Part shown: piece after piece, positions 1 to 64,000 of the stretch
How positions within the stretch are numbered: the stretch's first letter is position 1
Layout: the number at the start of each line of letters is the position of its first letter
IMG/VR virus record: IMGVR_UViG_3300032334_001950
Span: 1 to 64,000 of that record
Length of the DNA: 64,000 nucleotides
Strand: one strand, 5' to 3'
Source of the DNA: a virus
Notes under the pieces: model-generated
Database searches by the model: none
What the model saw: the letters and a program-made list of their open reading frames with translations, nothing else
What the model was told of the DNA's origin: nothing
Program-made: the position numbers and the translations under genes

Positions 1-1
1 G

Positions 2-472
2 ATGCGTATCAATAACCAGCGTGAGTTGCTGATTGGCACGACCACCCGTACAGCTAACGGCGGCGTCCTCCAGGTCTCCAATGGCATCACGTTCCCCGCT
101 ACGCAATCAGCATGTACCGATCCAAACACGCTCGACGATTATGAAGAGGGGACGTGGACGCCAACTCAAGGTACCGGTGTGACAGCAGTAGGAGCTTTTG
201 CTTCGGCTGGTAGTTACGTTAAGATTGGTAAGCAAGTTTCATTTGCTGGTTCTATTACTGCTGTCACCTCTGTTGCGTTTAATCCCGCTAGTGGGACGCT
301 TGTAGCCGGTGGATTGCCTTTTTCAGTGCTAAGTGGTATTGGCAGTGGAACAGGGTGCAACATATCAGTTTCGGTTGTCATCAGTGTTGTCCCTTCTGGC
401 ACAGCAATTTATGGAGGCGCGTCAATTGCCGCTACAACTATTATTTATTTTGCCGGAACGTATCCAATTTAA
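2..472 (+). CDS. tail fibre protein, C-terminal part (5' truncated by window)
   Basis: RMRIN..LLIGTT fibre repeat and NTLDDYEEGTWTP motif typical of aquatic phage fibre C-termini. Confidence 0.8.
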   Translation: MRINNQRELLIGTTTRTANGGVLQVSNGITFPATQSACTDPNTLDDYEEGTWTPTQGTGVTAVGAFASAGSYVKIGKQVSFAGSITAVTSVAFNPASGTLVAGGLPFSVLSGIGSGTGCNISVSVVISVVPSGTAIYGGASIAATTIIYFAGTYPI

Positions 473-536
473 TAACCCAGCCCGCAACGGCTAAAAACTA
501 CGAACCTAAACCTGTTTCAACCGGAGGTTGACCCTA

Positions 537-782
537 ATGGCCTTTACCGAACGCTCTGAGTACAAACTTGAAATCATCCCGCCTTACTCAATCATCCAAT
601 GTCGTCGTGCGGACATCGTTGAAAAAGATGGTGTTGAAGTAGGCAAAACTTACCATCGCCACGTTCGCACCCCTGGCGAAGATGTAAGCGACGACTGCTT
701 TGAACTCCAAGCAGTTGCTGCAACACTATGGACCCCTGAAGTGATCGCTGCTTATCAAGCATCGTTGAGTCAGGCCGAGTAG
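537..782 (+). CDS. tail fibre-associated small protein
   Basis: ATG at 537; IQCRRADIVEKDGVEV..TYHRHV motif of a family usually found just after fibre genes. Confidence 0.65.
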   Translation: MAFTERSEYKLEIIPPYSIIQCRRADIVEKDGVEVGKTYHRHVRTPGEDVSDDCFELQAVAATLWTPEVIAAYQASLSQAE

Positions 783-831
783 TCCTACTCACTTCCATGC
801 TTAGCCAAACCAAGTAGTCAACGCCACTAAA

Positions 832-1062
832 ATGAAGCCCTTCAACGCACAAAAGTTTATCCTTTACTGCATTGCAGGGCTTTTTGCAATACAATTTAGC
901 ATCCATTTAATTGGCGCCGTAGCTTGTTACGTAAAAATCAACGCAACTATACAAGAACAATGCAATAGTTACGACGACCACCTACAAAAAGCATTTGAAA
1001 GCGCCCTCACAACAGTCCTTGCCCTCTTGGTGCATATCAAAGACGATGCCGAGCTGCTATAA
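832..1062 (+). CDS. small membrane protein
   Basis: Hydrophobic N- and C-terminal segments. Confidence 0.5.
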   Translation: MKPFNAQKFILYCIAGLFAIQFSIHLIGAVACYVKINATIQEQCNSYDDHLQKAFESALTTVLALLVHIKDDAELL

Positions 1063-1094
1063 TCATTTTATGCAGGGTAGAAGTAACAACTAAC

Positions 1095-1532
1095 ATGGCT
1101 TACATTGGGTCTGAACCTACTGTTGGATTCATAGCAAAACTGCAAGATATCACCAGTGGTTTCAACGGCAGTACCACTACTTTCCAGCTTGCCCTCCCCC
1201 CTGGTGGATCCATCTACTACTACACCCCAGGCAGCGCACAGCAACTTATCGTATCCCTTGGGGGTGTCATCCAAAGCCCCGGCACTGATTACACCGTGAG
1301 CGGTAGTCAAATCACCTTCACTACGGCGCCCGTCGCCTCCCTGACCTGCTTCATCGTTGCCCTAGGTCAATCAATTAATGTTGGCACCCCCAGTCCCGGA
1401 ACCGTAACACCAAGCTCCCTAAACCTAGCCGGACTCGGCAACTACGCTAATGACACCGCAGCAGCATCTGGCGGCGTAGCAATCAATGGTATCTACCGCA
1501 ACGGTTCTGTACTACAGATCCGAGTAACGTAA
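1095..1532 (+). CDS. short tail/baseplate-attachment domain protein
   Basis: MAYIG..FNGSTTTFQL..LIVSLGGVIQSPG resembles the N-terminus of the fibre starting at 61500. Confidence 0.7.
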   Translation: MAYIGSEPTVGFIAKLQDITSGFNGSTTTFQLALPPGGSIYYYTPGSAQQLIVSLGGVIQSPGTDYTVSGSQITFTTAPVASLTCFIVALGQSINVGTPSPGTVTPSSLNLAGLGNYANDTAAASGGVAINGIYRNGSVLQIRVT

Positions 1533-1551
1533 TACAAACGCAATAAACAAA

Positions 1552-1686
1552 ATGGATCAAAAAACCAAGGTCAATTGGGAAAAGGTAAAGAGTGCGCTGG
1601 AAATCGCAGGCAAGATTAACTCTTTAATCTACAAAAGGGCATGTGCAATTGTAGCTACAGGGAAAGACCCAGGCCCCGGTTTTTAA
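1552..1686 (+). CDS. conserved small cyanophage protein (44 aa, below ORF-track cutoff)
   Basis: Translated by hand: MDQKTKVNWEKVKSALEIAGKINSLIYKRACAIVATGKDPGPGF. Confidence 0.6.
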   Translation: MDQKTKVNWEKVKSALEIAGKINSLIYKRACAIVATGKDPGPGF

Positions 1687-1761
1687 TTGAAAGCGCAACA
1701 ATAGATTGCACGCAAAGAACCGATTAATCTGCTGTACAATAAAATAAAGCAATCTTAAATC

Positions 1762-2073
1762 ATGGCGATTAGCTATACCTGGACTATTGCAAAGTTATTT
1801 ACATGGGACACAGAGTGTTGCAAAAATGCAGTGCATGAAGCCGCATGGAAAGTGACCGCTACAGAGGGAAAAAATACGTCCGATATTACAGGTGTCACGG
1901 CTTTTGCTGATCCCGTCCACTTTTGTATTGATTACAAGGACCTCACCGAAGATATTGTCATTACTTGGATTCAAAACACCCTTGGACCCCTTCGTACTGC
2001 GGAAATTGAAAACGCAGCGGCAGCAGGACTTGCGACAACCTCTTATTCAGATAAACCACTCCCCTGGAAATAA
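1762..2073 (+). CDS. tail-associated hypothetical protein
   Basis: YTWTI...YKDLTEDIVITWIQ...PLPW pattern common next to fibre genes. Confidence 0.65.
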   Translation: MAISYTWTIAKLFTWDTECCKNAVHEAAWKVTATEGKNTSDITGVTAFADPVHFCIDYKDLTEDIVITWIQNTLGPLRTAEIENAAAAGLATTSYSDKPLPWK

Positions 2074-2084
2074 ACGTAACCCCC

Positions 2085-2309
2085 TTACAAATGCAATAAG
2101 TAAAACAGCTTAGTAATATCCAAACACAAAAACACACCCGTCAAAAACAAAATATCGTATAACTTCAAACGGATACAGGAAGGCAAAAACAAAAATGGGG
2201 CGGCAATCCTCAAAACCAAACCGATACGTTGATCTGCAAACAACAAAAACCCATAACCAATCAATAACAAAGCGTTACCGGTATAACGCATGAGGACTTG
2301 TTTATCCAT
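2085..2309 (-). CDS. small multi-pass membrane protein
   Basis: Three hydrophobic segments. Confidence 0.55.
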   Translation of the reverse strand: MDKQVLMRYTGNALLLIGYGFLLFADQRIGLVLRIAAPFLFLPSCIRLKLYDILFLTGVFLCLDITKLFYLLHL

Positions 2310-2339
2310 CTAACAAGCCCAGCAAAATATAATACTATT

Positions 2340-4925
2340 CTATTCCTCTTCTTTACCCTCAGGAAGAATTGTTCCGTGTGATTTAAACTTTTGATCAGAA
2401 GCCCGTACCGCCAAGCCCTTCACGTAAGCTCGACCTTTCTTCGAAAACGTAAAAACATCATTAAGGCCCAATTGGTTCTTGCAGCAGTCCATCAACAACG
2501 CAACAAAACGCCGCTGCCCCACCGACTTACTCCCTGTATCTTCGCAATACGCAGCATAACTCGGATACAAATGATGGTTGCTATTGCAATACCGCTCCTG
2601 GGCATCCTTTGCAGCGGGAATCTTCTTACCAATGGCTGCAACATTCTCTGGCGCCACAACAATTTCAGACTGCAACCAATCCACCAAATTATTGCTATTC
2701 AACAGGATCTCATTCTTCACCTTACGCAGCGACGGGACCAACTCATTGGTGTCCAGCAAATAACGACGCATATCACGTTCACCCATCTCCAGCACCCAAT
2801 TGACCAAGCCGGGCAAATAATCTTTCCATACCCCACCAATACTGCCCTTATTAATCTTGATCATATCCTTGGCTTCACTACTCTTGTTGTAAAGCGGCCT
2901 ATTGAACTCAATTGTGAGGCGACGGCGGCTTAATCCACTGGTGGGATCACTGGTCTGAATTGGTTCGTTAGCAGCCACCATAACCATACCCTCATAAACA
3001 AAGGGCTCCCCAATAGCCTTCAACTTCTCTTCATAGCGCAAGTTATCACCGCCCGTCAACGCCTTAAAGATCTGAGCAGAACCGCCATAACGCTCCGAGT
3101 CATTGATCAACGTCAGACGCTTATCCTTCAATGCCGAAACCTCAAACCGGCTCTGCTCCAGCTGGTTCAACGTACTACTGGCAAAGTTACCAGCACCCAC
3201 CATGGCGCAACATAAGTTGGTGAAGGTACTCTTACCGCGACCACCAGGACCAATAACTTCAAGAAAACGTTGAATTTCGTTGCCGCGACCCACTAGGCAA
3301 GCTCGTAACCAAGCTCGCAACACCTGTACACGATCTTCATCACCGTATTGTGTACGCAATAACCAATCACGGATGGGGCCGGGTTCAGCAGAAGGTTCAT
3401 ACGGAAAATCAAGACCCCAAGTCAAAAAATTCTGTTGTTTATGGTCACTGAATTCACCGCTGCTTAGGTCAAGTACGCCATTGGAGAAGGCAAGCATGGA
3501 GCTGTCATCATTCCATTCGGAACAAGACAGAAAACCACGCAACAAGAGGGCAACATCATTAACAAGGTTGTTGCTGTAGCCGCCGGGTAACTCCGCCATC
3601 TTAAGGTGAAATTGCACATTATGCAAAAAGTCCTCCCTATGTGCTTGTTTACGCCAAATCCCCTTGGCGCCGTCATACTGCAACCAATTCTCATACTGCG
3701 GGTCATATCGCCATCCATCACGTAACATCAGCGGAAACAGATTATCCGCTAGCTGCGACGAGGGTGGATTCCGTCCTTTCTTAGGAGCGTTACGGTTGAC
3801 GCCACCAGCAGCAAAATGCTCAGGATTCTCGCCATATTCCTCTTCATCCTCATCCTCCTCTGCTTCCTCCTCATCAATCTCCAACTGTGCATTCACCCGC
3901 TGCACAATTGCTTCCATCGATGGCGCAGCATAACCACCAAGATCCACATACCCATCTTCCTTCGCAATAGCCTTCAATGTCTTCAGGCCGCAGCCACCCT
4001 CAGGGTTTGGCCCACCAGGCAATCGCTCAAACGTAGCCCACTTCGCCTCGCAGCACCCATCTTCAAACGCATCAGACTGAGCCGACCACGCCACCCAGGC
4101 ATGCAACAGGCTGTCATCGATCTGGTGCAGAGCCATGCCGATGCGCACCCATTCGTGGTAATCATCAGCACGTTCAACATTCATTGCACCTAGATACTTG
4201 CAAGCATCCTCAATTACTGATTCCAAATGATACTTAGAATCAGTGTCATAATTCAACGTAATATTCTGGTTGATGAAGTTCGTAGCACCAACACCACGCT
4301 TCCGATACTTTGTACTTGGATATGCTTTTGCAATTTCTGCATAAACCCAGTCCGGTAATTCCGGTGGTGATGCAGCAAATTCAAACCCGCCATGCTCTGT
4401 CGTTCGGTAGCCATCCGTCTCAGGGTGTGCGCCGCAAATAGCACCCTGCCTACTTGACCACAACATCTCAAATGGTGCAGCCCCCAGCTTCAACGTGGCC
4501 CGTTCAGGTAGCCGTCCAATGCTGTCATTACTGACGCGGAACAGCATCCGCATGCGACCTTCTTTCCCACTAGCGATCGTTAACGTCGGAGGAAAAATTG
4601 AAGCGATCGGCCCGCCACCAAGCCGTTCAACAAATTCAATCCCTTCCGGCCCATCAAAATCAACCCAGATCAACCCATACTCATTACTAAATTGCCCCGA
4701 TAGCAACCCGATACCTGTAGCCCGCCCCTCCTCAATCTCCTTCTGGATCTGAGTTACAGTCAGTGGATTAGTGGTCCATCCGGGAAGGTATGCTTTCTTC
4801 CCCCGCAATGGGGTCAACGCCCAATCAACGGGTATCCAATCCAGCTTGATTTCACCAGGTTGGAGGTGTTTACGGGGGCGGCGGGGCTCCAGGGTCGCGG
4901 TGGCGCTCACAGGGGGATATGGCAA
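2340..4925 (-). CDS. bifunctional primase-polymerase / PriCT-2 / D5-like SF3 helicase
   Basis: N-terminal Prim-Pol (WVDFDG, GAHPET), PriCT-2 (DYHEWVRIGMAL), Walker A GPGGRGKST, FKALTGGD. Confidence 0.92.
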   Translation of the reverse strand: MPYPPVSATATLEPRRPRKHLQPGEIKLDWIPVDWALTPLRGKKAYLPGWTTNPLTVTQIQKEIEEGRATGIGLLSGQFSNEYGLIWVDFDGPEGIEFVERLGGGPIASIFPPTLTIASGKEGRMRMLFRVSNDSIGRLPERATLKLGAAPFEMLWSSRQGAICGAHPETDGYRTTEHGGFEFAASPPELPDWVYAEIAKAYPSTKYRKRGVGATNFINQNITLNYDTDSKYHLESVIEDACKYLGAMNVERADDYHEWVRIGMALHQIDDSLLHAWVAWSAQSDAFEDGCCEAKWATFERLPGGPNPEGGCGLKTLKAIAKEDGYVDLGGYAAPSMEAIVQRVNAQLEIDEEEAEEDEDEEEYGENPEHFAAGGVNRNAPKKGRNPPSSQLADNLFPLMLRDGWRYDPQYENWLQYDGAKGIWRKQAHREDFLHNVQFHLKMAELPGGYSNNLVNDVALLLRGFLSCSEWNDDSSMLAFSNGVLDLSSGEFSDHKQQNFLTWGLDFPYEPSAEPGPIRDWLLRTQYGDEDRVQVLRAWLRACLVGRGNEIQRFLEVIGPGGRGKSTFTNLCCAMVGAGNFASSTLNQLEQSRFEVSALKDKRLTLINDSERYGGSAQIFKALTGGDNLRYEEKLKAIGEPFVYEGMVMVAANEPIQTSDPTSGLSRRRLTIEFNRPLYNKSSEAKDMIKINKGSIGGVWKDYLPGLVNWVLEMGERDMRRYLLDTNELVPSLRKVKNEILLNSNNLVDWLQSEIVVAPENVAAIGKKIPAAKDAQERYCNSNHHLYPSYAAYCEDTGSKSVGQRRFVALLMDCCKNQLGLNDVFTFSKKGRAYVKGLAVRASDQKFKSHGTILPEGKEEE

Positions 4926-5008
4926 CGGTAAGGGGGTTAGGGGTAGCTTAGCCCAGTTCCCGACTGCTGAACAGGGGGAGAATCGGGCATATTTTCTATA
5001 TGTTTACG

Positions 5009-5938
5009 TTACGCTGCAGAATCTTGCGCCTGGTCTCCGTCCACTACTTCCATCTCAATTTCAGGGGCGTTAAGGGAAGGTAGGTATTCGTTGTAATACT
5101 TGTCCACAGCCTCCAGCCATTTATTTTTCCACTTCTCAATGGTGGCGCCCTGAATTGCAAACACTTGAGGGCGTTCTACGGTAGCCACCAAGATCATGAG
5201 AATATCCGGTTTGATGCCACAAGTATGTTCAAGGCCCATGGCGTAGGCACCCATTTGCATGCAGCATTTGCTGTATTTCATAAACCCAGCCCGCCTCATT
5301 CCGTACTCATTTTTTGGAGTATCAGTCCCTGGCCACTTGCCAAAATACAGGCCATTGCTGGTTTTCAAGTCACCGAGGACAGTTTTTCCTTTCCATTCGG
5401 CCACAATGTCGGGTGCGCCGGCCCAACCGTTGACCTTCCCCTCTACGACACCCGGATGCCATACACGGCTGATCCCATCCCCGCCAATCGTCCAATTAAA
5501 GTTGTCCCCAACTGGATTTTCAGCCCAGATGACCCGTTCAAAATTGTCCAGTTTCTCCGGCAAACCCCTCCAAAACGGTTCTACAGCCTCTTCAATCGGG
5601 AAATCACGCTCCCCCAGCAGATAGCGCTCCATATAGGAGTGAACAAGTGTCCCCCTGGCAGCGGCAGCTTCTCGGCCACCCGGATTTTTTGCCGCCCAAC
5701 GTTCCAACGCAGCCTTATTCCCACTGGTGGCACTGAGAATTGTCGTCACCGAAGGGAGTGCCCCATACGGTGTACGGTAGTGACGGGAGCCATTTATCTC
5801 AACCCTGGTACTTCCGTCGCTGCGATAGTCCAAGAATTGCTCATACGATGCATCGGCATGGTACGAGGGGTGAATCTTGCGTTCTTCCGCTACCCGCTCC
5901 AGGATTTTTGCGGTGATATCCAGGACGGCAGGGGGCAT
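5009..5938 (-). CDS. PD-(D/E)XK exonuclease
   Basis: LPSVTTIL, RGTLVH, AGAPD..DLKTS, QMGAY motifs; ATG start at 5938 preferred. Confidence 0.85.
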   Translation of the reverse strand: MPPAVLDITAKILERVAEERKIHPSYHADASYEQFLDYRSDGSTRVEINGSRHYRTPYGALPSVTTILSATSGNKAALERWAAKNPGGREAAAARGTLVHSYMERYLLGERDFPIEEAVEPFWRGLPEKLDNFERVIWAENPVGDNFNWTIGGDGISRVWHPGVVEGKVNGWAGAPDIVAEWKGKTVLGDLKTSNGLYFGKWPGTDTPKNEYGMRRAGFMKYSKCCMQMGAYAMGLEHTCGIKPDILMILVATVERPQVFAIQGATIEKWKNKWLEAVDKYYNEYLPSLNAPEIEMEVVDGDQAQDSAA

Positions 5939-6039
5939 TAGGGAGAAGAGGATGATCGGATAATAACCGATTTTGCGGCTAAAACCAAGCATCCAGCTGT
6001 TTAGGCTTTAAAATAATAGCTAAACCATGCAAAAATAAG

Positions 6040-6402
6040 ATGGAGCAGGCCTCGGGCGCGAAAGGTAAACATTGTATTGGTGAAGTTTACGGCGCGAATT
6101 CTGACCTGCTAAATGATGAAGACTTTATTTGTAGTGCTCTTAGAGAAGCAGCGATGCAATCCGGTGCAACGTTACTGAAGATTGGTTCACATAAATTCCA
6201 CCCACAAGGCGTCACAGCATTTGCATTGCTGGCGGAGAGCCACATAAGCATCCACACCTGGCCAGAACTTCAATATGCAAACCTAGACGCATTCACGTGC
6301 GGCAGTCATACTGATCCAGAAAAAGCATTTGCTGTATTAAAGCAATTATTCAAAGCAACATCAAGTTATTCGAAAACAATTAAGCGCGCTTACTTTGGCT
6401 AA
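6040..6402 (+). CDS. speD: S-adenosylmethionine decarboxylase proenzyme
   Basis: F.PQGVT...LLAESHISIHTWPE...DAFTCG with the ES self-cleavage site. Confidence 0.95.
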   Translation: MEQASGAKGKHCIGEVYGANSDLLNDEDFICSALREAAMQSGATLLKIGSHKFHPQGVTAFALLAESHISIHTWPELQYANLDAFTCGSHTDPEKAFAVLKQLFKATSSYSKTIKRAYFG

Positions 6403-6408
6403 GTCAAG

Positions 6409-6741
6409 TTAATCGTGTTCGATCTCAGGTGGCCGATCTTCAAGCCTAGCAGGTTTTTCGGATTGGAATACCCCTTCCAAGTTGGCAGCAAATTTTGCCT
6501 GGTGGTAATGACCAACATGCACTTGGACCTTGGCGTAGGTCTCCAGGGCAACTGCAATAGCGTCATCAGGACTGATACTTAACTTACTATTTGCAAGTAA
6601 ACCAGCAGTCAAGATGCAAACGCCCAACTCCTGGGGGTTACTCAGGAATGAACGCAGGCTTTTTCCATTGTCCGTAAGGCTACTAAGCAACCAAACAAGA
6701 CTTTCTACGTGGTTAGGCTGATTGGGGTCCTGGATAGCCAT
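6409..6741 (-). CDS. hypothetical protein
   Basis: 110-aa ORF coupled to upstream gene by a TAATG overlap. Confidence 0.65.
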   Translation of the reverse strand: MAIQDPNQPNHVESLVWLLSSLTDNGKSLRSFLSNPQELGVCILTAGLLANSKLSISPDDAIAVALETYAKVQVHVGHYHQAKFAANLEGVFQSEKPARLEDRPPEIEHD

Positions 6742-7004
6742 TAATCCTCAAGTTGCTCTTTTACCCAATACAGAGTGGTGGTGTCCTTCTTGATGATGGG
6801 TTGAAGCAGACCCTCATTTTTGAGCACCGTCAGCCTGCGGGCAATCGTGCGATGATTTCTTTCAAATTTTTTAACAATTGCCGTAATAGGAATGAGGACC
6901 AAGTGGCCGCCGTTAAACACGGTAGCCTCCGAAAGAAGATACTCATGGATCTGGAAAGCCAAATCATCCATCAGATCTTTACTATGCTCAAGCGGTAGTA
7001 CCAC
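6741..7004 (-). CDS. winged-helix DNA-binding protein
   Basis: ITAIVKKFERNHRTIARRLTVLKNEGLL HTH-like pattern. Confidence 0.6.
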   Translation of the reverse strand: MVLPLEHSKDLMDDLAFQIHEYLLSEATVFNGGHLVLIPITAIVKKFERNHRTIARRLTVLKNEGLLQPIIKKDTTTLYWVKEQLED

Positions 7005-7023
7005 TGGTCCTATAAACTGCGAG

Positions 7024-7266
7024 TTACTCTTCTGATTTTACGTTACTACTACTTGAATGTGCTTCAAGGAATTTGATGACGCCGTTCTTGGCGGTCTGCA
7101 AATCCATGCACCAATGCGGTTCCAAATCTTCCAACCGTGGGGCATAGTACAGGACGTGTCCGGTATTACCATGCCGCAAACTGAGGATCTCATAGCCTTC
7201 ATAGATGATGGGAGGCAGGATCTCTGATGCGGTGCCCTTATAGCGGACTTTTTTAGTTTCCCTCAT
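7024..7266 (-). CDS. hypothetical protein
   Basis: ORF in the - strand cluster; ATG start chosen. Confidence 0.55.
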   Translation of the reverse strand: MRETKKVRYKGTASEILPPIIYEGYEILSLRHGNTGHVLYYAPRLEDLEPHWCMDLQTAKNGVIKFLEAHSSSSNVKSEE

Positions 7267-7329
7267 GGTGTTGAGGCAGAGTACCACTACAGTGTACTAA
7301 CCTAAACTCAGAACAACAGCAAAAGCGAC

Positions 7330-8658
7330 ATGGCAACCAGCATAGATTCTGGCGACAACCTGAGGTACGAGATCGTCAAGACGCGCCCGATGAATACAGA
7401 GGCGACCAATGTTGCGATTACGGGGCAGCCAATCAGTGTTACCACAGATCCCGGAACAGGAACAAAATCTGCAGCATTAGATGCTTTTGGGCGTTTGCGT
7501 GTATCCAACCCTTTGACGCTATTTGATTCAAGCCACCGATATCACGATAATGGTCTCTGGAACACGTCCACAGCATCAGGCGGCACAGCAGTATTCAATG
7601 CTAATCAAGGTTTAGTTGATTTAAGTGTTACTACAACTTCCGGTTCAAAAGTTTATCGAGAAACAACCAAGGTATTTGCTTACCTACCAGGTAAATCATT
7701 GCTGGTAATGACAACATTTACCATGGCCGCTGAAAAAACAAATCTTAGGCAGCGCATGGGATATTTCGGTGCCAGCAACGGGATGTATCTAGAATTAAGT
7801 GGGTCAACATTATCGTTTGTTGAGCGGAGTCTTGTTACTGGATCTGTAACAGAAAGTCGTGTCAACCAAGCAAACTGGAATTACGACAAAATGGACGGAA
7901 CCGGTCCGTCCGGGATGACATTAGATATCACAAAGGCTCAAATTTTATGGATGGATATTGAATGGCTGGGGCTCGGCACTGTGCGCATGGGTTTTGTTAT
8001 TGATGGGAAGTTTATTTTGTGCCATCAATTTCATCATGCAAACGTTATTGACACAACATATATAACCACAGCTTCCTTGCCATTGCGTTATGAACTCGAA
8101 AACCTAGGCACGACAGCAAGTGCCAGCACGTTGAAGCAAGTTTGTTCTACTGTAATTTCAGAAGGCGGTTACGAGTTGCGAGGACTTCAACAAGCTATTA
8201 ATATCCCAATTACAGCAGCTCGAAGTACATCAACAGCTGGTACATATTATCCAATTGCATCTATTAGGTTAAAAACTTCTCCCAACAATCTTGATGCAAT
8301 CATTATTCTTACAGCTTTGTCGATACTTGGCACAGGAAATGGAACCAATTACAATTGGAGGATTGTTGCCAGTGGTACAACAACTGGCGGCACCTGGATT
8401 AGCGCAGGAAGCAACTCTTCGGTTGAATACAACATTACAGGGACCAGTTTTTCTGGGGGCAGGGTACTGGGATCCGGCTACACTAATTCTTCTAATCAGG
8501 GTACAACATCTGTAGATATTTTAAGAGAAGCTCTATTTAAATTTCAATTAGAACGGGATACATTTACATCAACGGCATTTGAACTTACCTTAGCTGTTAC
8601 AAGTGATGGTGGTGGAAGTATTTTTGCTTCTTTAGATTGGGAGGAAATTTCAAGGTGA
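7330..8658 (+). CDS. virion structural protein (beta-rich)
   Basis: DAFGRLRVSNP.TLFD and WLGLGTVRMGF motifs, Thr/Ser/Gly rich. Confidence 0.7.
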   Translation: MATSIDSGDNLRYEIVKTRPMNTEATNVAITGQPISVTTDPGTGTKSAALDAFGRLRVSNPLTLFDSSHRYHDNGLWNTSTASGGTAVFNANQGLVDLSVTTTSGSKVYRETTKVFAYLPGKSLLVMTTFTMAAEKTNLRQRMGYFGASNGMYLELSGSTLSFVERSLVTGSVTESRVNQANWNYDKMDGTGPSGMTLDITKAQILWMDIEWLGLGTVRMGFVIDGKFILCHQFHHANVIDTTYITTASLPLRYELENLGTTASASTLKQVCSTVISEGGYELRGLQQAINIPITAARSTSTAGTYYPIASIRLKTSPNNLDAIIILTALSILGTGNGTNYNWRIVASGTTTGGTWISAGSNSSVEYNITGTSFSGGRVLGSGYTNSSNQGTTSVDILREALFKFQLERDTFTSTAFELTLAVTSDGGGSIFASLDWEEISR

Positions 8659-8673
8659 GTCGTTGCTGAGGTT

Positions 8674-9009
8674 TTATTCCTCGTCAATTGTTTTTTCAAT
8701 TTGTGTAAGACGCTCCAATATTTTACCTATATGAACGTTATCAAGCCGCTCCAAATCCAAGTTTTCGATTGCCCGCTTGCGGTCTAGCTCCGACTGGCGG
8801 GCAGCGGAAATTAAAAGAACTGGACCGGTATAAGCGGCTTGAAGGCTGAGCATAAAATTTAAGAGCATATAGGGGTATCTATCGGGTTTTAGGGGACTGA
8901 ACGTATTCAAACAAAGCCAAAATACAATGGCAGCTGTCTGAATGCCAACAAATCGCCAAGAACCGATACCATTTGCAACAGCATCCGCCAACCTTTCTCC
9001 TATAGTCAT
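8674..9009 (-). CDS. DUF1003-like membrane protein
   Basis: IGSWRFV..Q, D.YPYMLLN..LSLQAAY.GP..L motifs. Confidence 0.75.
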   Translation of the reverse strand: MTIGERLADAVANGIGSWRFVGIQTAAIVFWLCLNTFSPLKPDRYPYMLLNFMLSLQAAYTGPVLLISAARQSELDRKRAIENLDLERLDNVHIGKILERLTQIEKTIDEE

Positions 9010-9181
9010 AACAAAAATCCGCCTTTCCTATATTCTAGGAGAGACGGATTTGCGTTCTTGTTTTATATTTAATAATTACGCCGCTTCTTCCTCTTCTTCA
9101 GGCAGCATTGAAAACACGTTTTCCTGTTGCAAAAAGCGCTCCAGGTCCATCTTGCATTTCCAGTAGCCATCTGCAAACTCA

Positions 9182-9451
9182 TCACCGATCATCGGTTGCC
9201 CCAGGAGCAGGGTATAATTCCGGGTCAGGTGACGCAACATCTTCTTGGTGTTGGCCGAGGTAACTTTTGCCATAGGTTTTGGGAAGATCTTCTTGAGAAA
9301 AGGGAATAGTAGAAATACTGAAGCTGCCATCGTCGAGTTCACGGAAGAATAACTCATCGCCTTCTTTCCAGCCCAGACGATCTACCAGTTCATCGGGGAA
9401 GACAATAGTGCCATCCTCGTCAACCGGCAAACTATAAACAGGGTTACTCAT
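9182..9451 (-). CDS. AbrB/MazE/SpoVT-family DNA-binding protein
   Basis: IVFPDELVDRLGWKEGDEL swapped-hairpin signature. Confidence 0.75.
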   Translation of the reverse strand: MSNPVYSLPVDEDGTIVFPDELVDRLGWKEGDELFFRELDDGSFSISTIPFSQEDLPKTYGKSYLGQHQEDVASPDPELYPAPGATDDR

Positions 9452-9758
9452 CTTTAAGTGTGGCACCAGCAAAATACTCTTGGACAACCTCTGCAAGCAT
9501 AAGTTTCAGCTCATTTTTGTTAACAAACCCGCATGGATCAAACCCGTCAGATTTTGTAATGCCGTTATCAGCTTCGTAGTGCTGGTTGGCAATATAAAGC
9601 AAATCTCCAGTGACATCGTAAACTTGCTTGCCATTGATGTCTTGAAAAGCAAAACAGTGGTTTTCTGCGATTCGCATCAGCGAAGCGTAGGCCAGGGCAA
9701 CTGTCGTAAAGGATACTTTGTACCCTTCTGGATCCTTGAGGAAATACTGATCGGCCAT
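9444..9758 (-). CDS. hypothetical protein
   Basis: 104-aa ORF overlapping the next gene by 8 nt. Confidence 0.6.
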   Translation of the reverse strand: MADQYFLKDPEGYKVSFTTVALAYASLMRIAENHCFAFQDINGKQVYDVTGDLLYIANQHYEADNGITKSDGFDPCGFVNKNELKLMLAEVVQEYFAGATLKDE

Positions 9759-9846
9759 GGGAGGGCAGGCAGGACGTTGGTAGTTTACCGTGGCGTGAAG
9801 CAGAGAGCAACGCCTAATTTGAAAAAAATTAGGAGTTGGTTAGGAG

Positions 9847-9874
9847 TTGACTTCCGAGGTAAATACGCTATGAT
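9847..9874 (+). promoter_or_regulatory. sigma70-type promoter of ncRNA locus
   Basis: TTGACT-16 nt-TATGAT directly upstream of the structured element at 9881. Confidence 0.6.
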
Positions 9875-9880
9875 ATTACC

Positions 9881-9997
9881 GATGCACGTAGCGCGTTGGG
9901 CCCATAGCCCAAAAGGCGGCGTGTCAACACCGAGGTAGCTCCTCATATGTAAGGTCGCTCCTTACAGTGTACCTCCGGCTAAACGGAGGGGTGCGTT
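9881..9997 (+). ncRNA. putative structured ncRNA
   Basis: Closing stem GATGCAC/GTGCGTT enclosing hairpins TTGGGC/GCCCAA, GAGG/CCTC, GTAAGG/CCTTAC, CCTCCG/CGGAGG. Confidence 0.5.
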
Positions 9998-10041
9998 CAT
10001 TAACCTTATAAATGAACCCAGCGGGAAAGGGACCCGCGCCT

Positions 10042-10111
10042 CAACGCTAAGCCAAATGGTTAGGCAATCCGACAAGGGGTCCTGTACCTGGTTCGATTCC
10101 AGGAGCGTTGA
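10042..10111 (+). tRNA. tRNA-like element or pseudo-tRNA (no canonical anticodon arm)
   Basis: Acceptor CAACGCT/AGCGTTG, D arm GCC..TGGTTA GGC, perfect T arm CCTGG-TTCGATT-CCAGG; anticodon arm only 14 nt. Confidence 0.6.
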
Positions 10112-10118
10112 TTTTTGT

Positions 10119-10646
10119 TTAAGTTGATTCTTCTAATCCTTTACGTATAATGGCCCATTCTTTTGGTGTTGGCCACCAGCCACCTTCATGTTTGTTTAAC
10201 AATTCCAATGCTTGTTCTTTGTTGGTAAGCACAGGAGGTTTCCAATCATGAGTATGCAACCAAGGCATGTTTTCTTGAACAGAACTCCAGCGAATTGGTA
10301 CTATATAACCGTACAAAACACTTTGGATATGTACATGCCCATGTCTGTTACCATCTTTTTCAGTAGGCTTTCTATCTGTAATCCATGGGCATGACTCCCA
10401 CCATGCAACACTTGGATATTCATCATCCTTAGTTGGTTCAATTGTTTCTAACGGTAATATTTCTACAACATCACGAAAATTTTCTTCTTTATTAATAAAA
10501 TAATACCCATCATCTGTATAATTACGCGAGCCAGCTTCGTGAGGATAACAACAAGTTCCCATAAATTTTGTTTGATATTCAACAATTTCTCCAGTGCGAA
10601 GACGTACCTTCTGCCCTGGCACACAAGTGTTCAAGTTAACAGTCAT
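10119..10646 (-). CDS. hypothetical accessory protein
   Basis: 175-aa AT-rich ORF; C-terminus resembles that of 23052..23384. Confidence 0.6.
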   Translation of the reverse strand: MTVNLNTCVPGQKVRLRTGEIVEYQTKFMGTCCYPHEAGSRNYTDDGYYFINKEENFRDVVEILPLETIEPTKDDEYPSVAWWESCPWITDRKPTEKDGNRHGHVHIQSVLYGYIVPIRWSSVQENMPWLHTHDWKPPVLTNKEQALELLNKHEGGWWPTPKEWAIIRKGLEEST

Positions 10647-10697
10647 GATTGTTAATGCGATGGTAAATGAATCAGAATAAAAACTAAATCAATCATT

Positions 10698-11288
10698 TCA
10701 TATTGTTTTTCTGCGTTCGTAAACCAGCGAATACGATTGCACCAATTGCGCTTGCCCTGGTGCCCCCGGAGCATCAGCAATCAAGTCGGAACGCAACCGA
10801 TCTTTATCAGGTAGTTTCTCTTGCTTGACCTCCAGCACATGGCCATCGCGGATCCTGGTAACAGTTGTCACTTTTTCCAGGCCATATTCCTGTTGGTCCT
10901 CTTCAGCCCATAGCTGCCAGTTGTCCACCAACTTAGGCTTGGCGCGACGAATCACAGCCTGATACTTGTTGCCCTTGATCTTGTTGTCAATCAACCCCTG
11001 CTGATAGACGTGCTTAATGATCTGCACAATCTTTTCTTTGTTGGATACCCACGCATCCTTGGCCTCTTTGATTTCATTTAACTCCTCTTCTAACATTTGA
11101 ATGTTGCGATCACAGCTCTTAATCAGGTCTACGATCGCATCAAACTTAGATGCCTGGCGAGAAGTTAAAGCTGCGATGTACTGCTCCAATCGATCCTTTT
11201 CATCGTCGGTAACATCCGGTAATTCGGTTGTAAATTTGACGTTGACGAGAGATTCAGAAAGTTGTTGGTAGGTTGTGGGGTCAGCCAT
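10698..11288 (-). CDS. Siphovirus Gp157-like protein
   Basis: Coiled coil, KFDAIV..IK, C-terminal PDKDRLR...GAQL pattern. Confidence 0.6.
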   Translation of the reverse strand: MADPTTYQQLSESLVNVKFTTELPDVTDDEKDRLEQYIAALTSRQASKFDAIVDLIKSCDRNIQMLEEELNEIKEAKDAWVSNKEKIVQIIKHVYQQGLIDNKIKGNKYQAVIRRAKPKLVDNWQLWAEEDQQEYGLEKVTTVTRIRDGHVLEVKQEKLPDKDRLRSDLIADAPGAPGQAQLVQSYSLVYERRKTI

Positions 11289-11810
11289 GTTTTTGTGTAG
11301 TGTGGAAATTTTGTAGGGCGAGAGTGTCTGCCTACGATAAATTTACGATGCAGCCGAGGGGACTCTTCGTTTAATGCAACGTTCCTTGTTGCACCCCCAT
11401 AACTTAAAAAAGATTAAGTTAACTGAGCAAACCAGTCATAGCAACGGATCTGCCGTTTACTTTAAAAAAGTACGTTTAAAAGCGTCCCACATATGATTAA
11501 GACGCTTTTCTCCTACATCAAAAGGACGATCAACTTTTTGAGCTTCTACTATCGAATAAATTTCATCTTGAATAATAGAGCGGAGAAAATCAATTTGCCT
11601 GTCAGTCATCAGATTGCTCAATAGTTGGAAGAGATGGACCAAGGCTTTCTAGCCAGCACAGCATGCACCAGTTACCTTCATAATTTTTAATGTTGCTGCT
11701 AATGTAGTGTTCATGTGTGCCGTGCTTAGAACACACAATTTGTTTTTTAGAAACCTTGAAGTTTAAAAATTCAGTCATTTGATTGTGATGGTTTGTTTAA
11801 GATAAAAAAA

Positions 11811-11951
11811 TCAGCCTTTCCCTTGCCCCCTGCTGGGCTTTTTTCGTTGCACCTTCCAAGATCCACGCTTGCGCTTGCCTTGACCGACCGAGGTGCGCTT
11901 GGGCTTGGATTCGATGTGAGCATTTCCGCCGCTGAATGATTTTGCAGCCAT
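11811..11951 (-). CDS. small basic cyanophage protein
   Basis: MAAKS...KPKRTSVGQGKRKR...KPSRGQG; internal ATG at 11951. Confidence 0.6.
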   Translation of the reverse strand: MAAKSFSGGNAHIESKPKRTSVGQGKRKRGSWKVQRKKPSRGQGKG

Positions 11952-12068
11952 GGGACCCGTGGTGTGGACCAGGACAGCATAGCAACAAACCAGCAGCCCT
12001 CTTAAAAAATTGATACAATACTTAAGATTTTTTGGAAGTAGGATTGCAGGGTAGTCCGCATCAAGGCA

Positions 12069-12314
12069 ATGGGATTTGAAGTGATCGAGGTTCCATTCCA
12101 GCCCGACGACTTTACTCAAACAGTCGAAGACGAATTTACTCTCGTTAAAATTAAAAACGAAATAGAAAGTACAACCGATATTGCTACACTTAAAAAAGGT
12201 GCAATCCTCCTGGCGGAATTAGCAATCATGCGCCAAGGCTTGATCCGTGGTCTCGTGCGTAGGCTCGCGGACTACGATTGCCAAGCCATCCACACCAAAT
12301 ACAAGGACTCCTGA
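12069..12314 (+). CDS. NblA-like phycobilisome degradation adaptor (putative)
   Basis: TVEDEFTL..I...I then second helix LKK..LL....RQGLIRGLV matches NblA helix-turn-helix spacing. Confidence 0.5.
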   Translation: MGFEVIEVPFQPDDFTQTVEDEFTLVKIKNEIESTTDIATLKKGAILLAELAIMRQGLIRGLVRRLADYDCQAIHTKYKDS

Positions 12315-12358
12315 ACCTAATCAAAGTAGAATATCAAAAGCAAACAACAGAAAATACG

Positions 12359-13744
12359 GTGCCTGATTACTCAGAAATGCTCGATGATTGGCAGCGTCGC
12401 CTAGAAGCTGCGCCAACATTTGGTCCCACTTTTGAGGGGTTTGATTATAAAACGCCAGAATACAATAGGCTTACCGAAACTCAATTGGCATTAGAAGATC
12501 TTTCCGCCAATGAGAATGCAAGCCCTGCTGTAGTCAAAAGAGCGGCCAACCAATTTAAAGATGCTTTCATTGCAAATAGACAAAATTTACAGGCGCAACT
12601 TGGGCCAAGCGTTACTCCGGTCAATGAATTACTAGATAGATTCTATGCGGCATCCCCTGGGGCGGCTAATTTTAGGGCGAGAGGAGTACCTGACGATTAC
12701 AGGCACGAAATCTATAGCCATTTATACCCTTGGGAGGCTAATTTATCCCCAGATTATCGCAATTTTCAAGGCAATGAATTAAATTTACAAGCATCACCAA
12801 TTACCCCCCTAAATGAAGGGGTTGCGGTCTGGACAGATAGGGGGATGGCTAAGCGAAACTCCCTTAGAGGTTTACCTGCGAATGATCCAGCAAATATTGG
12901 AAATTATTTCAAAGATTTTGTTGGCATAGTAGCAGAAGATGATGATGCGTATGCAATTCCAGGAGGGGAAGAGATTTGGCGTAAGCAATACGGTGAGGGC
13001 AAAGATCAAAGTCAAAAATTAGCGGATATTGGCGCACTTTACAGGGAAAAATACATAGAGCCAGCAACGCAACGTTTTCAGAACCTAGCACGGGCGCAGG
13101 CCCCCATGGCAGAGGCTGCGTTGAGAGGGTACAACGGTGCATCTAGAGCCCTATCCGAGCACCTAATGTCTTATGTTGATCTTGCCAATAACGAACTTAT
13201 ACAGTCCGGTCAACGCGCACCATTTGACAATGCATTTGTTGAACGCAACCTTCTGTATGGCACTGACCCAGTAACAGCCGGACTTCAAGGTGCAAAAGAA
13301 ATGTTACGTGCAGCGCCGGCAGGTCTTGCTGGTGGGGCAGCATTAAGTGCATTGTCCCCTGATGTAGCACGATCAGTAGCACAAGGTAAGTATGGCCAAG
13401 CTGCCACACAAACCGTAAAAGATTTAGCTGGGGGAGCAGCTGCTGATTTGGCAATACGTTCTGCAGGACAGGGGCTTCAACGTGTCGCCCCTCAGATAGC
13501 AGCGCGGGTTAACCCTCTAGTAGCAGCCGCCGCTGATGTTGCGGTACCAGCGGCAGTTGGTGCAGGTCTCTTTATGCAAGGACAGAAAGGCTCCCCTCTA
13601 AATACCCTGGTCAATGCCGCATCCAATACACCCTTCGGATTGAAGGTAAATCTCAAAACGGATATAGGACGCATGGCCGGCAATGAGCTGCAATACGCTT
13701 TAGGTCGATTGTTGGGCGGGAAGATCCCCTATATGGGTCGTTAA
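12359..13744 (+). CDS. putative internal virion/ejected protein (RMAG motif)
   Basis: GTG start 26 nt after TAGAAT; Ala/Gly-rich C-terminus; RMAG at 13670. Confidence 0.6.
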   Translation: MPDYSEMLDDWQRRLEAAPTFGPTFEGFDYKTPEYNRLTETQLALEDLSANENASPAVVKRAANQFKDAFIANRQNLQAQLGPSVTPVNELLDRFYAASPGAANFRARGVPDDYRHEIYSHLYPWEANLSPDYRNFQGNELNLQASPITPLNEGVAVWTDRGMAKRNSLRGLPANDPANIGNYFKDFVGIVAEDDDAYAIPGGEEIWRKQYGEGKDQSQKLADIGALYREKYIEPATQRFQNLARAQAPMAEAALRGYNGASRALSEHLMSYVDLANNELIQSGQRAPFDNAFVERNLLYGTDPVTAGLQGAKEMLRAAPAGLAGGAALSALSPDVARSVAQGKYGQAATQTVKDLAGGAAADLAIRSAGQGLQRVAPQIAARVNPLVAAAADVAVPAAVGAGLFMQGQKGSPLNTLVNAASNTPFGLKVNLKTDIGRMAGNELQYALGRLLGGKIPYMGR

Positions 13745-13753
13745 CTTACCCAC

Positions 13754-13779
13754 AAAAAAGGGGGAGTGTTACCTCCCCC
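13754..13779 (-). terminator. intrinsic terminator between convergent genes
   Basis: GGGGGAG/CTCCCCC stem with A6 tract (U6 on - strand). Confidence 0.7.
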
Positions 13780-13785
13780 ACAAGA

Positions 13786-14712
13786 TCAGAAGCTTATTTC
13801 TCCCGTGTCAGCATCCCTGGCTCCAAGCAATGCACGGGTGCTACCACCACTCGATTCGATCGGAGGCAAGCTCAGGTCCACACCGGGCTTCAGGGCATGA
13901 ACCCCTAGCTCCCTAGCACACTGCGCAAAGAAACTGGCGGCGTAAATAGTGGGAGGGCAGGTCGTCCACACGTCCTCAATGAAGTCGATATCTTCTGCCT
14001 TTTTAGGGAAGAAATCACCAACGGTTTTGGCAGTAGGTACAACCCAGGACTCAGGGTAGCTGATCCAGCTCTTGGCTTTATCACCACCGTACAGCTGGGA
14101 GCCGAACGTAGGAGTAAAGATTGCAGCTGCCGTCTGCTTAGGATCAAATCCGGTAGCAGCCTTCAGCCCCATGGCATCCGCAAAGGCAGACTCCAACTGC
14201 TCAATGAAGTTCTGGTAAGCATCACAGAACAAGTTGGATGCACCGCCGTGGATTGAGAGGATCAACGGTTTTTTGTGGACTGCAACCCCATTGGCATCTA
14301 CTAGGAAGATCAGGACCAGGCGACGACGACGGTAGGGGCTGGGCTGACCGGGGTTCTCTTCCTCCCACTTGTCGTAGAGGGCAGAATCACGGGGGTACAT
14401 TCCCTCGATGGCGCTCTCCTTGGAGTTTTCGATGAAGGTGACATCCTTACGGAAACCACAATGGATCACAATCATGCGGGGAGTCTTAAAGAAAAGCCCT
14501 TCATTCTTGTCACCATTGTTGTACACATGGGTGTACTCCTTGGCATCTGGGAACTGCTTTACGTTCCCGGTCCAGCCAATACGGGACAGCGCAGTATCTT
14601 TCAGAAATAAGCCTGACTGGCTTTTGTCATTGAGGATCTGTGCATTGACAAGATCACGCATTACACCCTGATACTTTTCGGTGTTCAGATAACGGTCAAG
14701 TACGCCTGGCAT
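13786..14712 (-). CDS. recombination/replication-associated protein (DUF5895-like)
   Basis: 308 aa next to SSB; QILND..GLF and R.VLIFLVD..HKKPL.L..HG resemble cyanobacterial DUF5895 from memory. Confidence 0.5.
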   Translation of the reverse strand: MPGVLDRYLNTEKYQGVMRDLVNAQILNDKSQSGLFLKDTALSRIGWTGNVKQFPDAKEYTHVYNNGDKNEGLFFKTPRMIVIHCGFRKDVTFIENSKESAIEGMYPRDSALYDKWEEENPGQPSPYRRRRLVLIFLVDANGVAVHKKPLILSIHGGASNLFCDAYQNFIEQLESAFADAMGLKAATGFDPKQTAAAIFTPTFGSQLYGGDKAKSWISYPESWVVPTAKTVGDFFPKKAEDIDFIEDVWTTCPPTIYAASFFAQCARELGVHALKPGVDLSLPPIESSGGSTRALLGARDADTGEISF

Positions 14713-14785
14713 TGTTCGAGTACGTTTGGGACAAAGCCAACCCCAATCGGGGCCAGCTGGTGCCAGCCTAGATCACGGCGGGCAC

Positions 14786-14827
14786 AAAAAAATGGGCAAC
14801 CTGTAAATTTTTCTTACAAGTTGCCCA
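14786..14827 (-). terminator. hairpin with U tract
   Basis: TGGGCAAC/GTTGCCCA stem plus A7. Confidence 0.5.
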
Positions 14828-14903
14828 AATTGTATTAGTTAAACTTATGAGACCATCCTTTAATAACGCATTGCCCAATTAAAGGATGAGCCCTTTACCT
14901 TTC

Positions 14904-15590
14904 TTACATAGGAATCCTTTCTTCATCAACAACCTTAACCGCTGCTCGTTTCACCACATGGGAAGTTGCCGCAGCAGGCTCTTCCGTAGCTTCTTGGCGG
15001 TTCTTATTCTTACCGAAGACGCTATAAAGCCCAGACCGTACATGAAACTGGTACGATCCACGCTCCTGTCCATCTTTTGCTGTCCAAGTGTTATAACGCA
15101 ACGTAGCCTCCAATGCCATCTGGCGCCCAACATGGATCAATTGTTCCAGCCGCCGCGCATCATCGTGCCATGCCACCATCTTAAAACTGAGACTATCGTC
15201 CCAATTATGGTTCAACAATGTTTGCCCCGGTGCAGAACACATCAAACTGAACGCCAATAAATCCTCCCGTGTCTTTTCATTGATGAAGCCAACACCACCA
15301 GCAAGATGCACCACGTTAAGGACAGGCCCACCCAAAACTTGGATAGGTTGGTTCGGTACCAAGTACATCTTGTAATCTTGCCGATTGGGGTACAACCGAC
15401 CACTGATCAATAGCTTCACCCCAGGCTGGAATACATCAAATGTTTCACCTGCAGCCCGATTCGGAACAACGTAAAGCGGGACCTCTGCGCTGCTTCCTTT
15501 GTGACCCGGCAAGTTAACCTGCATAAAACGCAACCCGCTTTCCGTAAAATGCTCGCCCTTGTAGGTGCCGGTTGCCAGTAGCGTGTTCAT
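14904..15590 (-). CDS. single-stranded DNA-binding protein (two OB folds)
   Basis: Two SSB-like halves (LLISGRL; GRQMALEATLRYNTWTAKDGQER) and acidic tail DEERIPM. Confidence 0.75.
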   Translation of the reverse strand: MNTLLATGTYKGEHFTESGLRFMQVNLPGHKGSSAEVPLYVVPNRAAGETFDVFQPGVKLLISGRLYPNRQDYKMYLVPNQPIQVLGGPVLNVVHLAGGVGFINEKTREDLLAFSLMCSAPGQTLLNHNWDDSLSFKMVAWHDDARRLEQLIHVGRQMALEATLRYNTWTAKDGQERGSYQFHVRSGLYSVFGKNKNRQEATEEPAAATSHVVKRAAVKVVDEERIPM

Positions 15591-15611
15591 GTTTTCTTTA
15601 GATTTGGTTGG

Positions 15612-16061
15612 TTAATGGTCGATTGTCTGGAGCTGGACGCCAGCCTCCTCAAAGAGCCTAGCAGCCAACAAGAAGTTCTCCAGCCACCGCTCCGGGATTC
15701 CTCCCCTGGCGCTGACATAAACTTCGGCGGTCCCTGCATTGATCAAAGCAGCAGCACACCTACTGCAAGGATGAAAAGTTGTATAAGCAGTAGAACCCTC
15801 CGTGGAAATACCGTGGAGTGCTGCAGTGATGATTGCGTTGGTCTCTGCATGGATGGTTGCTTCATACTTGAATTCACGATCATTGAGACGATTCAAATCA
15901 TCACTAATGTTTTGCGGGAATCCGTTATATCCAGTGCTGATTATCTTCTTGTCCTTAACAAGAACACAGCCAACCTTGGTACTAGGATCCCTACTCCACG
16001 TAGCAATTTCATTCGCTATTCGCATAAAGCGAACGTGCCACTTCTCTTCTTTGTTATTCAT
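15612..16061 (-). CDS. dCMP deaminase
   Basis: SRDPSTKVGC, TGYNGFP, HAE.NA, PCSRCA zinc motifs. Confidence 0.93.
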   Translation of the reverse strand: MNNKEEKWHVRFMRIANEIATWSRDPSTKVGCVLVKDKKIISTGYNGFPQNISDDLNRLNDREFKYEATIHAETNAIITAALHGISTEGSTAYTTFHPCSRCAAALINAGTAEVYVSARGGIPERWLENFLLAARLFEEAGVQLQTIDH

Positions 16062-16228
16062 TTAGCAAAAGAAGCCTCCAATCTTTCAAGGATCACCTCC
16101 TCAATGATTACCTGGCGACCAATCAAAACATTGATGAATTTGGTCAATTGATCACTCATTTGCTGCAACTCTTCGTTGCCCAAATCATGGAGTGAAGCAC
16201 GGATGCAGTTTTCGTTTGTGGCGTCCAT
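16058..16228 (-). CDS. hypothetical protein (56 aa, below cutoff)
   Basis: MDATNENCIRASLHDLGNEELQQ...; ATGA overlap with dCMP deaminase. Confidence 0.55.
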   Translation of the reverse strand: MDATNENCIRASLHDLGNEELQQMSDQLTKFINVLIGRQVIIEEVILERLEASFAK

Positions 16229-16327
16229 GGTGTGGATGCAGGACGGACCCAGCGTACCGCATGATCAGCCAGGCGTCCATTACGATTCATCAACAGTAGA
16301 ATTGAAATCATAGGCAGTGACTGCAAA

Positions 16328-17557
16328 GTGGCGTTATTTCCCGGTACAAACTTTAATTATTTTGGTAGCCAACAAAACACAGATGATGCCGACGAGTGGA
16401 ATAACGTCCCACAAGATAGTACAATATCTTTCGATCCAAGCTCACTGGACAAATCTGCAGGGAATTTCGGTGGTCAATATAGAGATGTAGCACTTGATCC
16501 CGGTCAATTTGCTAGGGCTTTTGCGCAGAAAATTTCCCAGGGTTACGGGGCAGTTGATAGGGCGTTAGGGGGAGTTTTGCCTGGTGGTGCAGATAGCCCA
16601 TATATTGGGGCATCTACTACAGCGGCTGGACGCAAGGGTGCAGTTGACGCAGCAAGTACCTGGGCTGTAGATGCTGCGTTACCGTTGGCGAATAAAGCCG
16701 CACTTGCCCTAGTCGACAGGGCCCAGAAGAACCCGGCAGCACAAATATCATTGCAAACGTTGAATGATATTCGACAAAGAGTAAGCAACACACTTGGTAA
16801 AGATGTCGTAGCATACGTCGGGCCAAAACAGTATCCCCATTTTGATCCATCAGATGAATTTTCAAAGGGGCCTGCTATCGCCTTACGGCCCTCCACACCC
16901 ACTACAGATTTGGGCATTATGCTATATGGGTCTAAACCGCAAAATCTTAGAGAATTTGAAAATACGCTTGTCCACTCACCCATAGCTTTACATGAGTTGG
17001 GGCATGCACTTAATACAGGAGACCCATTTGCAAATAGATTAGCAGAATCTCGAAACATGGATATCAATCGATTTACAGGGTATAGTCGCACGCCAAATTA
17101 CATAGCAGGTATTGGGGCGGCCACTTCAGATAAAAACGGAAACAAAAGTCTTTTGGCATCGGGCATACAGGGAGCCTTAGAATATTTAGCCGCGCCAGGC
17201 ACTCGGCATACGCTTGCAGAAGAAGCTTTGGCAAGCAGAAATGCAATAAATCTTGCTGATGAATTTAATTTACCTCGTGGCATTCCGGGACTTGGGGCTG
17301 CTTTTGGTACGTATGCTACATCTAGGGCCATGCCAGGATTCACTACGGGAGTCGCGTCTGAATTAGTCACACGCGGGGCTAGAGCATTTGGCAATGCAAT
17401 TGGTGATTACATTATTGACCCGATAGGTGACCGCATTAGGGGAAATGACTACAATCCCCTTGAACAACAATTGCGCAAGTACGGATACAATGAAAAAGAT
17501 TACAGGTTAGCCCAGCCAGGCGGATTTGGTGCACCTGTCCAAGTGCAGCACAAGTAG
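16328..17557 (+). CDS. putative zinc metallopeptidase-domain virion protein
   Basis: ALHELGHAL (HExxH) with downstream EEALAS third-ligand pattern. Confidence 0.6.
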   Translation: MALFPGTNFNYFGSQQNTDDADEWNNVPQDSTISFDPSSLDKSAGNFGGQYRDVALDPGQFARAFAQKISQGYGAVDRALGGVLPGGADSPYIGASTTAAGRKGAVDAASTWAVDAALPLANKAALALVDRAQKNPAAQISLQTLNDIRQRVSNTLGKDVVAYVGPKQYPHFDPSDEFSKGPAIALRPSTPTTDLGIMLYGSKPQNLREFENTLVHSPIALHELGHALNTGDPFANRLAESRNMDINRFTGYSRTPNYIAGIGAATSDKNGNKSLLASGIQGALEYLAAPGTRHTLAEEALASRNAINLADEFNLPRGIPGLGAAFGTYATSRAMPGFTTGVASELVTRGARAFGNAIGDYIIDPIGDRIRGNDYNPLEQQLRKYGYNEKDYRLAQPGGFGAPVQVQHK

Positions 17558-17584
17558 AATTGAACCATCAACAATAGAAGTACA

Positions 17585-18088
17585 GTGGCATTTTCTGGGG
17601 CAAGCCAATTCTTAAAAGATTTTCTTTCAGGAGCCGTATCAGGGGAGATACAACCTCCTGCCCCCGGTGGCGCCTCTTTTGCTGATTATATGGATCCAGC
17701 AGCAGACAAAAGCCCTTATTCATATCCAGCGGCACCGTCTCCCGCCGCTAAATCACCTAGCTTTAGTGATTACATGAATGCCCCTAGGACAGGTTTTCCA
17801 ACCATGACGCCTGTGCCGCCCCCTCAGCCAAGTCCTTTCAATTTCCAAGATTATATGAATAGAGGTTCCGCAAACCCCTTCCAATCCATGGGGATGCCCA
17901 GCAACTTTGATGGAACACAAATTGCAGCACAACCGGCGTTTGGCGGAGGCGGGATACCTGAGCACGTAAGGCAGTGGCGCAGACAAATTGATAATGTTTA
18001 TACGGATCCCTCAGATCGCGCAGCAGCTACAGCAAAATGGCTGGAGTGGCAAAAAGAAAATAACGCCGGACCTGTACGCGGCGTTTGA
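17585..18088 (+). CDS. Pro-rich putative virion protein
   Basis: Three F.DYM repeats; own TAGAAT box 24 nt upstream. Confidence 0.55.
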   Translation: MAFSGASQFLKDFLSGAVSGEIQPPAPGGASFADYMDPAADKSPYSYPAAPSPAAKSPSFSDYMNAPRTGFPTMTPVPPPQPSPFNFQDYMNRGSANPFQSMGMPSNFDGTQIAAQPAFGGGGIPEHVRQWRRQIDNVYTDPSDRAAATAKWLEWQKENNAGPVRGV

Positions 18089-19936
18089 TTAGTGGGTCTC
18101 CTCCCAGTTCTTACCAATACGGTACTCACCAGTAAACGGGCACTTCAATCCAAAGTATTCACCGGACTGGCGAATACCATCCACAATGCTCTTTGCAATA
18201 AATTCTGAATGCTGGGGACGTGCAAGCACCTGGAGTTCATCGTGGAACCAACCAACCGGTTGAAAATCCTCACCCGGATCCAACCCCGCTTTCGTTACTG
18301 TATCCCAGAAGATACAGGTAGCCTTCTTCATCAGGATCGCCCCCGTAGATTGTAGCAATTGGTTCAGCGCTGAATGCCTGGAGCGGATCAATAACTTGCG
18401 CCCATCAATGCCAACGAGGTGACCATTCTGCGTAATGCGCCGATCGATCAGATCTTTTAACTGCTTGATAGCAGGCAAGTTCACATAAAATGTATCAATT
18501 GTTACTTTTCCCTGCCTGTACTGCTCATCTTCAGTTGCTTCAGGGCAAATAATACTTCCGGCTTTCTTCACTCCAGCGCCATACAGCACGCCAAACGTCA
18601 ACCTCTTGGACAGATCCCGTGCTGCTTTAGGGATTTTCCCACTGGCTGGATCATACAATCCAAACAACGCAGCATTATGTGCATGGATATCAACGCTCGG
18701 ATCACTGACCAACCCAGCGTAAACACCCTCATCAAAGTAAGCAAGCCAAGCAGCTAGCGCCCGTAATTCCAAACCGGAAGCATCGGCACCCACTAGGTCC
18801 CATCCTTCTGGGGCATAGAACAAAGCGCGACACTCAGCACCGAAGGGCGCACCAACACTGGGCACCTGAGAGACGTTTGGATTACTGTGCGAAACCCTAC
18901 CGCTAACACATGAATTTGTATTGACGTTACCATGAATGCGGCCATCATTGTAGACGCGGCAATGATTAAGCCAAGCCTCTTTGCCATCTACAATCTGACC
19001 CAGTCGTTTATTGAGCAGTTGATACTCGGCCAGCATTTTTGCTTCAGGATATTTCTCCCCTAATTTTTCCAGAACATCGTCATCAACTTTGACGTTACCT
19101 TTTTCCGTAGATCCAAAAATAATTTCGGGGTAGCGCTGCTGCAACCGTTCTGCTGTCTGCTGCCTTGATCCTGGGTTAAATACGGTGATCTTGGTTTTAA
19201 GGGGCTTTCCTGTTTTAGCGGAGATGCGTTCCTCCTTAATTGGAGGGAAAACATCCTGGAGCTGATCGTCAATTTCAGTCCGCCTAGCTTTGAGTACATT
19301 GACGAGAGCGTATGCGGCCTTTTCATTGAACGGGAAGCCAAATTTCTCCTGTTCGGCCATGATACAACAGAACTCGTGCTCCAGATCGAAGGCCCTGGCG
19401 CTGATCTCCTGGGTCAACATGTAATTGTACAGCTCCAAGCTGACCAGGGTATCCCCCTCACAGTAGGTCTGCATGGCTGCTGACCAGTTATCCCATACCT
19501 TTTCACCGGGTTCTAGGGGTGCTTCAGCTTTGAATTTGATCTTTGATGTACCAAGCCGTTCTCCCCAGGCGGCTAAGCTATGGCGCCCTTTGTACTTAGA
19601 CTCAATATGGGAATACTTAGACTCATCCTCAGATTCAATCTCGGGGAACAGCAACCGGCTAACTACCAAGGTGTCGTAGATGTCGCAATCCGGTCTCAGT
19701 ATGAGATTGGGATACAGTTTACGTAGTACGGGTAGGTCAAACTTCAGCAAGTTATGGCCGACCAGTTGCCTTGCCTCTGCAATGTAGTCAAGGCCTGCTT
19801 CGATGCTGGGATGCCCCGGTTGGTTCGCACACGAGATCACCTCGCCCGTTTCCACGTGGCGCAGAACCAAGCAATGGACGCGATCCAGCTTGTGGAGCAA
19901 TCCATTGGTCTCCAGATCTAGCACGTAAGCGGTCAT
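18089..19936 (-). CDS. DNA polymerase, family A (T7-like, with 3'-5' exonuclease)
   Basis: DLETNG exo I, GHNLLKFD, DASGLELR motif A, K..TFGVLYG motif B, FHDE motif C. Confidence 0.96.
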   Translation of the reverse strand: MTAYVLDLETNGLLHKLDRVHCLVLRHVETGEVISCANQPGHPSIEAGLDYIAEARQLVGHNLLKFDLPVLRKLYPNLILRPDCDIYDTLVVSRLLFPEIESEDESKYSHIESKYKGRHSLAAWGERLGTSKIKFKAEAPLEPGEKVWDNWSAAMQTYCEGDTLVSLELYNYMLTQEISARAFDLEHEFCCIMAEQEKFGFPFNEKAAYALVNVLKARRTEIDDQLQDVFPPIKEERISAKTGKPLKTKITVFNPGSRQQTAERLQQRYPEIIFGSTEKGNVKVDDDVLEKLGEKYPEAKMLAEYQLLNKRLGQIVDGKEAWLNHCRVYNDGRIHGNVNTNSCVSGRVSHSNPNVSQVPSVGAPFGAECRALFYAPEGWDLVGADASGLELRALAAWLAYFDEGVYAGLVSDPSVDIHAHNAALFGLYDPASGKIPKAARDLSKRLTFGVLYGAGVKKAGSIICPEATEDEQYRQGKVTIDTFYVNLPAIKQLKDLIDRRITQNGHLVGIDGRKLLIRSRHSALNQLLQSTGAILMKKATCIFWDTVTKAGLDPGEDFQPVGWFHDELQVLARPQHSEFIAKSIVDGIRQSGEYFGLKCPFTGEYRIGKNWEETH

Positions 19937-20172
19937 CAGAAGAATTTCTTGTAAAGGCGGGCAACATTAACAATTTCCAAGTTCAACTCCTCACCCGCAT
20001 GTGCCTCCACCCTTGTGTACACATTCTTCGCTTCGGTGACGTCATGCAGACACAACGCCCGATTCAATGTCCGAGTATCATCAACACTTTCCAATTGAAA
20101 GCCGTTCCGCTCGGGATTTAGACATAGCACATGGGCTAGGTCGGCATCACACAGCACAAATCCTCTTTGCAT
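19936..20172 (-). CDS. hypothetical protein
   Basis: Translationally coupled to the polymerase gene. Confidence 0.65.
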   Translation of the reverse strand: MQRGFVLCDADLAHVLCLNPERNGFQLESVDDTRTLNRALCLHDVTEAKNVYTRVEAHAGEELNLEIVNVARLYKKFF

Positions 20173-20175
20173 TTT

Positions 20176-20460
20176 TCAATTCCTGATGCTTCTGTGATCG
20201 GGGATTGCCTTGAGCATAAAAATATCCAAGGCAATGTGCACTAGCGTAGGAACCATAGCAAAAGCCTTGGGGGGAAGCCCGCCGAACAAAGCTGACAGTT
20301 TATCCGCCAAATCTGTTCGATGCAACTCTTGAAATTCCACACTCAACATATTGGCAACATTCAACAAAAAATCTTCCAACGTGTCATCCTGGTGTTTTAA
20401 TTGTTCTACGATCTCCCACAACTCAGGGTCGCCTTGGATCATGTCAATAAGGTCATTCAT
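20176..20460 (-). CDS. hypothetical protein
   Basis: 94-aa acidic helical ORF. Confidence 0.65.
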   Translation of the reverse strand: MNDLIDMIQGDPELWEIVEQLKHQDDTLEDFLLNVANMLSVEFQELHRTDLADKLSALFGGLPPKAFAMVPTLVHIALDIFMLKAIPDHRSIRN

Positions 20461-20462
20461 AC

Positions 20463-21116
20463 ATGTGTGCCAATTACGGTGCTACTGTAGACGAAGAAAC
20501 CCTGGTCGGCAACCAAGTGAGACGTAAACCTAAACGGAAATTCAAAACCAAAACTTTTTGGGTTGGCGGCCAACGGTGCAGGATTTTTCTTGAGCCGCTG
20601 CATGAGTACACGCCAGGGTATTGGGTGTGGGGTGTAGGGTTTGTTGTTGGTGGATCACCCCGCCAACAGAGGGATTGGTTTTGGCGACGCAAGAACAAAC
20701 GTAGGAGGAAACTGGATAAGAAACTATTGGGCAATCAAGGGATCAAAGCAATCATTGCCGGATTTAATGAAGTCTTAAGGATTCGATGGAATATTGAAGG
20801 CGGCGATGTTTTGTTTCTCGATTGCACATCAGCAAAACCCGAACAACAATTTAAAGCTTGGTCCAGGTGGCATCGGCATCATCCCGAATGGGTCATCAGC
20901 TACGAAGAAAAAAAATTCTTTTGGTATCGACCCCCTTATTCAGATGACACCATCCGGGAACTGTTTGACGTAACACCAATCATTCCGGCGGATCCGCTGG
21001 CGAACACTGCTGGTCAGAACTACTACGATTGCTTTCGTGTTCGTCCAAAAGGGCACAGTAATCAGCTATCCAATGCGCAAATAGAAAATCTACTGAGCTT
21101 GGCTCTAACCAGCTAG
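20463..21116 (+). CDS. hypothetical protein (basic, Trp-rich)
   Basis: 217-aa ORF filling a gap between - strand genes; start uncertain. Confidence 0.55.
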   Translation: MCANYGATVDEETLVGNQVRRKPKRKFKTKTFWVGGQRCRIFLEPLHEYTPGYWVWGVGFVVGGSPRQQRDWFWRRKNKRRRKLDKKLLGNQGIKAIIAGFNEVLRIRWNIEGGDVLFLDCTSAKPEQQFKAWSRWHRHHPEWVISYEEKKFFWYRPPYSDDTIRELFDVTPIIPADPLANTAGQNYYDCFRVRPKGHSNQLSNAQIENLLSLALTS

Positions 21117-21572
21117 CAAGTATAAAGAGGGCATCCTTCAAGGCCTCTTTGCTTTCTTCGTGGTCGTCATCAACGCAACGAGTTAAGACAGCAAGAAGCC
21201 ATTTGTTTGGTTCCTTTCTAGGGTCAATATATTCATTTGTCATAGCGCAGCACTCCGGCGCATTTGCTCAACATAATTACCGATGTCGGGATCACCCTTC
21301 TTGGCTTGTTTGTAGTTGCTCAAGGCATTACAAAGACCAATCAAGGGTTCCCGTTCACCGGGCATTCCTAGGTATTCTTCAATGGCTTCTGCCATTTTTT
21401 CTGCGTGGCGTTGGTAATTCATGTAGTATCAAGAGTGAAGGGAGTAAGATTTGAATGGCCGGAAGAAGAGCAGCGTCACGGCCATACTAAGGGGTGCCCC
21501 AGTTTCTGCTGCTTCCTGGGGCAGGTAAGCGAAGGGCAGTGCTACTGATCACAGTGCTGCCCCACCCCAACA

Positions 21573-21704
21573 TCAAGGAATAAGTAAGGCGGGGACAAGA
21601 AGCCACCACCAAGACCAATCAATAACGTGAGTGAGCTTTAAGGTAATAAACAAAAGAAATGCTGCACCCCCAAGGGTAAGAGCAGGCGGATTTGAAGAAG
21701 CCAT
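21573..21704 (-). CDS. small phage membrane protein
   Basis: LFITLKLTHVIDWSWWWLLVP motif, translated by hand. Confidence 0.6.
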   Translation of the reverse strand: MASSNPPALTLGGAAFLLFITLKLTHVIDWSWWWLLVPALLIP

Positions 21705-21714
21705 GGAGGTTGCA

Positions 21715-21972
21715 TTACTCAGGAAGTTCCTGATCTAACAGCTTGTTGACTGCTTTCACAATAAAAGGGAACTCTTCGGGGTCAATCCTGATACTGGAGG
21801 CACCTGGCTTAACGGGATCATCAGGATATTGTGTAAGCACCAAAAAAGCACCACCAGCTTCATCTTCAAGGCTGACATGTGTAGCTTGAACACTGAAGAA
21901 TGGGTTGTTATCTTTTGGATGTACAGAAATACAAGTTGTTGTAAGTGTGTACGAATTGTTAGTGTTGGCCAT
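21715..21972 (-). CDS. hypothetical protein
   Basis: THVSLEDEAGGAF..LTQ...IRIDPEE pattern. Confidence 0.6.
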   Translation of the reverse strand: MANTNNSYTLTTTCISVHPKDNNPFFSVQATHVSLEDEAGGAFLVLTQYPDDPVKPGASSIRIDPEEFPFIVKAVNKLLDQELPE

Positions 21973-22034
21973 GGGGAGGAGCAGGGGGCAAGGTCAGCTT
22001 ATCAGGCAAATAAACAAGGTTCAAGCTATCGTCA

Positions 22035-22448
22035 TCATTCTTCAAGTTCCACGTCAGATAAGCGCTCTGCATAAACGCTACAGCCGATGGCATCTTCCGT
22101 CTCTGCTTCGGGGAACCCAAAGGAACACCCGTTGCTGCCCATCAGACCGCAAGTATCGCAGGGGATTGCTGGCAGTTCAGCTGCTAAAGAAACAGGTTTG
22201 CCCAAGTCACGGGTCACTTGGTTGTATAACATTTTCTTAAAGTTTGACACGATGGCAGCATTCTCCTTAGCCAAAGCAAAGAAGTCTTGGCTTACTTCTT
22301 GGGTGGTTTCCATGTAGCCACAGAAGTCACATTTTTTTCTGCGTCGAATGCTGATCCTCTCCTTGGAGTGTTCGATGATGCGGAGGCCCCGCTTCTTGCA
22401 AGATGGGCAGGTGGGTAGGTTGCTTGCGTTGGCGGCTTCAATGCTCAT
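22035..22448 (-). CDS. NrdR-like zinc-ribbon protein
   Basis: CPSC...IRRRKKCDFCG..TT.E plus second Cys cluster. Confidence 0.65.
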   Translation of the reverse strand: MSIEAANASNLPTCPSCKKRGLRIIEHSKERISIRRRKKCDFCGYMETTQEVSQDFFALAKENAAIVSNFKKMLYNQVTRDLGKPVSLAAELPAIPCDTCGLMGSNGCSFGFPEAETEDAIGCSVYAERLSDVELEE

Positions 22449-22819
22449 TGTTTTTCTGCGAGGTTGACGTTGGCGGTAAGCAAAGCATAAACACATCCCA
22501 TGATCTCATGCAAATCTTGTTGAGAAAGGTTCTCAATAACGATGTTGTGAGATTGGATTCGGAGCATGACGGAAGCAAGCCCCCGTTCATCGTAGTACCC
22601 AGAGCAGTGGATGGGAGTTTGGTCAGTCATCGATGGAAGACAGGAACACTTTGATTGTTCGCCCATTATCCTGCAAACTTACCTTGACATCAGAGCATTC
22701 CAAATAAACAATCTCCCTGCCCCAGTTAGTGATGACTTCTACGCGGGTTACTTTGGGGTAGGAGTAAAGAAAGTCAACGTGCGGCAGTTGTAGGTTGTTC
22801 AAGTCATGTGGGTCTTTAG

Positions 22820-23059
22820 TCATTGGCCCTCCAGTTCGGTGGCGATAGCGAGGATTCTTTCACGACTTTCTTGTGCTGTTAAAACCGGCACAAGAGTTGA
22901 ACCCCAAGGAGTTTTTGTCATTGGGATTGCCTGATCCGCAACAGCACGAAGGACAGCGGCAATACACACATAATCTTCTTTTATGGGACTATCTAGCCAA
23001 CCATAACCAACAATGTAGGCATCTAGCACCACCTGAGCCGCAGGGGAAAGGTCAGTCAT
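22820..23059 (-). CDS. cyanophage accessory protein (LSPAAQ.VLDA family)
   Basis: Similar to 24459..24647. Confidence 0.65.
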   Translation of the reverse strand: MTDLSPAAQVVLDAYIVGYGWLDSPIKEDYVCIAAVLRAVADQAIPMTKTPWGSTLVPVLTAQESRERILAIATELEGQ

Positions 23060-23384
23060 TGAGTTGCTCCAGTGCTTTGCGGATGGTGTCATAGTCACTA
23101 GGGCTGGGAATAACCCCATGTTCTAGACCCGTCAGACTGTGTAATGCCTGCTTTTTCAAGCTCGGCGGCTTAGGGCGGCATGCTTCGCGGAGTTCTGTAT
23201 GTTCGTGCTCGTGACCTTCTAGTTTCAACCACTCACAGCACCTTTCCAACTCAACGTCAGCACCCCATTGTGCGGCGCGGGTGGCTAATTGTTGCTTCCA
23301 TGATGTGGATAGATTGTCTATCGCGTCATACCACTGCTCCACCAACTCAGGTGGCGGGATGATCGGGTGTTGTTGGTCAGTCAT
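23052..23384 (-). CDS. cyanophage accessory protein
   Basis: PPPELVEQW..AAQWGAD.ELE.CCEWL..RPKPPSLK.QAL. Confidence 0.65.
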   Translation of the reverse strand: MTDQQHPIIPPPELVEQWYDAIDNLSTSWKQQLATRAAQWGADVELERCCEWLKLEGHEHEHTELREACRPKPPSLKKQALHSLTGLEHGVIPSPSDYDTIRKALEQLND

Positions 23385-24004
23385 TTGAATGCAGCCTCAC
23401 CAATGACAGGGAATTGATGGATAAAAATTTGCTTGCAGCCTTCTGCAATTAACCGATGCTCTAGTTGTGTACCTGGATCAGTGCGTACATTAATATAATG
23501 TATCCAAGACCGCAAGCAGCCGTTCATATACAAAGTAGTTTGTGTGCTAAGTGGAAGAATGCGGCGTGCACATTCTTTGGCCACATGATTTTTAATCATT
23601 TGAGCATAAAGATCTTCAATATCTGCATATAGATTACGAATCTGTTCATCATAGTAAGAATGTGCATAAGGATCAAGATCATCTGTACTGTTTTGTCTGT
23701 TCTTTAGATCTTGCCTACGTAATTCTGGAACAACAGCAGGCCGTGCTTCTGCATACCTGGTACTGAACTCTTGAAAACTAAATGAACGATGGCGTAAAAT
23801 CTGTGCAGAAATGTCGCGCTCTGTGTGTATTTGCACACAAAGATTAGCCATTTCAAATGGTGACCAGTGCTGGTGACTAATAAGATACCGCAATAGTTTT
23901 GGTGCAGTTGCTAAGTTGTTTTCATTGTCAGGATTGGATACCCTGGCCATCTTTACAATCAAAGCTTCTGCATTAGGAGTGCAGTGAACAAATTCAACAG
24001 TCAT
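23381..24004 (-). CDS. thyX: FAD-dependent thymidylate synthase
   Basis: HWSPFE, QILRHRSFSFQEFSTRY, ECAR.ILP, TQLEHR. Confidence 0.96.
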   Translation of the reverse strand: MTVEFVHCTPNAEALIVKMARVSNPDNENNLATAPKLLRYLISHQHWSPFEMANLCVQIHTERDISAQILRHRSFSFQEFSTRYAEARPAVVPELRRQDLKNRQNSTDDLDPYAHSYYDEQIRNLYADIEDLYAQMIKNHVAKECARRILPLSTQTTLYMNGCLRSWIHYINVRTDPGTQLEHRLIAEGCKQIFIHQFPVIGEAAFK

Positions 24005-24007
24005 GAT

Positions 24008-24274
24008 TCAATTGTTGTGTGTTTGTGTGATTGTAGCTTGATTGCCCCACCTCTCAAGCGCAGCACAAACTAAGTCGACATTGCCAAGCCCAGCTTCTTC
24101 AATCTCCTCGCCAAGCGCAATAATCTCCATCACCGTCGGCCGCTTCGGCGGTGAGGTGGCTAGGGCGGCACGGGCGCGATCCTGCAGTTCAGCGGCAGTC
24201 CCATCAGATGTTTGATACTGCAGTTCGTCAAGTAGCTCCGCGCACAATGCGCGAAAGTCGGGGGCTGGGGTCAT
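24008..24274 (-). CDS. accessory protein (DFRALCAEL family)
   Basis: DFRALCAELL...RARAALA. Confidence 0.6.
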   Translation of the reverse strand: MTPAPDFRALCAELLDELQYQTSDGTAAELQDRARAALATSPPKRPTVMEIIALGEEIEEAGLGNVDLVCAALERWGNQATITQTHNN

Positions 24275-24458
24275 GGTGTTGCCTCGGGAAGGGGTTTGAT
24301 AATGCAATCAGGAAGCCAAAACCAATGTGTCATGCCGTGAAAATCAACTTCAACATTTCGACCTTTAACACTTAAGATGATTCCGTAGTCAGTAATGCCA
24401 GAGTAGCATTTTCGGACAGACACTTTCTGTCCGATCAATTTTTTTACCTCTGATACTT

Positions 24459-24647
24459 TCATTGCCTATGGCCCTCCAATTCTTCGGCAATACGGATCAG
24501 TTCTTCCGAGGCATTACAACTGCCAAGGTGAGCAGAGGCAGCACGAAGGACGGCGGCAGCGGCCCACTGAACGTGGCGGAGTGGAACGTGGTCTATTTCT
24601 TCCCATGCGGCATCCAACACCGCGTGAGCCGTAGGGGAAAGGGTCAT
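24459..24647 (-). CDS. accessory protein, paralog of 22820..23059
   Basis: LSP.A.AVLDA...AAVLRA...IA.ELEG. Confidence 0.6.
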   Translation of the reverse strand: MTLSPTAHAVLDAAWEEIDHVPLRHVQWAAAAVLRAASAHLGSCNASEELIRIAEELEGHRQ

Positions 24648-25108
24648 CGCCCTGCCTCCTGCTCAAGCCAACGGACTGCGTTGTAATCGCACTCGTTCTC
24701 ACGTAACCACTGTGCCACCTCAAGGATGGCGGCGCGGGCTTCGGTCGATGCCCACCGCGATCCTGTTTCGCTGGTAATCGCGTCTGACACCCGCTCCACC
24801 AATCCCCCCGCCACTGGCGCAGGTTCCGCCACCTCCCGGCTGCGGGCCTGGCCGTGTTCAATGCCGAGGTTGTAAAGGGCGCGAAGGCTCCCATTCCAGG
24901 TGTCCTCGGAGTTCCAAAGCTTATCCAGCTCCTCATCCGTCGCCACCGGAGGCGGGGTTGAACTATCTGGAATTACCGGATAGTTGCCGGCCTGGGCCTC
25001 CAGTGCTATTACGCGGGCGCGGAGTTCGAGAATGCAGGCGTCTAATTGAAAACGGCTATCTTTCTCTATTGCTGCCCACTGCTCAGGTGTTGCCTTGTAG
25101 TTGTCCAT
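24644..25108 (-). CDS. accessory protein
   Basis: ATPEQW..CILELRARV..LEA..EARAAILEVA.WL. Confidence 0.6.
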   Translation of the reverse strand: MDNYKATPEQWAAIEKDSRFQLDACILELRARVIALEAQAGNYPVIPDSSTPPPVATDEELDKLWNSEDTWNGSLRALYNLGIEHGQARSREVAEPAPVAGGLVERVSDAITSETGSRWASTEARAAILEVAQWLRENECDYNAVRWLEQEAGR

Positions 25109-25437
25109 CAGTACCTCACCTGCACCCGGCCAATGCCGTCAAGGGGAATGCCAAGCCGATAAGCGGCCCCGGCTGATAGGTCGATCGAATCGCAATCGCA
25201 GCGATCCTTGATCGGGACTACCAGGGACCGGCCCTTATGGGTTACGGTCACCAGTGTTCCGCAGGGAAGCCAAGGATGGGCCGCACTGATCCCCCAGTAG
25301 CGGAATGGACGGCCCGAGCAATAGTCAGGTTGCCCGGCAAAGTCCTGGTGATAAACCGTCGCTGTGATTGTACGAGCTTGCGCAACTGTTGAACCAAACA
25401 CAGCGACAATCGCTGCCAAGAAATTAAGTTTTTTCAT
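25108..25437 (-). CDS. RlpA-like double-psi beta-barrel protein with signal peptide
   Basis: SAAHPWLPCGT.VTV...V.IKDR...IDLS.GAA. Confidence 0.85.
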   Translation of the reverse strand: MKKLNFLAAIVAVFGSTVAQARTITATVYHQDFAGQPDYCSGRPFRYWGISAAHPWLPCGTLVTVTHKGRSLVVPIKDRCDCDSIDLSAGAAYRLGIPLDGIGRVQVRY

Positions 25438-25700
25438 GCAGGAGTTTTTGCAAGTGGGGATAAACGCATGGAGGCGTGCTCCGAAGGTGTTTTGAAGTTG
25501 TCCCAGAGCACTTGAACGTAATTGGTTGTTTGCTTACGGGCATTGACCTTGGTGGTAAAACCAACTACGACACCACGCCTCAATTGACGATTCTGTTCAA
25601 CAATTGCTTTGGATTCCTCCTTGACGCTTGGGATGGCACCATTCTTACCGCGCTCAATAACGCGATCACCAACATGAAAAACGTATTGCGGTTTAGCCAT
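25434..25700 (-). CDS. hypothetical protein (SH3-like)
   Basis: FHVGDRV...GVVVG...YVQVLWD. Confidence 0.55.
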   Translation of the reverse strand: MAKPQYVFHVGDRVIERGKNGAIPSVKEESKAIVEQNRQLRRGVVVGFTTKVNARKQTTNYVQVLWDNFKTPSEHASMRLSPLAKTPA

Positions 25701-25927
25701 CAATGCCATCCTCCGTAGCAGCATCATCACTGATGCTCCAGCGAACCATTTTTTGCATTAATTCTTCTGTGGTGATATCAAGCAAGTAATTGTACTCAGG
25801 GTTTACTTCTGCATCCCAATCAAAACGGATGGTGTTAGTTTCCTCATCGTATGTACAAGTGAGGGAATCGGTGCCGGTGTCGATGGTTTCCATTGTTGTT
25901 TTGTTTACAAAAGGACAAAGAGTTTAA

Positions 25928-26368
25928 TCAGTTCTTAACGTGCTTCCAGCTGATGCCGTTGACAACGTTCATGATGGTACCAAAGTGAGTGCAGTAGATT
26001 TCAGCAATGGCGCAGATAAAAGCATGGTTGCTGGGATAGCTTGAAGCCAATTCCTTGTTGGCGTACATCTGACGGATTTCCCTGACCTTATCTTCGTTTA
26101 GTTTTGCGTTGGGATTGTTGGTGCCAACAAGGTGATGGGTGATTGGTGCTTGCTTGCCGGCTAGGGGATGGTTGCTTCTCTTGGTAGGGGTTTTGATTGT
26201 GGTCTTGGCAACGCGAGGGATTAAGCCATCTACTGGTGCCGTGATTTGGATGACCTCACCCTTGCGATGGGCTGTTAGAATCAGCTGTTCGTTTTGGATG
26301 TCGATGGAGGGGCGATCCTCTGCTGTGATGGTCAAAGACTGGATGGACTTGAAAGAGAAGTGGGACAC
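25928..26368 (-). CDS. DNA-binding protein with HNH-associated C-terminal HTH, no nuclease core seen
   Basis: GTNNPNAKLNEDKVREIR...WKHV. Confidence 0.55.
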   Translation of the reverse strand: MSHFSFKSIQSLTITAEDRPSIDIQNEQLILTAHRKGEVIQITAPVDGLIPRVAKTTIKTPTKRSNHPLAGKQAPITHHLVGTNNPNAKLNEDKVREIRQMYANKELASSYPSNHAFICAIAEIYCTHFGTIMNVVNGISWKHVKN

Positions 26369-26607
26369 GGTTGGTTGGGTGTCTTGGACTCTGTCACTGT
26401 AGCTTCTGACTGATACCAGACAACCCTCTTACAGTTAAGCTTTACAACAGATTGAGTAAAGATTTGTTACTATCCTCTATTGTTTATATTTTCTAATATA
26501 TTGGCTGTTGTGGTTGTTGCCCACCTGGCGCAGTAACCAAGTGCTACATTTAAAATCAACGAAAAATAACGGTTTTAATATTGCCTTAATGATTGCAACG
26601 TAATTTC

Positions 26608-26859
26608 TTATGCGAGTTCATTCCACGCCAAAAACTTCTTCACCTGGCGGTCATCAGAATTAGCCAACTGCTTAATTGCTTCCAATTTCTTCTCCGCCGC
26701 CAACGCACGAGTTGACCAATACACCAAATGTTTATTTGTCTGCGTCAATTCAGTTTCCAGTGCAGTCTGAAACAATTTGGAAGGAGAAATATCCAATCCC
26801 GATTCTTTCCAACGCTCCACTAAGCTGTCCGGTACTGAGCAAGAAATAACAAGGGCCAT
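26608..26859 (-). CDS. ribbon-helix-helix protein (CcdA-like fold)
   Basis: ISCSVPDSLVERWKESGLDISPSKLFQTALETEL. Confidence 0.5.
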   Translation of the reverse strand: MALVISCSVPDSLVERWKESGLDISPSKLFQTALETELTQTNKHLVYWSTRALAAEKKLEAIKQLANSDDRQVKKFLAWNELA

Positions 26860-26943
26860 GGTGTCACACTATCTACCAAGAGGATAGCACAGCAACCTGC
26901 ATACGTGTACCCACGGTAAAATTAGGGGATAAAAAGAAATAAC

Positions 26944-27798
26944 ATGGGCCAATCTAGTCAGCTACAAGGTTCCGATAAATCCAATAAAAATCAATCGGAT
27001 CAATCTTATTGGAGCGGCCCTAGTGCAACCGCAGCAAATTCAACGCCGCCCGCTGCACCAGACGTACCGTCATTTAATTCTCCGCTCGGAAGCAATTTTG
27101 ACATCAGCAAACAGCTAAGTTCTTACAGGCCTTATCACGTAGAGATGGGCGCATCCGGCACCCCCGTTACTGTTTATGATCAAGGCCCAGCAGTGCCTAA
27201 ATACTCACAACCCCAACCGCCCACAACCATTCTTCGCTCTGGTCAAAACGGTCCATCAGGTCAACCACAGTCTCCTACAACTATTTTGCAACCCAGTGCT
27301 ACTGCTTCACCGTCTAATCCAAAATTACGTGCAGACGATACTGCAGGCTATGGACCAATAGGTAAATCAAAGGCAGCTTCATCCACAACAGGAACACCGC
27401 CTCCGCCGCCGCCTTCTGTGGTTGCTGCGGCCCCCACAAGTACCCGTATGGCAGGCCAATCACCAGCAGCTGCGGCTGCTTTAACTGCTACTACAACTTC
27501 AACCCCAGCTCCGACACCTGCTCCGGCGCCTAAACCTGCTCCCGTTTCAACTCCACCGCCACCACCTGCACCTGCCCCAGCACCTAAACCTACGCCTGCC
27601 CCTGCTCCAGCACCTAAGCCTGCGCCTGCACCACAAAATATTTCAAATCAGGGCCTTTTCGGCTTTGGCTCTGGGCGTCTTCAACAGCAGGTTGCGCCCC
27701 CACCAACTGCATATAACCCATTCGGTGGGCGGCAGATTACTCCACCCCCTCCACCCCCGTCTCCGTTTAATCCCTTCGGTTTACGGACAACAAGATAA
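26944..27798 (+). CDS. Pro/Ala-rich protein with PAPAPK repeats (RMAG motif)
   Basis: 284-aa low-complexity ORF with TAAAAT box upstream and terminator downstream. Confidence 0.6.
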   Translation: MGQSSQLQGSDKSNKNQSDQSYWSGPSATAANSTPPAAPDVPSFNSPLGSNFDISKQLSSYRPYHVEMGASGTPVTVYDQGPAVPKYSQPQPPTTILRSGQNGPSGQPQSPTTILQPSATASPSNPKLRADDTAGYGPIGKSKAASSTTGTPPPPPPSVVAAAPTSTRMAGQSPAAAAALTATTTSTPAPTPAPAPKPAPVSTPPPPPAPAPAPKPTPAPAPAPKPAPAPQNISNQGLFGFGSGRLQQQVAPPPTAYNPFGGRQITPPPPPPSPFNPFGLRTTR

Positions 27799-27799
27799 C

Positions 27800-27835
27800 A
27801 AAAAACCGCCTCATTTTTCACAATGGGGCGGTTTT
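27800..27835. terminator. bidirectional intrinsic terminator
   Basis: AAAACCGCC...GGCGGTTTT between convergent genes. Confidence 0.75.
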
Positions 27836-27952
27836 CAACATTTGTTGAAATTGTAGTTTGCTGAAAATTGTAGTCTACAGCCTGGCGCCAATCAAATAAG
27901 CAAGCGTAAAACCTACAATGGCGGCAATCAACCAAGTCGTTATCATAATTTT

Positions 27953-28162
27953 TTAATGCTCAACGTAACCCATCACTTCATGGGGTGACGGAATGGATGT
28001 TGCTACTACCATGGGGACAGGTTCAGCTACTGCCATTTCCGTAACAAGACGCATGGCATTAGAAAATTCTTCCGCCTGGTCCATATTACGAAAAGCCGGT
28101 GCAAATGTACCAACTTCATCGTGGTGCATCATGACGACATAACCGGTGATAGGCAGTTTCAT
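27953..28162 (-). CDS. hypothetical protein
   Basis: 69-aa ORF in - strand array. Confidence 0.55.
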   Translation of the reverse strand: MKLPITGYVVMMHHDEVGTFAPAFRNMDQAEEFSNAMRLVTEMAVAEPVPMVVATSIPSPHEVMGYVEH

Positions 28163-28746
28163 TGATGTAAAAAATCAAAAGGACAGAAGACAGGGACCAC
28201 TCTTATAAAAGAGGTCAGGATGCTCACGAACAGTTTGGTCGGCGTCATCACTATCGGTTACTTTAATGACTTCAGCGCGACCATTGGCGGCCCTAGATAA
28301 GACAGCCCAAGCAAGTTTCTTGGCGGGGATTTCGGCGGTTTCCATTGGTGTTATACGTGCTCCGGTACTTCATTATGCGAGGCATAAATCCATACAAGAG
28401 CACGGGTTGGTATCACCAAAAAACCTTGGCATGACTGGGTTGCGGGGCCAACACATCCTACAGCGTGACCCCGACCCAAAAGTTATGGCACCCTTAAATC
28501 AAGGGTACCGAACCGATCAAAAGTACCTAACGTAAGGGCCAGGAAATATCGTCGCCTGTGCGATAGGTACCTGCGTGGGCTGCTGGCACACGATGTTTGG
28601 ATGTTGGGGGCGCACAATAAAATCGCCTACATTGAGAACGGGTTGAATAGGCGCACCATTCAGCAGTTGAAGTTGTGCTTGGGCCATGGCGTACCCGGCA
28701 TAATCAAAGTTCATGCTGTTTCTGAGAAGGAACAACAGGACAGGGA

Positions 28747-29076
28747 TTAAACGCGGACCGCTTGCCGCTCCTCCCAGGCCTGTTCATCAGACTCTAGGGC
28801 ATCCTGGTACTCGAAGCTCTGGGTGACATCAAATGCAACAATCTGTTCGGGCTTTACCTGGCGGGCTAGGCCAGTGGCAAACTCCAAGAAAGAGTCTAGG
28901 TTAGCCTCTTGCGTGCTGGTGATGACATCAATGAAGAGATCATCACGCATCAGATCTTCCATCGTATGGATGATGTCATTGAGCTTTTCGTTAAAGCTCT
29001 TGCGCAACTCTGCTTCCATCAAAAGTTCCCGCTCTTCTTCTTTACTACGTAGACGCATGGCAGTAACCAAATTCAT
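28747..29076 (-). CDS. hypothetical protein
   Basis: Acidic helical ORF; start uncertain. Confidence 0.55.
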   Translation of the reverse strand: MNLVTAMRLRSKEEERELLMEAELRKSFNEKLNDIIHTMEDLMRDDLFIDVITSTQEANLDSFLEFATGLARQVKPEQIVAFDVTQSFEYQDALESDEQAWEERQAVRV

Positions 29077-29524
29077 GTTCACACAATAGCAGATCACGCC
29101 CCACCAGCTTTCTTGTGTTGGTTATCCACGTATTGTAAGAGGCGGTGCATCTCTTTGACCTGCATTTGTTGCATATCAAGATTTGCATCGACGTGGGCCA
29201 AGGCAGCGGGGGGCGCAAGTTCATTGGCCGCAACGTATTTTTCACCGTGGGCACCAACAAAGCCGGCAACAAATGGTTTACCTGCAGCATCAGCTTGTGA
29301 TCGTTGGGCGGCGATCATATACATTGCCATCAATGAATGAGGGTCGGGACATAAATCAATGGTGAAATGATCGCGCTCTTCAAAGCTTTGGTCCGTAGGT
29401 TGTGTGGCCATTGCTTTCTTCTTGCGTGGTGTGCGTTTGAGCAATGTACTGATTATACGAAGGGAGGCGGTGAAGAGGTTGATCATGTTAGGTGTGGTTA
29501 TTGCGAATGGTTCTCAATTAGGAG

Positions 29525-29890
29525 TTACCAAAGTTTGGAGATGTTCATGGTGAGTTTGCCGGATTTATCCCAGCTACCAAGTTCAATTGGATCACCTTCC
29601 TCAGCAATCGTAAGGAACTTCCAGTTATCGGCAGAAGATAGCAGTTGGAAATGTTCAATCAATTGAATCAATTCGATGGAGCTTTCTCCGCTGATATCAA
29701 GCCAAGCAGGGAAGGCAGTTATTGGAATTGTGCCTGCACAATAGACAGGGGATGTTCCAGTTTGTACTTTGCGTTTGGATTTCTTCCCGCTGGTGGCAGG
29801 AACGTAAGTAGCATCCCGAAAGATTGCGACAACATCAACATCACCAGCAGAATTAATGGAGGCTTCTTCAATTGAAACGTGATCGGACAT
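29525..29890 (-). CDS. hypothetical protein
   Basis: ORF in - strand array; start uncertain. Confidence 0.5.
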   Translation of the reverse strand: MSDHVSIEEASINSAGDVDVVAIFRDATYVPATSGKKSKRKVQTGTSPVYCAGTIPITAFPAWLDISGESSIELIQLIEHFQLLSSADNWKFLTIAEEGDPIELGSWDKSGKLTMNISKLW

Positions 29891-29992
29891 TGTATTGTAC
29901 GATACAGGACAATGACGGTCAAGCAAGGTGCTTGCCACCAGCGTTACTGTAAGACTCCCTCCAACGTCCAGCCGAGGTTTTGTTGCAACTCT

Positions 29993-30643
29993 TTACGCTT
30001 GCACTGGCGTAGACCACAACTGACCCTCAGCTGCCCGCCTGCGCTTCAAGCCTGCAGTGACGGATGTTCCGGGATTGACGTAGAGCTTGAGGCTATCGGG
30101 TACAGCAGACCACTGGGCATTTCGTACGGTGCGGGTGATCGTACCGAAACCATCAGAACCGAACCAGCCTGGACCCACGTTATAGCTGAAACTGATCAGG
30201 GCCGATTGCTGGTTGATATTCATTTGGTTCCAGGTCGGGATTGACTTGGACAAGGTTGCAGCAACACGCTCCACTTCATGGGCCAGCATATTTTCTGCTT
30301 GGGCTTGCGTGATCGTTTGGCCCGGCTTTACCCTGGAGCCATCGTTATAGAAGGTGTTTCCATATCCAATGGTATAAGGTTCGCCACCTGTTCCAGGATC
30401 AGGGTAGGCATGAAGGACGCAACCTTCAAACTCTTTGATTAGCGCGAGGGCACCTGTATGTTTGACAGCAGAAGTAGAGGGCGTGGGTGCAATGATAGGT
30501 TCTTTCTTCTGCCATTGTTTGTACCAGGGCTGTTCGGAGTCTAGTAGATTGGCGGGCAACGATTGCTCCAACAATCGAATGGCTACATCCTGGTGGGGCT
30601 CGCCTTTGTAATATTTGAAGAAATCAATCAAAGAAAGTTTCAC
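29993..30643 (-). CDS. endolysin, GH24 lysozyme
   Basis: IKEFEG..LHAYPDP..PYTIGYG.T, ALISFSYNVG, GLKRRRAAE. Confidence 0.92.
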   Translation of the reverse strand: MKLSLIDFFKYYKGEPHQDVAIRLLEQSLPANLLDSEQPWYKQWQKKEPIIAPTPSTSAVKHTGALALIKEFEGCVLHAYPDPGTGGEPYTIGYGNTFYNDGSRVKPGQTITQAQAENMLAHEVERVAATLSKSIPTWNQMNINQQSALISFSYNVGPGWFGSDGFGTITRTVRNAQWSAVPDSLKLYVNPGTSVTAGLKRRRAAEGQLWSTPVQA

Positions 30644-30899
30644 GGTCGTACCGCTTGTTATCTACTCAGTTTATACTTTGAGAATTTTGGTTGAGTGTAG
30701 CGTACCGAACTACTGCATTTCGGTTTGTGCGATATGGTATAAATAGATACAATTTGCTTCCATGGATCGCGCTCTTATCATTCACCTGGTGGATAAACAA
30801 AAGAAAAAGCACCGTAGCGATAAGCAGGAAGCTTATGCCACGATGCAGAATAGGGTGGACGGAAAGGTAGAGAACCGGGCAGTGTTGTCCGTTGTTTGA

Positions 30900-31157
30900 T
30901 TAGCTTGCTGTTAGTTTTGACACAGCCTCATTAAACCTTTTTGTCATGCCATCTAACAGGAGTTGCATGTCTGCATCTATTGCAATCCTCTTTTGCTGCA
31001 GTTCTTCTGCCTGGAGGATGTCATCTTTCCACGCTGCAAGTTCATTTTGAACCAACCGAGCAGTGAACTCAGGGATGGCCGTGAGATTTTCCCCGGCAAG
31101 ATCACACAAGAAAGCATAGTCCTGGTCTTCAATTTCGATGGTGATTGATTTTGTCAT
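30900..31157 (-). CDS. ribbon-helix-helix-like protein
   Basis: MTKSITIEIEDQDYAFLCDLA. Confidence 0.5.
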   Translation of the reverse strand: MTKSITIEIEDQDYAFLCDLAGENLTAIPEFTARLVQNELAAWKDDILQAEELQQKRIAIDADMQLLLDGMTKRFNEAVSKLTAS

Positions 31158-32899
31158 GGTGTTGTGTGCGGTGGGAATTAATCTTTGATTGAAAGTGCCG
31201 GACCAGATACTTGCATCCGCGATAAACAAAAGAAAGTAGGACCTGCGATGGACTGACCTGCCTTGATGGTCCACAGATTAGATCTGCATCTTGCCACTGT
31301 GATGTTATTGGTTTGCGCCTGGATGAAACTGATGGTGGCGATTCCGATGATGGCATTGATAGCAACTGTGGAGTAAACTTTGCCAACTCTAATGGCACGA
31401 CGCTTAGTTAACATTGGCATCCTCTTTGGAGAGGATGTAATCGAGGCAGTAGCTGAAGGCTCGATAGGCCCGCATCAATTCAACTTGGAGATCTTTCATG
31501 CGTTGCGGTTGACTGGAGCACGGACAGGATGCAAGGGTTTGCCACTGATCGGGGGTGTCGGATGCGATGCGACGTTCTAGATCGATCTCTGCATTGGGTG
31601 TACCGGTCCAGACGACACGGTAGGGGCTCCCTGGGGAGGGCGACCAGCTGAGGACTTGGGTTTCTTCGGTGGTGGCAGAGGGTGTCATGATAATAACTGC
31701 GAAGGTTAAGAATTGGTTAAGGCCGATTAGGTGGGAGATTCCACCATCCCGAACAGGTAATCCTGCAGCGGGCCGTAGTCTCCCCGTGATTTGGTCTGTT
31801 CAAAGGTGACAGCAAAGCCATTCACCCTGGCGAAATCATAGAGGCAATCTTGGATTGCTTCGAGGTCTGCTTCACCTGCTGTAACCTTGCCACGGATTTG
31901 GCGGGGCTTGCTGCTGCGTCTGGCGTCCATCATTGATAGGAAGAAAGGATCGCCCCAGGTGGGACACCCTGAAGCCGACCCTCGCGGATCGGCAGCAGTC
32001 AGGGACTGGATAGTGGCGGCGGGGAAGGGGGGTATTCGCCACGGTAGGCACGGTCTGCCTCATTCTTAAGCCAGAGGGATTGGGGGGTCTCCCCGAACCG
32101 GCCGACCAAGTGCTGGGAGATCAACTGGAGCATGGCCCCATAATCTGTCCAGTCCATGTTCGGTGGTATCCCTCTGGCGATCAATGCTGCTTCAATATCA
32201 CGCCATAGTGGTGTTCTTGGCTGTGTATATAGAGGCTGCGGTGGTGGTGCTGGCGTCTGGTGATTAGTAGATGGGCCGATTTCGGCGGATAGAAACGACA
32301 TCGAAACGCCTAAAGAGTTTACGTTGTGTTTGTGTAAACAATGTGGCAGGATCTTCGGGGTGATTGTACACCTGCTCCTGCAACTCTGCGTAGGATTGAA
32401 GTATATCCTGGAGAGTGTACAGTTCGGATGCAGTGAAGAATACAGAGCCGTCGCTGTATTCAACGGTGCCGAGTTTGGTTTCTGTGGTGTCCATGATGTT
32501 AGGCGTGGTGATGGTGTTGTGGTTGTGGCGGTAGCCGATCGAATGCTACAGGATCACCGGGCGGTGGCCTGCTGCATGTCTTCAGGGTAGGACAGACCGT
32601 AGTCCATCCATTCCCATTCAAGGATCAGGTCACCAGTCTCAGGGTCTGGTGCGTACCATTCACCTTGTTCGCCCAGCTCCCAGCCTGCAGCGGTGCGGGC
32701 TTCGTATTCGCGGTCAGAGGCTGCCATCATGTCCAGCAGAACTTGGGGCATGCCGATCAGGGTCTGCAGTTGCATGGCCCGCTCGTCTGCTGCCAGTTCG
32801 GCTGCGTACAGTTCGGGATTGTGGCGGTGTTGAATGCTCATGGTTCTGGGTTTGTGGTTGTGGTTTGGAATCAGCCCCACCGAAGCGGAACTAAAGGAA

Positions 32900-33361
32900 C
32901 TAAGCAACGCGCACGGCTCCGGGTTTCCGTAGGCGAACCCGCTTGATAGCAGGCTTGCCGGGGATCCGTTCCGCAACGGCCATAGTTATAGCAGCTTCCA
33001 TGGCGCGGTTCGGTTGCATGTGCAACTCACGGGCGATGGAAACGATGGTACGGGCGGCACCGACAGCAGCCGAGGGGTTCGATTGCGCCTGTGCTACGGC
33101 CAGGTCCTGGAGAAAGGTCATCGTCTGGAGTAGGACAGCGCTAAGGTCTGCCCCGTCATCGGTCAGGACTTGCTGCCGCAGGAGGGCAGCCCCGGCCTTG
33201 GCGTAGTTGCGACCTTGGCGCCGGCTAACGTTGTAACGCTTGCTCACTTCGGTGGCAACCCAGGAAGCGGACCGACCCTCTGCCAATAGTTCGGCGGCGG
33301 TTTCGGTCCTGTCTTCTAGTTCGGCTGCTGTGGCGCGTTCGCGGATGGGAGTGGGATCCAT
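32900..33361 (-). CDS. HTH DNA-binding protein
   Basis: LLAEGRSASWV...RYNVSRRQGRNY. Confidence 0.6.
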   Translation of the reverse strand: MDPTPIRERATAAELEDRTETAAELLAEGRSASWVATEVSKRYNVSRRQGRNYAKAGAALLRQQVLTDDGADLSAVLLQTMTFLQDLAVAQAQSNPSAAVGAARTIVSIARELHMQPNRAMEAAITMAVAERIPGKPAIKRVRLRKPGAVRVA

Positions 33362-33381
33362 CGGGGCAGGTTAAGGTTTGG

Positions 33382-33615
33382 TTAAGGAAGGAGTTCGTAC
33401 GATTTGCCACTTATGGTCCCCCGGACATCGCCCACGACATCGCCCCAGACACTGCCCCAGACACTGCCCACGACATCGCCCCAGACACTGCCCCGGACAC
33501 CGCCCAGGATATTGCCCTCGACATCGCCCCAGACATCGCCCACGACCCATTCGCCGTCGATTTGCTCAAAATCAACCAGCAGGCGGATTTGATCGATTGT
33601 TGGATAGTCTTCCAT
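33382..33615 (-). CDS. small protein with 4-residue VxG(D/S) repeats
   Basis: About 10 tandem 12-nt units (e.g. GACATCGCCCCA, GACACTGCCCCA on + strand). Confidence 0.6.
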   Translation of the reverse strand: MEDYPTIDQIRLLVDFEQIDGEWVVGDVWGDVEGNILGGVRGSVWGDVVGSVWGSVWGDVVGDVRGTISGKSYELLP

Positions 33616-33981
33616 GATGATTCTGCAATGGTTGGTTAATAGGTTGAAAGGTCAGCGCAGGCTGGGGTTCCGGTCCGCAGCAGACAGGGAAGGGTGTTCG
33701 CCGTCATCGTCTGCAGGCTCATCCTCCTGGTAGTAACAGGTGATGATGTAGGAGCTGCCGGCCTCCTGGTAGAGGGATTGCAGGCGAGCGTAGTCGTCAG
33801 CGGTGCCGACATCTTCGGAGCCATCCTCAGCAGTGAACCTGTAAACGATGTCACAGTCCCAATCAATGGGGCCGCCATCTTCGATCTGGTATGGTGCGGA
33901 CATGGTGTGATCCTTGCTAGGTGGATGGGGGAGAGAATCCCCTAGGGGAGCCTAGCACTAAGGCAGGCCCCGATAGGAGAA

Positions 33982-34197
33982 TCAGCGGGAAGACTCTAGG
34001 GCGGAAACGTGGGCGCTACCTTGACGACCACTGGGACCAGCAAAATCCCATAGGACCTCAGCAAAATCAGCATCCCGTCCCCAAAGGCGGGTGATAGTGC
34101 CACGGACTTGGGGGGTCCAGCCTGTATGGGCCCCTATGGTGCGGCAGAATTCGGAGCTATAACGTACCCGGTCGTTGGGCTGGAGGTTCTTGGCCAT
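33982..34197 (-). CDS. early protein (SH3-like)
   Basis: LQPNDRVRY...GTI...AEVLWD; preceded by the repeat. Confidence 0.6.
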   Translation of the reverse strand: MAKNLQPNDRVRYSSEFCRTIGAHTGWTPQVRGTITRLWGRDADFAEVLWDFAGPSGRQGSAHVSALESSR

Positions 34198-34500
34198 GGT
34201 GTGAGCCTTGCTAGGTGGATTGATTGTGGATTGATCAGGGGAGAATCATAGCCTGTGGCAGGCCGTGGATTAGGCGCAATAGGGTCCGGCGTTCGCGCTC
34301 CAAACGGTCGGCCGCAGCCGAACCGGGGGCCAAGCGGGGAAGGTGTTTCTCGATAATGCGGACCCTGGCTTGCCATTGTGGCAGGTTCGGATCGTTAATC
34401 GTTGGCAGGTTGGATAGGTTGAGCATGGTCTTACTAGGTGGTTGGAAGGGGGGAGAATCCCCTAAGGGGACCGACCTTACGGCAGGCCCCGATAGGAGAA

Positions 34501-35250
34501 TCAGTTTAGGAGGGCGACCCGCTTACCCTTGGCGCCGTGGGCATCGATCACAACGTTAGCGCTGGCGCCATCGCAAAGGTGACAGGCTGCGCATGTTGTC
34601 TTAGCGCCCCGCTCTTTACTGGCTGCACAATGGACAAGCCCTGCAGGATCTGGGGTCCCGGCCGGTTTGACTAGGAAGGTTCTCCAGCCATGGGCAGTAG
34701 CTTCCAGGTAGTCTGCCATCCCGTCACAACTAGCCTGCACAATGCCGCACAAGGATTGGGCAAACGGTTGGCGCCACTGATGGGTGTATCCAGTGTGAGT
34801 CTCAGCGGCGCCAATGGCCTGCAACCATATGGCAGTGGGCACCATGGCAGGATCACCATAAGAGCCGAGACGCAGCGCAGACCCGGCTAGTAAATGCCAA
34901 TCGTTGCCAATGGGAGCGTATCCCGATCCGTTCCGGTAACAGTTCCAGACAGCGTAGGGGGCTTGATAAGCGCGAACGTAGCAGGATCCTTGGGCGCGGA
35001 TCAATTCGCCGTCGACTTTTGACCACTGGCGATGGGGACAATTGCCGCAGACAGAGAAATCTAGGCCGGCTGCAATGGCATGATGCGGGGCAACATCTTG
35101 ACGCAGAATCCAGGTCTGCAGCATGCCGCCTGTCTTCTCGTTAGCTGAACGATCAGCCAGGCCGGTCAGGATGCAAACGATGGGAGCGCCGTCAATGGGG
35201 GAGACGCCCTCCCATAGGATGCGGCCGTTTGGATTGTGTTTGGTGTTCAT
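34501..35250 (-). CDS. Cys-rich early protein, possible Fe-S (radical-SAM-like) fold
   Basis: CGNCPH..CYV, LRLGSYGDP, TGYTHQW, C..CHLCDG. Confidence 0.6.
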   Translation of the reverse strand: MNTKHNPNGRILWEGVSPIDGAPIVCILTGLADRSANEKTGGMLQTWILRQDVAPHHAIAAGLDFSVCGNCPHRQWSKVDGELIRAQGSCYVRAYQAPYAVWNCYRNGSGYAPIGNDWHLLAGSALRLGSYGDPAMVPTAIWLQAIGAAETHTGYTHQWRQPFAQSLCGIVQASCDGMADYLEATAHGWRTFLVKPAGTPDPAGLVHCAASKERGAKTTCAACHLCDGASANVVIDAHGAKGKRVALLN

Positions 35251-35517
35251 GGGGATGATCCTTGCTAGGTGGATTGATTCGGGATTGAGCCCTGTCTAAG
35301 CCTACCATGGAGGCAGACTCTGGCAAGGCTAACGATGGATTGATTGACAGTAGGCTTGGCCGTTGGCGGTGCCATCAGCAGCGGCAGACAGTAGGCAGGC
35401 CTGCCTGTCTAGGTAGTGGTTGCAGGCATCGGCAATCTTGACGGCTGCCACACCGATACCAATAGACAGGATGGCAGCCACGACAATGGGTCCTAGGGTT
35501 CTCACAGTGATTCCGGG

Positions 35518-35859
35518 TCAGGTGGTTTGCAGCTGGCGCCGGACTGTAGATCGCGAGACCTGCAAGATTCTGGCGATCTCACGTTGTGACAGGCCCCCAG
35601 CTTGTAGGAGGGCAGAGGCCTTGATGCTGACAGGGCCTGGGATGGCCACGGGATCAGCAGAGACAAGGGCTGGAGAAGGATTGGCGGGTCGGTGAGGCCT
35701 GCTGGCCCAAGCGGACAGGGCCGCATTTAGGCGATGAACAAAGGATCCCAGGCAGTAGCCTGCCACGTAGACAGCCACTAGGACAGCGGTGACTTGGCGA
35801 GCGGCAGATTCTAAGTAGGGTCCCCAGTTAGTGGTGAGGGTTTGGCGGATTGTGGGCAC
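35518..35859 (-). CDS. membrane-anchored protein with C-terminal HTH
   Basis: Hydrophobic VTAVLVAVYVAGY plus GLSQREIARILQVSRSTVRR. Confidence 0.65.
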   Translation of the reverse strand: MPTIRQTLTTNWGPYLESAARQVTAVLVAVYVAGYCLGSFVHRLNAALSAWASRPHRPANPSPALVSADPVAIPGPVSIKASALLQAGGLSQREIARILQVSRSTVRRQLQTT

Positions 35860-35943
35860 GGTTGAACCTTGCTAGGTGGTTTGGATGTTGGAAGGATTGA
35901 ACCTCCCAGAGAACCCTAGCACTGCTAGGGCTCCGTGGGGGGA

Positions 35944-36225
35944 TCAGTAGGAAGCGCTGGCGATGTCGGCCGTGGTCGTGATAAACACATCCAAGGCATC
36001 TTCTAACGCGCCACGCTGCACATCCCAAGGCAGCACATCCCAGGCCTCAGCTAGGGCCTCGTCTTCTGTCTGGATGGCAAGCTCCCAGTCGACGCCATCA
36101 GCATTCAGCCAGTAAGGCTGGCCGTCCCAGTCAGGATCTGACCAGCAATCGGCCCGCTCCCTAAACATCAGCGGGGCGATGTGAGCGACCAAGGCGTCAA
36201 AGATCTCGTTAGTAAGGGTGGGCAT
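35944..36225 (-). CDS. first early gene, acidic protein
   Basis: ATG at 36225 downstream of a sigma70-type promoter; Asp/Glu/Trp rich. Confidence 0.6.
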   Translation of the reverse strand: MPTLTNEIFDALVAHIAPLMFRERADCWSDPDWDGQPYWLNADGVDWELAIQTEDEALAEAWDVLPWDVQRGALEDALDVFITTTADIASASY

Positions 36226-36253
36226 GGTTCTTGATGGAGAACTGAACTCCCTA

Positions 36254-36281
36254 ATCATAGCGCCCGGCTTGCCAATGGCAA
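36254..36281 (-). promoter_or_regulatory. early sigma70-type promoter
   Basis: TTGCCA-16 nt-TATGAT on - strand; -35 lies within the inverted repeat CTTGCCAATGGCAAG. Confidence 0.6.
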
Positions 36282-36890
36282 GCCTCAGATCCTGAATAAC
36301 GAGAATCGCCCGCCAAGCCTGCAGGCCTGCCCCCCTTGGCGCCAAACCAAACCACCGGATAACTTTTCCCCAGCCTCGCCAGCATCCAGCCCGAGCCCTC
36401 AGCCGCGCCTTACCTTCTGGCCCCTCTCCCGTGAGAACCGTTGCGCTGCAGTCGATTTAAGGGAATATTACATATTGTAACGGCCCCGTAACACAAAATT
36501 CGTATCATAACTTAACAATTCCGTCAAGTGTTAGGGCCTGCGGGGTGTTAAAGTTGTAACATTAAGATTCATGCGTTAAAAATGTTACAAATTAGCCTAA
36601 AAACCATAAAAACAGCCAAAACCAAAATCAGCAAACCCCTTAATTGTCGCGGCGTGTAAATAAAAATGACGAAAATATAGCGTTTCAGACCCAAATTAGC
36701 CGATTGTTACAACTTGTTTCACCCTCACCTTTCTTTTTTTCCTCGTACGTTAAGTTTTGTCAAGAGGGGGCGTGAAGGCTCCCGTAAATTTTACCCCAAA
36801 AGTGGGTTTTAAAGGCGCCGTTAGGGGAAGGCATTTGTTAAATCATGTGTAGAGCGAGTAAAATCAAGAAATATTAAGTGGTTTAGATAA

Positions 36891-38411
36891 ATGCCCGCCT
36901 CGCCGCGTGATTTTGCGCTCTGGTCGTCGATGACGGGCAATCCATACCCTCAATCCGACGCAGAACGGGCCGCTTTGGCGCCTCACGTATATCAATATGT
37001 GAACAATATTGGCCGTAGAGGGGGCGTTAGGGGACTTATCGATACAGCAGGCAAAACAGCACTGGCGGCGGGCGCAATTGCAGGGGCTGTTGCACTTAGT
37101 CGTACACCAGAAGGGCAACAAATCATTGAAAATGTTGCACAAACTGTTGAACCCCACCTTCAAAGCGCAAAAACAAATATTTCAAATGTTTTAGGACGAG
37201 GAGAACAGGGGAGTTTGTACGAAAGGGTCCGCCCTGGGGCGCAAGCCTTACTTGGAGGACTAAAAGAAGGCGCAATGCGGCAACTTCAGCCAATGATCCC
37301 TTCCACTGCTGCAGTAATCGAGGATCCCGAGCAAACTGTTGAAGTTCGGCGCCCCATCACCTATGGAAGGGGTTCAACTCCGGTAGACACCAGCAGGGTT
37401 ACCTGGGGACGCGGGGGCATGAGCGCACAACCAGCTCAAGCAGCCATCCCAGACCCGTGGCAGGAACGTCCCCGTGGTGTAGTTGTTGCAGATTTATCGC
37501 AACTGCAAGAGCAGGGCATGGGGGGAATGCCATATGAAATCCAAGAAAGCATGCAGCCCACAGCCGGGGTGGAGGCACAGCTCGCTGATATCAATTACGC
37601 CAACAAAGCTGCCGCCTATAGGAAATCACAACAATATGCGGAGATGTCGCAGCGTCATCCGATTTTGCAAAATATTTCCCTAAATGAGGAGCTTATAGGG
37701 GGAGAAGGGGTACAACCACATGAGACAACAGCAGAACGTTATAACCAAGATGTTATACCCGCCCAGATGCGTTTAGAGCAGGAAGCCAAAGGCGCACCCC
37801 CTGGCGCACCTGCCAAGCGTTTACTGCAAAATGAACCGGTAACACAAGCTGAAATCCTATCAACCCAGCAGACCATGGAACCAAGTGCTCCTATGGTTAC
37901 AGGACCCAGTCCGCAAGAAATTGCCGATATGGATACGTTGCTGCTCCGCTCGCACGGTCATTACAACCGTATCCAACGAGAAGCACTACGCGATCAACTT
38001 TTAACCGAGAAATACGGCGGACAGCCCACCGCCAACGTATTACCTCAAACCACAGGCGCAGGCGTGGTAGCAAGTGCTCCCGTAGCAGTTGCCGCAGCCA
38101 ATCCAGTGGCAAAAGCCAATCGTTGGCGCCAGGTGCGTTCAGAGATGAATGATGTGGAAAGGATTGGCAGGCTTGGTGGGTATGGCTATGATCTATATCA
38201 AGGAGCCGGCCCAACCGCCATGCAAGAAGCCCCAGGATCACGCCAAGCCTTATTGGCGGAACAACTGCAACGTGATGCCATGCGCCAGGCAGCAATGCCG
38301 GGTCATTATGACTACATCGCACAACAGCGGCAAGCTGTGCCTAGCACACCCTATAACCCACAAGATTTCCGCTCATTCATGAAACCTGCTAGCACTTGGA
38401 TTGGCGGTTAA
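36891..38411 (+). CDS. putative internal virion protein
   Basis: First + strand gene; Gln/Ala/Pro-rich 506 aa. Confidence 0.65.
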   Translation: MPASPRDFALWSSMTGNPYPQSDAERAALAPHVYQYVNNIGRRGGVRGLIDTAGKTALAAGAIAGAVALSRTPEGQQIIENVAQTVEPHLQSAKTNISNVLGRGEQGSLYERVRPGAQALLGGLKEGAMRQLQPMIPSTAAVIEDPEQTVEVRRPITYGRGSTPVDTSRVTWGRGGMSAQPAQAAIPDPWQERPRGVVVADLSQLQEQGMGGMPYEIQESMQPTAGVEAQLADINYANKAAAYRKSQQYAEMSQRHPILQNISLNEELIGGEGVQPHETTAERYNQDVIPAQMRLEQEAKGAPPGAPAKRLLQNEPVTQAEILSTQQTMEPSAPMVTGPSPQEIADMDTLLLRSHGHYNRIQREALRDQLLTEKYGGQPTANVLPQTTGAGVVASAPVAVAAANPVAKANRWRQVRSEMNDVERIGRLGGYGYDLYQGAGPTAMQEAPGSRQALLAEQLQRDAMRQAAMPGHYDYIAQQRQAVPSTPYNPQDFRSFMKPASTWIGG

Positions 38412-38458
38412 CACAGAAGGATAATTGCTGGTGCTAAATTAAACTCAAAGAGGGACCC

Positions 38459-38902
38459 GTGATGACATTTCTAGAACCTATTGCCGCCGCTGTTGTTGCA
38501 GCTATTGTCACCGCTGGTGCCAACAAAGTCAGCACACTAAAAGCACTGGGGGCGGCACTAAAGTATGGGCCCCTTCTGAAGAAAGCTTTTGATATCGTAG
38601 ATCCGTTGCTAATTCAGTTTATGCATGGGTGGAGCGGTTCCCAAATTGAAAAGGCAATTGAGCTAGCTGTAGAGGCGGTAGGGGACGGCAAGTTGGTCGG
38701 AGAGGAAATCAAAACGATTGCAACCAAAATTGCAGAACTTTGGATTCCCAGCAAAGCTGTTGCAAAGATGGAAAAGTTTACTGCAGCAGCAGAAACCCCT
38801 GTTGGTCTTGCAGCTTCTAAGTTTATTGCTGACAGCATCAACGGAATCAAAACAAAAGATGAAGCGCTTGCCGCTATCAAAAAATTGACCAAAGGGAAGT
38901 AA
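38459..38902 (+). CDS. hypothetical protein
   Basis: 147-aa Ala/Lys-rich ORF. Confidence 0.65.
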   Translation: MMTFLEPIAAAVVAAIVTAGANKVSTLKALGAALKYGPLLKKAFDIVDPLLIQFMHGWSGSQIEKAIELAVEAVGDGKLVGEEIKTIATKIAELWIPSKAVAKMEKFTAAAETPVGLAASKFIADSINGIKTKDEALAAIKKLTKGK

Positions 38903-38969
38903 CATGCCAAAAGACGAAAAGTTCATTCAAAACGTTAAGCAAACTTCGCAAGCATAAGGGCGAATAAAC

Positions 38970-39440
38970 ATGGCCAATGGTGATCAACCGTTTTTATTAA
39001 ATTACACTTCGCCCACTGCAAAAGCAGTCAGAAGCGGGCGATCTCCAGATGCCAATACACTTGGAGTAAATGCACCAACCGTTAATCCAACTTCAATTTA
39101 CGCGGATTTTTTAAAAGGCAGCACCAATGCAGCCAACAAGAATTTTTACGCTCAAGGTTTTGATCCAACAACTGTACAAGCAAAAATTGACCAAGCTGGG
39201 GCTACCCCGAATTTTGGCGGAGACCCTGATCAAGCTGACCCTAAAAATGCAAACAATATCACAGCGCAAAATTTTCTAAATAACTATCAAAAAGGGGTTC
39301 AAGTGGGCTTAGTTCCTGATCCAGTAAATCCAAACAACTTGACACCTTTTATGTCAAGGCCTGCACCATATCAAACTGATGATAGACTTGTAGGACAGGC
39401 CGAACCCTTCCCAGGCTCATCAGGGACGAAAATAGGATGA
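38970..39440 (+). CDS. putative virion protein
   Basis: 156-aa Asn/Pro-rich ORF. Confidence 0.65.
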   Translation: MANGDQPFLLNYTSPTAKAVRSGRSPDANTLGVNAPTVNPTSIYADFLKGSTNAANKNFYAQGFDPTTVQAKIDQAGATPNFGGDPDQADPKNANNITAQNFLNNYQKGVQVGLVPDPVNPNNLTPFMSRPAPYQTDDRLVGQAEPFPGSSGTKIG

Positions 39441-39889
39441 ACCCAGAAGAATTAAGAATGGCCGGCGATAAGCTTGGCGCATTTCTAACTCAATTTGGAA
39501 TTGATACAGCTAAAACTGCAGGTCGCGTAGGTGCAGAAGCACTGGGTACCGCTATTGGAAAAAATATTGGCAACCTCATGCCAACTCTTCAAGCGAGGCC
39601 AGCACCTAGTAGTTTAGATAAAGCTCAAGCATACAGAATGCAAACCATGATGCTTGCTCATCAACAGCAACTACAACAAATGGCAATAGAAGAACAAATG
39701 CAAAAACAAAAATACTTTCAACAAATTGGAACAATTCAAGCGCGGCATCAATACGATCAACCCAGCATGCCAGCTCCGCAAGCTTATTCTGGGATGGGTA
39801 TTGGCAACATGAGCAACCCATCAATGGATATGAATCAGGTTTACTTGAATGCTCTTAATGCCCCACGCGCCCAGAATAGGATCTTTTAG
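39437..39889 (+). CDS. putative internal virion protein (RMAG motif)
   Basis: Gln/Met-rich; LRMAGDKL near N-terminus. Confidence 0.65.
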   Translation: MNPEELRMAGDKLGAFLTQFGIDTAKTAGRVGAEALGTAIGKNIGNLMPTLQARPAPSSLDKAQAYRMQTMMLAHQQQLQQMAIEEQMQKQKYFQQIGTIQARHQYDQPSMPAPQAYSGMGIGNMSNPSMDMNQVYLNALNAPRAQNRIF

Positions 39890-39924
39890 AATAAAATGAC
39901 AAAAACTGTTTTTGGTAAAAAATA

Positions 39925-40371
39925 ATGGCTGCTTGGGATAGCGTGGGTTTTGATCCAGGAACCTTTACAGATCCGGGTTGGGGATCTATTGATCAAGGAA
40001 TTTTTGGCGGCAGTGGCTCAGCACCTGATTGGACAGGTGGGCAGAATTACTGGGATAAGGGGCCAATTGATACGTCCCCGATGGGAGGGACCGCAGGATT
40101 GTATGGCGGCGGTGGTTACGACTGGGGCGGTGTTTTTGGCAGTCTTTTTAAAAAAGCTGCACAAAATGCATTATCTTTTGGTGATGCATCTGGCCAACAA
40201 TCTAGGCGAGCAGGATCACAGGGAGGTGGGCAATGGGGTGGAACCAGCTCGACGAGTCTTGGCGGCGGTAATACCCTTATTACCACCGGAGGAGGATCGC
40301 CCTTTGTGGTCGAAGGGATGCCCGCAAAGCAAACACGCATAGGTCTTGGTCCCCTTTCAGTTGCGTTCTGA
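39925..40371 (+). CDS. Gly-rich putative virion protein
   Basis: Low-complexity Gly/Trp ORF. Confidence 0.6.
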   Translation: MAAWDSVGFDPGTFTDPGWGSIDQGIFGGSGSAPDWTGGQNYWDKGPIDTSPMGGTAGLYGGGGYDWGGVFGSLFKKAAQNALSFGDASGQQSRRAGSQGGGQWGGTSSTSLGGGNTLITTGGGSPFVVEGMPAKQTRIGLGPLSVAF

Positions 40372-40457
40372 GTTTTTGGATCATTGACCGTAATAGAAAA
40401 CTCGTGTTTTTTCTAAGAGTTGCTTACACTAAAATACATAACATAAGGAGTTGACGT

Positions 40458-41258
40458 ATGTGGCCCGCACTGTTTGAATTGCCCACCCTTGGTGAAGCAG
40501 CCCTACCTATACTTACCGGAATTGGCGCATTTCTCGGTAATCTTGGTGAGACCAGGGATCCCCTTAAGGCCTTATCAACAGGCGCTTTGACTGCTGGAGG
40601 CTCCTTAGTTGGTGGGCGTGCATTGGGTAAATTGGGTCAAGCAGGTGCCACAAGAATGGCACAAGCAGCCGGGGATGTTCCTGGACTTGTGACGCAAGGT
40701 ACAGGGAATGCAATGCGCATTACAGATGCTTTCCGTAATGCTCTACCTACCGCTGCGACGGGCCTAGGGCAATGGGGTGGCGGCAAAGTAGCAGAAAGCG
40801 TTGGCGGTGCGGTAACAGGTGCTTTGCCTTCAGTCGGTCAACTTTGGGGTGCAGGTGGGGCAGCGGTAAATGCACTTAAGCCTGGACAAACGCCTTACAC
40901 AGGTCTTTACCCTCAATATGCAAATCAACTGCCCGGCATGGTAAACCAGTATACCGATGCAGGTATTCCCAGTATGTACGACCCATTCAAAACACCGCAA
41001 GGAATGCTTGCTTATCAAGGATTGATGAATGCTCAACAACTGGAGAACGCGAGGCAATTTGGAGCGATGGGTTCCGCTCAAGCTCTTCAAAATAAATATG
41101 CAGACATGCCGCTTGAGCTTGCTGGTGCCAAAGCAAGGGCTAATCTGCTACTGCAAACCACAATGATGCCCAATGCACAGCAAAATGCAGCTAATATGGC
41201 AAATACGGCCTTGAGTAATGTGCTGCAATCAGCTGTACAACGTGGTGGATATGTGTAA
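40458..41258 (+). CDS. putative ejection protein with Gly-zipper helices
   Basis: Gly/Ala-rich hydrophobic N-terminal half, Gln-rich C-terminal half. Confidence 0.6.
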   Translation: MWPALFELPTLGEAALPILTGIGAFLGNLGETRDPLKALSTGALTAGGSLVGGRALGKLGQAGATRMAQAAGDVPGLVTQGTGNAMRITDAFRNALPTAATGLGQWGGGKVAESVGGAVTGALPSVGQLWGAGGAAVNALKPGQTPYTGLYPQYANQLPGMVNQYTDAGIPSMYDPFKTPQGMLAYQGLMNAQQLENARQFGAMGSAQALQNKYADMPLELAGAKARANLLLQTTMMPNAQQNAANMANTALSNVLQSAVQRGGYV

Positions 41259-41260
41259 TC

Positions 41261-41836
41261 ATGGCTCTTGTTGACTGGTCAAATCTGTACACGCCAGCAT
41301 CATTGCCGTCCGGTACATCATTTGCAAAAACTTTTGCAAAAAAACTAAATGTACCAATCTTGGCGACATATCAACCTGGGGCCACGTCACTTGATCCTGC
41401 TGCCAATACTATCGCCTCAGGTTTTCCCACGCAATGGACGATTCCTCCGACGGGTGTAGATACTGGAACTGGTGCCAGAAATGCGGCTGCACCCGATTCT
41501 GCCTACCTGCAAGGATTGCTGCAGCAGTTTGCTCCGCTATCCCCCAGTGAATTATTAGATTACCAAGGGCAAGCATATAGGCAAGCACATGAATTGGCTT
41601 TGGGTTACGGCCCCCAATACAGCGCACAAGCTTATCAAAATAAGCTGAATGACGCTGCACTTGCCCTGAGCTACCAGCAATCCTCACCGATGGATCGGCA
41701 GGCAATTGCACAGTCAATTCAAAATCAAAAATACATGGGCGACTTGGGGGAAGCTGCGATGGGAAAAACTATAGCGGAGATGCAACTGGCTTCTAGGCCC
41801 CCTGCCTATCGTGGTACAACCTTCCAAATTGGTTGA
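41261..41836 (+). CDS. putative virion protein
   Basis: 191-aa ORF in structural cluster. Confidence 0.6.
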   Translation: MALVDWSNLYTPASLPSGTSFAKTFAKKLNVPILATYQPGATSLDPAANTIASGFPTQWTIPPTGVDTGTGARNAAAPDSAYLQGLLQQFAPLSPSELLDYQGQAYRQAHELALGYGPQYSAQAYQNKLNDAALALSYQQSSPMDRQAIAQSIQNQKYMGDLGEAAMGKTIAEMQLASRPPAYRGTTFQIG

Positions 41837-41882
41837 TCCCGATTTAATTTTGCTATACTACACATACTGAGGTTCTATTCAA

Positions 41883-43616
41883 ATGGGCGGTTCTCCTCCG
41901 GCTCCAACAATTATCCAGGCGCCACCGCCGCCGCCCGTTTCAACACAAAATACATCTACTCAGTCGTTACAAACACAGACGGCTCTAGATGAAATAAGCG
42001 GACTGCAACAACGATTAAATATGACGCTTGGTTCACAATTGGACCAAGCCAATAATGCGTTTTTTACTGATCAAAATATCAGGCAAACGCAAGCAACTGG
42101 TGCCGAAGCACGCACAACTTTACAAACTCAAGGCGAACAGCAGCGCCTTGGTATGCAAACGCAATACCAGGGAGAAGCTAATTTAGCTAATCTCCAAGGT
42201 CAGTATGCGCTTGCAGGTACCCAAACCCAGGTTGGTGGCCAAAGAGATGTAGCCAGTATTCAAGGTGCTTATGGCCTATCTCAAGCACAAACACAGGCCG
42301 AAGCACAAAAATCTGTTGCAGGTACGCAAGCTGGCGCACAAACAAAGACCGCTGAAATTGGGGCAGGTGCTCAACTAGGCACCGCGCAGATCTCGGGCCA
42401 ATACGGCCTACAACAAGCACAAACTGCAGCAGAAGCTCAAAGGGCCGTTGCAGGAACACAAGCTGGCGCACAACTAGGTGTTGCAGGCATTACAGGGCAA
42501 TATGGCCTTCAGCAAGCCCAGACCGGAGCAGAAGCACAAAAAGCGGTTGCTCAAACTGCGGCCGGTGCTCAACTAGGTACCGCGCAGATTTCGGGCCAGT
42601 ATGGATTACAGCAAGCACAAACTGCAGCTGGAGCGCAACTAGGCGTCGCAGGAATTCAAGGGCAATACGGCCTCCAACAAGCGCAGACTGGTGCCGAAGC
42701 GCAAAAGTCCGTTGCGCAAACCCAAGCCGGAGCCCAGGTAGAAAGCACCCGCATGGCGGGACAATACGGTCTACAACAAGCCCAAACAGGAGCAGAAGCG
42801 CAGAAATCCGTTGCGCAAACGCAAGCCGGCGCTCAACTAGGTACCGCGCAAATCTCAGGTCAGTACGGGCTACAACAAGCGCAGACTGGTGCGGAAGCAC
42901 AGAAATCCGTTGCACAAACGCAAGCAGGTGCTCAACTAGGCACCGCGCAGATTTCTGGTCAGTACGGTCTACAGCAAGCCCAGACCGGAGCGGAGGCACA
43001 GAAATCTGTTGCGCAAACCCAAGCCGGAGCCCAGGTAGAAAGCACCCGTATGGCAGGACAATACGGCCTGGCAGAAGCCCAAACTGGCGCAGAAGCACAA
43101 AAGTCTGTCGCTCAAACCGGTGCGGAAGCACAGAAATCCGTTGCACAAACGCAAGCAGGTGCTCAAGTTGGAACCGCACAGGTCACGGGCCAATATGGTT
43201 TAGCACAAGCGCAAACCGGAGCAGAAGCCCAAAAAGCTGTTGCACAGACAGAGGCGAGCGCCCAGAAAGATGTGGCTAGCATCCAAGGTGGTTACGGTCT
43301 TCAACAAACACAAGCGCAAACGGAAGCGCAAAAAGCGGTCGCAACAACACAAGCAGGGGCTCAACTTGGTACCGCACAAATCTCGGGCCAGTATGGATTA
43401 CAAAGCACACAGGCTCAAGCCGAAGCACAGAAAGCCGTTGCTGAAACAACAGGTAAGTATGGCGTAGAACAGACGCGGATGGCAGGCCAATACGGTGTTG
43501 CCCAGACCGCTGAAACTGGGGTCCAACAGCGCCTCACACAACAACAGCAACAAGCGTATGATAATTACAAAGCGCAACGTGATTACCAATGGTCGCAACG
43601 AGCCTACAAAGCGTAA
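41883..43616 (+). CDS. hendecad-repeat Gln/Ala-rich protein (putative DNA ejection tube or pilot protein)
   Basis: 33-aa units AQTGAEAQKSV-AQTQAGAQLGT-AQISGQYGLQQ. Confidence 0.7.
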   Translation: MGGSPPAPTIIQAPPPPPVSTQNTSTQSLQTQTALDEISGLQQRLNMTLGSQLDQANNAFFTDQNIRQTQATGAEARTTLQTQGEQQRLGMQTQYQGEANLANLQGQYALAGTQTQVGGQRDVASIQGAYGLSQAQTQAEAQKSVAGTQAGAQTKTAEIGAGAQLGTAQISGQYGLQQAQTAAEAQRAVAGTQAGAQLGVAGITGQYGLQQAQTGAEAQKAVAQTAAGAQLGTAQISGQYGLQQAQTAAGAQLGVAGIQGQYGLQQAQTGAEAQKSVAQTQAGAQVESTRMAGQYGLQQAQTGAEAQKSVAQTQAGAQLGTAQISGQYGLQQAQTGAEAQKSVAQTQAGAQLGTAQISGQYGLQQAQTGAEAQKSVAQTQAGAQVESTRMAGQYGLAEAQTGAEAQKSVAQTGAEAQKSVAQTQAGAQVGTAQVTGQYGLAQAQTGAEAQKAVAQTEASAQKDVASIQGGYGLQQTQAQTEAQKAVATTQAGAQLGTAQISGQYGLQSTQAQAEAQKAVAETTGKYGVEQTRMAGQYGVAQTAETGVQQRLTQQQQQAYDNYKAQRDYQWSQRAYKA

Positions 43617-44098
43617 CCAACTGGCTGGATAAACTAAGCGAGAAAGACAAAGAATCTTTTTTTGCGTTCTGTAAACAAGTAAGTTCTCCGATACAAATGT
43701 ACCTGTACTCCCGTTTCCTTGGGTTTACGGGTACCATTGTGGAGTGCCATGATTGGGCCAAAGAAAATTACAAGAAGCGTAACTTTGCCGCCATTATGGA
43801 AGAAGAAATTGATGCCATGCAACAGGATATTGCAAAGTTGCGTGATGCCATTGATATGGGCATGGTCAAGCAAGATATGGGAACCTCCCGTATTGCCATG
43901 CTTCAAAAAGAATTACGCGGCACCATTAAGCAATTAAACGATGAAAAGCACCTAACCGATAAGCAGGGATTGATCCTCGCTGGCGCAGACCGAGCATTGA
44001 GGGAAATGCTTTTAATCTTTCGTGATGATCCTATTGAAGGGCCCCTTCAAGAAGCATCCATGGCGGTGTGGACCAAAATCCTTCAAGAGGAATCCTAA
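43589..44098 (+). CDS. putative terminase small subunit
   Basis: Helical 169-aa ORF directly upstream of terL (position only). Confidence 0.5.
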   Translation: MVATSLQSVTNWLDKLSEKDKESFFAFCKQVSSPIQMYLYSRFLGFTGTIVECHDWAKENYKKRNFAAIMEEEIDAMQQDIAKLRDAIDMGMVKQDMGTSRIAMLQKELRGTIKQLNDEKHLTDKQGLILAGADRALREMLLIFRDDPIEGPLQEASMAVWTKILQEES

Positions 44099-44152
44099 AG
44101 GCAACTTAAAGGGTTTTGCTGTATGCTGAAGGCAACATACGATTAATCCTGA

Positions 44153-45676
44153 GTGGCGGGCACAAGTCTCTACAGCGTTTACCGCAGGACTGCGCGTGCT
44201 GCAGCAAAACAACAAATTGTAAAGAAAACATCAGATGTAGATGTTGAAAGAGCAAGGACAGATTTTGCTTATTTTTGTGATGTTGTCGGGGACAAACCAC
44301 CAGCGGCGCACCACAAGGAGTGGCATAAATACTTGTGTACAGGACAGGATACCGAATGCTTGATTGGTATAGGTGGCCCAAACGTAGACATACTTAGCCC
44401 CCGTGGGTCAGCAAAAAGTACCGTTACCGGCTTGTTCTGCGCTTGGACAATTGGTGTGCATGCACTACATCAAAAGCCGTTAAAAATCCTGTATATTTCG
44501 TACACAGTTGATGTTGCTCGCCCCAAAAGCGCTGCCATCAAGCGGATCATTGAAGAAAGCAAAACTTATAGAGAAATTTTTCCTATGGTAAAGATTGCCA
44601 AAGGAATCAACAGCAACGAATACTGGAGCATTGATTGGAAGTTTGCTGGCGTTAAATCCACAGGCGAAGAAGAATTTACACTATGCTGCGCAGGCCTAAA
44701 AGGTGCTGTTACCTCTAAACGTAGCCATTTATGCGTGATTGACGACATTTGTAAGTCCGCCGACGAAATAAAAAACCGCGAAATCCGATTGGCAATGGAG
44801 GATAACTGGAACTCTGTTATTACTCCCACTATGTTTGAAGGAGGCCGGGCAATTTGTCTTGGCACTAGATTTCGCCATGATGATATGCACGGCACCACCT
44901 TCATCCCAGAAAAAGATTGGATTCAACTGGTGCAGTCAGCGATCATTGTGGATGAGTCAGGAGAGGAATCATCCTACTGGCCAGAAATGTGGTCGCTGGA
45001 ATACCTGCAAGACCGTCGTCGCCAGGCCCCAATCAGCTTTAGTTTTCAATACCAAAATCAAATTGTACAAACTAGCGAACTGTCCTTATCTCCTGATTTA
45101 ATTGTCAAGGGGAAAATACCAACAGAATTTGATCGACTTGGTATCGGCGTAGACCTATCTGCAGGTGTCCGGGAACGCAATGACTACAGCGTATTTGTCC
45201 TCGGTGGTCGTGTTGGCGACAAAGTGTATGTCATTGATTGCAAACGCATCCGGCTGATGGGCAACTTGGAGAAGCTGGAGGCAATGATGGAAATGATGTT
45301 TGAATGGGGCATCGTTTACAAAGAAGGCACCAAGTATATTCCAACAGGAACCAGCGTTGACGTGTGGTCCGAGGCCGTAGCTTATCAGGCATCCCTAGAA
45401 GCCGATTTCAAGCGTATTTGCCTTGTTGAACACGGCCTTTACAATGTTTTATGGCACCCGGTCAAAGGTTTTCGTGGAGACAAAGTAGCAAGATTCCGTG
45501 GCATCATGGGCCTATTTGAACAGCATAAGATCAAATTCAATAAATACCGTAAATTCCAAGCGCTAACGGACGAAATCATCAACTTTGGGGTCAGCTCCCA
45601 TGACGATACGGTGGATGCGTTAGTTTGGCTATGTAATGGCTTGATGGCCAGGGGTAAACTAGAACTGGAATATTAG
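44153..45676 (+). CDS. terL: terminase large subunit
   Basis: PRGSAKST Walker A, CVIDD Walker B, GTRF..DD, GVDLS, HDDTVDA. Confidence 0.93.
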   Translation: MAGTSLYSVYRRTARAAAKQQIVKKTSDVDVERARTDFAYFCDVVGDKPPAAHHKEWHKYLCTGQDTECLIGIGGPNVDILSPRGSAKSTVTGLFCAWTIGVHALHQKPLKILYISYTVDVARPKSAAIKRIIEESKTYREIFPMVKIAKGINSNEYWSIDWKFAGVKSTGEEEFTLCCAGLKGAVTSKRSHLCVIDDICKSADEIKNREIRLAMEDNWNSVITPTMFEGGRAICLGTRFRHDDMHGTTFIPEKDWIQLVQSAIIVDESGEESSYWPEMWSLEYLQDRRRQAPISFSFQYQNQIVQTSELSLSPDLIVKGKIPTEFDRLGIGVDLSAGVRERNDYSVFVLGGRVGDKVYVIDCKRIRLMGNLEKLEAMMEMMFEWGIVYKEGTKYIPTGTSVDVWSEAVAYQASLEADFKRICLVEHGLYNVLWHPVKGFRGDKVARFRGIMGLFEQHKIKFNKYRKFQALTDEIINFGVSSHDDTVDALVWLCNGLMARGKLELEY

Positions 45677-45740
45677 AACTGCCGCACGCCCAAAGTAGGC
45701 TGCAATAAAGTATTCTGGAACTAAACTGAGTAATCACTCA

Positions 45741-45920
45741 ATGAATTACAGCTACTTTCCCATTGAACTGGAACAAGACGGCTACGGATCCGCTGTCTTC
45801 TCCCTTCCCGATGAACTGTGCCACGACATGGGCCTTATTCCTGGCGAGCGCTTTGACATTGAGGTAGAGGACAACGTAATCATGTTCAAACGGCTTGCTG
45901 CTGGATACGAAATTGAGTAG
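45741..45920 (+). CDS. AbrB-like DNA-binding protein (59 aa, below cutoff)
   Basis: Translated by hand: ELEQDGYGSAVFSLPDELCHDMGLIPGERFDIEV. Confidence 0.7.
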   Translation: MNYSYFPIELEQDGYGSAVFSLPDELCHDMGLIPGERFDIEVEDNVIMFKRLAAGYEIE

Positions 45921-45947
45921 GATGAATACACTGCGATTTAACGTGTA

Positions 45948-48236
45948 ATGAGCGAATCAAACACAGTCCTAGATGGAATGCTACGTGCAGCCGTAAACCG
46001 TGAGTCAAACGGTGCGGCAGACACGATGCTGATAAATTCGCATCTAGGTCAGATGAAGATGTTCGGCATCCGACAAGGTGTTGAATTTTACCCCCAGCAA
46101 GATAACTTTGGTTCGCAACGGTTTGATTTTATCCAGCAAGTCATTAAATTTAATAAGTTAGATGCGCGGTTGGATTCCATTTGGGATCGCTTTTTGGCTT
46201 ACGGCAAAGGACTTTTTTATATTCGCCCAACCAAGAAGACCTATCGTTTGTATTGGTTTGATAAAGACGCCTACCGCACCTATTACACCCCGGAAGGGGA
46301 ACTTGAAGAAGTTATTATCATTTACCCGTATAAAGTCAAATCTTCGCGTGGTTTTGGTGGCGTCGGCCTTTCCACGGACAAGCGTTACATGCGTCTACGG
46401 ATTACGGCAACAGAAATTGAGGAATCTCATAGCGAACAAGAATTAAAGTTTGATACGCCTGAGAGCTTTGCGGCGTTAAACAAAACAACCGTAATCAATA
46501 CACTTGAATTTATCCCATGCGTAGAGGTATTCAATAATCCCGACGCATTTGGTACCGAGGGTAGCGGCGAATTTGAATGGCTTGCCAATCAAGTCGTTGC
46601 TCATGATGAAATGGTTAAAAATATCCGCGCAAACCTTTCTTTCTTCGGTAATCCTACACTTCTGTCTTCACGCCCCAAGCAAGACATTATTGAAAAAGCT
46701 GAAGGAGACACAGCGCAACGCCCCAGCATTTCTAGCCAATCAGGTTTCCAATCTGAATTCAGTCTTTCAAGTTCTACTTACAAACAAGATCCGACATCAC
46801 GAAATGCCCCAGGATATATTGGGCGGCCAGGTTCCGGCATGCGTGTCCCCAGGGTTATTGCCAACCTGGAGCCAACAGATCGTGTGGGTTTCATCACGCC
46901 AAATGCGGTTAGTTCGGAACAATCGCGTTATGTTGACCAACTGCGCTCTGAAATCCGCCTAGCGTTAGGTGGAATTGATGATCTAAGCATCCAGAACGTT
47001 ACTGCAACCGAAATCAAATCGGCCTATGGTCGCGTCAGTGCAACAGCAAAGAAAAAATGTTTACAACTATACACTTATGGAATTTGTCGTTGTTTTGAGC
47101 TGATAATCTTTCAAGAAGAACAAATTTTTCGGAAGACCTTGGCGCAATCATTGGGGTTGGTTTATCCGATTCCACCGGAAGATCCCAACGATCCTAAGCT
47201 GGCACTTAAATTCAAACGAGCTAAGACAAAATACGAAACAACTCTACGGGCGGGCATTGATAATGTAATTAATACTAAACAAATTCCGGACGGCGTTTTA
47301 GGTTTGATTCCCGATGGCGATCGAACCATTTGTTGGCGCTGGATGGGGCCGGTTTATGAAGACACTCCGCAAGATAAATTAAATCAGTCAATTTTCACGA
47401 GAAACCTACAAGAATTAGGTGTTGATAGCATTGAAGCACTGAAGTACCTTTTCCCGTCCAAAACTGATGACGAGATTGCAGGAATGCTTTCTGGTTTTCC
47501 GTTTAGAATGGTCGGGGAAGTACAAAGGGCTTATTCATCGTTTATTGACCTGGTCAATTTACAGATGAGGACGCCGCATCCGCAGCAACCCAACCTTCCC
47601 ATGGCTGCGGACCCAAGACTAAATCTCACCCCCTTCCTTTACCGAACTTTAGAGAGTTTACAAAAAGAGGTAACCTATGCAGGCCGATACCGCAGCGCCG
47701 ATCCAATCGGCACCCCAGTCTTACCAGACCCAGCCGACCAGTTACGCGGCGCCGGTAGCCCAGCAAACGGCAGCTCAGGCTCCGATGGTGGCAACAACGC
47801 CTCAGTGGGTGGCACCTTACCAGCCGGTGTCGGCCCCAGCCCCGCAAATGCCGGCCCAGATGGGAGTAACGCCCCAATACCAGCCTACTCAATCGTACCC
47901 CCAGGCGTACCAGCAAGCTCCGGTGGCCCAGCCGGTGTCGGCCCCGGTAGCAGAGAATCCCTACAAGGAAGCGTTCAACCGGGTGGTCGGACTCCTGAGT
48001 TCGCCGGTCCAATTCCCCTTCCAGGGTCAACAGTCCGCGCCGAGTCAACCAACCGTCCCGGCCAATTACAGTTCACAGCCGGCAACCCAGTACAGCAACA
48101 ATCCGTACCAGGCTCCGCTGACCTCTATGCCTGGAGCCAGCAGCAACCAGGTATCCTTCAGCAACTCTTCCCCAACCTCGTTGGAAATCAGCCGGGAACA
48201 GTTGTTGGCAAACGGGGTAAGCCCCAAAAGCCTTGA
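45948..48236 (+). CDS. portal protein with long low-complexity C-terminal tail
   Basis: Position after terL, size, GKGLFYIR and FIPCVEVFN-like portal segments. Confidence 0.75.
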   Translation: MSESNTVLDGMLRAAVNRESNGAADTMLINSHLGQMKMFGIRQGVEFYPQQDNFGSQRFDFIQQVIKFNKLDARLDSIWDRFLAYGKGLFYIRPTKKTYRLYWFDKDAYRTYYTPEGELEEVIIIYPYKVKSSRGFGGVGLSTDKRYMRLRITATEIEESHSEQELKFDTPESFAALNKTTVINTLEFIPCVEVFNNPDAFGTEGSGEFEWLANQVVAHDEMVKNIRANLSFFGNPTLLSSRPKQDIIEKAEGDTAQRPSISSQSGFQSEFSLSSSTYKQDPTSRNAPGYIGRPGSGMRVPRVIANLEPTDRVGFITPNAVSSEQSRYVDQLRSEIRLALGGIDDLSIQNVTATEIKSAYGRVSATAKKKCLQLYTYGICRCFELIIFQEEQIFRKTLAQSLGLVYPIPPEDPNDPKLALKFKRAKTKYETTLRAGIDNVINTKQIPDGVLGLIPDGDRTICWRWMGPVYEDTPQDKLNQSIFTRNLQELGVDSIEALKYLFPSKTDDEIAGMLSGFPFRMVGEVQRAYSSFIDLVNLQMRTPHPQQPNLPMAADPRLNLTPFLYRTLESLQKEVTYAGRYRSADPIGTPVLPDPADQLRGAGSPANGSSGSDGGNNASVGGTLPAGVGPSPANAGPDGSNAPIPAYSIVPPGVPASSGGPAGVGPGSRESLQGSVQPGGRTPEFAGPIPLPGSTVRAESTNRPGQLQFTAGNPVQQQSVPGSADLYAWSQQQPGILQQLFPNLVGNQPGTVVGKRGKPQKP

Positions 48237-48720
48237 GGTAATTGACCATTTTGGTCCCGATGCTGCTCGCGTACTGAATGAGTATTCTTGCAGCCTTGAA
48301 GATCACCTGGTCATCACCAATAACCAGCTGGTGCAGGCTGTAGGTTTGCTGCAAGAATTGTCCAATGAGCATAAGGCATACGAGATCATCCTGACCGATC
48401 CTGATGTCCTTGCTGATTACACTACTCAATTCTTCGGCGAAAACGGCCCCTACCCGATCCCCGATGAGGAGACCGGTTATCGGCCTGCCCCTGTTGTAAA
48501 TACTGGCTATCGTCCTATTCCCACCGCAGCTGCCCCCCAGCAGTTTGAGCGTCCTCAGATGCCCGTTCCCCCTCAGCCCCAGGCTCAGGGCAATCCTGCG
48601 GCCTTCTGGGATAGTTTTGGCACCCTTGCTGATCGGGACCCCGCCAATGCTTGGCGATATTTGAATGCAGCGCAATCCAACCCCGATGTGTTCCGCCAAA
48701 AACTGCTCGTGATGGAGTGA
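47677..48720 (+). CDS. capsid scaffolding protein (putative)
   Basis: GAGGT ribosome-binding site upstream; Pro/Gln-rich N-terminus, coiled-coil core; between portal and MCP. Confidence 0.7.
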   Translation: MQADTAAPIQSAPQSYQTQPTSYAAPVAQQTAAQAPMVATTPQWVAPYQPVSAPAPQMPAQMGVTPQYQPTQSYPQAYQQAPVAQPVSAPVAENPYKEAFNRVVGLLSSPVQFPFQGQQSAPSQPTVPANYSSQPATQYSNNPYQAPLTSMPGASSNQVSFSNSSPTSLEISREQLLANGVSPKSLEVIDHFGPDAARVLNEYSCSLEDHLVITNNQLVQAVGLLQELSNEHKAYEIILTDPDVLADYTTQFFGENGPYPIPDEETGYRPAPVVNTGYRPIPTAAAPQQFERPQMPVPPQPQAQGNPAAFWDSFGTLADRDPANAWRYLNAAQSNPDVFRQKLLVME

Positions 48721-48767
48721 TACTCGGATAACCGATAAACTGGATTTATTGGTAAAACGGATAAAAT

Positions 48768-48810
48768 AAGTGCAGCAATTCCCTTCTTGGTGGAATAGCT
48801 GCACTTTTTT
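48768..48810 (+). terminator. intrinsic terminator
   Basis: AGTGCAGC/GCTGCACT stem followed by a T tract. Confidence 0.75.
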
Positions 48811-48881
48811 CATGCGACAGGTTTAATGAGTTTAAAATAAAAGGTAGCAATACAATCCTAATTGAATCGGGGTTAATACAG

Positions 48882-49508
48882 ATGCGCCCACAACGTGGTG
48901 GCCAACAGCCGCAGGGTTATCAAAACGTTACTCAGGCCCCTGCTGGTTACATGCAGTCAATGGGGCAACAGCCTGGTGGGGGCGCAGCTCATATGGCTGC
49001 ACAATATGGCGCCCCAGGGGGCGGCATTCTGGGCCAGGTTTCACAATTCCTAGCTCAACCCATCGCTGCAGCACAGCTTGGCGCTTACGGTCAAACAAAT
49101 TCTCCCTCAGCAGGGAATGCTGTTAGTTACGCAAATACTGCGCACGATCCTGCACTGCAGCGGATGTCTGGCCCTAGCAATCAAGGCATCTCTTTGACAA
49201 ACGCGGGGGCGGCACCTCCGGGCGGCCCAGCTGGAGCCGTACCTATTATGGGGCAAGGCGGCGTCATGCCCGATAACCTACAAGCGGGTTACTTGCACCT
49301 CAACATGCCAGGTTCCCCGCTGGGCTCTATGGGCCTACTCTCAAATAATGCAACCCGTCGAGCCGAGATTGTTCAGGATGCTATCTTAAGCAACCAACAA
49401 CAATATATGATGGGGGCAATGGCGCCTCATGGTCCCCTACCTATAACTCAAATGCAACAGCAAATGATGATGCAACAACAAATGGCCGCACGAGGGCAGC
49501 GTCGATGA
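48882..49508 (+). CDS. Gln/Gly/Met-rich putative virion protein
   Basis: 208-aa ORF in head cluster. Confidence 0.6.
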   Translation: MRPQRGGQQPQGYQNVTQAPAGYMQSMGQQPGGGAAHMAAQYGAPGGGILGQVSQFLAQPIAAAQLGAYGQTNSPSAGNAVSYANTAHDPALQRMSGPSNQGISLTNAGAAPPGGPAGAVPIMGQGGVMPDNLQAGYLHLNMPGSPLGSMGLLSNNATRRAEIVQDAILSNQQQYMMGAMAPHGPLPITQMQQQMMMQQQMAARGQRR

Positions 49509-49804
49509 ATACCGACAAAGCAAAAGCTGCCAGGGATAAAGCAAAAATTGCATCTGGCAAAAAAGCCCCGCAGAAGAAGGCAACCACCCCAACTGCAGCG
49601 GCAGCAGAAAAGCATCCGGAAGTGGCTGCAGCACTTGCACGCAATGCACTTTTATCTGGTGGTATTGCGCCAGAAAGTGCTGGCATTGGCCTTGGTCATT
49701 CTGCCGACCTTCAACCCGCAGATGGTGTAGTCAACCCATTCCATAGGATGGGGCCGATCAATCCGAACACCTATAATCCCGGCAACGTGATCGGCGGTTT
49801 CTGA
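49505..49804 (+). CDS. hypothetical protein
   Basis: ATGA-coupled 99-aa ORF. Confidence 0.6.
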   Translation: MNTDKAKAARDKAKIASGKKAPQKKATTPTAAAAEKHPEVAAALARNALLSGGIAPESAGIGLGHSADLQPADGVVNPFHRMGPINPNTYNPGNVIGGF

Positions 49805-49968
49805 TTTTCTTATTAACAGGCGTAAGTAAGCCCCTGCTATAATTTTTGCAATGGGACGAAAGTTCCAGGCCAGTAATGGCGCGAACCTAGACAACTAGAT
49901 TTAAGTCCATTACGTCCTGGATCTTTTGGGTCCAGGTGTCAGCTAAACCCTTACGCTGAATTACCAAC

Positions 49969-52236
49969 ATGTTTATTGATAATGACTTTCCTAAGCTGTT
50001 AGGTGCGGAGCTTTATCGCCCCCACCCGGCTTACATCGTCGAAATGGCCGCAGAACCGGTTGAATAACAGCCGCCTTTTTGAGTAATCAAAAAGTGATAA
50101 CCCGGTGAATTGCTGGAAACCCTTCTAAAAGAATTGAACCCTACAACGTAATCAGTAATGATAAGCGTGATAGGTTGAAAAGTTTCAATTGTCGGGCAAT
50201 CAGCAGCCAAGCTTCCTAGGAATAGGTGGAAGGTTCAACGACTAGGGTACACGATCCAGAACGGATTATGAAACCCATTAGCGCCGGGGCTCCCAAAATT
50301 GAATGTAATTTTTAAATTTACGTTCAATGGCAAAATCAGAATTCTGGTAAATAGCTTGTATTGCCTTGGCATCTTTTTTGTATCCGGGCAAATGAAACAA
50401 GTTGCTACCATTTTTGGTAAATTCTGATTTGATCGGCAACTCTACGCTTGATATTAATTTGATCCATGTTTGGAGTTGTACAGCAAATTTGATTGACGCG
50501 GTGGTGATTTTAAAGCGGCGATCTGTTACAGAACCGTCGCCATCCCAAGCCCCACGCAAAAAATGAGGCACTAAGTTTTCTTGCAGTGTTGTCGTGATCT
50601 CTAAAGTTTTAGATTTATTGGGTAAAATACCCAATTTCATCAAATCTTTAACCAAGGCAACTCTACTTAAAACCAATGACTTTTGTGGTAATGATTTTTT
50701 ACCACGTATTGTTGAAATCTTGGTTTGCAATTTTGGGGCATTTGAGCCCAGCTCGTTGCGAAATCTTTCAAGAATTAAACAATCCTCTTCTTTTAATGCG
50801 ATGCGAGCAGCCGTCAATCTAGGATTAATATTTCCATCGGTTGCCAATAGACCAAGAAAATAAGCCTTTCCTTCTGTATCAATTTTTTCAAAATAACGCT
50901 CGTTGTAATTGAAAAAAGAGTAAGTTTCGCCGGCTTTATTTTTTCTAAGCCCCGTCTGCTCAAAAAAAGATAGAAGGTTGAATTTTTTTCTGGCATTGTA
51001 AAAAGCAACCATTGATATATTTAGTTCTTTTGCTGCATCAGCATCAGACATCGTAGCAGAAAGTTCTGCTACCACTTCAAATGAAAGATTTAAGCGATTG
51101 TGCCGAGCCATGGGGAGCGTGATATAGTCTGTGCCCCACCGATGACAAAGGTGGGGAACAATGGATTGGGAAGCTCAATCCTAGCACGTGTTGTTCATGA
51201 CTTCACCAAACAGCCTGGCCAAACCGTTCAGCTGGACCGGTACCGTTTCTGGGGTAACCCCGGTACCAAGGCCAACCGTGAGCGTACCCAGGACCAGACC
51301 ATTGGTACCGCTAACAGCCGTTCCATTGTGAAGGACAAAGTTCTGGTGTCTCTCCGCGAGTACACTGGTCCTGCCGACCCGAACAATGCCAACGCTCCCA
51401 GCACCTTTAAGATTGCTCGGGAAACGCTGATGACCGCTCAGCGCTTGCTGCTGGACACCGGGAACCTTAACATGTTCCACCAGTCCATTGGTTCGCTGAC
51501 CCTGCTGGATGACTACCGCCGCTGGCGTGATCGCGTGCTGCTGGACGAACTGTATAAGTCCTTCTCACGCGGCCAAGCCTCCGATACCCAAGGTGGTTAC
51601 TACTACCCCAACAACCACACCAACTCCAGTGGTACCGTTAGCACCTACACTGCTACCGAATATGCTTCTGAGCGTTACAAGTTTAACGTGAAGAGCGACC
51701 TTCTGGAAGTTGTCAAAGGTCTGCGTAAGCGTAACGTTCCCGTCTTCCAAGATGGTTACTACCGCTGTATTGCTGATCCCTCCTTCATGAAGGATCTGCG
51801 TGCGGACCAAGGCTTCCGTGAAGTTGCGCGTTACCCTGGCATGGGCCAAGGCAACCCCATGATGGGCGCCATGGGTCCCAACCAAGCCATCTACGGTGGT
51901 GGTCAATACGGCCAAGCTGCTTTTGTGGCTGGTGAACCGATCATGCCTACCGGCTTTGTGTTTGAAGGTGTTCGTTTCTTCGAATCGACCAACTTCACCA
52001 ACCTGACCGTCACCTGCGACATCAACGATGGCGCTGGTTCCACGACCCACACCACGCCTCCCGGCCTGTTCTTCGGTCCCCAGGCTGTTGGTATCGGTAT
52101 CGGCGGCCCCAATGCTCAAGTCCTCATTAACAACAACGACGACTTCAGCCGCTTTATCATCCTGATTTGGCAGCTGTACGCCGGTTTTGCTAACCTGAAC
52201 AAGGACTTCTGCACCGTCGCATTCACCATCGTTTGA
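49969..52236 (+). CDS. major capsid protein, join(49969..50060,51189..52236), 379 aa
   Basis: Exon 1 MFIDNDFPKLLGAELYRPHPAYIVEMAAEP joins in frame to VVVHDFTKQPGQTV; G.FEGVRFFES motif; strongly biased codon use. Confidence 0.88.
50061..51188 (+). mobile_element. group I intron
   Basis: 5' exon ends in U (P1 CGGU/GCCG), terminal G, P AATTGCTGGAAAC, Q AATCAGCAG, R GTTCAACGACTA, S GATATAGTCT, P3 CCCGGTG/CGCCGGG, P8 GCTCCC/GGGAGC, 9-bp P10. Confidence 0.93.
50278..51111 (-). CDS. LAGLIDADG homing endonuclease, antisense to intron
   Basis: Two motifs YFLGLLATDGNI and HFLRGAWDGDGSV; N-terminal HTH-like segment; AT-rich. Confidence 0.9.
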   Translation of the reverse strand: MARHNRLNLSFEVVAELSATMSDADAAKELNISMVAFYNARKKFNLLSFFEQTGLRKNKAGETYSFFNYNERYFEKIDTEGKAYFLGLLATDGNINPRLTAARIALKEEDCLILERFRNELGSNAPKLQTKISTIRGKKSLPQKSLVLSRVALVKDLMKLGILPNKSKTLEITTTLQENLVPHFLRGAWDGDGSVTDRRFKITTASIKFAVQLQTWIKLISSVELPIKSEFTKNGSNLFHLPGYKKDAKAIQAIYQNSDFAIERKFKNYIQFWEPRR

Positions 52237-52253
52237 TAGGAGGTAACTAACTC

Positions 52254-53108
52254 ATGGCTCTCTACAAAACTAATGCTGGCGCCGTACTTTACCCCGGCGA
52301 TCAGATTAACCGCCTGTCTGGCTACAACAACGAAGGTGTCTTTGGTTGGCCTGGTATTGAGGCGTATGAAATCGTTGGTTACGTGCCCATCTCAAGCAGC
52401 ACGGCAGCCAAGACTTTCACGACCATTACCGTCCCTTCACCCGATCGTCGTACTGATGACCGCGTGCGTGACAACCTGAGTGCGATCACTGTGCCTGCTT
52501 CCAGCAGCCAGCCTTCGTACATCTATGGTGCTTCTATTGCTATTGCTCAGGACATTCCTTCTGGCTCTGGTAATGGCGCCCTGCCTGGCTTCCCTGGCGT
52601 GCCTGTGACTGCTGATCTCGTTGGCACCACTAGCGACCTGCTGCTGTTTGGCCCTGATAACTCCGGCGTCCCCGCTGGTGTTTCTACCGCCAACAAAGCA
52701 CTTGGTATCGGTAACGCTGTTGCCTACCTGACTGTTGCTTCTAGCGCCCTGACCCAGGGTACTAATGCGCTGTCCAACGGTAACGCCACCGCCGGCTCGC
52801 TGCCTTTCGCCAGCTCCGTGACCTCTGGTGGTATTCTTGCTGCGGATTTCTACAGCTCGATGTTCTACAAGGTCACCGCTGATACCACCTTCGGTGTGTA
52901 CAGCGTGCTGACGGCTGCCGCCACGACCGCCAACGGTTCCGGCGTTAACATCAGCGCTGCCAACGTAACCGCCAACAAAACCGGTTACATTGTGTGCCGC
53001 ATCAACTATCTGCGTCCTGCCGATGCTGCTAGCTGGACTGACATCCAGGGCTTCATCGACTTCAAGTCGCAGATTGGTGGTGATGACGGTGCCGGCGTGA
53101 ACGGCTGA
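52254..53108 (+). CDS. abundant structural protein (capsid decoration or minor capsid)
   Basis: AGGAGG ribosome-binding site, follows MCP, same codon bias. Confidence 0.7.
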   Translation: MALYKTNAGAVLYPGDQINRLSGYNNEGVFGWPGIEAYEIVGYVPISSSTAAKTFTTITVPSPDRRTDDRVRDNLSAITVPASSSQPSYIYGASIAIAQDIPSGSGNGALPGFPGVPVTADLVGTTSDLLLFGPDNSGVPAGVSTANKALGIGNAVAYLTVASSALTQGTNALSNGNATAGSLPFASSVTSGGILAADFYSSMFYKVTADTTFGVYSVLTAAATTANGSGVNISAANVTANKTGYIVCRINYLRPADAASWTDIQGFIDFKSQIGGDDGAGVNG

Positions 53109-53155
53109 TAAAGGTTAAGTCAGTTAATGTACTGGTAGTTGCATTCAAACCTTAA

Positions 53156-53596
53156 ATGCTTTACCAGTACAAGCTGACGGGCGGTCTCGTTGAAGTCCTT
53201 TCGGATTATGGTGACGGGATCGTAATGTGCGTCGATGCGCAGGACGAGGTTCATTATCTTGAAAAAGAGAACCTCGTCCCGCATCTTTCCGCAACCAACG
53301 AAAAAGAACGTAACACGGAACGGTTGCGTGAAGTATTGAAAGAAGATGGCGTTAATCCCCCTGAGCCATCAAATAAGGAAACTTTTCCTTTGGATGTTCG
53401 GTTGAACATTAATACTGCCAGCGCCAGGCAAATTGCAGATACATTGCCAGGTGTTGGTCTTAAAACAGCACGCGATATTAAAGACTTACAAACATCGATG
53501 CCTGGCGAAAAATTTGTACGCCTAGATCAACTCAAAAGCATCAAGCGAGTAGACTGGGATGAGATTATCAAAGAGAACTTAGTTCGCGTTGAATAA
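53156..53596 (+). CDS. helix-hairpin-helix (ComEA-like) DNA-binding protein
   Basis: LNINTASARQI..LPGVG.KTA..I. Confidence 0.8.
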   Translation: MLYQYKLTGGLVEVLSDYGDGIVMCVDAQDEVHYLEKENLVPHLSATNEKERNTERLREVLKEDGVNPPEPSNKETFPLDVRLNINTASARQIADTLPGVGLKTARDIKDLQTSMPGEKFVRLDQLKSIKRVDWDEIIKENLVRVE

Positions 53597-54075
53597 TGCA
53601 ACTTGACACCTTCTACCAGTCAAAAGTACGCTGGCACCTGGGGTATAACATTACCTCGGTGCCGGCTGGCGACCAAGCTCGGCTGGCAGAAGCATTAAAC
53701 AACATTCAAGATTCTTTTTGGTATAGCAAGATTGTAGAGCAAATTGGTCGGTGTGATGAAGCGGAAAAGCGCACCGACATGACAGGTAGCGTCAATAATA
53801 CCGAAGTCCCTAAGGGGCGGTTGGAGAATATTGCCGGTGACGTGACACGAACAATCAGCACCACGGACTTTAAGGATACCTTGAAGACGTGGATTCAAAT
53901 TTACATGTTCGAAACCGATAGGTTGGCGTTGCATCTTTACGTGCCAAACTATCGCAATCCTGAACAGGCACGTTATCGTTTTGAACGAGAAGGTGCAGAG
54001 TTTATCCAGGCATTGCCAGGCCCTGCGGACGTTTCAATTGGTACACGTATCCGCTTCATGGAGGAGCTTCGTTAA
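53596..54075 (+). CDS. head-to-tail adaptor (putative)
   Basis: KVRWHLGY N-terminus; position after MCP. Confidence 0.55.
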   Translation: MQLDTFYQSKVRWHLGYNITSVPAGDQARLAEALNNIQDSFWYSKIVEQIGRCDEAEKRTDMTGSVNNTEVPKGRLENIAGDVTRTISTTDFKDTLKTWIQIYMFETDRLALHLYVPNYRNPEQARYRFEREGAEFIQALPGPADVSIGTRIRFMEELR

Positions 54076-54077
54076 TC

Positions 54078-54821
54078 ATGGCGTCAAACATTGGTACATT
54101 ACAACAGGCTGATCGTCAAGCAATCTTTAATTCTGCGCAAAGATTGGGCGTCGATCCTTATCAATTGGGTGCAGTCATAAATCAAGAATCTGGTTTCCGT
54201 CCTAATCAATATGGGGGGGCCAACGGGAAGTATTATGGGCTTATTCAATTTGGCCCAGATGAGCAGAAACAATACCTTGACCAAAAACAAATGAATCACT
54301 ATTCAATTGCTGCGCAAATGCCAGCAGTTGAAAATTATTTAACGGGCAGAGGTTATAAACCTGGTATGGGGGTGGCAAAGCTTTATGCAACAATATTGGG
54401 AGGCAATCCAGGCGTTTCTTTAACAGCAAAAGATGCTTTTGGTACCTCGGTGGCAAGTTCTTTGCCAGGATTTCAGCCCGGTGGTGCATCTTATAAACAA
54501 GCGCAAGCTGCATTAGGAGGTGCTCTGCCAAGTAATGCCGAAAATTTCCCAACACAGCCAGGTACCTCAGCATTAACTGCGCCCCCCTCTTTTTCTCCTT
54601 CCCCTGTCCCCACCGATTTTTTAAATACATTTGTCAATAATTTGCTTGTCAAACCGGAAAAGGGTGATGATGGATTTGGTGGACTCACGCAGCCTATCGT
54701 TTCAGGTGCTACAGCTCCCATGTTAGTTCTTGATCCCGCTACACAACGCATGGTTGCTACAACACCGTTAACTATGACGCCGGAGTATCAAGCATTTGCA
54801 AGCCGTTTCATTGCAGGCTAA
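54078..54821 (+). CDS. virion lytic transglycosylase (SLT-like)
   Basis: AVINQESGFRP...YGLIQF. Confidence 0.85.
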   Translation: MASNIGTLQQADRQAIFNSAQRLGVDPYQLGAVINQESGFRPNQYGGANGKYYGLIQFGPDEQKQYLDQKQMNHYSIAAQMPAVENYLTGRGYKPGMGVAKLYATILGGNPGVSLTAKDAFGTSVASSLPGFQPGGASYKQAQAALGGALPSNAENFPTQPGTSALTAPPSFSPSPVPTDFLNTFVNNLLVKPEKGDDGFGGLTQPIVSGATAPMLVLDPATQRMVATTPLTMTPEYQAFASRFIAG

Positions 54822-54863
54822 TAGAGGATGCACTTATAGTAGTAAAAGCAAATAATTAAGATT

Positions 54864-55130
54864 ATGGGGCAATCTAATAGGGCTGGGGCCGTATCCAGTA
54901 GTTCATCACTGCCTTCACAGCAGATTTCCAAAAGAGTTTCTACCGCAGCGCCCTTAAGCATCGTTTCAGCTTTGCCATTACCGGAAACACAAAAACAAGC
55001 TGCCCAATTATTAGAATCCACTGCAGATCTGGGTAGCGCGGATACAATTAGGATGGCTGGAGAATTGTACGGGAAAAACCTCCCCGGTGGGTCCAATAAA
55101 TATACGGCGTATGGCGCATCAACCTATTAA
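54864..55130 (+). CDS. small protein with RMAG motif
   Basis: TIRMAGELYG. Confidence 0.6.
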   Translation: MGQSNRAGAVSSSSSLPSQQISKRVSTAAPLSIVSALPLPETQKQAAQLLESTADLGSADTIRMAGELYGKNLPGGSNKYTAYGASTY

Positions 55131-55145
55131 ACAACTTAACCACAA

Positions 55146-55373
55146 ATGGCGCATACTCGCTCTGGTCAAATTCAATCATCTTTTTCAGGTGGAGGCGGTC
55201 GCGGACCGGAAAAACGCACGCGAATGGCCGGCGATAAGCTTCATTTGATCATGGGCGGAGAAGGTGCCAATGTATTCCGAGGCTTACATTTATCCGGGGA
55301 CTATACCCCACTGATGCCGCCAGCACCCCCTGGTACAATTGATATCGGTTCTGCCGAGCAAACACTGCTTTGA
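55146..55373 (+). CDS. small protein with RMAG motif
   Basis: RTRMAGDKL. Confidence 0.6.
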   Translation: MAHTRSGQIQSSFSGGGGRGPEKRTRMAGDKLHLIMGGEGANVFRGLHLSGDYTPLMPPAPPGTIDIGSAEQTLL

Positions 55374-55418
55374 TTGTTAGGACTAAAATACGGATAGCGT
55401 AACCTTTTACTGTTTGTA

Positions 55419-55580
55419 ATGGCTTCAAAAATGCCCCCGGAACTCCTTGCCCATTTTAAGAAAAAAGCAGGGGAAAAAACGGAAGGCCGTGATGAGCCAA
55501 AAGAAAGCGATAAAGAAAAGCGCAGAGAGGCTGTGAAGAAAGCCCGACTTAAACTTGAAGAGCGAAACAAAAAGAAATAA
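55419..55580 (+). CDS. small highly charged protein (53 aa, below cutoff)
   Basis: MASKMPPELLAHFKKK...KKARLKLEERNKKK. Confidence 0.6.
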   Translation: MASKMPPELLAHFKKKAGEKTEGRDEPKESDKEKRREAVKKARLKLEERNKKK

Positions 55581-55625
55581 TTGATTGCGCTACAATACAG
55601 CTAAGAACCCCTGGTCAAGAAGAAC

Positions 55626-56396
55626 GTGTCATCTACAAGCACAAATAAACAGCCTATGATGATTGACCGTCCGTTGCTGGACAGCACGTTGGTGACGGTT
55701 GCATCGGGCCAATCTTTTGCCACAAGCCTTATTCCTACAGCAATTGGTAATGCAACGCAGCTTATTGACGTAAATACTGCGGGTACGGATAATTCCATTA
55801 GCGGTGCATATATTGATGAAATTTGGCTCCAATACAGCCAATTTTCCAATAATTATTTTGCCCCGGTTACCGGCTCTGGGGGCACCTATAATCAAGTTGG
55901 CACTGCTTTAACTGTTACCTACGCTAACCACAACCTCCAGGTTGGTCAAAAAGTGTACTTGGATTACACGACTGGCAGTGGCGTGGATGAAATCCTTACA
56001 GTTACAGCAATCACCGCAAATACGTTCACTGGCGTTAGTGCATCAACACTAACTACCAGCGGCAACGTAACATTCTATCCCCCAACGGACTTTTGTTTTT
56101 ACCTTGTTAACGTAAGCAGTATTACAAGCATTAATCAATTTTTACCTCTTTTCACAGTAAGTATTCCCAGCATTGCGGCAAACGCCAACTATAGTTTGAC
56201 TTTGAATAGTATTTTGCCTTTGGTTAACCAACCTGTTGTGCATAGTGGATCAAATTTTACTAGCGCTAATAGCACCGTATCACCAAAAATGCGTGGGCTG
56301 ATGATTGGTAACGGGTCTGCTTTGTATGCCGCAGTGGGTGGCACCACAGCACTTACAAACGGTTTCTATATCAACTTGCAAGGCGGCTACTATTGA
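55626..56396 (+). CDS. tail structural protein
   Basis: Thr/Ser-rich; VTYANHNLQVGQKV beta-barrel insert. Confidence 0.7.
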   Translation: MSSTSTNKQPMMIDRPLLDSTLVTVASGQSFATSLIPTAIGNATQLIDVNTAGTDNSISGAYIDEIWLQYSQFSNNYFAPVTGSGGTYNQVGTALTVTYANHNLQVGQKVYLDYTTGSGVDEILTVTAITANTFTGVSASTLTTSGNVTFYPPTDFCFYLVNVSSITSINQFLPLFTVSIPSIAANANYSLTLNSILPLVNQPVVHSGSNFTSANSTVSPKMRGLMIGNGSALYAAVGGTTALTNGFYINLQGGYY

Positions 56397-56405
56397 TCAA
56401 TTGCC

Positions 56406-58847
56406 ATGGCTCAATTTGACGGGTTTACCGGCAAATTTAACGACAGCATAACAAAAGGATTCAATAGTCCTGGAGATAAGATATCTGCACTCAGTAATTA
56501 CGGAGTTGCTGATAATCCTTTTAAGTTTACGCCGCACAAAGATGATTTCAAGAGTCGTATTCGTTTTTACGATCGGGACTCTTTATGGGCTCGTTGGCGG
56601 CGTGGGTACGAAATTTATACTGTTATGCAGAGTGTATTTGCATCTGCTTCAATTAAGCGTGGTGACATAGGCGATTATCGTTCATATTGTGCCTTTCAAC
56701 AATATCCAGGAATTTTCATACCTGCAAGGCTGTTTACGTACCCAAGTTCTTCAACGGAAACAGGAGAGCATATTGTGGCAATGCGTGACGCCAATGCTTT
56801 GAATTTCTACGATTTCGGCTTGCCCATTCTTGGTGTGCGCTACTTGGGGGATGCTTCAGTTGCCCCCTATTCTCAATCGGGTTTTGCAATAACAGTCTCC
56901 ATGCCCAGGCACGGTTATCAACTTGGCGATAATATTTACCTATCATTCCTTAGCGGAACAGCTACTACAGCTACGCTTGCTATTACAGCAAAAACAAATG
57001 ACACCTTTACATGTACGGCAGCCATTAGCGCAACGACCGTAGGAAATGTTTTAGCTGCTTTATCCACAGGATTTTCTGACCCCCGCTGGACGGAAACCAG
57101 AGCCAGAGTTCGTTATTTACCTGCGCCAAGTAATTCGTTAATTGGCGAAAGGATTACTGACCGCATCAGTGAGGCGGATCCTGGCATCACTGCAACCTAC
57201 TCGCGGACGGTAAGCACTGTAACGGTTACATGTAGCACGGCGCACGGGCTTTCCACGGGCAACGAAGTCAACTTAAATGCAACAACTGGAAACGTTATTC
57301 CAGGGGTGTATTTAATTACCGTAACATCCAGCATTGCTTTTACGGTCACAACAATTGAGAATGGTTCAACCAGCGGTAATGCAATTGTGTATCGCTTAAT
57401 TGAAAAATTTAATTACGACGATTATGTGGGTTATACGGTAAAAGCCCTTGACGTAACAAATAATGAAATTGTTTGCCAACGTAGCCATAGCTATGGCGCA
57501 AAAACTGTTGACACGGTGACAGACATTGTAACGCCAGCTCATCGTGGATTTTTGATTGGCAATTTTGTTACCACAGAATTACGCTATCAATGCACTTGCC
57601 AAGATTACACAAGACGGGAATCGTATGATCTTTACAGCAGTAATAGTAAGAATAAATTCCCACAAAGCGCAATCACATCAACCAAGCCGGGCACAATTTT
57701 AAATAAAGATAACAGCATTACAGATTTGCGGGAAAATATTGGGGTGTTTAGTGATTTGGGTTATGTGGCAAGCAATGATTTCTATCAATTACCTGATTAC
57801 GGGGATAAGCAGGATACGTGTTACACCGGATTGCAATACTATCAACTGCGCTGGTGCAAGCATATTTACGCTTCCTTTTTTTCTTTGGTGCATGAAGAAG
57901 GCAGTGCGCCGTTAAACATTTCAGGATCTTTTGTTCAATCGGGGACCACCAGTGTGCTCATCACAGCTTTGAACCACGGGTTAACAGCAAATACAAAAGT
58001 GCAACTTTTGATTACAAGTGGAGCGGTACTAAGCGGCCAATACACTGTTAGCAGCGTACAAGATGACAATACTTTTACAATTGCGTATCCTTACACACAA
58101 ACCACTTCCGGTTACTGTTCTATTCAAAATTTAAAAGAACATGATTATATTTCAGCCTGGATAAAAGAACCAAGTGATCATCCAGTAGGGGATGGAGCGG
58201 ATTTGTTCTACACAAACCTAAGAAAAGAACATTCGCGTGTTAAGCAAGGCGCCGAACGTCTTGCTATGTTAAAAATGGGTAAAGATTGGCGTGGTGCAAC
58301 ACAAACCAAAGATTTTAAAAATCAACCACAATCTACCGGCAATTATCAACCTTACATACTCACGTCCTTATTAACCGATAACATTCAGCGCGACGCCAGC
58401 GGAAATATTGTAGCTACAGCCGGGACAATTCAAAATAGCACCCAACGCTTGATTTCCGTTGTCAGCAAGGTTGTGAACTTGAACCCAACACTTATTGTCA
58501 GCACAAAGTTTGGATTTTTAAATGAACCGTTAATTAATTACACGAATAATTATCAATTTGGTTTAATTGATTCAGGTCAATACTTGAATGGGATTCCCAC
58601 GGATCTACTTAATACGCTAGTGGCGGCAGGTTCTTTTATCATCGGAGCCTGGTATGTCATTGATGTCGTCGGCACCACGGACTTCACGGCTATCGGCGCA
58701 GCATCCAATGACCAATACATTGAATTCCAGGCAACTGGAGTGGGATCCGGTACCGGAACAGCGGTTGCAATGAGTACAATAGATTGCAGCACCTACGATC
58801 CACTTACGGCTCAGACTACCGTAATCGATTGCGGCACCTACGATTAA
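56406..58847 (+). CDS. large tail structural protein with HG(L/Y) beta-barrel repeats and split SWIM-like zinc motif
   Basis: HGYQLGD, HGLSTGN, HGLTANT repeats; CTCQDY...WCKHI. Confidence 0.7.
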   Translation: MAQFDGFTGKFNDSITKGFNSPGDKISALSNYGVADNPFKFTPHKDDFKSRIRFYDRDSLWARWRRGYEIYTVMQSVFASASIKRGDIGDYRSYCAFQQYPGIFIPARLFTYPSSSTETGEHIVAMRDANALNFYDFGLPILGVRYLGDASVAPYSQSGFAITVSMPRHGYQLGDNIYLSFLSGTATTATLAITAKTNDTFTCTAAISATTVGNVLAALSTGFSDPRWTETRARVRYLPAPSNSLIGERITDRISEADPGITATYSRTVSTVTVTCSTAHGLSTGNEVNLNATTGNVIPGVYLITVTSSIAFTVTTIENGSTSGNAIVYRLIEKFNYDDYVGYTVKALDVTNNEIVCQRSHSYGAKTVDTVTDIVTPAHRGFLIGNFVTTELRYQCTCQDYTRRESYDLYSSNSKNKFPQSAITSTKPGTILNKDNSITDLRENIGVFSDLGYVASNDFYQLPDYGDKQDTCYTGLQYYQLRWCKHIYASFFSLVHEEGSAPLNISGSFVQSGTTSVLITALNHGLTANTKVQLLITSGAVLSGQYTVSSVQDDNTFTIAYPYTQTTSGYCSIQNLKEHDYISAWIKEPSDHPVGDGADLFYTNLRKEHSRVKQGAERLAMLKMGKDWRGATQTKDFKNQPQSTGNYQPYILTSLLTDNIQRDASGNIVATAGTIQNSTQRLISVVSKVVNLNPTLIVSTKFGFLNEPLINYTNNYQFGLIDSGQYLNGIPTDLLNTLVAAGSFIIGAWYVIDVVGTTDFTAIGAASNDQYIEFQATGVGSGTGTAVAMSTIDCSTYDPLTAQTTVIDCGTYD

Positions 58848-58859
58848 CCCCATTTTGCC

Positions 58860-59285
58860 ATGACGGAACAGGTTTTAAGTCGGCGCTCTTCACTTTTATA
58901 CGATCGCCCTTTGCCGACACGGTTGGGACCCGCTGAGATCGCGGTAAACAACAACCCTGGCGACCCTGGCCTTTACTTTGCGGACAACACCGCATCGCCC
59001 AGTACAGGGCTCATCAAGGTCGGCCCAATTTTCATCGGTAGTACGGCCCCAAATCTCCTCCCGACAGGCTACACAGGACTTTCCAAGGGGGAATCCTGGC
59101 TAGATACAGTAAGCACTCAAATCTTTAAAATTTATGATGGAGCTGCTTGGCAAACCAATAAGGCTGTAGCGTCTATTTTTGCAGGCAAACCCTCTAACCC
59201 CGTCAACGGGCAACTGCATTATGATAAAACTTTAAGCACAATGTATGTTTATGATTCAGCCAGTTCGTCTTGGCTGGCGACTTAA
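58860..59285 (+). CDS. tail fibre-like protein
   Basis: GESWLDT, PVNGQLHYD fibre repeats. Confidence 0.7.
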   Translation: MTEQVLSRRSSLLYDRPLPTRLGPAEIAVNNNPGDPGLYFADNTASPSTGLIKVGPIFIGSTAPNLLPTGYTGLSKGESWLDTVSTQIFKIYDGAAWQTNKAVASIFAGKPSNPVNGQLHYDKTLSTMYVYDSASSSWLAT

Positions 59286-59539
59286 CCCGTCAATCCCCCG
59301 GTTCGTATCAAATAATCCAGAATACGGTCCAGTTTTTTATGAACGGATTCCATTTCACGCCTGAAATCTTCTTTTAGCACATAATCACGGATAACGCGAT
59401 CCTCTAGGGTATCCAAATCATCTTCAATGCGCTCCAGGCGCCGGTCAATTTTATTTTGGAAGCCAGAAAAAGCCTTGCTGATACCGGTAAATGCTCCGAT
59501 GGCCCCGGAAGCAGCTGCAAAAATAATGTCCAGGCCCAC
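59282..59539 (-). CDS. small membrane and coiled-coil protein
   Basis: Hydrophobic N-terminus; YVLKEDF...KLDRI. Confidence 0.6.
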   Translation of the reverse strand: MGLDIIFAAASGAIGAFTGISKAFSGFQNKIDRRLERIEDDLDTLEDRVIRDYVLKEDFRREMESVHKKLDRILDYLIRTGGLTG

Positions 59540-59605
59540 GTTAAATTGAATATGCTTTGCTCATTCTAATAGGTGCAACAATTGTAGTTGCGTTAGGATA
59601 GTACC

Positions 59606-60010
59606 ATGTCAACACAAGTACAATTTCGTAGAGGAACAACTGCCGACATCAGCGGTTTCACGGGAGCCGTTGGTGAGGTAGTTGTCGATATTACAAAGAA
59701 TACAGTTGTCGTTAACAATGGCGTCAAGGCGGGCGGTTACCCGCTTTTGCGTGAAGACTGTACAAACATTGGACTATCGCCAGGCTCACTGGCCAGTTGC
59801 GCCATTAAATTTGCAAATAGCTCAAACACCGGCATCTATAGCCCTGTTTTAGGTTCGGTTGCCCTGGTTACGAACGGTGTGGCGGGGCTTACAATAGATT
59901 CATCGGGTGCCATCACCATCCCTGGAAACGTTTCCATCACAGGTAATGTTTCAATTGGGGGGACCTTTACTTCCGCTGACAACCTCGCTCTTATCGTTGC
60001 TCTAAGTTGA
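59606..60010 (+). CDS. tail fibre protein (Mtd-type N-terminal domain)
   Basis: QVQFRRGTTA...FTGAVGEVVVD. Confidence 0.75.
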   Translation: MSTQVQFRRGTTADISGFTGAVGEVVVDITKNTVVVNNGVKAGGYPLLREDCTNIGLSPGSLASCAIKFANSSNTGIYSPVLGSVALVTNGVAGLTIDSSGAITIPGNVSITGNVSIGGTFTSADNLALIVALS

Positions 60011-60011
60011 C

Positions 60012-60371
60012 ATGGCAAATACATTCACGAGAAGTACAAAGTCAAGCTTAGTGCAGTCCACTACTGGGACAAACGAATCCAATACTGCAACGACCTTCGA
60101 TATTGTTACAGCCGGGGGTTCTGCAACTCTAATTCTTTTGAGTGTATTAATCTCCAACAAAACGGGGAGTAGCGCCAACGGTAATGTTTATTTGTTGCCA
60201 AGTGGGGGTACAGGTGTTTACTTATTGAAAAATGCTCCCGTTCCTGCGGGCTCATCTCTTGAGATGATTTCAGGAAGTAAAATCATCATGACAGCTAACG
60301 ATATACTTCGTGCCAGCTCCGATACGGCTTCGGCCTTAGATGTAACTATTAGTTATCTGCAGCAGACATAA
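60012..60371 (+). CDS. virion structural protein
   Basis: MANTF...KNAPVPAGSSLE...LDVTISYL. Confidence 0.7.
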   Translation: MANTFTRSTKSSLVQSTTGTNESNTATTFDIVTAGGSATLILLSVLISNKTGSSANGNVYLLPSGGTGVYLLKNAPVPAGSSLEMISGSKIIMTANDILRASSDTASALDVTISYLQQT

Positions 60372-61249
60372 TGGCACTTACACAAGTTGATGCCAACCAG
60401 CTGAACTCTAACGTATTCAATGTTGTTGGGCCTTTTCGTAACCGCTTGATCAATGGTTCAATGCAGGTTGCACAAAGAGGCACATCAGCTACGGTAACTG
60501 CTGGTACGGCGGTTCCAACTGCTAGTACCGGCTATCCCACCGTTGATCGTTGGTATGTCTATTCTACTGGTGCAAACGTTACGGCAGCACAAGTTTCTGG
60601 TTCTGGGTCGGTTAGAAACCGCTTGCAGATCACAGGTGCGGCTTCTGTTACAGCTGTTGGCATTGGCCAACGTATCGAAGCGCTCAATTCTTATGATCTT
60701 GCTGGCAGTAATGTTACTCTTAGCGTTGACCTGGCAAATTCTCTACTAACAACAGTAACCTGGACTGCATATTATGCTACGTCGACCGATACTTTTGGTA
60801 CCGTTGGTACGGCAACTAGAACGCAAATTGCCACAGGTACATTTACGGTTTCAAGTACGGTAACTCGGTATTCGGCAAACATTGCAATCCCTGCCGCAGC
60901 CACAACCGGTATTGAAATTGTATTTACTGTTGGTGCTCAAATCAGCGGGACATGGACGGTCGGCAACGTACAACTTGAAACGGGATTGGTAAACAGCACT
61001 TTTGAACAACGTAGCTATCAACAAGAACTTGGATTGTGCCAGCGCTATTACCAAAAAACAAACGCCGCTTGGATTGTAGATACATCATTGTTAAACCAAG
61101 CCAAGTATCATATTGTCACAATGAGGACAACACCAACTGTATTAGGGGGCGGAGCAGGATATAGTTATAGCGGAAATGGGGAAGTCCTAGTTGAATCGCA
61201 AACAGCCAGGGCAACAGCAAGCATTACTTATTCAGCGGAGGTGTCATGA
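60371..61249 (+). CDS. tail fibre or carbohydrate-binding protein
   Basis: RNRLINGSMQVAQRGT, VQLETG, ELGLCQRYY. Confidence 0.75.
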   Translation: MALTQVDANQLNSNVFNVVGPFRNRLINGSMQVAQRGTSATVTAGTAVPTASTGYPTVDRWYVYSTGANVTAAQVSGSGSVRNRLQITGAASVTAVGIGQRIEALNSYDLAGSNVTLSVDLANSLLTTVTWTAYYATSTDTFGTVGTATRTQIATGTFTVSSTVTRYSANIAIPAAATTGIEIVFTVGAQISGTWTVGNVQLETGLVNSTFEQRSYQQELGLCQRYYQKTNAAWIVDTSLLNQAKYHIVTMRTTPTVLGGGAGYSYSGNGEVLVESQTARATASITYSAEVS

Positions 61250-61494
61250 TGTATGCGCTAACGACTTCAGGGGGCATTTTGCGGTTGGCGGATAATGCAT
61301 TTATTCCTGCTGATATTACTAATTCGGATTACACTATGTATTTGCAGTGGTTAAATGAGTCCACTGTAGTTGATCTTGCTGCCCCAATTGCGGAAGTAGT
61401 CTCCGTAGACGCGGAACTTTTAAATGCGGCATTCCCGGCAAACGTGGATTTGATGGAGCCTGAAACGGCTACAATTGATATCACAGCAGAGTAA
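61246..61494 (+). CDS. tail fibre assembly-like protein
   Basis: FIPAD.TNSDY..YLQWL. Confidence 0.65.
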   Translation: MMYALTTSGGILRLADNAFIPADITNSDYTMYLQWLNESTVVDLAAPIAEVVSVDAELLNAAFPANVDLMEPETATIDITAE

Positions 61495-61499
61495 TAGCA

Positions 61500-64000
61500 A
61501 TGGCTTATTTAGGGAACAATTTGAAAGCGGCTTATTCCGCTTACCTTTTAATTGATAGCATTAGTGCGAGCTTCAACGGTACGGCGACATCATTTGCTCT
61601 TACCGTTAATGGCGTTACTCCTGTCCCCTTTCCCCTTAACGAGCAAAACGTCCTGATCTCTGTTGGTGGCGTCCCACAAAAACCAGATCCAACTGGTGCA
61701 GAAGGATTTAAATTTTCTGGTACCAATATTGTTTTTAGTTCTGCACCAAAAACCGGTGAAGCTTTTTGGGGTGTTGTACTTGCTGGGGCTGATTATGTCA
61801 ATGTTGGTGTTAGCTACCCAAACGGAAGTGCCGCAACCCCTAGCATTACATTTAATACGGCAAAAACAACGGGACTCTACTTGGCGGGTATTTCTACGTT
61901 AGGTTTTGCTACTTCCGGTATTCTTCGGTCCACAATTGATTCAAACGGTAATTTTTCTGTATTATCCGCCGGCTTGGCCACTGCTCCAGCAGTTTCCATT
62001 GGAACAGGGACGACTTATGCCCCAGGCCTCTATTCCCCCGGAACAAATCAACTGGCTATTAGCACTAGCGGTACCGGGCGACTGTATGTAGATGCAAGCG
62101 GCAAAGTTGGGATTGGTACTTCAAGTCCTCAGGCAAAGTTACATATTTCTGATTTAACTGCTAGCGCTATTGAACTGTTGCGACTTCAGGTCAACTTAAC
62201 CAGCCCTTCTGGCAATAAATCAATCACTTGGGCTGACGCTACTGACGTAGTTGGCCGAATCAGCATAGATTACACATCCCCTACCGCAAAGATGCGGTTC
62301 GGTTCTTTATACAACAGTGGCTATCAGACTTCGGATTTGATGACGTTGGACGCGAGCGGCAACCTTGGGTTGGGGGCAACCAGCCCAAGCTCTTACGTCC
62401 AGAACGGCGGATTAGCGGTTTATCGCAATGCCAATAACTCTCAGCCTCATGTATCCTTTGGCAATACCAGCAACTTAGTTAATTCTGCCGAGGTCGTCTC
62501 CATAAACTCGGATACAGCATCTTGCCTTATTACAACGACTTCTTCGACTTGGAATAATTACGGGATACTCAGAACTGCTTCAACAACAATAGCCTCAACC
62601 AACTTCCTAGCGTTTGGCTCAGCCTCAGGGTTTATCTTTGGCACAGGGACTAACCCTTACTCTGAAGTTACTCGCATCGACAGCAGCGGCAACGTTGGGA
62701 TTGGGGTGGTGCCGAGCGCTTGGGTGGCTAACTCAAGAGCCATTCAGATTTTGGCCGCAACGTCTTTATCTCAAACGGCAAACGGATACACTAATCTTTC
62801 GAGTAACGCATACGAATCATCAATAGATACTTACAAATACATTGGGGGTGGGTTTGCATCGCTTTATCAACAACTAGTTGGCCAACACCGCTGGTACACT
62901 GCCCCCTCCGGCACCGCATCCAACACCATCACCTTCACGCAGGCGATGACGTTGGATGCGTCGGGGCGATTAAGCCTGGGCGCTACTAGCACAACCGCTA
63001 ATTTACAAGTTGGAGGTAGCACCGCAGCATCTAAGGTGTTGATTTATGGCGGCGCTGCAGGATCTACTTATCCAGAACTTGTCTTGTACGGGGCTTCCTC
63101 CGATAACAATTGGACAATAAGAGGTGATCACGGTACAGCCCTGTCCATTGCGAAGGGAACGTTTGGAAGTTACGGATCAGCTTTATTGACAATTCTTTCC
63201 GGAGGCAACGTAGGGATTGGCACTTTAAGCCCTGATGCCAACTTAGACGTGGTTCGGGGAAGTAATGGAACTGTTGCCACCTTTGGAATTGAGGGTCTTA
63301 CTATAAATCCAAGGCTACGTATTGACGTTAGTGAAAGCAATAATACAATTACTTTCAATCCCAACTATTCCGGCGCAACGTCTCCTTCGCTTGTTTTTAA
63401 TACACAAGAAATCGAACGCATGCGCATCGACAGCAGCGGCAGGCTCTTAGTTGGTACTACTCTTACTGCGGACTTTGGATCGGTAATTCAAACATCACAA
63501 ACTAGTGGAACCGGAGCATTTGAAGCGTTTCAATATTCAAATTCAACAGCTTATCCTTTCATAACATGTGCAAAATCTCGTGGAGTATCAGTCGGTACAA
63601 ATACTATTGTTCAAAGCGGAGATCCACTTGGGGAGGTTATTTTCCGTGGAGCAGACGGCACTAACTATGTCACAGCCGCTTTAATTACGGCTTATGTAGA
63701 CGGCACTCCTGGCCTTAATGACATGCCAGGCCGCCTAGTGTTCTCCACTACGGCAGATGGTGCAGCTAGTCCAACGGAGCGGATGAGGATTGGTAGTAAC
63801 GGATTCCTAAAAGTAAGCCCTAATGGAACTTACTTTGATGTAACTGGAAATCATCATGAATTATATACATACGGATCCTCTCCTTACCTTCTTTGGGCTA
63901 CCCATGCTGGAACGGGAGGCACTGCAAATGGTATAACTATTAACTATTCGGCAGCCACTCCTCCCAATAATACGAGCAACGAGTTTCTTCGTTGTTTTGA
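61500..64000 (+). CDS. long modular tail fibre (3' truncated; absent from ORF track)
   Basis: Translated by hand, open for 833 codons; repeated (ERM)RIDSSGNVGIGT-type junctions. Confidence 0.88.
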   Translation, partial: MAYLGNNLKAAYSAYLLIDSISASFNGTATSFALTVNGVTPVPFPLNEQNVLISVGGVPQKPDPTGAEGFKFSGTNIVFSSAPKTGEAFWGVVLAGADYVNVGVSYPNGSAATPSITFNTAKTTGLYLAGISTLGFATSGILRSTIDSNGNFSVLSAGLATAPAVSIGTGTTYAPGLYSPGTNQLAISTSGTGRLYVDASGKVGIGTSSPQAKLHISDLTASAIELLRLQVNLTSPSGNKSITWADATDVVGRISIDYTSPTAKMRFGSLYNSGYQTSDLMTLDASGNLGLGATSPSSYVQNGGLAVYRNANNSQPHVSFGNTSNLVNSAEVVSINSDTASCLITTTSSTWNNYGILRTASTTIASTNFLAFGSASGFIFGTGTNPYSEVTRIDSSGNVGIGVVPSAWVANSRAIQILAATSLSQTANGYTNLSSNAYESSIDTYKYIGGGFASLYQQLVGQHRWYTAPSGTASNTITFTQAMTLDASGRLSLGATSTTANLQVGGSTAASKVLIYGGAAGSTYPELVLYGASSDNNWTIRGDHGTALSIAKGTFGSYGSALLTILSGGNVGIGTLSPDANLDVVRGSNGTVATFGIEGLTINPRLRIDVSESNNTITFNPNYSGATSPSLVFNTQEIERMRIDSSGRLLVGTTLTADFGSVIQTSQTSGTGAFEAFQYSNSTAYPFITCAKSRGVSVGTNTIVQSGDPLGEVIFRGADGTNYVTAALITAYVDGTPGLNDMPGRLVFSTTADGAASPTERMRIGSNGFLKVSPNGTYFDVTGNHHELYTYGSSPYLLWATHAGTGGTANGITINYSAATPPNNTSNEFLRCF

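What the first reader, a model, noticed from the sequence alone, without database searches (positions are those of the whole stretch)
9847..9997. Promoter-driven multi-hairpin ncRNA in the early arm
Seen: TTGACT-16-TATGAT followed at the expected TSS by ~117 nt whose ends pair, enclosing 4-5 hairpins. Two adjacent hairpins repeat AGG-T(A/C)GCT-CCT. The last hairpin plus closing stem mimics a T arm and acceptor stem, and is preceded by TGTACCT as in the downstream tRNA-like element. It also contains anti-SD-like CTCCT twice and ACCTCC. Inference: an undescribed phage sRNA (tRNA mimic, protein sponge or translation regulator).
Basis: partly seen in the sequence, partly recalled or inferred. Interest (0 to 1): 0.7.

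Follow-up and report, generated by a model that had tools for sequence, protein, structure and literature searches.

The report
Cyanophage structured RNA with tRNA mimic
The flagged stretch is the front part of a real, promoter-driven non-coding RNA gene of a freshwater cyanophage that ends in a tRNA look-alike unable to read codons, and pieces of it recur in unrelated phages of the same hosts, so it probably has a function, which is still unknown.

Summary
The window is an S-EIV1-like cyanophage. A sigma-70-type promoter (9847-9874) sits between two minus-strand genes. It drives a plus-strand non-coding unit of about 233 nt (9881-10113).

The unit has these parts:
- Hairpin I (9884-9924).
- A 37-nt insert holding the two AGG-TMGCT-CCT hairpins (9927-9963).
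- Hairpins III, IV and V.
- A 71-nt tRNA-like cloverleaf (10041-10111) whose anticodon arm is a 3-bp stem capped by GACAA.

No terminator separates the flagged 117 nt from the cloverleaf.

Compensatory changes in relatives support hairpins I, IV, V and the cloverleaf, and one change supports its G19:C56 elbow pair. The two repeated hairpins are missing from two of the four closest relatives.

The cloverleaf also occurs, unannotated, in the tRNA clusters of six T4-like Synechococcus phages. Hairpin I occurs in two of them. Rfam 15 has no matching family.

My best reading is that RNase P and 3' trimming split the transcript into a 5' structured RNA and a non-decoding tRNA mimic that binds protein. 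The processing and the function are inferred. Evidence of expression is weak.

The parts
9847..9874 (+). Sigma-70-type promoter: -35 TTGACT (9847-9852), 16-nt spacer, -10 TATGAT (9869-9874). Inferred start near 9881.
   Evidence: 10 of 12 matches. The -10 box (TATGAT, TAGAAT or TATAAT) is kept in front of the RNA in L003, L006, L009, L011, S-EIVl, L099, L100/L102, L101, L103 and L104, although the upstream DNA differs.
9884..9924 (+). Hairpin I. The core is 9892-9918: a 3-bp outer helix, an invariant asymmetric internal loop (G opposite AAG), a 6-bp inner helix and an NNAUA pentaloop.
   Evidence: MFE fold. Over 8 sequences and 9 pairs, 98.6% of cells are paired, 6 of 9 pairs change on both sides and 0 of 500 shuffles reach the covariation score. 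The motif is also in the cyanomyoviruses S-SZBM1 and DSL-LC03.
9927..9963 (+). 37-nt lineage-specific insert. It holds hairpin IIa (9932-9944) and most of hairpin IIb (9948-9966), made of two ~19-nt tandem units that start at 9933 and 9952.
   Evidence: Present in the window, in L006 and in DNA contigs of runs X2 and X4. Absent from L003 and L009. Other sequence stands there in L011 and S-EIVl.
9972..9989 (+). Hairpin III: CCUCCG / CGGAGG with a GCUAAA loop.
   Evidence: The 3' strand ACGGAGGGGU is invariant in the 6 close relatives, but S-EIVl has a different hairpin there.
9995..10017 (+). Hairpin IV: an A/U-rich 7-bp stem with a 9-nt loop.
   Evidence: 2 of 7 pairs change on both sides and 98% of cells are paired. 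It aligns to S-EIVl.
10021..10037 (+). Hairpin V: GCGGG / CCCGC with a 7-nt loop, ending 3 nt before the tRNA-like element.
   Evidence: The C:G to U:A compensatory change is seen in 3 of the 6 sequences that have letters there.
10041..10111 (+). Non-decoding tRNA-like cloverleaf. It has a 7-bp acceptor stem plus a U(-1):A73 pair, a D arm with GG, a mini anticodon arm (UCC-GACAA-GGG, 10068-10078) and a T arm CCUGG-UUCGAUU-CCAGG. No CCA is encoded. A U run follows at 10112-10116.
   Evidence: ARAGORN finds no tRNA in the window and Rfam gives no tRNA match at E <= 10. Over 16 sequences and 21 pairs, 93.7% of cells are paired, 14 pairs change on both sides and 0 of 500 shuffles reach the covariation score.

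Best explanation
The finding is the 5' two-thirds of one plus-strand non-coding transcription unit of about 233 nt (9881-10113) in an S-EIV1-like cyanophage.

Shown here:
- The unit has its own conserved promoter.
- It has a modular 5' domain: hairpin I, a dispensable duplicated insert, and hairpins III to V.
- It ends in a tRNA-shaped element whose anticodon arm is replaced by a 3-bp stem capped with a GAYAA pentaloop, so it cannot decode.
- Hairpin I and the tRNA-like element are conserved, with compensatory changes, in S-EIV1-like phages and in T4-like Synechococcus myoviruses.

Inferred:
- RNase P cuts the primary transcript at the 5' end of the cloverleaf (about 10040/10041), and the 3' end is trimmed after the discriminator. 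This would release a 5' RNA of about 160 nt whose 3' end is protected by hairpin V, and a tRNA mimic of about 71 nt.
- Both products act by shape-specific and loop-specific protein binding, with the mimic as a decoy or competitor for a tRNA-binding host or phage protein. They do not act by decoding or by anti-SD base pairing.
For: 1. No coding frame is conserved. Relatives differ by 2-nt and 37-nt indels inside the region.
2. The promoter is kept in changed contexts.
3. Covariation supports the structure in three counts. The 3' module has 97.7% of cells paired and 12 of 38 pairs with changes on both sides, against at most 3 in slid controls. Hairpin I has 6 of 9 such pairs. The cloverleaf has 14 of 21.
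4. The tertiary G19:C56 pair becomes A:U in S-SZBM1.
5. G:U pairs occur in stems: 4 of 8 at the first pair of hairpin I's inner helix and 6 of 16 at D-stem position 13:22. These would be A.C mismatches on the other strand, so the plus-strand RNA is the folded molecule.
6. No terminator-like site lies between 9997 and 10041.
7. In the myoviruses the element sits 2-6 nt from flanking tRNAs inside tRNA arrays. It must therefore be released by the tRNA-processing enzymes there.
8. UU follows the acceptor stem in all 10 S-EIV1-like sequences aligned and in S-RIM8.
9. The acceptor and T stems covary freely, while the D arm, the pentaloop and the T loop are nearly invariant. This fits recognition by shape plus specific loops.
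10. ARAGORN finds no ordinary tRNA in the window, yet the phage keeps this element under its own promoter.
11. Contigs of two RNA libraries from two studies cover 9965-10113 and 9965-10035 of variant copies.
Against: - No transcript ends, processing sites or binding partner have been observed.
- The RNA-library contigs could be DNA carry-over, and the tool itself says 'not shown transcribed'.
- The X19 contig runs 154 nt past the cloverleaf, so read-through into a downstream gene occurs or the contig is DNA.
- Only 3 of 50 related records matched model R1. Two of those three were already known carriers. Most records are fragments, but four of 53-66 kb also lacked it, so the unit is not universal in the lineage.
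- The counts rest on 7 to 16 related sequences. The alignment was fitted to the model, and the sequences were picked by a pattern that demanded at least 5 of 6 inner pairs.
- The 5' domain varies from about 125 to about 350 nt among carriers. It might be little more than a leader.
Confidence: 0.55

Rival explanations
1. This is an autonomous sRNA of about 117 nt (9881-9997) closed by pairing of its ends. Its last hairpin plus closing stem mimic a T arm and acceptor stem. Its CUCCU/ACCUCC motifs act as anti-SD-like regulators or sponges.
For: The closed form is only 1.4 kcal/mol above the MFE in the window. CUCCU stands twice and ACCUCC once. CU-rich stretches also lie in the variable middle of L011 and S-EIVl.
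Against: No 7-bp closing stem can form in 0 of 3 close relatives. Compensatory changes place the 5' strand in hairpin I. The two CUCCU hairpins are missing in L003 and L009. The hairpin III loop is not a T loop. No terminator follows 9997.
Confidence: 0.08
2. The 5' domain is only a leader and processing cassette. It supplies a promoter and stable hairpins for making the tRNA mimic and has no function of its own in trans.
For: In S-CREM1 the mimic follows tRNA-Met directly, with no 5' domain. The length and content of the 5' domain vary widely. A GC-rich hairpin a few nt upstream of a tRNA recurs as the Rfam abiF motif in S-CREM1 and S-SZBM1.
Against: Hairpin I keeps an invariant internal loop and an NNAUA loop across two phage lineages while its stems covary. 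That argues for specific recognition rather than a spacer.
Confidence: 0.2
3. This is an unusual decoding tRNA, such as a suppressor or a doublet or frameshift reader, expressed with a long leader.
For: ARAGORN calls the L008 copy tRNA-Stop(tta) and copies in 8 loci (two of them, L100 and L102, alike) 'tRNA-??? (ca)'. The copies in S-RIM32 and DSL-LC03 score 28.8 and 29.6 bits on the Rfam tRNA model, whose cut-off is 29.
Against: The universal core is a 3-bp stem with a 5-nt GAYAA loop in 15 of 16 sequences. That is too short for a 7-nt anticodon loop. The window copy is found neither by ARAGORN nor by Rfam. The discriminator base varies among A, U and C, so there is no consistent identity set for charging.
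Confidence: 0.05
4. This is a DNA-level element, such as an origin, a recombination site or an integration site with tRNA-derived sequence, or else a decaying tRNA pseudogene with chance hairpins.
For: It lies between divergently placed genes in the replication-gene arm. tRNA-like sequence is common at phage attachment sites (recalled). S-PM2 was listed with '25 tRNAs, one as a pseudogene' (PMC3037559, Table 1 footnote, passages seen). Whether that is this element I could not check.
Against: G:U pairs are tolerated on the plus strand only. A promoter is conserved. The compensatory changes include a tertiary pair. Two pattern scans of 185,579 species genomes gave 0 hits. Conservation holds between phages whose structural protein is only 52-56% identical.
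Confidence: 0.05

Closest known systems
Canonical phage tRNA genes and the 'tRNA pseudogene' noted for S-PM2
   Same: It has a cloverleaf with acceptor, D and T arms and the elbow-forming GG and UUCGA letters. In myoviruses it sits inside tRNA arrays.
   Different: The anticodon arm is a 3-bp stem with a GAYAA pentaloop, so there is no anticodon. It is conserved with covariation across lineages and is not decaying. In S-EIV1-like phages it has its own promoter and a structured 5' domain.
MALAT1-mascRNA, and the tRNA-like/hairpin fusion RNAs (TMERs) of murine gammaherpesvirus 68 (recalled; only listings seen)
   Same: A tRNA-like cloverleaf is co-transcribed with other structured RNA and used by tRNA-processing enzymes to make the two products. 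The tRNA-like part does not decode.
   Different: Those are eukaryotic systems and unrelated in sequence. In TMERs the tRNA-like part is 5' of the hairpins. Processing has not been shown here.
Bacterial Y RNAs of the YrlA type (PMC4201824, passages read)
   Same: They are non-coding RNAs with a tRNA-mimicking D arm, T arm and acceptor. They occur in phages too. Some are cut by RNase P and receive CCA.
   Different: In YrlA the order is permuted (T, acceptor stem-loop, D), the RNA has a Ro60-binding stem and the gene lies next to a TROVE-domain gene. Here the order is that of a tRNA, and no TROVE gene is found in the 72-kb record.
Phage T4 stable RNAs C and D ('species 1 and 2') in its tRNA cluster (recalled; search found no paper with that term)
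   Same: They are small stable phage RNAs of unknown function, encoded with tRNAs and matured by tRNA-processing enzymes.
   Different: No sequences were compared. The host group and architecture differ.
Rfam abiF RNA motif (RF03085)
   Same: It is a GC-rich hairpin placed directly 5' of a tRNA in cyanomyoviruses: 55.7 bits in S-SZBM1 and 52.2 bits in S-CREM1. The S-EIV1-like RNAs L100 to L104 carry an expanded look-alike at the same place.
   Different: The window has no match at E <= 10. L103 reaches only 28.4 bits against a cut-off of 37.

Membership tests
tRNA (RF00005) | 7-bp acceptor stem, D arm with GG, and T arm with a UUCRA loop | tested here: met
   Sequence. Covariation: the acceptor helix has 6 of 8 pairs and the T stem 3 of 5 pairs with changes on both sides.
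tRNA (RF00005) | 5-bp anticodon stem with a 7-nt loop holding an anticodon | tested here: not met
   15 of 16 sequences have a 3-bp stem with a GAYAA pentaloop. When aligned to model R1, real tRNAs need 4 extra letters there.
tRNA (RF00005) | Detection by ARAGORN, or an Rfam score at or above 29 bits | tested here: not met
   The window gives 0 tRNAs and no tRNA match at E <= 10. Relatives are called 'tRNA-??? (ca)' or score 28.8-29.6 bits.
tmRNA | tRNA-like domain formed by the 5' and 3' ends of the RNA, plus a tag reading frame | tested here: not met
   ARAGORN finds no tmRNA. The acceptor stem closes locally at 10041-10111.
YrlA / bacterial Y RNA | Adjacent Ro60 (TROVE) gene and a permuted T, acceptor-loop, D order | tested here: not met
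   PF05731 has no match in the 72-kb record, while the controls ring in 2 genomes. The record is 84% complete. The arm order is D then T.
Anti-SD / Yfr1-like regulatory sRNA | A conserved, exposed CU-rich seed | tested here: not met
   The CUCCU hairpins are absent from L003 and L009. Rfam gives no Yfr match. Targets were not tested.
abiF RNA motif (RF03085) | A match to the Rfam model directly 5' of the tRNA(-like) gene | tested here: not met
   The window has no match. L103 scores 28.4 bits, below the cut-off of 37.
RNase P / RNase Z substrate | Cleavage at the mature 5' and 3' ends | not testable with these tools
   Only inferred, from the tRNA shape, the placement inside tRNA arrays and the UU that follows the stem in the S-EIV1-like copies and S-RIM8.

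The most novel reading that the evidence does not exclude
Two unrelated cyanophage lineages, S-EIV1-like and T4-like, share a dedicated non-decoding tRNA mimic, often together with the hairpin-I RNA. The mimic works as an uncleavable pseudo-substrate or decoy for a Synechococcus tRNA-directed protein, either an anti-phage tRNA nuclease or a tRNA-dependent metabolic enzyme. On this reading, phages that carry no ordinary tRNA still keep this one gene under a strong promoter.
Probability: 0.25. Interest if true: 0.85.

Novelty: new variant of a known kind. Interest (0 to 1): 0.66.

Why it matters
Phage tRNA genes are usually explained by codon supply or by replacing tRNAs that host defences cut. 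Here a tRNA-shaped RNA that cannot decode is kept under selection in two unrelated groups of Synechococcus phages. In one group it is the only tRNA-type gene and has its own promoter. That points to a function for the tRNA shape outside translation, in an ecologically dominant host-virus system.

The work also gives two concrete RNA motifs that are not in Rfam: the GAYAA-capped cloverleaf and hairpin I. Both can be tested in cultured pairs, S-EIV1 with Synechococcus PCCC-A2c and S-PM2 with WH7803. Genome annotations currently leave these regions blank.

Tried and rejected
- BLAST of the window region against phages, E. coli genomes and plasmids found nothing.
- One viral scan was wasted on a pattern with the wrong number of N.
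- L010 from the metagenome scan is a chance hit in a tRNA cluster. It scores 10 bits on R1.
- Which tRNA isotype the mimic derives from stayed inconclusive.
  - The tRNA features annotated in AJ630128 do not hold tRNA sequence at their coordinates.
  - ARAGORN found no Glu or Gln tRNA in that stretch.
  - The best pairwise scores were weak and scattered over Asn, Pro and Gly.
  - E. coli genomes gave nothing. Plasmids gave only short partial matches, E 0.5 to 6.
  - A recalled likeness of the D arm to Glu/Gln-type tRNAs therefore remains untested.
- There is no TROVE gene, so a Y-RNA reading is dropped.
- A 12-codon frame from 10012 to the stop at 10048-10050 is kept in the window group but has no ribosome-binding site, and its reading in S-EIVl is entirely different (a 44-codon frame). 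I rejected it by reading the sequences.
- RNA-library cover: parts of the unit without contigs in X19 and X20 say nothing. Contig ends were not interpreted.
- Host genomes: two pattern scans of genome contigs gave 0 hits. Both patterns fixed the S-EIV1-type acceptor or T-arm letters, so a host counterpart with other stems is not excluded. No cyanobacterial genome handle could be obtained.
- Supplements of PMC10690425, with 8,495 candidate viral RNAs, could not be seen and might list this element.

Full report
**Setting.** The window is the first 64 kb of a 72-kb IMG/VR virus record that is 84% complete. Its 762-aa virion protein is 52.6% identical to that of Synechococcus phage S-EIVl, the only named relative. 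At least 598 IMG/VR stretches encode relatives of that protein. The finding lies in a 360-nt gap, 9759-10118, between two minus-strand genes. Both genes have homologues elsewhere: 9444-9758 and 10119-10646.

**The observation.**
- TTGACT-16-TATGAT stands at 9847-9874, with 10 of 12 consensus matches.
- The 117 nt at 9881-9997 fold to -51.4 kcal/mol, z = -4.0.
- The two AGG-TMGCT-CCT hairpins are real. They belong to two tandem units of about 19 nt.
- The ends can pair in the window, giving -50.0 against -51.4 kcal/mol. No such stem is possible in the three nearest relatives.
- No terminator-like site follows 9997. The sequence continues through hairpin IV (9995-10017) and hairpin V (10021-10037) into a tRNA-shaped element (10041-10111), which is followed by a U run.
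- ARAGORN finds no tRNA in the window. Rfam gives nothing at E <= 10 for 9000-11000, and nothing for this region in the whole-window scan.

**Close relatives.**
- Flanking-gene and pattern searches gave L003, L006 and L011 from IMG/VR and L008 and L009 from metagenomes.
- L003 and L009 lack exactly 37 nt (9927-9963), the piece holding the two repeated hairpins. L006 has them, as do DNA contigs of runs X2 and X4. L011 carries other sequence there.
- The indels are 2 nt and 37 nt long, so no reading frame is conserved.
- The unit sits in at least three different gene contexts and always brings a -10 box with it. In L006, L009 and L011 the -35 TTGACA lies in the loop of the upstream gene's terminator hairpin.

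**Structure of the 3' module.** I built covariance model R1 from hairpin III through the cloverleaf. In the model-fitted alignment of 7 sequences:
- 97.7% of 258 cells are standard pairs.
- 12 of 38 pairs change on both sides, against at most 3 when the partners are slid.
- 0 of 500 shuffles reach the observed values.

**Structure of hairpin I.** The count covers 8 sequences and 9 pairs.
- 98.6% of cells are paired, 6 of 9 pairs change on both sides and 0 of 500 shuffles reach the covariation score.
- The single G opposite AAG/AAA and the ..AUA end of the loop never vary.
- Caveat: these 8 sequences were picked by a pattern that required at least 5 of 6 inner pairs. The outer helix was not required by that pattern, and it also covaries.

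**Wider family.**
- R1 matched 3 of 50 related records. Two were the known carriers. The third was the isolate S-EIVl, at 44.7 bits, inside an unannotated 430-nt gap.
- A degenerate pattern found six more IMG/VR contigs. Three of five tested carry the lineage's structural protein at 54-56% identity.
- In these contigs the 5' domain ranges from about 125 nt to about 350 nt, while the cloverleaf stays constant.
- BLAST then showed the same cloverleaf, unannotated, in 10 GenBank records of six T4-like Synechococcus phages: S-RIM8, S-PM2, S-CREM1, S-SZBM1, S-RIM32 and DSL-LC03.
- There it lies inside tRNA arrays, 2-6 nt from neighbouring tRNAs in S-PM2 and S-CREM1.
- S-SZBM1 and DSL-LC03 also carry hairpin I just upstream of it.

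**Covariation of the cloverleaf.** The count covers 16 sequences and 21 pairs.
- 93.7% of 334 cells are paired.
- 14 pairs change on both sides (2 of 500 shuffles reach this).
- 57 cells change on both sides, and the covariation score is 0.522 against 0.168 (0 of 500 shuffles reach either).
- Unpaired cells are concentrated at the outermost U:A pair (4 of 16) and at the innermost acceptor position (10 of 16).
- The mini anticodon stem changes completely (CCC/GGG, UCC/GGG, GCA/UGC, GUG/CAC) under a constant GACAA loop. That loop is GAUAA in S-SZBM1. L008 alone has a 10-nt loop, and ARAGORN calls it tRNA-Stop.
- The elbow pair G19:C56 is G:C in 13 sequences and A:U in S-SZBM1. It appears broken only in L009 and L011, where MAFFT shifted the D loop by one column.
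- G:U pairs in several stems show that the plus-strand RNA, not the DNA, is what folds.
- The discriminator base varies among A, U and C. That argues against one charging identity.

**What it most likely does.** The shape, its position in tRNA arrays and the UU that follows the stem in the S-EIV1-like copies and S-RIM8 point to maturation by RNase P and by 3' processing. This is inferred, not shown. In the window that would give a 5' RNA of about 160 nt ending in hairpin V, and a tRNA mimic of about 71 nt. Stems vary freely while the D arm, the pentaloop and the T loop are nearly fixed. That suggests recognition by a protein that reads tRNA shape plus specific loops. I recall that G-A-N-A-A pentaloops in phage boxB RNAs fold like GNRA tetraloops, but I did not test this. 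I could not identify the protein partner.

**Expression.** Contigs of two RNA libraries from two studies cover variant copies of 9965-10113 (depth 6) and 9965-10035 (depth 8). The tool warns that DNA can be present in such libraries, so I count this only as a weak hint.

**Literature.**
- Searches on S-EIV1, cyanophage tRNA-like RNAs, pseudo-tRNAs and T4 stable RNAs found no description of this RNA.
- Sullivan et al. 2010 (PMC3037559) list S-PM2 with 25 tRNAs, 'one tRNA as a pseudogene' (Table 1 and its footnote; passages read). That may be this element, but I could not verify it.
- The YrlA paper (PMC4201824, passages read) describes a permuted, Ro60-linked tRNA mimic. No TROVE gene is present here.
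- I read passages of PMC10690425. Its supplements were not available.

**Verdict.** This is a real, conserved, modular non-coding RNA gene. A genuine non-decoding tRNA mimic forms the 3' end of the same unit and is shared across cyanophage lineages.

Noticed in passing
window 50052-50354 (+): Rfam group I catalytic intron (RF00028) at 53.6 bits against a cut-off of 50, E = 8e-11. It lies among the structural and late genes. The host gene was not examined.
   Followed up: no
L092 1646-1750 (S-EIVl record about 16462-16566): Just downstream of the S-EIVl cloverleaf there is a second element. It has a 7-bp end-pairing stem and a T-arm-like GCAGG-UUCAAUC-CCUGC hairpin. Its overall fold is not better than shuffles (z = -0.77), and ARAGORN does not call it.
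   Followed up: partly
L006 about 9270-9300 (-), L009 about 620-660, L011 about 1030-1065 (-), L092 about 1345-1385, L101, L103: In relatives the upstream gene's terminator-like hairpin and U run overlap the RNA promoter. In L006, L009 and L011 the -35 TTGACA sits in the hairpin loop.
   Followed up: no
L107 (S-CREM1) 4781-5603; L109 (S-SZBM1) 534-570: tRNA clusters of cyanomyoviruses are interleaved with the Rfam motifs wcaG, manA and abiF. The abiF motif lies 4-5 nt upstream of a tRNA in both phages. The S-EIV1-like RNAs L100 to L104 carry an expanded abiF-like helix at the same place before the mimic.
   Followed up: partly
L111 (AJ630128 168556-173383): The tRNA features annotated in this S-PM2 record lie inside a large CDS and do not hold tRNA sequence. 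ARAGORN finds the real cluster at locus 13383-15303.
   Followed up: partly
window 10124-10151 (+): A second promoter-like site, TTGATT-16-TATAAT, with 10 of 12 matches. It lies right after the cloverleaf and inside the 3' end of the minus-strand gene. The number of such sites in the 2-kb scan is no more than chance.
   Followed up: no
window 9182-9496 (-) and 8674-9009 (-): Neighbouring small ORFs match MazE/AbrB-type antitoxin (PF04014, E = 5e-6) and DUF1003 (E = 1e-21). ORF 9182-9496 overlaps 9444-9758 at its start.
   Followed up: no
L010 1198-1285 (-): This metagenome tRNA cluster has 8 tRNAs. It also holds a 90-nt CCA-ending element that ARAGORN does not call. It matches tRNA-Sec only weakly, at 25 bits against a cut-off of 47.
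   Followed up: no

Follow-up and report, generated by a model that had tools for sequence, protein, structure and literature searches.

The window considered here, a 64,000-nt stretch of viral DNA, belongs to a 72-kb virus record (72,253 bases); among isolates, Synechococcus phage S-EIV1 is the closest to it. It carries a major capsid protein (MCP) gene in two exons, separated by a group I intron that houses a candidate homing endonuclease gene (HEG) on the opposite strand (Table 1).

Table 1. Features of the interrupted capsid gene, in window coordinates
Feature	Position	Strand	Description	Evidence
Promoter-like motif	49835..49843	+	extended -10 type, TGCTATAAT; upstream of MCP gene; putative function
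MCP exon 1	49969..50060	+	ATG, 30 codons and first two bases (GT) of codon 31	peptide matches N-terminus of uninterrupted homologues
Group I intron	50061..51188	+	1128 nt, phase 2, subgroup IA-like	RF00028, 53.6 bits; helices P1-P10 mapped and covariation-tested
In-frame TAA	50065..50067	+	two codons into intron (GTT GAA TAA)
P1	50057..50073	+	CGGU 50057-60 / GCCG 50070-73; loop 50061-69 is the P10 guide
P2	50075..50094	+	hairpin, 8 bp, GUAA loop
P3	50101-07 with 50282-88 (50101..50288)	+	encloses P4, P5, P5a-c, P6, P7 5' strand and P7.1/P7.2
P4	50111-16/50200-05	+
P6	50207-33	+
P7	50240-43 (5' strand); 51126-29 (3' strand)	+
P7.1/P7.2	50245-76	+	between P7 and P3'
P8	50289-94/51113-18 (50289..51118)	+	GCUCCC/GGGAGC; 818-nt loop filled by antisense ORF
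J8/7	51119-25	+
P9.0	51131-33/51185-87	+
P9	51134-56	+		7/7 pairs compensatory
P9.1	51163-81	+
HEG	50278..51111	-	277 aa, two LAGLIDADG motifs, N-terminal helical extension
Overlap zone	50278..50294	-	HEG stop and last five codons (W-E-P-R-R), complementary to J7.2/3, P3' strand and P8 5' strand
MCP exon 2	51189..52236	+	third base of codon 31, 348 codons, stop; 51189-97 pairs with P10 guide
Mis-started MCP ORF	51100..52236	+	begins at GTG within intron	program-made ORF list

That the interval between the exons is a genuine group I intron, as the first-pass annotation had proposed, can be confirmed on sequence grounds. Rfam model RF00028 matches 50052-50354 on the plus strand (E 8.1e-11) at 3.6 bits above its gathering threshold of 50 bits, and at that threshold this is the sole Rfam match both in the 64-kb window and in the whole 72,253-base record. 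The score of 53.6 bits understates the fit because the covariance model cannot bridge the P8 loop; natural copies of the same intron that lack the ORF reach 74-83 bits over the whole model. Exon 1 ends at U50060, after the second base of MCP codon 31, and the intron ends at the expected terminal G (G51188). U50060 pairs with G50070 as the U.G wobble of P1, a pair kept in 16/16 distinct copies, and a script found all 19 complete copies to be bounded by CCGGT/TGA and G/TGT, a count that is not an independent test because the search patterns contain those letters. P1, P10 and P9.0 were recovered as originally drawn: the P10 strands (50061-69 and 51189-97) are complementary at 9/9 positions, including one G.U, and GUG(C) at 51131-34 faces (G)CAC at 51184-87 with three conserved P9.0 pairs, C51134 having an alternative partner, G51156, in P9. 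The presence of P7.1 and P7.2 makes the intron IA-like, a subgroup assigned by helix content alone.

Ligation of the exons restores the reading frame across EPV/VVHDF, and the same EPVVVHDF stretch predicted by the first-pass annotation runs uninterrupted in S-EIV1 (L001, 3000-4151). Alignment with intron-less homologues, the check it had suggested, found the exon 1 peptide present and fused to exon 2 in S-EIV1 and in IMG/VR relatives: of the 80 IMG/VR relatives, 79 gave a single unbroken tblastn HSP with the spliced protein over the junction, the remaining alignment beginning at residue 32 at a contig end, where the junction is not judgeable. The protein is 68.4 % identical to that of S-EIV1 over 100 % of the query and matches PHROG 1357 (phrog_1357, 'major head protein'; E 1e-18). 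An AlphaFold model of an intron-less, 96.6 %-identical homologue (pLDDT 77.4) has only HK97-fold phage capsids as its top Foldseek matches (for example 8i4l_A, E 1.7e-12). The interrupted gene is thus predicted, through a fold modelled on that homologue, to encode an HK97-fold major capsid protein. In the S-EIV1 record the MCP region is annotated as hypothetical and the full MCP ORF is absent; in the window, as had been pointed out, the ORF track opens the gene at an intronic GTG.

The core elements named in the first-pass annotation are all present, and compensatory changes in 20 copies support the fold. In four full-length copies, 93.6 % of 392 cells were paired, as opposed to 36-47 % with the partners slid, and 18 pairs had changed on both sides, as opposed to 1-6 when slid; none of 500 shuffles matched these values. 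Extending the alignment to 20 copies (16 distinct) gave canonical pairing in 1380/1504 cells, with compensatory pairs in P2, P5c, P6, P7.1, P7.2, P8 and P9. Canonical cells numbered 128/128 in P2, where 7 of 8 pairs varied in a compensatory manner, 64/64 and 80/80 in P7.1 and P7.2 (3 and 2 compensatory pairs, respectively) and 95/96 in P8 (2 compensatory pairs). While P5c, P6, P7.1 and P7.2 covary, P3, P4, P5 and P7 are invariant and so are neither supported nor contradicted by covariation. All four P1 pairs form in 16/16 distinct copies, and P1 was independently predicted by RNAalifold, which recovered P1-P6 and P7.1/P7.2 unaided. P5a and P9.1 pair less well in the 20-copy alignment, with just 65 % and 51 % of their cells paired, respectively, which by eye appears to reflect register shifts. 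Where copies lack the ORF, a 17-29-nt hairpin takes the place of the P8 loop.

The first-pass inventory of the intron left one component unmentioned: the antisense HEG, which accounts for three quarters of its length and lies inside the P8 loop, encoded on the other strand from the ribozyme. GC content falls from 52-58 % to 35-40 % within this ORF. Its product, with LAGLIDADG motifs at about residues 84-95 and 185-194, scores 29.4 bits against Pfam PF14528 (cut-off 22.5) and matches phrog_4645 at 1.9e-40, and D92-G93 and D190-G191-D192-G193 are invariant in 20/20 aligned homologues. A PDB search with the sequence alone returned no matches, whereas a fold search with the AF2 model (pLDDT 92) did: Foldseek assigned a probability of 1.00 to I-Tsp061I, I-SceI, I-DmoI and PI-SceI and also matched intein endonuclease domains, and the model fits a pseudo-dimeric alpha-beta-beta-alpha-beta-beta-alpha fold. 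The ORF is under purifying selection (dN/dS 0.08 against the copy in contig L083), and a metagenome scan with the HEG alignment detected distant relatives alone, at 27-41 % identity. Motifs and modelled fold point to a monomeric, two-motif LAGLIDADG homing endonuclease. W-[ED]-[PS]-R-R forms the C-terminus of all 16 close homologues, and as the end of the HEG overlaps P3' and P8, two selection regimes act on the same 17 bases.

The window has just two perfect TGNTATAAT matches, of which the promoter-like motif upstream of the MCP gene is one; among relatives, 12 of the 13 upstream regions that were aligned keep its TATAAT block. A search for sigma-70-like promoters on either strand of 49700-52400 found none against an expectation of 4.0 +/- 1.9. 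Upstream of the HEG, the minus strand contains no TGNTATAAT-type motif and no Shine-Dalgarno sequence is visible before the ATG; in the 11 copies inspected, the minus strand 5' of the ATG consists only of the complement of J8/7-P7-P9. The antisense HEG is presumably transcribed; a transcript without a leader can be imagined but has no support.

It is very probable, in our judgement, that a mobile IA-type group I intron splits the MCP gene and that it both splices and spreads by HEG-driven homing. The conserved TGCTATAAT promoter at 49835 would probably drive synthesis of the pre-mRNA, whose translation before splicing would stop at the in-frame TAA, so that unspliced RNA could yield only a 32-residue peptide. 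In vivo, the ribozyme would fold around P3-P8 and P4-P6, guanosine would attack after U50060 in the P1 wobble, exon 2 would be aligned by P10, and displacement of the terminal G51188 would join the exons into the message for a 379-aa HK97-fold capsid protein. The monomeric double-LAGLIDADG enzyme made from the opposite strand in the P8 loop would in turn cleave MCP alleles that lack the intron in co-infecting relatives, its likely target being the exon 1/exon 2 junction, and repair of the cut allele would copy the intron in.

The distribution of the intron bears directly on this cycle. A 22-nt core motif was found in 22 other viral contigs, in every case just after MCP codon 31. Among the 19 complete copies, 15 are 1107-1128 nt long and carry the ORF, which in one (L253) is broken into four frames, and four are ORF-less and measure 288-318 nt; intron-bearing, ORF-less and intron-less alleles coexist in one abundant environmental lineage. 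The MCPs of intron hosts are 61 to 89 % identical to that of the window, and HEG identity does not track MCP identity (contig L247, MCP 82-87 % and HEG 55 %; L260, MCP 69 % and HEG 64 %). The closest MCP (L002, 96.6 %) has no intron. Exon 1 and about 130 nt upstream are 95-100 % identical to intron-bearing L083 and exon 2 is closer to L002, a mosaic that looks like a co-conversion tract. Set against recent movement is the view, which we consider unlikely, that an element with an active endonuclease has stopped spreading and is now a vertically inherited passenger whose sporadic occurrence reflects repeated loss. This view draws on the insertion at the codon-31 site in only 1/80 sampled MCP alleles and on the many synonymous differences in the target: the window junction sequence occurs in 0/78 intron-less alleles, with 3-10 of the central 24 nt differing, all synonymously, so that a currently cleavable target was not identified among these 78. 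Incongruent relatedness of intron and HEG with MCP, mosaic flanks and an intron-less nearest allele are nevertheless what a passenger would not be expected to show.

Somewhat less probable again is that the intron is genuine but non-autonomous, in need of a protein cofactor, with the LAGLIDADG protein serving mainly as a maturase rather than a homing nuclease. Among the Foldseek matches are the bI3 maturase and I-AniI, which is bifunctional, and selection on the ORF is strong even though none of the intron-less alleles offered a matching target, yet the four ORF-less copies (L244, L258, L263 and L264) sit in otherwise intact MCP genes, from which it follows that the ribozyme needs no protein encoded in cis, and the invariance of the acidic D92 and D192 would fit retained catalysis. 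A dead capsid gene or a mis-assembled contig, with the insertion retained or the protein starting at GTG 51100 as in the program-made ORF, is scarcely credible, given that 22 independent contigs share the insertion to the base, that the exons are conserved at the protein level, that exon 1 is present in all homologues and that 51100-51188 evolves as paired RNA (P8', P7', P9) and not as codons.

A mobile intron of this general kind is not without parallel. The first-pass annotation had called an intron in a capsid gene uncommon, which is a fair description, but precedents exist in the capsid introns of mycobacteriophage LittleE and of Tuc2009, the latter cited in the LittleE report (Pope et al. 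2013, PMC3706429). As described in the intron passages of that report, the LittleE intron belongs to the same kind, an MCP intron with a bottom-strand LAGLIDADG-like frame: it lies in the major capsid subunit gene, follows an exon ending in U, ends in G and has intron-less relatives, and its splicing was proven by RT-PCR and N-terminal sequencing (PMC3706429). The LittleE intron differs in size (819 bp), in capsid family and in its host, an actinobacterial siphovirus; its authors call it 'most likely group I', and those passages do not describe an overlap of the ORF end with P3'/P8 (PMC3706429). In a tblastn search of the window HEG against 50,697 phage records, no Mycobacterium phage name appeared among the matches listed or the named tallies. 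The nearest named homologues among the matches listed were the recA-intron LAGLIDADG ('DOD') endonucleases of the Twort-like Staphylococcus phages 812 and Quidividi, 32-34 % identical over about 72 % of the length and likewise intron-encoded in an essential phage gene; the Quidividi enzyme, unlike the antisense window HEG, is on the recA strand with its own annotated ribosome-binding site, and the host gene is different. The ribozyme cores of Staphylococcus and Bacillus phage introns are 70-76 % alike to window 50096-50244.

Similar architecture is seen in the IA2 introns of T4 td and the SPO1 DNA polymerase gene, which share with the window intron an in-frame stop soon after the 5' splice site, an endonuclease ORF looped from a peripheral helix and P7.1/P7.2 between P7 and P3', but which encode sense-strand GIY-YIG or HNH enzymes and occupy nucleotide-metabolism or replication genes. 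In cyanophage S-PM2 the endonuclease comes from a free-standing neighbouring gene and is not known to be intron-encoded. The psbA intron of that phage (PMC5931967) is likewise of group I and interrupts a cyanophage gene with high expression, although a photosynthetic rather than a structural one, and an antisense ncRNA, cfrI, is presented in that paper as a possible co-regulator of psbA mRNA. An HEG on the strand opposite the ribozyme also occurs in nuclear rDNA group I introns (PMC9548176), which differ in being eukaryotic and nucleolar, with His-Cys box enzymes and spliceosomal introns within the ORF. The PA-SR01 cyanophage paper proved irrelevant, its sole mention of 'group I intron' being a BLAST label.

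The codon-31 site is one of several in related capsid genes, which form a notable hotspot for introns. None of the 80 IMG/VR relatives of the tblastn set has an intron in codon 31; a different intron follows codon 4 in 6 of these 80 and was missed by tblastn because the preceding exon is only four codons long. S-EIV1-like MCP genes have at least eight group I intron positions, at codons 4 (after), 31 (in), 48, 53 and 87 (after), in codon 89, after codon 144 and near codons 284-293; the gene in L244 alone holds at least five introns, and about one allele in six has at least one. One endonuclease clade may occur on the antisense strand only, at three different MCP sites, with C-terminal codons complementary to the ribozyme core. 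By a narrow balance of judgement, the S-EIV1-like MCP gene may exceed every other recorded phage gene in intron density and be the home of this antisense-only HEG clade. A literature search, which covered sources outside subscription journals and supplementary files, found no description of introns in S-EIV1-like capsid genes and no phage gene reported with more than three group I introns, and the words antisense, opposite and capsid are absent both from PMC3984707, which reviewed group I introns of bacteria in 2014, and from PMC11835236, which presented a database of introns and endonucleases in 2025. If such a clade exists, it would need its own way of expression against late transcription, and its antisense RNA could modulate splicing of the capsid mRNA.

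Each virion needs hundreds of capsid subunits, and their dependence on ribozyme turnover implies that splicing is very efficient and offers a possible control point. The coexisting allele states provide a natural system for studying the homing cycle and the way endonucleases drive competition between phages that infect the same cell. This capsid gene is broken up or mis-started by gene callers, and because capsid genes serve as markers of viral diversity, such introns distort the surveys that use them. In a library of 1.84 billion proteins MCP fragments are numerous, and several of them stop at residue 31, 48, 54 or 88, on or beside intron sites of S-EIV1-like MCP genes.

The first-pass annotation had proposed from the sequence alone that a group I intron interrupts the major capsid protein (MCP) gene, and both the observation and its interpretation are confirmed at the level of sequence by an Rfam match, covariation and homologues that bridge the junction. 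The group I intron family RF00028 matches positions 50052-50354 on the plus strand (53.6 bits, E 8.1e-11, gathering threshold) and is the sole Rfam match at that threshold both in the window and in the complete 72,253-b virus record. The unspliced frame reads GTT GAA TAA, so that translation of unspliced RNA would end at 50065-67. The ORF track does mis-start the MCP, as had been remarked, since the capsid ORF in the mechanical list begins at GTG 51100, within the intron.

Exon boundaries and splice-site elements of the interrupted capsid gene
Feature	Position and detail	Strand	Basis
MCP start	ATG 49969, then 30 codons + GT, to 50060	+	sequence
P10 guide and P1 guide	UGAAUAACA then GCCG, straight after 50060	+	sequence
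Splice-site pair in P1	U50060 with G50070	+	sequence
Intron 3' end	G51188	+	sequence
Exon 2	U51189 (completes codon 31) to stop at 52236	+	sequence

Exon 2 matches PHROG 1357 'major head protein' from profile position 58 (E 1e-18) and gave no Pfam match; its only homologue in named phages is in Synechococcus phage S-EIV1, 68.4 % identical, with exon 2 covered at 100 %. In S-EIV1 DNA this homologue is a single unbroken 383-aa ORF whose start is 87 % identical to exon 1 and which runs the exon 1-like peptide straight into ...EPVVVHDF..., the sequence that splicing had been predicted to restore. The junction is also borne out by the comparison with intronless MCP homologues suggested at the first pass: among the best 80 of at least 597 capsid relatives in IMG/VR, the spliced protein, script-sliced from the window exons, gave a single HSP over the junction in 79, and in the remaining relative homology starts at residue 32, on the contig's first base. 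An AlphaFold model of the closest, intron-less homologue (L002; 96.6 % identical, 21-row alignment, pLDDT 77.4) has phage capsid structures as its top Foldseek matches, the first being cyanophage P-SCSP1u (E 1.7e-12), and codon 31 is predicted to be the first residue of the strand after the N-terminal helices. The S-EIV1 capsid ORF (3000-4151 of region L001, whose positions 2925-4151 equal 60784-62010) is unannotated in reference record KJ410740.1, which instead carries a minus-strand CDS at 2925-3686 and a short plus-strand CDS at 3681-4151, both labelled 'hypothetical protein'.

The ribozyme fold is supported by covariation. Helices P1-P10 were drawn from the window sequence and tested on a full-length alignment of four intron copies, where standard pairs occupy 93.6 % of 392 cells versus 36-47 % with the 3' partners slid by 1-3 columns, and both-sided changes occur in 18 pairs versus 1-6 in the slid controls. 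For three of four informative measures the observed values were matched by none of 500 shuffles; the count of further pair types in the same alignment was not above shuffles (403/500). Given the 5' half alone, RNAalifold predicted P1, P2, P3, P4, P5, P5c, P6 and P7.1/7.2. In an alignment of 20 copies, 16 of them distinct, canonical pairs fill 1380 of 1504 cells, with compensatory pairs in P2 (7/8), P5c (4/7), P6 (4/8), P7.1 (3/4), P7.2 (2/5), P8 (2/6) and P9 (7/7), and no variation in P1, P3, P4, P5 and P7. In this alignment P5a and P9.1 are paired in only 65 % and 51 % of cells, which by inspection suggests one-base register shifts among sub-lineages. Going by helix content alone, the additional P7.1/P7.2 that separates P7 from P3' suggests subgroup IA.

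The 818-nt P8 loop is occupied by an ORF of 277 aa (50278-51111, minus strand) that the first-pass annotation did not mention. It scores above the cut-off for Pfam LAGLIDADG_3 and matches PHROG 4645 'endonuclease' at 1.9e-40, and neither LAGLIDADG motif varies, acidic residues included, across 20 aligned homologues. In Foldseek its AlphaFold model (pLDDT 92) matches monomeric enzymes of two domains, I-Tsp061I, I-SceI and I-DmoI among them, as well as intein endonuclease domains. Comparison with L083, an intron-bearing relative whose copy is 95 % identical, gives a dN/dS of 0.08, and GC content is 35-40 % within the ORF versus 52-58 % in the exons. The ATG lies one base away from the P8 3' strand, and the terminal W-E-P-R-R-stop is the complement of the P8 5' strand, the P3 3' strand and the preceding junction. 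The C-terminal W-[ED]-[PS]-R-R recurs in 16 of 16 close homologues, and in contig L258 the change of E to D is accompanied by a change of the paired P8 base. In each of the 17 contigs with a detectable codon-31 ORF, this ORF lies on the strand opposite to the capsid gene; from 36.9 kb to the window end, all other long ORFs except frame shadows are on the plus strand. A search for a promoter-like site for this gene found none, and no ribosome-binding sequence is apparent.

Same-site copies were found first in three other contigs (L083, L165 and L166), and an exact 22-nt core motif occurs in 22 contigs in all, and in every one of them the intron follows codon 31 of a capsid gene of the S-EIV1 type without a gap. 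The intron is complete in 19 of the 22, measuring 1107-1128 nt in 15 and 288-318 nt in four, the short forms having a compact P8 hairpin without an ORF. In L253 the endonuclease ORF is broken into four frames. The ORF-less intron of L264 resembles the L247 type, with the ORF missing exactly between two copies of the short repeat CCCA(A)TGGGA, which suggests precise ORF loss or gain via recombination at the P8 base. The MCPs of intron-bearing hosts are 61 % to 89 % identical to that of the window, and endonuclease identity does not track MCP identity (82-87 % MCP with 55 % endonuclease in L247; 69 % with 64 % in L260). Window exon 1, together with some 130 nt of upstream sequence, shares 95-100 % identity with intron-bearing L083, whereas exon 2 is closer to intron-less L002 (90-100 % from +200 to +700); such mosaic flanks are suggestive of the pattern that co-conversion would leave. 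Across 78 intron-less alleles the protein sequence EPVVVHDFT is invariant, but at 3-10 of the 24 central positions their DNA departs from the ligated junction of the window; none of the 78 has the window's junction sequence, and no present-day target was identified among them. As judged from these comparisons, the element is a group I intron of the IA type that is mobile and carries a LAGLIDADG endonuclease on its antisense strand.

Pope et al. 2013 (PMC3706429) used RT-PCR and N-terminal sequencing to demonstrate an intron of 819 bp, probably group I, in the capsid gene of mycobacteriophage LittleE. Its bottom strand has a LAGLIDADG-like frame. The paper also refers to an earlier case, the capsid-gene intron of lactococcal phage Tuc2009. 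LittleE as there described shares with the window a capsid-gene intron with an opposite-strand LAGLIDADG-like frame, and given these two precedents the combination is not new in kind. Staphylococcus phage Quidividi has the nearest named endonuclease homologue, which lies in its recA intron in sense orientation, whereas the ORF in the window is antisense. Our literature search found no account of S-EIV1-like capsid genes with introns.

The capsid gene of the S-EIV1-like lineage is, among the alleles compared, unusually rich in introns. L083, the window's closest intron-bearing relative, has a second, ORF-less intron of 263 nt inside codon 89 (L083 2302-2564, minus strand, 72.9 bits); at the counterpart site, about 51361, the window has no insertion. 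The capsid gene of L244 contains five RF00028 matches (3440-6700, plus strand; 90.4, 83, 80.6, 42.4 and 39 bits), after codons about 4, 31, 53, 87 and 144, and further introns are possible as the contig stops at capsid residue 352. Four of its five junctions show a terminal T in the exon, a terminal G in the intron and a restored reading frame; the first, close to codon 4, could be placed only ambiguously. Of the L244 introns, the fourth carries an ORF in sense orientation, and the ORF of the fifth is antisense and of the LAGLIDADG type. Other intron sites were seen in L247, L258, L263, L264, L270, L290, L317, L320 and L341. No phage gene with more than three group I introns was found in the literature searched. 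Twort reportedly has a three-intron gene, going by the title of a cited study. Jug phages are reported to have a mean of 18.5 introns per genome, with terL divided into two to three parts (PMC12880540).

In a second sample of 80 loci (L265-L344), taken among the matches listed for a degenerate exon 1 pattern, 14 MCP alleles are interrupted: the codon-4 intron is present in 13 (blastn, with the junction read from sequence), and larger insertions elsewhere in five (three after codon 48, one at 31-38, one near 90). The codon-4 intron, about 230 nt with junction GAT|AAC and Rfam scores up to 92-102 bits (L290, L270, L341), is also present in six of the 80 best IMG/VR relatives (L005, L025, L026, L029, L030, L077); protein searches overlook it because its first exon is only four codons long. 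Introns at codon 48, at codon 88-to-91 and the second of L317 carry sense-strand ORFs. Those at codon 31, about 144 (L244) and 284 (L247) carry antisense ORFs, which belong together as one broad family (28-31 % identity).

Many short capsid fragments occur in the 50 %-clustered protein library, among proteins P0071-P0219, and several of them stop at query residues 31, 48, 54 or 88, at or adjoining the intron sites found, the pattern to be expected from gene callers that break up genes with introns. Upstream of the MCP, window positions 49835-49968 hold a TGCTATAAT motif and, after it, a small hairpin, AAUGGGAC...GUUCCA, both conserved among relatives. An additional insert, some 45 nt long (around 49870-49916), is shared by the window and L083 and, read by eye, may form a hairpin. 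Farther upstream, within 45948-48720, a 762-aa virion structural protein ORF (phrog_20475, E 7.9e-207) overlaps by 560 nt, in a different frame, a 347-aa Q/P-rich ORF (47677-48720) with a putative start.
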